25,185 nt of DNA from Candidatus Falkowbacteria bacterium (GTDB lineage Bacteria; Patescibacteriota; Patescibacteriia; Patescibacteriales; WJLG01): contig WJLG01000049.1 of assembly GCA_014728685.1 (NCBI GenBank), forward strand, positions 1 through 25,185. Reading direction: 5' to 3'. The position numbers and the translations under genes are program-made. This document shows, in pieces, positions 1-25,185 of the stretch. The notes under the pieces were generated by a model. The model did no database searches. It had not been told where the DNA came from and was given only the letters and a program-made list of their open reading frames with translations. Every line of letters begins with the position of its first letter. Positions within the stretch are counted from its first letter, which is position 1.

Positions 1-2
1 CT

Positions 3-302
3 CTCTTGGTCTTGGGCTTGCCGATGCTGGATGTGGCCTGGACCATTCTGCGGCGCTTATTGAAAGGCAAAAATCCATTCCGCTTTTCCGATAAGAAACA
101 TTTACATCACCGCTTGCTGGACATGGGCTTGAGTCCGCGCTCAACTGTTTTGGTCTTTTATGCTTTTGCCTTATTTTTCGGTTTGTCCGGGTTGTTTTTG
201 CAGAGTCGAGGCAAAATTTTGGCTATATCGTTTTTGATCTTAATAATGTTCATCTTGGTGATATTCTTTTCCAAGATCGATAAGAAAGTGAGTAATAAAT
301 GA
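3..302 (+). CDS. C-terminal fragment of a glycosyltransferase family 4 (MraY/WecA/TagO-like undecaprenyl-phosphate sugar-1-phosphate transferase); 5' truncated by the window edge
   Basis: LPMLDVAWTILRR...PFRFSDKKHLHHRLLDMGLS matches the WecA/TagO 'D..HLHH.L' loop and is followed by two TM helices. Confidence 0.85.
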   Translation, partial: LLVLGLPMLDVAWTILRRLLKGKNPFRFSDKKHLHHRLLDMGLSPRSTVLVFYAFALFFGLSGLFLQSRGKILAISFLILIMFILVIFFSKIDKKVSNK

Positions 303-1225
303 ATCATTTGAAAAGATTGGCAATTTTTTATCTGACGATCTGCTGGACGGCAGCTATTTTTATAATATTGCTTCTGCCCATGCCCTGGAAATATTATCCG
401 GCCGGCATAAGCTTCTATGACAAAGCCATACATTTTGTGATCTTTGCCGTATTCGGTTTCTTGTTGATATATTTTTTGAATTCTTTTGAGCGCATCAGCT
501 TGAAGAAAGCTTGCCTGACGGCCTTTATCAGCGGTTTCTTCATGGTTTTTTTAGGTGAGTATTTACAAGCTTTCGTACCGGGCCGAAGTCCATCGATATA
601 TGACCTTATCAGCGGCTACTTAGGCATAATGATATCTATAGTTTTTTCTTTAGCACTTTTTCATGAGTCTAAGAAAAGGCTTTTACTCCATGTTTGTTGC
701 GCCACTTGCGCTATCTATGTTTCCGAAGTTTTGGAAAAGCAAGGCTTTAGAGTAGTTCTTTTTTATCATAACCCCAACACTTATCCTAAAAAGGAATATG
801 AAAAAAGAGCAAAAGACGTAAAAAAGATCGCCAAGATCAGGGGGCTTGAGCTTTTGATCGATGAATATGATCATCAAAAATGGAAAAAGGCCGTGCGTGG
901 CCGCGAAAAGGATAAAGAAGGAGGGGAGAGGTGTTTGATCTGCTACCGCAAGCGCCTAGAAGAAACGGCTAAGAGAGCTAAGAGCGAAGGAATAAGATAT
1001 TTCACCTCGACTTTGAGCGTCAGCCCTCATAAGCAAGCAGAAAGGATAAATAAGATCGGCCAGGAAATAGCTAAGAAACACGGAGTTGAATTCTTGTCTG
1101 AGAATTTCAAGAAAAAAGACGGATTCAAGCGCTCGATCGATCTATCCAAGAAACATAAATTCTATCGGCAGAATTATTGCGGTTGTGAATACAGTCTGCG
1201 CCCCCACACCCCCCACAGTTCATAA
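299..1225 (+). CDS. queH: VanZ-like membrane domain fused to epoxyqueuosine reductase QueH (DUF208)
   Basis: N-terminal ~122 aa has the VanZ motifs DKAIHF and EYLQAFVPGRSPSIYD. C-terminal part has LLLHVCCATC, NPN, RCLICY, STLSVSPHK and RQNYCGC, all typical of QueH. Confidence 0.85.
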   Translation: MNHLKRLAIFYLTICWTAAIFIILLLPMPWKYYPAGISFYDKAIHFVIFAVFGFLLIYFLNSFERISLKKACLTAFISGFFMVFLGEYLQAFVPGRSPSIYDLISGYLGIMISIVFSLALFHESKKRLLLHVCCATCAIYVSEVLEKQGFRVVLFYHNPNTYPKKEYEKRAKDVKKIAKIRGLELLIDEYDHQKWKKAVRGREKDKEGGERCLICYRKRLEETAKRAKSEGIRYFTSTLSVSPHKQAERINKIGQEIAKKHGVEFLSENFKKKDGFKRSIDLSKKHKFYRQNYCGCEYSLRPHTPHSS

Positions 1226-1227
1226 CA

Positions 1228-1255
1228 TTGATTTTTTGGCCTAAAATGCTATAAT
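1228..1255 (+). promoter_or_regulatory. Sigma70-type promoter for the 1285-8519 operon
   Basis: TTGATT (1228-1233), 16-nt spacer, TATAAT (1250-1255) with extended TG. Confidence 0.65.
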
Positions 1256-1284
1256 TCTAAGAGATATTACTTAAATAAAAATAT

Positions 1285-1611
1285 ATGACTAGCGAAAAAT
1301 GGAAGCAAATATTAGGCAATATTTTGGATAATTTCGAGGTTGAGGAGCATGAAGAAGAGCATATCGATGAAATGGGCGGTATCGATCTGGAGTACGTTAT
1401 TTTCAAGTCACCCTTGGGCCGGGTTAAGCTCGAGTATGAAGAGAAGCCGGTGGTTCTGGACAAGAAAACCACTTATTCTCATCGAGCAGGATCGGAAACC
1501 AGTGTTGAGTATGTTTATAGCGAAACGGAAAAGAGCCAAAGAATGAAAGCTTACAAATGGGATGAAGCCGGAGATGAGTGGGAAGAGATGAATGCCGGAG
1601 GCTTCTCATAA
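1285..1611 (+). CDS. Acidic hypothetical protein, 108 aa
   Basis: Clean ORF right after the promoter and 4 nt from the next gene. About 26 D/E residues, no TM segment. Confidence 0.75.
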   Translation: MTSEKWKQILGNILDNFEVEEHEEEHIDEMGGIDLEYVIFKSPLGRVKLEYEEKPVVLDKKTTYSHRAGSETSVEYVYSETEKSQRMKAYKWDEAGDEWEEMNAGGFS

Positions 1612-1615
1612 AACT

Positions 1616-2380
1616 ATGAAAAAATACATTTATTTACTCGTATTTATAACCCCGATCTCGGTTTTATTGCTTTTGGAAGCGCTTTTGATAAGACCAAGAT
1701 CTTTTTGGTATCTGATAGCGGCAGCGCTTTTTATTTCGATCATTTCGATATTAATGTTCGCCAAGGCGGGACGAAGAAAAGAAGCCTGGTGGAATCTTCT
1801 GATATTGCCCATGCTGATGATATTTAGTTTGGCTATTTACGCCAGCTTGATCGTTAATCAGGCGATCATCCACGTATTATTTATTTTTATTTTGTTCTTT
1901 CTTTATCATTATTTGAATAATTCCTATTATTTTTTGATCAAGCCCGATAAGTATGAAAAGTCTTTTTTGGAAAACATCTCTTCGTACGGAGGATTCTTAG
2001 CTTTTTTCTTTGCGGCCTCTTCCGCTTATGCCGTAAAGACGCTTCTCGGTATTCCTTTGTGGATACCGGCCATATCAATGTTCTTGATCATATTGGCGGT
2101 GCTTTACCAAAATGTTTGGGTGAACAAAGCTACTTTCAAGCAGAAGTTTATCTATGTTCTGATCCCGGCTTTGATCCTAATGGAAATAGCGATAGCTATT
2201 TATTTCTTTCCTTTCAACCACAATACCCTTGGTTTAATCTTAGCTATTTGCTATTATATAATTATAGGTTTGGTTAGAGTATTTTTAAGGAATACACCAA
2301 ACAGAAGAAGTATAAAACTATACTTGCTTTTTGGATTTTTGAGTATATTAATAATATTATTCACTACTAAATGGATATAA
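1616..2380 (+). CDS. Hypothetical polytopic membrane protein (about 8 TM)
   Basis: Repeated hydrophobic stretches. ATG 1616 is preferred over 1592 because it avoids overlap with the upstream stop at 1611. Confidence 0.75.
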   Translation: MKKYIYLLVFITPISVLLLLEALLIRPRSFWYLIAAALFISIISILMFAKAGRRKEAWWNLLILPMLMIFSLAIYASLIVNQAIIHVLFIFILFFLYHYLNNSYYFLIKPDKYEKSFLENISSYGGFLAFFFAASSAYAVKTLLGIPLWIPAISMFLIILAVLYQNVWVNKATFKQKFIYVLIPALILMEIAIAIYFFPFNHNTLGLILAICYYIIIGLVRVFLRNTPNRRSIKLYLLFGFLSILIILFTTKWI

Positions 2381-2383
2381 AAT

Positions 2384-3541
2384 ATGAAGAATAACAAGAG
2401 TCAAAATGTTTTGATATTGATAGTGATCTCGGTCATATTCGGTCTTGGCTCCGGAATAGCCGGAGGATTGATAACCCGTTCGTATCTAATGAACGATATT
2501 TACAGCGTCCCGTTCTATGGAAAGATAAATTATTCCACTGATAATCTAAGGAGAGCTAATTTGATAATCGAGAATGCCAAGAATATAACGGTCGAGCAAG
2601 ATGCCAAGATCAATGAGACCATAAATTCCGCCAGCCGCGGCATTATCGGCATCTTCAAGAAGATAAATACCGGCAACGGATCTGAAGCTGAATTCGATCC
2701 CAATGATCATTATCAAATGGATGAAGAGGTGGCTGAAGGTTTGGTTGTGACCAGCGATGGCTGGATATTGCTGTCCGATTTTGGCGAGATATTGACCAAG
2801 GAAGCGATCTTGAACAATTATGTGGCTATAAGCAAAGATAAGAAGATCTTTGAAATCGATGAAATGGTAAGAGAAAAGGGCAATAATTTTCTTTTTCTAC
2901 ATCTGAAAGACGCTCGCGACCTGCCGGTGCGCCAATTTTCTTTCAAAGAGAATTTGAACAATGGCCAATTGGTGATAGCGGTCGATTGGGACAAGAATAG
3001 CTTTTTGACCTATGTGATAGGCAGAGAAGATGATGACTCTTTGGTCAGATCAAGCGATATCTCTTCGGATAAGGTGGTTTTTTCAGATGACCTATCTAAT
3101 TATTTTGAAAGAGCATTCATTTTCAACCTTAACGGCGATCTGATAGCCTTACTGGATAAAAAAGGCCAGATGAAATTTGTAAACTCCTTTGATCCGGCTG
3201 TGAAGAATCTCTTAAGCAAAGAAGATAAATCCAGAGCGAGTCTGGGCGTCAATTATGTAGAGCTTTCAGAGTTGGCTATAGAGGATAATAGCCGATATTC
3301 ACGAGGCGCTTTGATCTATCCTGACGCCAGTGGCGTGGCTGTCGTAAAAGGCAGTGTGGCTGAAGAAGCCGGGTTAAAGCAAGGAGATATTATACTTTCC
3401 GTGGATAATATGGAGATCAATAAGGAGAATGACCTTACTGATATAATTCAAAGATATGCGGCCGGAGATGAGGTAAGCCTTAATATTTACAAAGACGGCC
3501 AAGAGCAGAGGATCGAAGTTATTTTAAAAGAATTGAAATAA
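2384..3541 (+). CDS. HtrA/DegP-like (S1C) protein with N-terminal TM and C-terminal PDZ; catalytic triad apparently lost
   Basis: EGLVVTSDGWILL aligns to GSGFIISxDGYILT. FNLNGDLI aligns to the post-Ser segment. The PDZ shows LGV...GSVAEEAGLKQGDIILSVD. No TNxH or GNSGG motif. Confidence 0.75.
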   Translation: MKNNKSQNVLILIVISVIFGLGSGIAGGLITRSYLMNDIYSVPFYGKINYSTDNLRRANLIIENAKNITVEQDAKINETINSASRGIIGIFKKINTGNGSEAEFDPNDHYQMDEEVAEGLVVTSDGWILLSDFGEILTKEAILNNYVAISKDKKIFEIDEMVREKGNNFLFLHLKDARDLPVRQFSFKENLNNGQLVIAVDWDKNSFLTYVIGREDDDSLVRSSDISSDKVVFSDDLSNYFERAFIFNLNGDLIALLDKKGQMKFVNSFDPAVKNLLSKEDKSRASLGVNYVELSELAIEDNSRYSRGALIYPDASGVAVVKGSVAEEAGLKQGDIILSVDNMEINKENDLTDIIQRYAAGDEVSLNIYKDGQEQRIEVILKELK

Positions 3542-3542
3542 A

Positions 3543-4694
3543 ATGAAATTCGACCCAATCGATAAAAATATAAAAAAGATCAAAGGCAAGCGTGTTTTTG
3601 TCCGCCTTGATCTTAATGTACCGATCTCCAAGGGTAAAATAAAAGATGAAAAAAAGATCATTGCCGCTTTGCCGACGATCCGCTATTTGCTTCGATACAA
3701 GACCAGACTCATAATAGCCACTCATTTAGGGCGTCCGGAAGGGAAGGCAAATGCAAGATATTCGGTCAAGCCCATCGCTAAAAGACTTAAGAGCCTTTTG
3801 GGCGGTAAAGTGGAGTATATAAATGACGTATGCGGTGAAAAGGCTCTTAAAAAGGCCAAGCAGTTAAAAGAAGGCCGTGCCTTATTTATCGAGAATCTCC
3901 GCTTTGACAAGCGAGAGAAGAAAAATGATAAGAAATTCGCCAAAGAGCTGGCTATGATGGCTGATGTGTATGTAAATGATGCCTTTTCCGTGGCTCATCG
4001 CGCTCATGCTTCTGTCTGCGCTATCAAAAAATTCTTGCCGGCATTTGAAGGCCTATTATTGATCTCTGAGATAAAGAATCTTGATAAGATAAACCGGCCG
4101 AAAAGACCGCTTGTGGTTATTATGGGCGGAGCTAAAATAAAGACCAAGATAGCCTTGATCAAGAAACTTGAACCCAAGGCTTCCAGTATCCTGATCGGAG
4201 GAGCTTTGGCCAATAATTTTTTCAAAGCGCGAAAAATGGAGATCGGCGAGTCTTTGGTAGATAAAGAAAGTATAAAGATCGCTAAAAGATCAAAAAGCAA
4301 GAAAATAATATTACCGATCGATGTTGTGGTCAAGTCAAGAGGCAAAGCGGTCTTAAAACGCCTGGATGAAGTGGGTAAAAAAGATAAAATATTCGACATC
4401 GGACCAAAAACCATCAAGCTTTACTCCGGATCGATCAAGAAAGCCAAGACATTGGTTTGGAATGGGCCTCTTGGTCTTTTTGAGGAAGATGCTTACAAGC
4501 ACGGCACTCTAAGTATTGCTCAGGCTTTTGCCGGCCGAGCTAAAGGTCCGGCCTTCGGAGTTGTCGGGGGCGGAGAAACTATCCAAGCCTTAAAAAAAGC
4601 CGGAGTCGAGGACTATATAGATTGGGTTTCTACCGGCGGCGGGGCGATGCTGGCTTATCTGGGCGGAGAAAAAATGCCAGGACTTGAGAAATAA
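3543..4694 (+). CDS. pgk: Phosphoglycerate kinase
   Basis: RLDLNVP, HLGRP, ENLRF, NDAFSVAHRAHAS, DIGPKT, WNGPLGLFE, STGGGA. Confidence 0.97.
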   Translation: MKFDPIDKNIKKIKGKRVFVRLDLNVPISKGKIKDEKKIIAALPTIRYLLRYKTRLIIATHLGRPEGKANARYSVKPIAKRLKSLLGGKVEYINDVCGEKALKKAKQLKEGRALFIENLRFDKREKKNDKKFAKELAMMADVYVNDAFSVAHRAHASVCAIKKFLPAFEGLLLISEIKNLDKINRPKRPLVVIMGGAKIKTKIALIKKLEPKASSILIGGALANNFFKARKMEIGESLVDKESIKIAKRSKSKKIILPIDVVVKSRGKAVLKRLDEVGKKDKIFDIGPKTIKLYSGSIKKAKTLVWNGPLGLFEEDAYKHGTLSIAQAFAGRAKGPAFGVVGGGETIQALKKAGVEDYIDWVSTGGGAMLAYLGGEKMPGLEK

Positions 4695-4711
4695 ATAATC
4701 AATAAAAATAT

Positions 4712-5971
4712 ATGTCTAAAATAAAAAATATTATTGCTCGGGAGATATTGGATAGCCGGGGTAATCCAACGGTGGAAGCCAAAGTGATCCTGGAAACAGG
4801 CTTGTCAGCCAAGGCTTCAGTGCCTTCGGGAGCTTCGACCGGAGTTCATGAGGCGGTTGAATTGCGCGATGGGGATGAAAAAAGATATAACGGCAAAGGC
4901 GTCTTGACCGCTGTGGGCAATATCAATAAAAAGATAATTAAAGAATTGAAGGGCAGGGAAGTGAGCGACCAGCAAGGAATAGATAAGGCTATGATCGAGC
5001 TTGACGGCACTCCTAACAAGGAAAAGCTGGGGGCTAATGCCATTCTTTCCGTTTCCATGGCCTGTGCGCGAGTTGCCGCCCTGGAAGCCGGTATGGAGCT
5101 TTATGAATATATAGCCGAAACCTACGGTTTTGATACGGATAATTACAAAATGCCGACGCCGTCTTTTAATATTTTCAACGGGGGCAAGCACGCCGATACT
5201 AATCTTGATTTTCAGGAATTTATGATATTGCCGGTAAAGGATATGCGCTTTTCTGAAAAAGTAAGAATGGGGGCTGAGATATTCCACGAACTGGGCGTAG
5301 TCTTGAAAAAAGCCGGCATGGATACTGATATCGGCGCTGAAGGCGGTTATGCTCCTAACATCAATTCAACCATCCAGGCGCTTGAGCTGATAGTTTCAGC
5401 CATAATCAATGCCGGCTATGAACCGGGCAAAGATATCGGACTGGGAACGGATGTCGGCTCTTCGGAACTTTATAATAAGGATACGGGTAAATATATTTTC
5501 AAATTGGATAACTCGAATTTTACCGCCGATACCTTGATCGGACTATACAATGAATGGCTAAAAAAATTTCCGATCATCTCGATCGAGGACGGTCTTGCAG
5601 AAGATGATTGGGGATCATGGCGGGAATTGACCAAAGAATTGGGTGACAAAATGCTTCTAATAGGCGATGATCTTTTTGTCACTAATATCGATCGCTTAAG
5701 AAAAGGCCTGAAAGAAAAAGCGGCCAACGCTATTTTGATAAAACTGAACCAAGTCGGCTCCTTGACCGAGACGATAGACTGCATAAAATTGGCTAAAGAC
5801 CATAATTACAAGCTGATGGTATCGCATCGAAGCGGAGAGACCACTGATGATTTCATAGCCGATCTGGCAGTAGCGGTCGGCAGTGAATATATAAAAGCCG
5901 GTTCGCTTTCCCGCGGAGAAAGACTGGCGAAATATAACAGACTTATGGAAATAGAAGATATCTTAAAATAA
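4712..5971 (+). CDS. eno: Enolase
   Basis: REILDSRGNPTVE, SGASTG, GGKH, QEFMI, IEDG, GDDLFVTN, IKLNQVG, SHRSGET. Confidence 0.98.
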   Translation: MSKIKNIIAREILDSRGNPTVEAKVILETGLSAKASVPSGASTGVHEAVELRDGDEKRYNGKGVLTAVGNINKKIIKELKGREVSDQQGIDKAMIELDGTPNKEKLGANAILSVSMACARVAALEAGMELYEYIAETYGFDTDNYKMPTPSFNIFNGGKHADTNLDFQEFMILPVKDMRFSEKVRMGAEIFHELGVVLKKAGMDTDIGAEGGYAPNINSTIQALELIVSAIINAGYEPGKDIGLGTDVGSSELYNKDTGKYIFKLDNSNFTADTLIGLYNEWLKKFPIISIEDGLAEDDWGSWRELTKELGDKMLLIGDDLFVTNIDRLRKGLKEKAANAILIKLNQVGSLTETIDCIKLAKDHNYKLMVSHRSGETTDDFIADLAVAVGSEYIKAGSLSRGERLAKYNRLMEIEDILK

Positions 5972-5975
5972 AAAT

Positions 5976-7712
5976 ATGGTTAAAAAGAAAAGGACAACCA
6001 AGAAAAAAATAAAAAAGACAGCTAAGGCGACCTCCAAAAAGACCGTTAGAAAGACCAAGACTGTTCAAAAGACCAAGAAAAGAAAGAGTAGAGCAAAGTC
6101 AAAAGCTAAGGCCATTACCTCTAAGGCGATATTATTGATCCTGGATGGTTGGGGAGTAGATAAGCCGAATCGTGGAAACGCCATTCATCTGGCCAAAACT
6201 CCGACGATCGACGGCTTAGCAAAGAAACATCCTTCGACCAAGCTTTATGCCCATGGTAAATATGTCGGCTTGCCGTCGAAACAAGTCGGTAATTCAGAGG
6301 CCGGACATATGAATATTGGCGCCGGACGCGTGGTAAAACAAGACGCGGTTATGATAAATGAAAGCATAAAAAACGGAACCTTTTTCAAAAATACGGCCTT
6401 CAAAGAAGCTTTCAATCATGTTAAGAAGAATAAGTCCAAACTTCACATAATAGGCATGCTGTCCAATGGCATGAGCCCGCATAGCGACACTTGCCATATC
6501 GAAGCTCTTTTGAAAATGACAAGAAAAGAAGGGCTTTACGACAATGTCTATGTCCATGCCTTTACTGACGGACGTGATTCTCCTCAACACGAAGCTTTGA
6601 AGCTGATCAATTGCTTGGAAAGAGATATGTGCAAATGGGGATGCTATATCCCTGAAAGAAAGAACAATGGCAGCAAAAACGGCAAGGTCAAGGTGAAGAT
6701 AGCCACTGTTATGGGTCGGTTCTATGCCATGGACAGGAATAAAAAATGGGAAAGGACCAAAGAAGCTTATGAAGCGATGGTGTACGGCAAGGCTAGAACC
6801 GCTCAAAATGCCAGCACGGCCATTGTTGAAAGCTATAACCGAAATGAGACCGACGAATTCATCAAACCTTATGTTTTGGACAAAAAAGGCTTGATCAGCG
6901 ACAATGATGCCGTGATATTCTTCAATCTGCGTTCCGACAGGGCTAGGCAATTGGTAAAGGTATTTGTACAGAAAAATTTTCAGAAAAGAAATCCAAAATC
7001 ATTTACCAGAAAAAGAATGCTTAAAAATCTAAGGTTCGTGGCTATGACCGACTTCGGCCCGGACCTTGATCATGTACTCACAGCTTACCCTAGTATAGAT
7101 ATCCCCAAAACTCTTCCGCTCGTACTAGATCACAAGCTTAAACAATGCTATATCGCTGAATCGGAAAAATACGCTCATGTGACCTATTTTTTCAATGGCG
7201 GCTATCCCGGCAGGGTCAATGGCGAGGATCAGATAATGATACATTCCCCGAATGTCAAATCTTACGATGAAACTCCGCCCATGAAATCATTTGAACTTAC
7301 TAAAAGGGTCTTGAAAGATCTTAGTAAAAATAAATATGATCTTACGGTTTTGAATTTTGCCGCTCCAGACATGGTCGCTCATACCGGAAATTTGAAAGCA
7401 AGTATTAAGTGCTGCGAAGACATCGACGCTTGCGTTAAAAAGATAGTTGATGCGTATTTGAAGAAAAACGGTACGGTAATAATAACTTCGGATCATGGAA
7501 ATATAGAAGGCTTGATCAATCTGAAGACTTGGGAAGTGGATACCGAACATTCCACCTGCCAGGTGCCTTTTATCTTGGTCAATAAGCAGAATCGCAAGAG
7601 TAAATTGAGGTCAAAGGGCTCGCTATCAGACATAGCGCCTACCATTCTTGACCTTTTCGGCACCAAAAAACCGGCATTGATGACGGGTAAAAGTTTATTG
7701 AAAAAAAGATAA
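5976..7712 (+). CDS. gpmI: 2,3-bisphosphoglycerate-independent phosphoglycerate mutase with a Lys-rich N-terminal extension
   Basis: LDGWG, GNSEAGH (catalytic Ser), DGRD, GRFYAMDR, NLRSDRARQL, AESEKYAHVTYFFNGG, PDMVAH, SDHGN, TEH, DIAPTIL. Confidence 0.96.
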   Translation: MVKKKRTTKKKIKKTAKATSKKTVRKTKTVQKTKKRKSRAKSKAKAITSKAILLILDGWGVDKPNRGNAIHLAKTPTIDGLAKKHPSTKLYAHGKYVGLPSKQVGNSEAGHMNIGAGRVVKQDAVMINESIKNGTFFKNTAFKEAFNHVKKNKSKLHIIGMLSNGMSPHSDTCHIEALLKMTRKEGLYDNVYVHAFTDGRDSPQHEALKLINCLERDMCKWGCYIPERKNNGSKNGKVKVKIATVMGRFYAMDRNKKWERTKEAYEAMVYGKARTAQNASTAIVESYNRNETDEFIKPYVLDKKGLISDNDAVIFFNLRSDRARQLVKVFVQKNFQKRNPKSFTRKRMLKNLRFVAMTDFGPDLDHVLTAYPSIDIPKTLPLVLDHKLKQCYIAESEKYAHVTYFFNGGYPGRVNGEDQIMIHSPNVKSYDETPPMKSFELTKRVLKDLSKNKYDLTVLNFAAPDMVAHTGNLKASIKCCEDIDACVKKIVDAYLKKNGTVIITSDHGNIEGLINLKTWEVDTEHSTCQVPFILVNKQNRKSKLRSKGSLSDIAPTILDLFGTKKPALMTGKSLLKKR

Positions 7713-7715
7713 TAT

Positions 7716-8519
7716 ATGGCAGACAAAGGCAAGACAAGCGAGCAGGGGAGGTCGGCTGTTCTTTTGTTGGTAGATGGCTGGGGAGTGTCTTCTGATAAAC
7801 AGTCAGATCCACTATCCAAAGCACACACTCCATTTATAGATAGTCTGGTGGCTAAATATCCGGTCGCTTTATTGAAGTTGCCTGAACGTAAATTAAGCCG
7901 GCAATACCAGGAAATAGGCTCTAAAATGGCGGATATTTTGGAAGCGGAAGGAATGAACCAACTAAAGATAGCCGAACCGGACAAATACACTTATTTGGCT
8001 CTATCCTTCAATGAAAATAATGAAAAAATAAGAAAAGGCGAGGAGCGGTTGATGATCGGCACTACTGATGAGGACATCTCCAGAAAACCGGCCTTATCTT
8101 CCTTAAAAGCGGCAGATGCCGCCATCAAAGCCTTAAAGGAAGATAAATATGCATTAATAGCAGTTTCCTTGGCTAATCTTGACCTGGCCGCTTGCACCAA
8201 GGATGGCGAGACCATCATTCGGGCAATGACCGCTGTTGATAAATGTATTAAGAAGATCGCAAAAACCGTGCTTGATAAAGACTCAATACTTTTTATAAGC
8301 GCTTGTAGAAGCGGTGCGGAAAAACCTCTGTCAAATGTAGTTCCGCTGGTAATGGTAAGCCATAATTGGGAAGGAAGGTCGATCAATGCCGGCGAGATTC
8401 CCGGTTCAGACCTGTCCTTAATGAGACCAAGTGCAGAGTTGAAGGATATCGCGCCAACTCTGCTTGCATCGATCGGCGTGGATCATAAACTTAGCGGAAA
8501 AAAACTTATACATATATAA
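7716..8519 (+). CDS. Degenerate iPGM paralogue: phosphatase domain only, catalytic Ser and most metal ligands lost
   Basis: LLVDGWG, HTPFIDSL, AEPDKYTY, ANLDLAAC and LKDIAPTLL are colinear with the adjacent GpmI. The substrate-binding domain is missing. Confidence 0.8.
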   Translation: MADKGKTSEQGRSAVLLLVDGWGVSSDKQSDPLSKAHTPFIDSLVAKYPVALLKLPERKLSRQYQEIGSKMADILEAEGMNQLKIAEPDKYTYLALSFNENNEKIRKGEERLMIGTTDEDISRKPALSSLKAADAAIKALKEDKYALIAVSLANLDLAACTKDGETIIRAMTAVDKCIKKIAKTVLDKDSILFISACRSGAEKPLSNVVPLVMVSHNWEGRSINAGEIPGSDLSLMRPSAELKDIAPTLLASIGVDHKLSGKKLIHI

Positions 8520-8548
8520 AATACCGGCTTTTAAATGCCGGTATTTTT
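8518..8548. terminator. Bidirectional intrinsic terminator between convergent genes
   Basis: AAAATACCGGC-TTTTAAAT-GCCGGTATTTT: an 11-bp stem with A/T tracts on both sides. Confidence 0.85.
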
Positions 8549-8567
8549 GTAAGGATATTTTGTTACT

Positions 8568-8999
8568 CTAGAACATAAAATGTCCGATCAGGCTCACGGC
8601 CAAGCCTATTGATGAACCGACAGCTACTTGAGCCGGTGTATGGCCTATCTCTTCCAAAAGGTGGGGGTAGCGCTTTTCCAGGACATCATCGTCTTTTAGA
8701 TCATGAACCAGTATATTCAGGGTTTTACCATGCTCACCCAGATATCTTCTTATTCCCAAAGCGTCCCTGATAACTATGATCGCCAATATCAAGCTAATCG
8801 CGAAAGCAGATGACTCAAAACCTTCCCTTAATCCGGAAATGACCGCCAAAGATACCACGCTGGCACTATGTCCGGATGGCATTCCGGAATAAGTCACCAA
8901 AAAATTCTTAAGCTTGGTTTTTCTATTGCTTTTTATTAATAGCTTCAACCCTTGAGCGATAAAACCGGAGATCAGGGGTAATAATATTATCAGATACAT
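8568..8999 (-). CDS. Divergent PAP2 family protein (DUF212, YuiD-like)
   Basis: AQGLK, SGMPSGHSA, IRDALGIRR..GEH...LN and GHTPAQV motifs. Confidence 0.9.
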   Translation of the reverse strand: MYLIILLPLISGFIAQGLKLLIKSNRKTKLKNFLVTYSGMPSGHSASVVSLAVISGLREGFESSAFAISLILAIIVIRDALGIRRYLGEHGKTLNILVHDLKDDDVLEKRYPHLLEEIGHTPAQVAVGSSIGLAVSLIGHFMF

Positions 9000-9007
9000 A
9001 TTTGTGT

Positions 9008-11029
<2,022 letters not shown>

Positions 11030-11080
11030 TCAAAAAATGGTAGTCTTACTACCTTTATTAAATTAATCTATTATACTTTA

Positions 11081-11109
11081 ATTTTAGCAAAAAAAGACTA
11101 TCTAAGCAA
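11081..11109 (-). promoter_or_regulatory. Sigma70-type promoter of gyrB
   Basis: Minus strand: TTGCTT (11109-11104), 17-nt spacer, TAAAAT (11086-11081) with extended TG. Confidence 0.55.
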
Positions 11110-11192
11110 GAGTGTTTTAAGGCTGTTTTTTTCACTAAAATAAGGAATATTAAAACAAGGAGCAAGAAGTATGTCGAAGTGTTTGATATTTT

Positions 11193-11221
11193 TTAACATT
11201 TAGGCGAATATGTGTTAAAAT
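11193..11221 (+). promoter_or_regulatory. Promoter of the hypothetical-rodA-rplY-DUF3048 cluster
   Basis: TTAACA (11193-11198), 17-nt spacer, TAAAAT (11216-11221) with extended TG. A second TATAAT follows at 11222. Confidence 0.55.
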
Positions 11222-11249
11222 TATAATGTTTGATTTAGTATATAAAAAA

Positions 11250-12191
11250 ATGAATACAAAAAATGATCCTAAAAATAAAAAGGCTGATATGAAAGCCTCC
11301 GCGCCAGGCAATAAAGTTGATATAAACAAATACCAAGATCTTGAAGGCGTAAGTATGAACAAATTAAGCTTTGGCTTGTGGTGGGTTAGGAATAAATCCA
11401 AGTTGAAATTATCTCTTATCATCATCTTGATAACCGCCTCTGTGGTCTCGTGGGGATATACGATCTTTCAGTGGTCTTATTACTTTGCGGTATTGCGCTC
11501 TCAAGACGAAGAAATGGTGCGGATAATGGCGGAAACGACAACCGTGCCCGTGGTTTACTTGAAAGCCAGGTCAGCCAAGAATGTAAGTATTTCATCGGTT
11601 TATATGCTTGAAGGAGGAGGGAAGCATGATCTTTATACTCTTGTTCAAAATCCAAATGAAAGACACTTGGGAAGATTGCCCTACTGCTTCATAAAGGGTG
11701 CGGAGAATATCGACTGCTCTGAGACTTTCGTTCTTCCGGGCCAAACAAAATATATTTTGTCATTGGCTCATGAATTTTCGAGCCGACCTAAGAATGTAAA
11801 ATTGAACATCAATAATATCACTTGGACCAGGATCGATCCGCATGAGATACCGAATTGGCAAGCCTTCCAGGAAGACCATCTTGATTTTTTGATAGAGGAT
11901 GTTAGTTTTACGCCCGCATCTCAGAATGAGCTTACCGAGAAGGTCAATCTTAATTTGTTGAATTTTTCAATAACCAATAATACACCTTATAGCTATTATG
12001 AAATGCCTTTGAATATTGTTTTAAAAAGAGGGAATAGAGTAGTGGCTGTCAATAAATACGTAATAAAGGATTTTGGATCGAACAAAAAAGAAGATATCTC
12101 GCTTAATTGGCCGGGCCACATAGGCAGTATAACCGAGGCTGAGATCAACGCGGATATAAATATATTAAGGCAAGATATTTACAGTCCATAA
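11250..12191 (+). CDS. Hypothetical bitopic membrane protein with a probable extracellular tandem beta-sandwich region
   Basis: One TM helix (LIIILITASVVSWGY) followed by beta-rich segments (DLYTLVQNPN, FSITNNT). Start 11250 chosen because ATG 11226 overlaps the promoter. Confidence 0.7.
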   Translation: MNTKNDPKNKKADMKASAPGNKVDINKYQDLEGVSMNKLSFGLWWVRNKSKLKLSLIIILITASVVSWGYTIFQWSYYFAVLRSQDEEMVRIMAETTTVPVVYLKARSAKNVSISSVYMLEGGGKHDLYTLVQNPNERHLGRLPYCFIKGAENIDCSETFVLPGQTKYILSLAHEFSSRPKNVKLNINNITWTRIDPHEIPNWQAFQEDHLDFLIEDVSFTPASQNELTEKVNLNLLNFSITNNTPYSYYEMPLNIVLKRGNRVVAVNKYVIKDFGSNKKEDISLNWPGHIGSITEAEINADINILRQDIYSP

Positions 12192-12225
12192 TTGCTAATA
12201 TTAGATAAAGGAGAATAAAAATGAA

Positions 12226-13329
12226 ATGAACAGGATATTTTTATATTTAAAGAATTTTGATTGGATAATATTTTCATCGGTCTTATTGCTTGCCTGTTTT
12301 GGACTGGTGGAAATATACAGTATCGCTCTCGGCAATGACGCTGCCGATTTTTTAAATTTTCAAAAACAAATCCTATTCATTTTTTCCGGCGTCGCTCTGC
12401 TGTTTATTTTTTCATTCATTGATTTTCATACGCTTAAGAATTGGAGTATTTATATTTATTTGGGTACGCTCGGGGTCTTGGGAGCGGTGTTGCTCTGGGG
12501 AGTTAACATCAGGGGCAGCCGCGCTTGGTTTTCGATCGCCGGCTTTAATATCCAACCGTCGGAATTCGCTAAAATAGTATTGATCATATTTCTGGCAAAA
12601 TTCTTTTCTTCTCGAGCTACAAAGAACAGACCCTTGAAACAACTCGTGCTGTCGGGCGTGGGCGCAATGGGCATTGCTATTTTTGTTTTTTTGCAGCCGG
12701 ATTTCGGATCAGCCCTGTTGCTTTTATCTATCTGGCTGCTCATGTTGATAATTACGGGATTTTCCAAAAAATATTTTATTATTTTGGGCATCATCCTGTT
12801 GGCCGGATCAATGATACTTTGGAATTTTTCCTTCAAGGATTACCAGAAGCAGAGGATACTCACTTTCTTAAACCCAACAGCCGACGCCCTTGACCAAGGA
12901 TACAATGTCAGCCAAGCGATGATAGCGGTCGGTTCAGGCCAATTGACCGGGCGAGGCCTGGGCTTTGGCTCCCAATCCCAATTAAAGTTCCTTCCTGAGG
13001 CGCAAAATGATTTTATTTTCGCCGTCATCTCCGAAGAGTTGGGACTCTTGGGTTGTCTGTCGGTCATACTTCTTTATACAGCTTTCTTTTTCAGATCTAT
13101 TGCTGTAATAAAGAAAATAAACAGTGATTTTGGCATTTTCTTTATTTTAGGCGCCTTGGGCTTGATTTTTATTGAAATGTTTATTAATATTAGTATGAAT
13201 ATAGGAATCCTCCCAGTGGTGGGGATTTCTTTGCCTTTTATTAGTTATGGAGGCAGTTCTATAATATCATCATTCATATTGGTGGGAATTATGGAAAATA
13301 TAATAATAAGATCAAAGATAAATTACTAA
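12226..13329 (+). CDS. rodA: Rod shape-determining SEDS glycosyltransferase RodA
   Basis: RAWF...IQPSEFAK, QPDFGS, YQKQRI, GYNVSQAMIAVGSG, LPEAQNDFIFAVISEELG, LPFISYGGSS. Confidence 0.9.
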   Translation: MNRIFLYLKNFDWIIFSSVLLLACFGLVEIYSIALGNDAADFLNFQKQILFIFSGVALLFIFSFIDFHTLKNWSIYIYLGTLGVLGAVLLWGVNIRGSRAWFSIAGFNIQPSEFAKIVLIIFLAKFFSSRATKNRPLKQLVLSGVGAMGIAIFVFLQPDFGSALLLLSIWLLMLIITGFSKKYFIILGIILLAGSMILWNFSFKDYQKQRILTFLNPTADALDQGYNVSQAMIAVGSGQLTGRGLGFGSQSQLKFLPEAQNDFIFAVISEELGLLGCLSVILLYTAFFFRSIAVIKKINSDFGIFFILGALGLIFIEMFINISMNIGILPVVGISLPFISYGGSSIISSFILVGIMENIIIRSKINY

Positions 13330-13355
13330 TATTACTAAAATAAGCAAAATATTGT

Positions 13356-14051
13356 ATGAAAAATGAAACAAAGACCTTTTCTGTGAAAACCAGGACAAAG
13401 GAAGAAAAAGCCAAAAATATCATCAATGATAATATGGTCCCTTGCGTTCTCTATGGTGCGCATGTAAAGGAAAATCTGCTTTTGAAAGTAGATAGAGTAC
13501 ATTTGGAAAAAACTTTTAAGCAGGCCGGTGAATCAACCTTATTAAGTCTGGAAATAGACGGAAAAGATAGCGGTAAAAAAGTTTTGATCAAAGACCTTCA
13601 AAAAGATCCGGTAAAGAACGATTTTCTTCATCTTGATCTCTATGAAGTTAATATGAAAGAGCCGATCCATGCCATGATCCATCTTAATTTTGTCGGCGAG
13701 TCATTGGCTGTTGATAAAAAGGGCGGTTCCTTGCTTAAAAACATGGATGAGATCGAAGTCAAATGTCTTCCGGGCGACTTGGTGAACCATATTGATATCG
13801 ACATATCCAGCTTGAACGACTTTGGCCAGTCGATCAAGATCGCTGATATAAAATTGCCGGAAGGAATGGAAGTTTTACATGAGAAAGAAGAAACCATCGC
13901 TATCGTATTAGAGCCTAAAGAAGAAAAAGAACCGGAAGCTCCGGTGGTTGAAGGAGAAGCAGGCGCTGAAGGCGAGGAAGCTAAAGCTGATGAAGGCAAG
14001 GCTGAAGAAAAAGCCAAAGCAGGCGCTGAAGGCGAGGAAGCTAAAAAATAA
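13356..14051 (+). CDS. rplY: 50S ribosomal protein bL25 (long Ctc type) with acidic tail
   Basis: VPCVLYG, LIKDLQKDPV...HLDLY, GESLAVDKKGG, EVKCLP..L...IDIDIS.L. Confidence 0.92.
   Translation: MKNETKTFSVKTRTKEEKAKNIINDNMVPCVLYGAHVKENLLLKVDRVHLEKTFKQAGESTLLSLEIDGKDSGKKVLIKDLQKDPVKNDFLHLDLYEVNMKEPIHAMIHLNFVGESLAVDKKGGSLLKNMDEIEVKCLPGDLVNHIDIDISSLNDFGQSIKIADIKLPEGMEVLHEKEETIAIVLEPKEEKEPEAPVVEGEAGAEGEEAKADEGKAEEKAKAGAEGEEAKK
13957..14045 (+). repeat. Perfect 29-bp direct repeat, two copies, period 60, inside the rplY tail
   Basis: AAGCAGGCGCTGAAGGCGAGGAAGCTAAA at 13957-13985 and 14017-14045; encodes AGAEGEEAK twice. Confidence 0.95.
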
Positions 14052-14060
14052 GATCACTAA

Positions 14061-15221
14061 ATGTCAAATATATCCAAGGAGGAGTTTGGTTCAAGCGAGC
14101 CAAATATTATTGACAAAGCTAAAAACTTCTTTAAGAACAGAACAAAGCTGTGGAAGATCCTTATGATCGCTTCCGTGGCTTTGTTTTTGTTTTGCTCGAT
14201 CATTCTGGCCAAAGTATCGATATCCTATTTTAAAACCGGAAAAATAACAACACCCGAGCTTTTACTTAATGACGAACAAAAAAAGGATGACAAACAAGAA
14301 GCAGTAATCTGCAACGAATGCGCGAGACGAAAGATAGACGGGGTTTATGTCCACGATGATATGGTCGATCCGCCCTTGGCCGCGGCCATGATCGATAATC
14401 ATTTTAACGCTCGTCCGCCAATAGGTCTTGATAAGGCCTCTTTGGTGATAGAAGCTGAGGTCGAAGGCCGCTTTACCCGATACTTAGCGGTTTTTGATAC
14501 AAGCCAAGACATAGATAAGATCGGCCCGATCAGAAGCGCTCGGCCTTATTTTGTCGACTGGGCTCAAGGCTTGAATGCTCTATATTGCCATTGCGGAGGA
14601 AGTCCGCAGGCCTTGGCGGAAATAATCCAGAAAGATATCAATGATCTCAATGAATTCTATAACGCTCCTTACTATTGGAGAGACAAAAGCCAATCCGCGC
14701 CACATAATATATATACTTCTACGGAAAAATTAAGAATATTACTTGAAAAACAAGAGATCAATAACAGCGATTTGGATGCTTGGTCATTCAAAGACGATCA
14801 AGCACTGTCTGAGCCGCAAGACACGGTCATAATGATCGATTTCCCACCAAATGATTTTAAGGTCAGGTGGGAATATAAAAAAGAAAATAACGCTTATTTG
14901 CGTTATTTAGGCGGGGAGAAGCACTTAACGGCCGATGATCAAGAGATCATTTCCAAGAATATCATCATTCAACGTTTACCGGCGCAAGTGATCGACGATA
15001 AATTAAGACTGGAGATGGAAACTCTTGGCCAAGGCCAGGCTATGATCTGCTTGGACGGCCAATGCTTGGACGGGTATTGGGATAAGCCAAGTTTGGAAGA
15101 GAGGACTAAATTCTATTACGAAGACGAGTCTGAAGTGAGTTTTAATGCCGGAACCACTTGGATAGAGGTTGTCAGGCCGGATGTTGAGATAAGGCTGAAT
15201 GACGATAAAGAAGAATTATAA
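14061..15221 (+). CDS. DUF3048 (YerB-like) membrane-anchored extracytoplasmic protein
   Basis: AAMIDNH..ARP..GL..A..V.E..VEG..TR, GPIRSARPYF, HCGGS, APHN.Y, G.TWIEVV. Confidence 0.88.
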   Translation: MSNISKEEFGSSEPNIIDKAKNFFKNRTKLWKILMIASVALFLFCSIILAKVSISYFKTGKITTPELLLNDEQKKDDKQEAVICNECARRKIDGVYVHDDMVDPPLAAAMIDNHFNARPPIGLDKASLVIEAEVEGRFTRYLAVFDTSQDIDKIGPIRSARPYFVDWAQGLNALYCHCGGSPQALAEIIQKDINDLNEFYNAPYYWRDKSQSAPHNIYTSTEKLRILLEKQEINNSDLDAWSFKDDQALSEPQDTVIMIDFPPNDFKVRWEYKKENNAYLRYLGGEKHLTADDQEIISKNIIIQRLPAQVIDDKLRLEMETLGQGQAMICLDGQCLDGYWDKPSLEERTKFYYEDESEVSFNAGTTWIEVVRPDVEIRLNDDKEEL

Positions 15222-16097
15222 TTTTATCGGCGGTCTTTTTTTTCCGGGGATCATGATCACAGCCAAGCGATAAGATCCGCTTAGGTCTTTCTTTATCTCA
15301 TAGTCGGCACTGGGCAATTCATCTTCTATTAATCTTTTTATCTTTTCCGGCTGACTTTCATCGATCTCACAGAGTAAAAATAAAGGATTGGATATCTTGC
15401 TTACGCGAATTTGCTTAAATAGTAAATGGTAATAGTCAAGGCCGTCATCACCGCCCAAAAGAGCCAATTGCGGTTCTTTTTTTATAGTCTTGGAATCTTT
15501 GACCTGCTTTGGAGTAAGATAGGGGAGATTGGCCAAGATAATAGCTGGTTCATTGAATTTCTTTTTCATCATTTCCCTTAAAAGATTAGAGCGGATGAAT
15601 TCGATCCTTGCACTTAATTTATGCTTCTTAGCGTTCTTTTTAGCTGTTTCCAAGGCTTTAGGGCTGATATCAAGCGCGTAAAGATCGGATTTCTCCCAAT
15701 TTTTTCCCAGCGCGACGGTGATGCAGCCGCTGCCGGTCCCGATATCTATGAAATTAACCTTTTCAAAATTGGCAGCGATCTTCAAAGCTTCATTTACCAT
15801 CAATTCTGTTTCCGGACGGGGGATAAGGACGTTCTTGTTGACCAGAAGATCAAGTCCGTAAAATTCTTTGCGTCCGACAAGGTAAGCCAAAGGAACGCCG
15901 GAAATCCTTCTTGCCAGTGCGACAATGAATTTCATGGATTCGGGGAGACTAAGCTCTTTTTCCGGATGAGTGAACAAGAATTCTCTCGGCTTTTTAAGGC
16001 AATGTGCCAAGAGCAGGCCGGCCTCGAGATCGACATTATCGATCTTCTTAGCCTTCAGCTTCTTCTTGCTTTTTGCAAGCGCTTGATTAATATTCAT
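15216..16097 (-). CDS. prmC: Release factor glutamine methyltransferase PrmC/HemK
   Basis: PLAYLVG.KEFYG, VLIPRPETE, DIGTGSGCI, ANLPY, ALLGGDDGLDYY; located next to prfA. Confidence 0.95.
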   Translation of the reverse strand: MNINQALAKSKKKLKAKKIDNVDLEAGLLLAHCLKKPREFLFTHPEKELSLPESMKFIVALARRISGVPLAYLVGRKEFYGLDLLVNKNVLIPRPETELMVNEALKIAANFEKVNFIDIGTGSGCITVALGKNWEKSDLYALDISPKALETAKKNAKKHKLSARIEFIRSNLLREMMKKKFNEPAIILANLPYLTPKQVKDSKTIKKEPQLALLGGDDGLDYYHLLFKQIRVSKISNPLFLLCEIDESQPEKIKRLIEDELPSADYEIKKDLSGSYRLAVIMIPGKKRPPIKL

Positions 16098-16111
16098 TTT
16101 TTATATATAAT
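16083..16111 (+). promoter_or_regulatory. Antisense sigma70 promoter overlapping the prmC start codon
   Basis: TTGATT (16083-16088), 17-nt spacer, TATAAT (16106-16111). The region is AT-rich, so a chance match is possible. Confidence 0.5.
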
Positions 16112-16117
16112 TATTTT

Positions 16118-16328
16118 ACAGATACGCTCTTTCTTTTGGCGGGGCCTCATCGGGAAAACCTCCTTTGAAAAAAAGGTTGAAAAGAGCAAATTTCTCGATG
16201 CTGGCCCCTTTGTCGGGATGTCGCTTGCTTTTGTAGTGTTTCTAGAAGAAGCTTTCTTTCCAAAGGGTGCAAGCGCTCCCGACTTATTTAACCGCCGATA
16301 TGCAAAATTAATATCCGGCGGTTTTTTT
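16118..16328 (+). ncRNA. Candidate structured non-coding RNA (two long hairpins plus terminator); family not recognised
   Basis: Hairpin A 16141-16208, hairpin B 16212-16283, terminator 16290-16328. G-U wobbles and the U-tract favour the plus strand. Confidence 0.5.
16290..16328 (+). terminator. Intrinsic terminator with its U-tract on the plus strand
   Basis: AACCGCCGATAT...ATATCCGGCGGTT followed by TTTTT. Confidence 0.65.
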
Positions 16329-16329
16329 A

Positions 16330-17373
16330 TCAGCCGAGTTCTTTTTCCGCCTCTTTGATGGCGCTGATTATCTTATCGAGATCACCATTTAAAATAGAGT
16401 CCATATTGCTCCAGTTCTTTTTTATGCGATGATCGGTTATTCTATCTTGAGGATAATTGTATGTTCTGATCTTCTCACTCCTGTCTCCGGACCCGATCTG
16501 CTGTTTTCTCTCGGCTGCCTCTTTGCCTAATCTTTCTTCTTCCAATTTGGCCAAAACGCGAGAACGCAATATCTGCATGGCTTTTTCTTTGTTTTGATGC
16601 TGGGATTTCTGATCTTGGCATTGAACGACCGTACCGGTAGGCAGGTGGGTGATCCTAACTGCTGAATTGGTAGTATTGACCTTTTGTCCGCCCGGACCGG
16701 AAGCGGCATAGGTGTCTATCCTTAGGTCATTGGGGCTGATCTCTATATCCACCTCTTCGGCTTCCGGCATCACAGCCACAGTGGCGGCTGAAGTATGGAC
16801 CCGACCTTGCTTTTCCGTTTCCGGCACTCTCTGCACCCTGTGCGTTCCGGCTTCGTATTTAAGCTGGCCATAGACATTGCTGCCGCTTATAGAAAAAATA
16901 ACTTCTTTAAAACCGCCGATACCGGTCTGGCTGGAATCAAGCATCTCCAGTTTCCAGCCTTGTTTTTCGGCAAAGCGGGAGTACATGCGGAAAAGATCGG
17001 CCGCGAACAAGGCTGATTCATCACCGCCGGTTCCGGCGCGTATTTCTATGATCACATCCTTAATATCATTGGGATCAGCCGGATTTAATTCTTGTTCGAC
17101 ATTTTCTTTTAGATCTTTGGCTCGAGCCTCCAGCTCAGGTAGTTCTTCTCGGGCCATAGCCTTGATCTCCTCGTCTTTTTCATTAGCCAGCACTTCTTTG
17201 TTCTGAGAGATCTCATTTTCCAATTTTTCCAATTCCAAGATCCTCTCTACCGGGCCTTTGAGCCGAGAGTGCTGTTTGGAAACTTTCATCAATTCCGCTT
17301 GATCATTGATAACTTGCGGATCGACCAGTCTTTTTTCCAATTCCTCAAATTCTTTTTTTGTATCTTCGTACAT
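16330..17373 (-). CDS. prfA: Peptide chain release factor 1
   Basis: [20 protein letters not shown] (PxT motif, RF1-specific), [14 protein letters not shown]. Confidence 0.97.
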
Positions 17374-17387
17374 AATGTTGCCTAATA

Positions 17388-17449
17388 TAAAACGGCTATT
17401 TGCTCATCTAATGTTTATTATAGCACAAAATGAGTAAATAGCCGTTTTA
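17388..17449. repeat. 20-bp inverted repeat (1 mismatch) between rpmE and prfA; its loop holds a minus-strand extended -10 (TGCTATAAT, 17425-17417)
   Basis: TAAAACGGCTATTTGCTCAT (17388-17407) and ATGAGTAAATAGCCGTTTTA (17430-17449). Confidence 0.85.
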
Positions 17450-17455
17450 AAATAT

Positions 17456-17770
17456 CTATTTTTTGGTTTTTTTCTTAGCGTCGCCGACTTTTTCAACTTT
17501 AGACGAAGCTTTGCGGGCAGCTTTAGCCGCTCTTTTAGCAGTGCGTCCAACTTTAGCGCCGGCCTTTTTCTGCTTTTCGACCTTAGCTTGGAATTTCTCG
17601 ACTCGGCGAGCAGTGTCAACCAATTTTTGCTTACCGGTATAAAAAGGATGGCAACTGGAACACAGATCGACCTGTATTTCCGGCTTAGTTGAGCCGGTGG
17701 CGAATGTGTTTCCGCAGGCGCAGATAACCTTAGCTTCCGGATAGTACTTAGGATGAATTTCTTTTTTCAT
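17456..17770 (-). CDS. rpmE: 50S ribosomal protein bL31 (Zn-binding type) with basic C-terminal extension
   Basis: [34 protein letters not shown]. Confidence 0.96.
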
Positions 17771-17808
17771 AAAGTTGCTTATATTTCGTGTAATTTATGA
17801 TATAGAAG

Positions 17809-17837
17809 ATACTAACATAAAAATAAAAATTAATCAA
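17809..17837 (-). promoter_or_regulatory. Promoter of rpmE
   Basis: Minus strand: TTGATT (17837-17832), 17-nt spacer, TAGTAT with extended TG. Confidence 0.5.
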
Positions 17838-17865
17838 GATTAACTGCTTTTTAACCCCTTGATCA

Positions 17866-17907
17866 TTGACATTTATCCATATTTTAGCTATAAACAAATA
17901 AAGGAGG
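17866..17907 (+). promoter_or_regulatory. Promoter and Shine-Dalgarno of the small ORF at 17914
   Basis: TTGACA (17866-17871), 17-nt spacer, TATAAA (17889-17894); AAGGAGG at 17901-17907. Confidence 0.7.
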
Positions 17908-17913
17908 TGCGTC

Positions 17914-18009
17914 ATGAAAGATAATATATTCTATTTTTTCGCACTAATAAGCCATATGCTCCTTATATTTATTGGTATACCGATAATATCATTATTGCAT
18001 CTTTTTTAA
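17914..18009 (+). CDS. Small hydrophobic 31-aa peptide MKDNIFYFFALISHMLLIFIGIPIISLLHLF (not in the ORF track)
   Basis: ATG lies 6 nt after AAGGAGG. It has its own promoter and downstream terminator and a single TM-like stretch. Confidence 0.65.
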   Translation: MKDNIFYFFALISHMLLIFIGIPIISLLHLF

Positions 18010-18074
18010 AAATCTTAAGCTTGCCGTTCATTTTATTTTACGGGCTATGCATAGCTCTGAATTCAAGCAGTCTC

Positions 18075-18108
18075 AAACCGCCTTCACTATCTTAAAGGGC
18101 GGTTTTTT
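18075..18108 (+). terminator. Intrinsic terminator after the small-peptide gene
   Basis: AAACCGCCTT...AGGGCGGTTT followed by a T-tract. Confidence 0.8.
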
Positions 18109-18122
18109 AATCGCTTTTTTTC

Positions 18123-18131
18123 TGCTATAAT
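18123..18131 (+). promoter_or_regulatory. Extended -10 promoter of the glycan operon
   Basis: TGCTATAAT, 6 nt before the ATG at 18138, implying a near-leaderless transcript. Confidence 0.5.
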
Positions 18132-18137
18132 AAGCCT

Positions 18138-19574
18138 ATGGAAAAAACTGTAAATATCACCAAGAACACCTCTTATCTGACTTTGGCTTTAATACTGCAA
18201 AAGCTGCTTTCTTTTACTTATTTTACGCTTTTGGCCCGCGATCTTGGCCCGGAAAATCTGGGAAAATATTATTTCGCCATTTCTTTTACGACCGTTTTTT
18301 CGATCTTCATCGATATCGGTATGATAAACTTGCTTACCAGAGAAGTGGCTAAGAGAAAAACCTCATCTTCAGAATTGCTGGGAAGCGTCCTGGCCGTAAA
18401 ATTGCCCTTGGTTATCCTAACCGCTGCCATCACCATGATCGCCACTAAGATCGGAGGCTATGATCCACTGCTTGCCAAGCTTATCTATATCTCACTTGCC
18501 TGCGTGATACTGGATTCATTCACTACGACCTTTTGGGCTGTGGCCAGAGGTTTTCATAATCTTATCTTTGAGAGCATATCCTCGGTGATCTTTATGATGA
18601 TAGTGATGAGCGCCGGCCTTTTTTTCCTTTACAACGGCTATGGACTGATATATTTAATGAGCGCCTTATTGATGGCCAGCACTTTTCATTTTTTATATTC
18701 GGCCATAGTCCTTTTAAAAAAATTCAAAGTATCCATCTTGCCGGTTTTTAATGGGGGACTGATGAAAAAGATGCTCATGACCACAATCCCTTTCGGGCTA
18801 TTTGCTGTCTTTCAAAGGCTTTATACCTATTTAGACTCAGTGCTTCTGGGCACTTTGGCCGGTAATGAATACGTAGGCTACTACCAAATATCATTCAAGA
18901 TAATCTTTGCCTTACAGTTCCTGCCAATGGCCTTTGTGGCTTCACTGTATCCGGCCATGAGCGAGTATTGGCATAGCAATCGAGAACAGCTCAAGACCAC
19001 TTTTGAAAAAGCGCTTATCTATCTGATGGTGATATCGATACCGATCAGCGCCGGCGTGATCGCTTTGGCTGATAAGATCATTCTGGTTTTCAAGGAAGGC
19101 TATGAGCCGGCGATCCTGCCTATGCAGATAATAATCTTATCTGTCTTTTTCATATTTATAAATTTCCCGATCGGCTCTCTTTTAAATGCCTGCGACCGCC
19201 AAAAGAGAAATACCGCCAATATGATCATCACCACTATTGCCAGTATCTTGCTCAATATCATATTGATCCCCAGATTCCAGGCTCTGGGCGCCAGCATCAC
19301 CGTCTTGGCGACCAATATTTTCATGAGCTCTCTGGGTATCTTCTGGGTATTTAAGATAATAAAATTCGATGTCAGAAGAGTCTTTTTGGCTTTCTTAAAG
19401 ATACTGCTGGCCGCGATCGTGATGGCTTTGCTGGTCTATTGGACCAAGGGGTATCTGAATACAATAATATCGATCCTCTTGGGAGCTTTTAGTTATTTTC
19501 TTTTTTTATTGCTATTAAAAACCATAAAAAAAGATGAGGTTAGGCATATCTGCGGTTCATTTTTAAAAAAATAA
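18138..19574 (+). CDS. Wzx-type oligosaccharide flippase (MOP superfamily)
   Basis: ARDLGPENLGKY, DIG....LTREVA, DSVLLG....EYVGYY, LYPAMS, LNIILIP...ALGA; about 14 TM. Confidence 0.9.
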   Translation: MEKTVNITKNTSYLTLALILQKLLSFTYFTLLARDLGPENLGKYYFAISFTTVFSIFIDIGMINLLTREVAKRKTSSSELLGSVLAVKLPLVILTAAITMIATKIGGYDPLLAKLIYISLACVILDSFTTTFWAVARGFHNLIFESISSVIFMMIVMSAGLFFLYNGYGLIYLMSALLMASTFHFLYSAIVLLKKFKVSILPVFNGGLMKKMLMTTIPFGLFAVFQRLYTYLDSVLLGTLAGNEYVGYYQISFKIIFALQFLPMAFVASLYPAMSEYWHSNREQLKTTFEKALIYLMVISIPISAGVIALADKIILVFKEGYEPAILPMQIIILSVFFIFINFPIGSLLNACDRQKRNTANMIITTIASILLNIILIPRFQALGASITVLATNIFMSSLGIFWVFKIIKFDVRRVFLAFLKILLAAIVMALLVYWTKGYLNTIISILLGAFSYFLFLLLLKTIKKDEVRHICGSFLKK

Positions 19575-19575
19575 T

Positions 19576-20712
19576 ATGAAAAAATACCTACTATTCACAC
19601 TTGAATTTCCTCCAATGGTCGGCGGAGTTTCCAATTATTACTATAATCTGGTCCGTTATTGGGGGATGGATAAGATCAGTGTTCTGACCGAGAAGAACCT
19701 AAAAGGTCCGGGGCAAAGATTAAAAAATGGCAATATTTTTTATCGTCGGCTTTTGTGCCCGTGCCTGCGCTATAAATGGCTGCCGGCTGTTTGGCATCTA
19801 TTTTGGGTTAAATTATTCAAACAGGTCGACCATGTAATAGTCGGGCAGATCCTGCCCTTGGGAACTGCGGCTTATCTATTGAAAAAAGTTTTCAAAAAAA
19901 TGAACTATTCCGTGATCCTTCATGGTATGGATTTTAGCTACGCCCTAAAAGATAAGAAAAAAATGGAGCTCAGCCGGAAGATACTCAATAATTCCATCAA
20001 GATAATATGTGCCAATACTTATACGGCCAAATTGGTCAAGCAATTTGATAGCCGACTGGGAGCAAAGATAAGCGTAGTTAATCCTGGGATCAGAAGCACT
20101 CGGCCCAAATACCCTGAGACGGTCAAGAAGCTTAAGGATAAATACGCTCTATGGAAAAGAACCGTAATGCTTTCGGTAGGCAGACTTGTCAAAAGGAAAG
20201 GATTTGATAAAATGATCGAAGTACTGCCCGAAAGCCTAAAAAAAGAGTTGGATCTTTATTATATAATAGTTGGAGATGGTCCGGATAAGCGCTATTTGGA
20301 AAAAAGAGCTGAAAAATTACCTAATAAGGCTCGTCGGCGCGTGATATTCACCGGAGAGGCAAGTGAAAAAGAGATCTGGGCCTGGATGGAGATCTGTGAT
20401 GTTTTAGCTATGCCTTCCCGCGATATTAATGGGGATTTTGAAGGCTTTGGCATAGTTTACCTTGAGGCTAACTTGGCCGGCAAACCGGTCATAGCCGGCG
20501 ATTCCGGCGGCGTCAGAGATGCGGTAATGGATGGGGTTAATGGGCTCTTAGTGGATCCGCAAAACAATAAAGAAATAACAAAAGCTGTTATAAAGCTATG
20601 CCGAGACAAAGAACTAAGGAAAAAATTAGGCCAAAAGGGCAAGGAGATAGCCAGAAAAAGATTTAATTGGCGCGGACAAATAAATAAATTACGCCAAATA
20701 CTAACTCATTGA
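19576..20712 (+). CDS. GT4 family glycosyltransferase (GT-B; PimB-like)
   Basis: EFPPMVGGV, SVGRLVKRKG, EGFGIVYLEA (EX7E motif), PVIAGDSGG..DAV. Confidence 0.92.
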   Translation: MKKYLLFTLEFPPMVGGVSNYYYNLVRYWGMDKISVLTEKNLKGPGQRLKNGNIFYRRLLCPCLRYKWLPAVWHLFWVKLFKQVDHVIVGQILPLGTAAYLLKKVFKKMNYSVILHGMDFSYALKDKKKMELSRKILNNSIKIICANTYTAKLVKQFDSRLGAKISVVNPGIRSTRPKYPETVKKLKDKYALWKRTVMLSVGRLVKRKGFDKMIEVLPESLKKELDLYYIIVGDGPDKRYLEKRAEKLPNKARRRVIFTGEASEKEIWAWMEICDVLAMPSRDINGDFEGFGIVYLEANLAGKPVIAGDSGGVRDAVMDGVNGLLVDPQNNKEITKAVIKLCRDKELRKKLGQKGKEIARKRFNWRGQINKLRQILTH

Positions 20713-20718
20713 AAAAAT

Positions 20719-21423
20719 ATGATCAGCATCATAATCCCGGTTTACAATCAAGCAAAGAAGCTAAAAAAATGCCTAAAAAGTATCTTATCCCAAACCTATA
20801 AAGATATCGAGGTTATTGTAGTTAATGACGGCTCGACCGACAAAAGCCAAGAAATAGCCGAAGAAATGAAGCCTAAATTCGAAGAGCTCGACATAAGCTA
20901 TAGGATCCTGAAGCATAAGAATGAAGGCGCTCCGGCCGCTCGCAACGGCGGTTTTCAGGTTGCCAAAGGCAAGTATACGCTTTTTTGCGATGCTGATGCC
21001 GTGCTAAAAGAAGACTGTTTGGAGACTATGCTTGATAATCTGGAAAGGCGCCCAGAAGCCAGCTATGTCTATTCTGCTTTTTATTGGGGTAAAAAATTAT
21101 TCAAACTATGCCCATTCTCAGCTAAAAAATTAAAGGAAATGCCGTATATACATACTATTTCATTAATAAAAACCGAACATTTTCCGATCACCGGCTGGGA
21201 TGAAGGTCTGAAAAGATTACAAGACTGGGACTTGTGGCTATCTATGCTTAAGGAAGGACATATCGGATACTGGATCGATAGGCCGCTTTTTCGCATCTGC
21301 CCCAACGGCACCATCAGTGATTGGCTACCTTCTTTTGCCTATAAGCTTCTGCCTTTCTTACCGAAAGTAAGAAAATACAACCAAGCAGTTGCTACGATAA
21401 AAGAAAAACATCATTTGAACTAA
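20719..21423 (+). CDS. GT2 family glycosyltransferase (GT-A)
   Basis: ISIIIPVYNQ, VVNDGSTD, GAPAARN.G, FCDAD, LQDWDLW. Confidence 0.92.
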   Translation: MISIIIPVYNQAKKLKKCLKSILSQTYKDIEVIVVNDGSTDKSQEIAEEMKPKFEELDISYRILKHKNEGAPAARNGGFQVAKGKYTLFCDADAVLKEDCLETMLDNLERRPEASYVYSAFYWGKKLFKLCPFSAKKLKEMPYIHTISLIKTEHFPITGWDEGLKRLQDWDLWLSMLKEGHIGYWIDRPLFRICPNGTISDWLPSFAYKLLPFLPKVRKYNQAVATIKEKHHLN

Positions 21424-22935
21424 ATGACCCAAATATCAGCTATTGGTAAAAAAATATTGAACAAAACTTCGCTTTGGCTTCTTTTAAGCTTTTTTTTGTT
21501 GGAGTTGTTTTCTTTTTTTGGATATTTACTGCCTTATCTTAATAGGGTTTTTTTTGTATTGATCTGTCTGATCATGCTTCTTTTAAGCCTTAGGAAGGTG
21601 AAATATGGGCTACTGATAATACTGGCCGAATTAGCTATTGGGTCCAAGGGTTATCTTTTTTATTTTGCTTATCAAGGGGTTGATATCTCGATCAGAATAG
21701 CCCTTTGGATGATCATCTTGGCGGTTTTTTGTCTTAAGATCCCTAAACTATTCAAAAATAAAACTTTAACTGGAGATACCGTGAAAGGCACTGCCTTGCC
21801 CTTGATAATGTCTTTGTTCATTTTTGCGTCTTGGGGGCTTTTGAACGGCTATCTGAATAGCAACCAGAGTTCTGATATCTTTTTTGATTTTAATTCCTGG
21901 CTATTTCTGCTTTTAGCGCCAGTGGTGTATTATGTTTTTTCCTTTGAAAATTTAAGCCGCCTAAGAGTACTGCAAGTCTTTTCTTTGGCCATATCCTGGC
22001 TATGCATCAAAACCCTGGCTTTGGAATATATATTCTCACATCATATCGGGCTATTGGTAAAACCGCTATACCGTTGGATCAGAGAATCCGGGGTGGGGGA
22101 GATAACCTTAATGGACGGCGGTTTTGTAAGGATATTCTTCCAATCACATATTTATGTACCGATCTTTTTCTTTCTGTCTTTGCTTGTTTTCGATCTCTTG
22201 CTTACCAGTCGAAAAACTTCTTTATTTAAAAAAGGCGATCGAACAGCCAAGCTGGCTTGGTTCATATTAGCTTTCTTGTTGGCGTTGATAGCGGTGATAT
22301 TGATAAGCTTATCGCGCAGCTTCTGGCTGGCATCAGCGATCGTGTTCCTGGCTTATGCGGCCATCAAAATAAAAAAACACGGCATCAGATCACTGCTGAA
22401 TAACTTGGCCATGCTGATCATTGCCTCGATAACAGCCATCCTCTTGATAACCTTGATAATAAAATTTCCATACCCAACGCCGGGTGAGATCGATCTGGGC
22501 GAAACTCTGAGCCAGAGAGCCTCGAGCATCAGCGGTGAAGCCGCTGCTTCATCCCGCTATCAGCTATGGCCCAAACTCTTGGAAAAAATAACGGAATCAC
22601 CGATAGCCGGGCGAGGTTTTGGGACAAAGGTCACTTATAGATCAAGCGATCCCAGGGTGCTTTCAAGTACGGCTGACGGGCTTTATACCACTTATGCCTT
22701 TGAATGGGGCTGGCTTGATATTTGGATAAAAATCGGCATATTCGGCGTTGTTTTATATCTTTTTCTTTTGGGATTCCTTATATTTAAAGGGCTTAAAGGG
22801 GACTGGTTCAAACAAGGATTGGCTTTGGCTCTGCTATTCATGGCTATTGCCAATTTCTTCACTCCTTATGCCAATCATCCTTTAGGATTCGGCTTGCTGA
22901 TGTTTGCCGCAGCCATCATTGATGCGAAAAAATAA
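21424..22935 (+). CDS. O-antigen ligase/Wzy_C-like polytopic membrane protein
   Basis: Many TM helices, SLSRSFW motif, large loop with SSR..LW and SPIAGRGFG, then IKIGIFG; located in a flippase-GT cluster. Confidence 0.8.
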   Translation: MTQISAIGKKILNKTSLWLLLSFFLLELFSFFGYLLPYLNRVFFVLICLIMLLLSLRKVKYGLLIILAELAIGSKGYLFYFAYQGVDISIRIALWMIILAVFCLKIPKLFKNKTLTGDTVKGTALPLIMSLFIFASWGLLNGYLNSNQSSDIFFDFNSWLFLLLAPVVYYVFSFENLSRLRVLQVFSLAISWLCIKTLALEYIFSHHIGLLVKPLYRWIRESGVGEITLMDGGFVRIFFQSHIYVPIFFFLSLLVFDLLLTSRKTSLFKKGDRTAKLAWFILAFLLALIAVILISLSRSFWLASAIVFLAYAAIKIKKHGIRSLLNNLAMLIIASITAILLITLIIKFPYPTPGEIDLGETLSQRASSISGEAAASSRYQLWPKLLEKITESPIAGRGFGTKVTYRSSDPRVLSSTADGLYTTYAFEWGWLDIWIKIGIFGVVLYLFLLGFLIFKGLKGDWFKQGLALALLFMAIANFFTPYANHPLGFGLLMFAAAIIDAKK

Positions 22936-22952
22936 TATTCACATTTTTACTA

Positions 22953-22981
22953 TTGCCAATGATTTTAAAATATATTATATT
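22953..22981 (+). promoter_or_regulatory. Promoter of greA
   Basis: TTGCCA (22953-22958), 17-nt spacer, TATATT (22976-22981). Confidence 0.55.
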
Positions 22982-23014
22982 TAGTACTATATAAAAATTA
23001 GTAAAAGCCAAATT

Positions 23015-23479
23015 ATGCCAGACCAAATCATTTCACAAGAGGGTTATGACAAATTAAAGGAAGAATTAGAATTTTTGAATACCGTTAAGAGAAGGGAGAT
23101 CGCCGAAAGGATCGAACGAGCTAAAGAGCTCGGGGACTTGTCAGAAAATGCTGAATATCAAGAAGCTAAAGAAGCCCAGGCCTTTAATGAGGGCCGAGTG
23201 ATAGAGCTTCAGAATATGCTAAAGAATGTCACTGTGGTCGAAGATGGTAATGGTGGCGGCAAGGTGTCTATGGGTTCAAAGATCAAAGTCTTGAACAAGG
23301 ACACTAAAAAGGAAAGGGAATTCACGATCGTAAGTTTCAACCAGGCCGATCCGGCCGATGGCAAAATATCAAATGAATCTCCTTTAGGTACGGCTTTTCT
23401 GGATAAGAAAAAAGGCGATGAGGTGATCGCGCAAACTCCCAGGGGTGAAATGGTATACAAGATACTGAAAGTCGGTTAG
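23015..23479 (+). CDS. greA: Transcription elongation factor GreA
   Basis: AKELGDLSENAEYQEAK, ISNESPLG.A.L.KKKGD. Confidence 0.96.
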   Translation: MPDQIISQEGYDKLKEELEFLNTVKRREIAERIERAKELGDLSENAEYQEAKEAQAFNEGRVIELQNMLKNVTVVEDGNGGGKVSMGSKIKVLNKDTKKEREFTIVSFNQADPADGKISNESPLGTAFLDKKKGDEVIAQTPRGEMVYKILKVG

Positions 23480-23503
23480 ATCATCAAGGTTCATATAAAT
23501 AAG

Positions 23504-23532
23504 AATGTCAGGCGTTTTGCTTGACATTTTTT
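23504..23532 (+). terminator. greA terminator
   Basis: AATGTCAGGC-GTTTT-GCTTGACATT followed by TTTT: 10-bp stem with one G-U pair. Confidence 0.7.
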
Positions 23533-23549
23533 ATTTATCGTGATAAAAA
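23521..23549 (+). promoter_or_regulatory. Promoter of the orphan ORF at 23638
   Basis: TTGACA (23521-23526), 17-nt spacer, TAAAAA with extended TG. The -10 lacks the conserved final T. Confidence 0.5.
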
Positions 23550-23637
23550 ATAAGTGGCTTTAAAAGAGCCATGTGTCTTTCTTTAAAATTCGACGCCAAT
23601 CGAATTTATCTATCAATCCTAACCAAAGGAGGCGGAT

Positions 23638-23988
23638 ATGCGTCTGATCATGGCCATATTCTGTCTGGCATTATTCTCTTTTACTCTTTTCGGTAATGAG
23701 AATAACGCCACAGGGGAGATAGAACTTGCCCCGCAAGGGGCGAGCTCAAAATATATCCCCACACCTGACGATCCGGACGTCAGGCGGCAAAAAAACAACC
23801 CATCTATCGACATCAACAAGACACTTCAAACCGCTCATTTATCACTCAAATTACCTCAAACGCCACCTGGAATCTGCCACCAACCGCTACCCGAAATTAA
23901 CCAAGATGATCAATTGTCTTGGTATTACAGCAATCGAATGCTACGAATTAGATATGGCATTCGATTACCCATCGTGAGGCTGGTATGA
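23638..23988 (+). CDS. Orphan hypothetical protein with a probable signal peptide, 116 aa
   Basis: AAAGGAGG at 23626-23633 ahead of the ATG; N-terminus MRLIMAIFCLALFSFTLFG; flanked by a promoter and a terminator. Confidence 0.6.
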   Translation: MRLIMAIFCLALFSFTLFGNENNATGEIELAPQGASSKYIPTPDDPDVRRQKNNPSIDINKTLQTAHLSLKLPQTPPGICHQPLPEINQDDQLSWYYSNRMLRIRYGIRLPIVRLV

Positions 23989-24010
23989 GCATGGAACCAA
24001 AGGCGCACTT

Positions 24011-24073
24011 GCCCGAAATATTTCTAAGATGTTACCATCTTTCAGATCTTAAAAATATTTCGGGCTTTTTTTT
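24011..24073 (+). terminator. Long-stem terminator after the orphan ORF
   Basis: GCCCGAAATATTT-C-TAAGAT pairs with ATCTTA-A-AAATATTTCGGGC, followed by T8. Confidence 0.85.
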
Positions 24074-24100
24074 GACAAAAATCCAAAAATCGCTTAAAAT
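24072..24100 (+). promoter_or_regulatory. Promoter of lysS
   Basis: TTGACA (24072-24077), 17-nt spacer, TAAAAT (24095-24100). Confidence 0.75.
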
Positions 24101-24134
24101 AAAGTAAAGTTTAAGAAAAACTGACTTTTTTTAT

Positions 24135-25185
24135 ATGTCCAAAGAAGAACAAAAAAACAATGAAAAAAGCTTGCTGAGCGAACGGGAAACCAGGATCCAA
24201 AAGCTTGGCCGACTAAAGGAACAAGGTGTGGATCCATATCCGGCTCATAGTGAAAGAACTCATAAGATATCCGAGGTGCTTTCTAATTTTGAAAAGCTTG
24301 AAAAAGACAAAAAAGAGATCATCATTGCCGGCCGTTTAATGACCAAAAGAGGGCATGGGAACCTCACTTTTGCCAACCTTAGAGATGACAGCGGACAGAT
24401 CCAAGTAGCTGCCTCCAAAAAAGACATCGGTCCGGAAAAATACAAGGCTTTTGACAAACTCATTGATATGGGAGATTTTGTGCAGATCAAGGGCATTGCC
24501 TTTGTCACTCATAAGGGTGAGAAGAGCGTGATGGCCTCTGACTGGAAGATATTATCAAAAGCTATCTTGCCTTTGCCTGAAAAATGGCACGGACTCAAAG
24601 ACGAAGAAGATAGGCTGAGGAAAAGATATTTGGACATACTTCTCAATCCTGAAGCAAGAGAAATGGTGGAGAAAAGATCTAAATTCTGGCAGGCAATGCG
24701 GGATTTTATGATCAAAAAAGGCTTCATGGAGGTCGAGACCCCGGTCTTGGAAGCAACCACCGGCGGTGCTGATGCCAGGCCGTTCATAACTCATCACAAT
24801 GCTCTTGATATGGATGTTTATTTAAGGATCTCGATGGGAGAATTGTGGCAGAAACGCTTGATAGTGGCCGGTTTTGAAAAAACATTCGAGATCGGACGCC
24901 AATTCAGGAATGAAGGTATGGATGCCGAGCACTTGCAGGATTATACCCAAATGGAATTCTATTGGGCTTATTCGGATTATGAAAAGGGCATGAAATTGGT
25001 GGAGGATCTATACAAGCACATAGCCCAAGAAACTTTTGGTACTCTTAAATTCAAGATCAAAGGCTTTGATGTTGATCTGGGTAAGAAATGGGAAAAATAT
25101 GACTATCGAGATACAGTCAAGGAATTTACAGGCGTTGATATACTTAAGACCAATGAAAAAGAAATAAAAGACAAGCTCAATGAAC
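24135..25185 (+). CDS. lysS: Lysine-tRNA ligase (class II); 3' truncated by the window edge, absent from the ORF track
   Basis: My translation gives AGRLMTKRGHG, LPLPEKWHGLKD, RKRYLD, FMEVETP, GGADARPF.THHNALD, EIGRQFRNEG. Confidence 0.95.
   Translation, partial: MSKEEQKNNEKSLLSERETRIQKLGRLKEQGVDPYPAHSERTHKISEVLSNFEKLEKDKKEIIIAGRLMTKRGHGNLTFANLRDDSGQIQVAASKKDIGPEKYKAFDKLIDMGDFVQIKGIAFVTHKGEKSVMASDWKILSKAILPLPEKWHGLKDEEDRLRKRYLDILLNPEAREMVEKRSKFWQAMRDFMIKKGFMEVETPVLEATTGGADARPFITHHNALDMDVYLRISMGELWQKRLIVAGFEKTFEIGRQFRNEGMDAEHLQDYTQMEFYWAYSDYEKGMKLVEDLYKHIAQETFGTLKFKIKGFDVDLGKKWEKYDYRDTVKEFTGVDILKTNEKEIKDKLNE

What the first reader, a model, noticed from the sequence alone, without database searches (positions are those of the whole stretch)
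16083..16328. Candidate ~210-nt structured RNA with its own promoter and terminator, antisense between prfA and prmC
Seen: a 232-nt gap holds GC-rich stems in an AT-rich background. Hairpin A pairs GGGGCC with GGCCCC and CATCGGGAAA with TTTCTCGATG (16141-16208). Hairpin B pairs GTCGGGA with TCCCGAC, CGCTTGC with GCAAGCG, and TTTTG with CAAAG (16212-16283). A terminator follows. Three clues favour the plus strand, opposite to the flanking genes: G-U wobbles that become C-A mismatches on the minus strand, a U-tract only on plus, and TTGATT-17-TATAAT at 16083-16111 across the prmC start codon. Established: prfA and prmC normally abut. I do not recognise SRP, 6S, tmRNA or RNase P motifs here. Inference: a new sRNA, a regulator of RF1 methylation by transcriptional interference, or a non-autonomous palindromic mobile element.
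Basis: partly seen in the sequence, partly recalled or inferred. Interest (0 to 1): 0.72.

Follow-up and report, generated by a model that had tools for sequence, protein, structure and literature searches.

The report
Orphan antisense RNA unit between prfA and prmC
A 232-base spacer between two translation-termination genes of a tiny uncultured bacterium holds three real hairpins that look like a small, species-specific RNA gene read against the two genes, and it overlaps a possible 18-codon leader reading frame for the second gene, but nothing shows yet that either is expressed.

Summary
The prfA-prmC gap (16098-16329) carries hairpin A, hairpin B and a strong hairpin followed by seven U, plus TTGATT-17-TATAAT on the plus strand. 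It folds better than all 200 shuffles on either strand.

It matches no Rfam family. It is single copy in its 0.75 Mb genome, so it is not a MITE. It has no homologue in 151 genomes of its order, and the only other species of its genus has a 17-nt gap. Covariation therefore cannot be tested, and no sequencing run was available.

The G-U clue is not decisive: each strand's best fold has 3 wobble pairs. Support for the plus strand comes from polarity. Eleven of 27 relatives also carry unrelated units at this junction, nearly all with a promoter and terminator of the same antisense orientation.

AAAGGAGG, 8 nt, then ATG opens an 18-codon frame whose TGA overlaps the prmC ATG. This arises in 26 of 20,000 shuffles.

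Best reading (about 0.45): a young, lineage-specific antisense RNA gene acting in cis on prmC expression, possibly through that leader frame. Rivals are an mRNA-only element and a decaying relic. Interest is moderate.

The parts
16083..16111 (+). sigma-70-like promoter TTGATT-17-TATAAT. The -35 lies inside prmC codons 3-5, and the prmC ATG (16095-16097) lies in the spacer.
   Evidence: 10 of 12. Genome-wide, matches of at least 10 of 12 are about 6-fold denser in non-coding DNA.
16118..16328 (+). predicted non-coding RNA of about 210 nt. The start is inferred as about 7 nt after the -10 hexamer; the end is the U-tract.
   Evidence: inference. No plus-strand ORF has a Shine-Dalgarno sequence.
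16141..16208 (.). hairpin A: a 6 bp and a 10 bp stem closing a large A-rich, weakly paired apex
16158..16166 (+). ACCUCCUUU in the apex of hairpin A, identical to 9 nt of this genome's own 16S rRNA 3' tail (anti-SD). Mean unpaired probability is 0.37.
16212..16283 (.). hairpin B (stems of 7, 1, 7 and 5 bp)
16290..16328 (+). intrinsic terminator: stem AACCGCCG(AUAU)/(AUAU)CCGGCGGUU followed by seven U. On the minus strand the same hairpin is preceded by seven A and followed by UUAAAUAAGU.
16159..16166 (-). Shine-Dalgarno AAAGGAGG, 8 nt upstream of an ATG. It is paired in hairpin A (unpaired probability 0.15).
16094..16150 (-). 18-codon upstream ORF MRPRQKKERICKIIIYKK. Its TGA overlaps the prmC ATG (ATGA).
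15216..16097 (-). prmC (release-factor glutamine methyltransferase), the flanking gene
16330..17373 (-). prfA (RF1), the flanking gene; its stop is TGA followed directly by TAA

Best explanation
The gap holds a young, lineage-specific transcription unit on the plus strand. It consists of a sigma-70-type promoter (16083-16111), a non-coding RNA of about 210 nt made of two long hairpins, and a one-way intrinsic terminator that abuts the prfA stop codon.

The RNA is made convergently inside the rpmE-prfA-prmC operon, so it is fully complementary to the prfA-prmC intercistronic mRNA. I infer that it acts in cis. RNA polymerase at or from its promoter would collide with polymerase coming from prfA. 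The RNA could also pair with the mRNA over the ribosome-binding site of an 18-codon leader frame whose stop overlaps the prmC start. Either effect would lower PrmC output relative to RF1. RNase III, which could cut such a duplex, is encoded in the genome.

Shown: the hairpins, the signals and their polarity, the leader frame, single copy, and absence from relatives.

Inferred: that the RNA is made, that the leader frame is translated, and that either one affects prmC.
For: (1) The promoter-like site (10 of 12) and a strong hairpin plus seven U lie on the same strand at the two ends of the gap, bracketing both hairpins.

(2) Terminator motifs are meaningful in this genome. Under strict criteria, 90 of 98 lie outside ORFs and 58 of 98 lie within 150 nt downstream of a same-strand ORF. 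Here the nearest upstream plus-strand gene ends 1.1 kb away.

(3) Comparative polarity. In the 12 loci with a large prfA-prmC gap, 8 have a run of 5-7 A directly before a GC hairpin after the prfA stop, which is a terminator for the antisense strand, and one more is bidirectional. The best antisense promoter beats the best sense one in 11 of 12. Four of these gaps hold clear antisense ORFs of 100-147 aa. The genus-g3 unit shows compensatory pairs, with G-U pairs on the antisense strand.

(4) No plus-strand ORF in the gap has an SD, which points to a non-coding product.

(5) On the minus strand, AAAGGAGG-8-ATG opens an 18-codon frame that ends in an ATGA overlap with prmC. Of 24 such SD-ATG sites in the genome, 18 start ORFs of at least 50 aa. 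The whole arrangement arises in 26 of 20,000 shuffles of the gap, and in 617 of 20,000 when the SD is kept in place.

(6) RNase III is present.
Against: - There is no homologue by BLAST in 60 relatives or by covariance model in 150 other genomes of the order. There is also none in the family's gap loci with filters off. So no covariation and no evidence of selection.
- The only other species of the genus has a 17-nt gap, so the element is dispensable or recent.
- A 10-of-12 promoter match is expected about 0.2 times per strand in an intergenic region of this size.
- Folding does not favour a strand: z -4.37 against -4.67, and 3 G-U pairs each.
- The gap ranks only 15th of 108 intergenic regions for structure.
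- The leader frame's SD and ATG are buried in hairpin A (unpaired probability 0.15 and 0.00).
- prmC has no SD in the relatives either, so it does not need coupling.
- No other large-gap relative has such a leader frame.
- I noticed the leader frame after looking at the sequence, so its p-values are optimistic.
Confidence: 0.45

Rival explanations
1. Minus-strand element only. The hairpins are intercistronic mRNA structure in the prfA-prmC transcript. They would protect the upstream prfA message, or attenuate read-through, and gate a leader ORF that hands ribosomes to prmC. The plus-strand promoter and terminator would be unused or leftovers.
For: The minus strand folds as well as the plus strand (z -4.67). 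The SD-ATG leader frame with an ATGA overlap is hard to obtain by chance. The hairpin after the prfA stop lacks a downstream U-tract, so read-through into prmC is expected.
Against: On the mRNA strand the seven-A run lies on the wrong side of the hairpin for a terminator, and this matches the antisense terminators seen in relatives. The SD and ATG are sequestered. prmC lacks an SD in relatives and sits in an open A/U-rich stretch (unpaired 0.59), so it needs no coupling. The leader frame is unique to this genome.
Confidence: 0.2
2. Neutral relic. The junction once held an antisense cassette, as in many relatives. Most of it has been lost, and what remains (promoter, terminator, two palindromes) has no present function.
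For: This junction holds unrelated antisense units in 11 of 27 relatives, and each genus has its own. With L037 (233 nt), this is the shortest of them. There is no homologue, and the element is absent from the sister species.
Against: Two long, nearly perfect hairpins (-28.0 and -28.4 kcal/mol), an intact terminator and a 10-of-12 promoter would be expected to decay. The exact ATGA overlap of the leader frame is also unexpected in a relic.
Confidence: 0.2
3. Trans-acting sRNA. The plus-strand RNA uses the exposed ACCUCCUUU in the apex of hairpin A to pair with Shine-Dalgarno sequences of the minority of genes that carry a strong one.
For: The 9 nt are identical to this genome's own 16S 3' tail. 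CTCCTT lies on the antisense strand in 4 of 4 gaps of genera g1 and g2, and on the sense strand in 0 of 4, against a background of 4.2e-4 per nt. Only 42 of 157 AAGGAGG sites precede ORFs of at least 60 aa, so the possible target set is small.
Against: The motif is only partly open (0.37). On the other strand it is simply the SD of the leader frame. No extended complementarity to a specific target was sought. The recurrence of the motif was noticed after looking.
Confidence: 0.1
4. A divergent housekeeping RNA (6S or SRP RNA), or a REP/MITE-type repeat.
For: 6S was not found in this genome, and SRP RNA was not found in any of the 11 genomes of the family.
Against: No Rfam match even at E of 10 or less. 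Two side-by-side hairpins are not a rod with a central bubble. No GNRA-capped helix-8-like motif was seen. Ffh and FtsY were also not found, so no SRP RNA is expected. Three family genomes have no gap at this site at all. The element is single copy.
Confidence: 0.03

Closest known systems
Antisense RNA plus leader-peptide coupling in plasmid replication control (R1 CopA/CopT-tap-repA; ColIb-P9 Inc RNA-repY-repZ); recalled, not from a call
   Same: A short, stem-loop-rich antisense RNA is encoded opposite the leader of the controlled gene. A short leader ORF with its own SD has a stop that overlaps the start of the downstream gene, so blocking the leader blocks the gene.
   Different: This case is chromosomal and sits inside a translation-factor operon. 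It has no homology to the plasmid systems. Expression of both partners is unproven. prmC probably can start translation without coupling.
hok/mok/sok type I toxin-antitoxin logic; recalled
   Same: A cis-antisense RNA covers the ribosome-binding site of an overlapping leader frame to which the main gene is coupled, and that site is buried in mRNA structure.
   Different: The downstream gene is a housekeeping methyltransferase, not a toxin. The leader peptide is basic, not hydrophobic.
Intercistronic stem-loops that set expression ratios within operons (e.g. REP in malE-malF); recalled
   Same: GC-rich hairpins sit between two co-transcribed genes that are needed at different levels.
   Different: REP elements are multi-copy, whereas this is single copy. 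The only U-tract is on the opposite strand.
C/U-rich seed sRNAs of Gram-positive bacteria that pair with SD regions (RsaE/RoxS, LhrC family). The motif details are recalled; for LhrC I saw only a search listing and abstract and unrelated passages
   Same: A C/U-rich motif complementary to the SD is displayed in a hairpin apex.
   Different: There is one motif, not several. No homology and no target evidence.
The genus-g3 antisense structured RNA at the same junction, found here (L019, L021, L029, L033)
   Same: Same site and same polarity. The promoter lies next to the prmC start and the terminator next to the prfA stop. It contains an SD/anti-SD hairpin.
   Different: It is 300-400 nt with a different fold and carries a small SD-led ORF on the antisense strand. 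Its covariance model R2 does not hit the window's genome, and R1 does not hit g3.

Membership tests
Rfam families (6S RF00013, SRP RF00169/RF01854, tmRNA RF00023, RNase P RF00010 and all others) | match to the family covariance model | tested here: not met
   No match at gathering score in the window. At E of 10 or less, only two chance-level matches in 15950-16480. RNase P and tmRNA are found elsewhere in the family's genomes.
Intrinsic (Rho-independent) terminator | GC-rich stem-loop followed directly by a U-tract on the transcribed strand | tested here: met
   16290-16323 stem and seven T at 16322-16328 on the plus strand; -15.1 kcal/mol. The simple scanner missed it because the loop is longer than 8 nt. 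Function was not tested.
Sigma-70 promoter | -35 and -10 hexamers at 16-18 nt spacing, placed upstream of the transcribed element | tested here: met
   TTGATT-17-TATAAT, 10 of 12. This is a consensus match only; chance expectation is about 0.2 per strand for a gap of this size.
Conserved structured RNA (riboswitch, ribozyme or sRNA family) | homologues with compensatory base changes | not testable with these tools
   No homologue in 60 relatives by BLAST. None in 150 other genomes of the order by model R1. None in family loci with filters off: best E 0.068, not at the junction.
REP / MITE-type dispersed repeat | many copies in the genome | tested here: not met
   Only the locus itself matches in full. 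The other matches are 14-40 nt with E of 0.02 or more. The assembly is 88.5% complete.
Cis-antisense RNA with leader-ORF coupling (CopA-tap-repA-like) | leader ORF with an SD whose stop overlaps the start of the controlled gene | tested here: met
   AAAGGAGG-8-ATG, 18 codons, ATGA overlap. Arises in 26 of 20,000 shuffles.
Cis-antisense RNA with leader-ORF coupling (CopA-tap-repA-like) | antisense RNA and leader peptide both expressed; the downstream gene depends on leader translation | not testable with these tools
   No sequencing run was listed. prmC lacks an SD in relatives too, so dependence is doubtful.
Anti-SD seed sRNA | C/U-rich motif single-stranded in a loop | tested here: inconclusive
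   Mean unpaired probability is 0.37 for ACCUCCUUU and 0.52 for the apex 16155-16192.

The most novel reading that the evidence does not exclude
The prfA-prmC junction of this order may be a favoured landing site for convergent antisense units. In this genome, one such unit may have become a CopA/tap-like controller. An antisense RNA of about 210 nt would cover the buried ribosome-binding site of an 18-codon, UGA-terminated leader frame coupled to prmC, and so set how much release-factor methyltransferase is made per RF1. That would be an antisense/leader-peptide switch on a core translation-termination operon in a reduced, uncultured bacterium.
Probability: 0.2. Interest if true: 0.6.

Novelty: new member of a known kind. 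Interest (0 to 1): 0.38.

Why it matters
If real, it would be one of very few regulatory RNAs proposed for an ultra-small uncultured bacterium. It would also be a case where the ratio of RF1 to its methyltransferase is tuned by antisense transcription.

The comparative picture may matter more than the single element. In this order the prfA-prmC junction is repeatedly occupied by unrelated, genus-specific antisense units, one of them a covarying structured RNA. This suggests either selection for convergent transcription at this point or an insertion hot spot.

As it stands, the element is an orphan with no expression or conservation evidence. It is a candidate, not a discovery.

Tried and rejected
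Known RNA families. Rfam at gathering score on the whole window gave nothing. At E of 10 or less on 15950-16480 it gave only chance-level matches. Rfam at E of 0.1 or less on 12 relatives' loci gave one chance-level hit. ARAGORN on 8 loci found no tRNA or tmRNA.

Repeat or MITE. Rejected: the element is single copy.

Homologues. BLAST of the gap against 60 relatives gave only fragments of 19-35 nt. Model R1 found only itself among 151 genomes of the order. With filters off on 10 family loci the best E was 0.068, and the hit was not at the junction.

Link to the genus-g3 RNA. Rejected. MAFFT alignment shows no common core with g2 or with the window. Model R2 hits g3 only, 4 of 4 genomes, among the 151 searched.

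Strand call by wobble pairs or energy. Not decisive.

My first terminator scan was too loose to be useful: 611 hits, 343 of them inside ORFs. I replaced it with a strict scan.

A 7-nt complement between the plus-strand leader and the apex of hairpin A (16126-16132/16181-16187) could form a pseudoknot. About 1.6 such pairs are expected by chance in this stretch, so I did not pursue it.

SRP RNA idea. A recalled helix-8-like regular expression gave 4 hits across the genome, none convincing.

Expression. No sequencing run was listed for 15200-17400, and no RNA holder was listed.

Literature. Five searches listed nothing on an RNA between prfA and prmC or on regulatory RNAs of this group. I saw listings and abstract starts only. 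I also read passages of PMC13350326, where 'prmC' turned out to be the vector pRMC2. In PMC10768705 the SRP genes named carry the locus-tag prefix APY09, which I took to be the host's. Supplements were not consulted.

I did not use the look-up of encoding contigs, which is stated to be closed.

Full report
**What is there.** The window is one 25,185-base contig (C31) of a 748,920-base, 115-contig assembly, 88.5% complete and 41.7% G+C. On the minus strand lie rpmE (17456-17770), prfA (16330-17373) and prmC (15216-16097), all confirmed by Pfam. Between prfA and prmC are 232 bases (16098-16329).

- Hairpin A, 16141-16208.
- Hairpin B, 16212-16283.
- A third hairpin with arms at 16290-16297 and 16316-16323, followed by seven T.

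The region folds at -75.1 kcal/mol on the plus strand (z -4.37) and -69.6 on the minus strand (z -4.67). No shuffle out of 200 does as well on either strand. The structure is real, but it is a property of the DNA palindromes and does not choose a strand by itself. Among 108 intergenic regions of 150-400 nt in this genome, the gap ranks 15th for folding energy per base. That is strong but not exceptional.

**What it is not.**
- It is in no Rfam family: no match in the window at gathering score, and two chance-level matches at E of 10 or less.
- RNase P RNA and tmRNA are found elsewhere in all or most genomes of the family.
- It is not a dispersed repeat. Only the locus itself matches in full.
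- It has no detectable relative. BLAST found nothing in 60 relatives. A covariance model of hairpins A and B (R1) found only itself among 151 genomes of the order. It found nothing credible in the family's own junction loci with filters off.
- The one other species of the genus has 17 nt between prfA and prmC.

No public sequencing run could be listed.

**Which strand.** The best fold of each strand has three G-U pairs, and the energies per hairpin differ by 1-3 kcal/mol. In the apex of hairpin A the wobble actually favours the minus strand.

What does favour the plus strand is the pairing of signals:
- TTGATT-17-TATAAT (10 of 12) sits at the prmC end.
- A hairpin with seven U sits at the prfA end. 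On the minus strand the same hairpin is preceded by seven A and followed by UUAAAUAAGU.

In this genome, strict terminator motifs are specific. Ninety of 98 lie outside ORFs, and 58 lie just downstream of a same-strand ORF. Promoter-like matches of at least 10 of 12 are about six times denser in non-coding DNA: 229 of 409 fall in roughly 18% of the sequence. That still leaves about 0.2 expected by chance in a gap of this size.

**The neighbours' junctions.** I took the 30 best PrmC loci out of the 40 genomes with a match, from 41 searched including G000. The other 10 genomes with a match were not examined. In 28 of the 30, both genes lie on the locus; L032 and L040 lack prfA.
- Sixteen have gaps of -4 to 47 nt.
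- Twelve, including the window, have gaps of 229-1036 nt by the script's count. It measures the window's gap as 229 nt because it starts 3 nt past the stop.
- Within the window's own family (11 genomes in total), 8 have a large gap and 3 do not.

The contents are unrelated to one another:
- Four gaps from other families hold antisense ORFs of 100-147 aa with no Pfam family.
- The four genomes of genus g3 share an antisense RNA of 300-400 nt. Sixteen of its 48 predicted pairs are kept through changes on both sides, and it carries a small SD-led ORF. Its model R2 finds it in g3 only.
- The three g2 gaps differ again.

The polarity, however, is shared. In 8 of the 12 large gaps a run of 5-7 A directly precedes a GC hairpin after the prfA stop, and a ninth is bidirectional. 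The best antisense promoter scores 9-11 of 12 in 11 loci, and it beats the best sense promoter (7-9) in 11 of 12. Antisense units with exactly this layout are therefore the rule at this junction. That is the best support for reading the window's element in the same way. No plus-strand ORF in the gap has an SD, so its product would be non-coding.

The complement of the hairpin A apex reads AAAGGAGG, then 8 nt, then ATG. It opens an 18-codon frame (MRPRQKKERICKIIIYKK, 16150-16094) whose TGA overlaps the prmC ATG as ATGA.
- The genome has a canonical 16S tail.
- Of its 24 AAAGGAGG-N4-10-ATG sites, 18 start ORFs of at least 50 aa.
- An SD, an ATG and a stop within -12 to +4 nt of the prmC start arise in 26 of 20,000 dinucleotide shuffles of the gap. 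They arise in 617 of 20,000 if the SD is kept and only the downstream part is shuffled.

Against a working leader frame:
- Its SD and ATG are buried in hairpin A, with unpaired probabilities of 0.15 and 0.00.
- prmC has no SD in the relatives either, and here it sits in an open A/U-rich stretch.
- No other large-gap relative has such a frame.
- I found it by looking, so the p-values flatter it.

On the plus strand the same nine bases, ACCUCCUUU, copy the 16S anti-SD. CTCCTT lies on the antisense strand in all four gaps of genera g1 and g2 and on the sense strand in none, against a background of 4.2e-4 per base. This was also noticed only after looking.

**Most likely mechanism.** Both strands carry signals that are individually unlikely by chance. 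The reading that uses all of them is a convergent, cis-encoded antisense RNA lying over the leader of prmC. RNA polymerase at the plus promoter sits on the prmC start region, facing polymerase arriving from prfA. The RNA is complementary to the mRNA from 21 nt upstream of the prmC ATG to the prfA stop, including the leader frame's SD, its ATG and its first eleven codons. RNase III is encoded. The expected net effect is less PrmC per RF1.

This is the logic of CopA/tap/repA and of hok/mok/sok. Both comparisons are recalled, not tested.

My estimates:
- About 0.6 that a plus-strand RNA is made.
- About 0.45 for the cis-acting reading as a whole.
- About 0.2 for the full antisense-plus-leader switch.

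The rivals are an mRNA-only structure with a leader frame (0.2), a neutral relic of a lost cassette (0.2), a trans-acting anti-SD sRNA (0.1), and a divergent housekeeping RNA or repeat (0.03).

**Verdict.** The element is an orphan candidate of a known kind. Interest is moderate, and it comes mainly from the recurrent antisense occupancy of this junction and from the leader-frame overlap.

**Side observation.** SRP RNA models found nothing in any of the 11 genomes of the family. The protein searches also came back empty:
- The Ffh M domain: 0 of 11 family genomes.
- The SRP54-type GTPase domain of Ffh and FtsY: 0 of 5 family genomes.
- The same domain: 0 of 101 genomes of the order, 72 of them at least 90% complete.
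- The same domain: 2 of 301 genomes sampled from the phylum, where only 10 candidates per genome were scored.
- E. coli Ffh as query: 1 of 5 chosen genomes. The four without a match are 99-100% complete, two of them single contigs. The single hit lies at a contig end.
- tblastn of E. coli Ffh against the window's genome: best E 0.33, while 4 of 6 control proteins from the same E. coli locus were found.

I could not find this discussed in three literature searches (listings only). It may be already known, or it may be an artefact of the held genomes. It does remove any reason to expect an SRP RNA at this site.

Noticed in passing
whole genome G000 and relatives (not in the window): The SRP pathway was not detected.
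- SRP RNA models RF00169 and RF01854: 0 of 11 family genomes.
- Ffh M domain PF02978: 0 of 11.
- SRP54 GTPase domain PF00448 (Ffh/FtsY): 0 of 101 genomes of the order (72 at least 90% complete) and 2 of 301 phylum genomes.
- E. coli Ffh as query: no hit in four 99-100% complete genomes, two of them single contigs.
- tblastn against G000: best E 0.33.
The controls detected the families in well-known genomes. This may be already known or a data artefact, and it needs independent checking.
   Followed up: partly
L019:2371-2784(+), L021:465-1500(-), L029:765-1497(-), L033:2392-3108(+): Genus g3 carries a conserved structured RNA of 300-400 nt, antisense between prfA and prmC. Sixteen of its 48 predicted pairs are kept through changes on both sides. 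It has an SD/anti-SD hairpin around the start of a small ORF of about 31-35 aa (consensus roughly M-x-x-Q/R-L-L/F-K...KGGD). It has no Rfam match. Model R2 finds one copy in each of the 4 g3 genomes and none in the other 147 genomes searched.
   Followed up: partly
L025:1069-1449(-), L042:2452-2895(+), L043:1169-1531(-), L045:2617-2919(+): In four genomes from other families of the order, the prfA-prmC junction holds unrelated antisense ORFs of 100-147 aa with no Pfam family. The junction looks like a hot spot for small antisense cassettes.
   Followed up: partly
window 17900-18009 (+): AAAGGAGG, 6 nt, then ATG opens a 31-codon, strongly hydrophobic ORF (MKDNIFYFFALISHMLLIFIGIPIISLLHLF) in the divergent gap between rpmE and the polysaccharide-biosynthesis gene at 18138. 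It may be a small membrane peptide.
   Followed up: no
window 15216-15221: The convergent plus-strand operon (11226-15221, ending in a DUF3048 gene) and prmC overlap by 6 nt at their 3' ends. That leaves no room for a terminator between them, so plus-strand read-through would run antisense across prmC towards the terminator at 16290-16328.
   Followed up: no
window 15621-16358 (+): A 245-codon open frame antisense to prmC runs through the whole gap. It has no Pfam family and is probably a shadow ORF. The gap is also open for 75 codons on the minus strand in the leader frame's reading frame.
   Followed up: no
G000:C97:1063-1766: The RNase P RNA match in the window's genome spans 704 nt, against 403-503 nt in the ten relatives, and scores lower (120 bits). 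This suggests a large insertion.
   Followed up: no
G000 whole genome: Strong Shine-Dalgarno use is limited. Only 42 of 157 AAGGAGG sites precede ORFs of at least 60 aa, out of roughly 650 ORFs. prmC has no SD in the relatives examined.
   Followed up: partly
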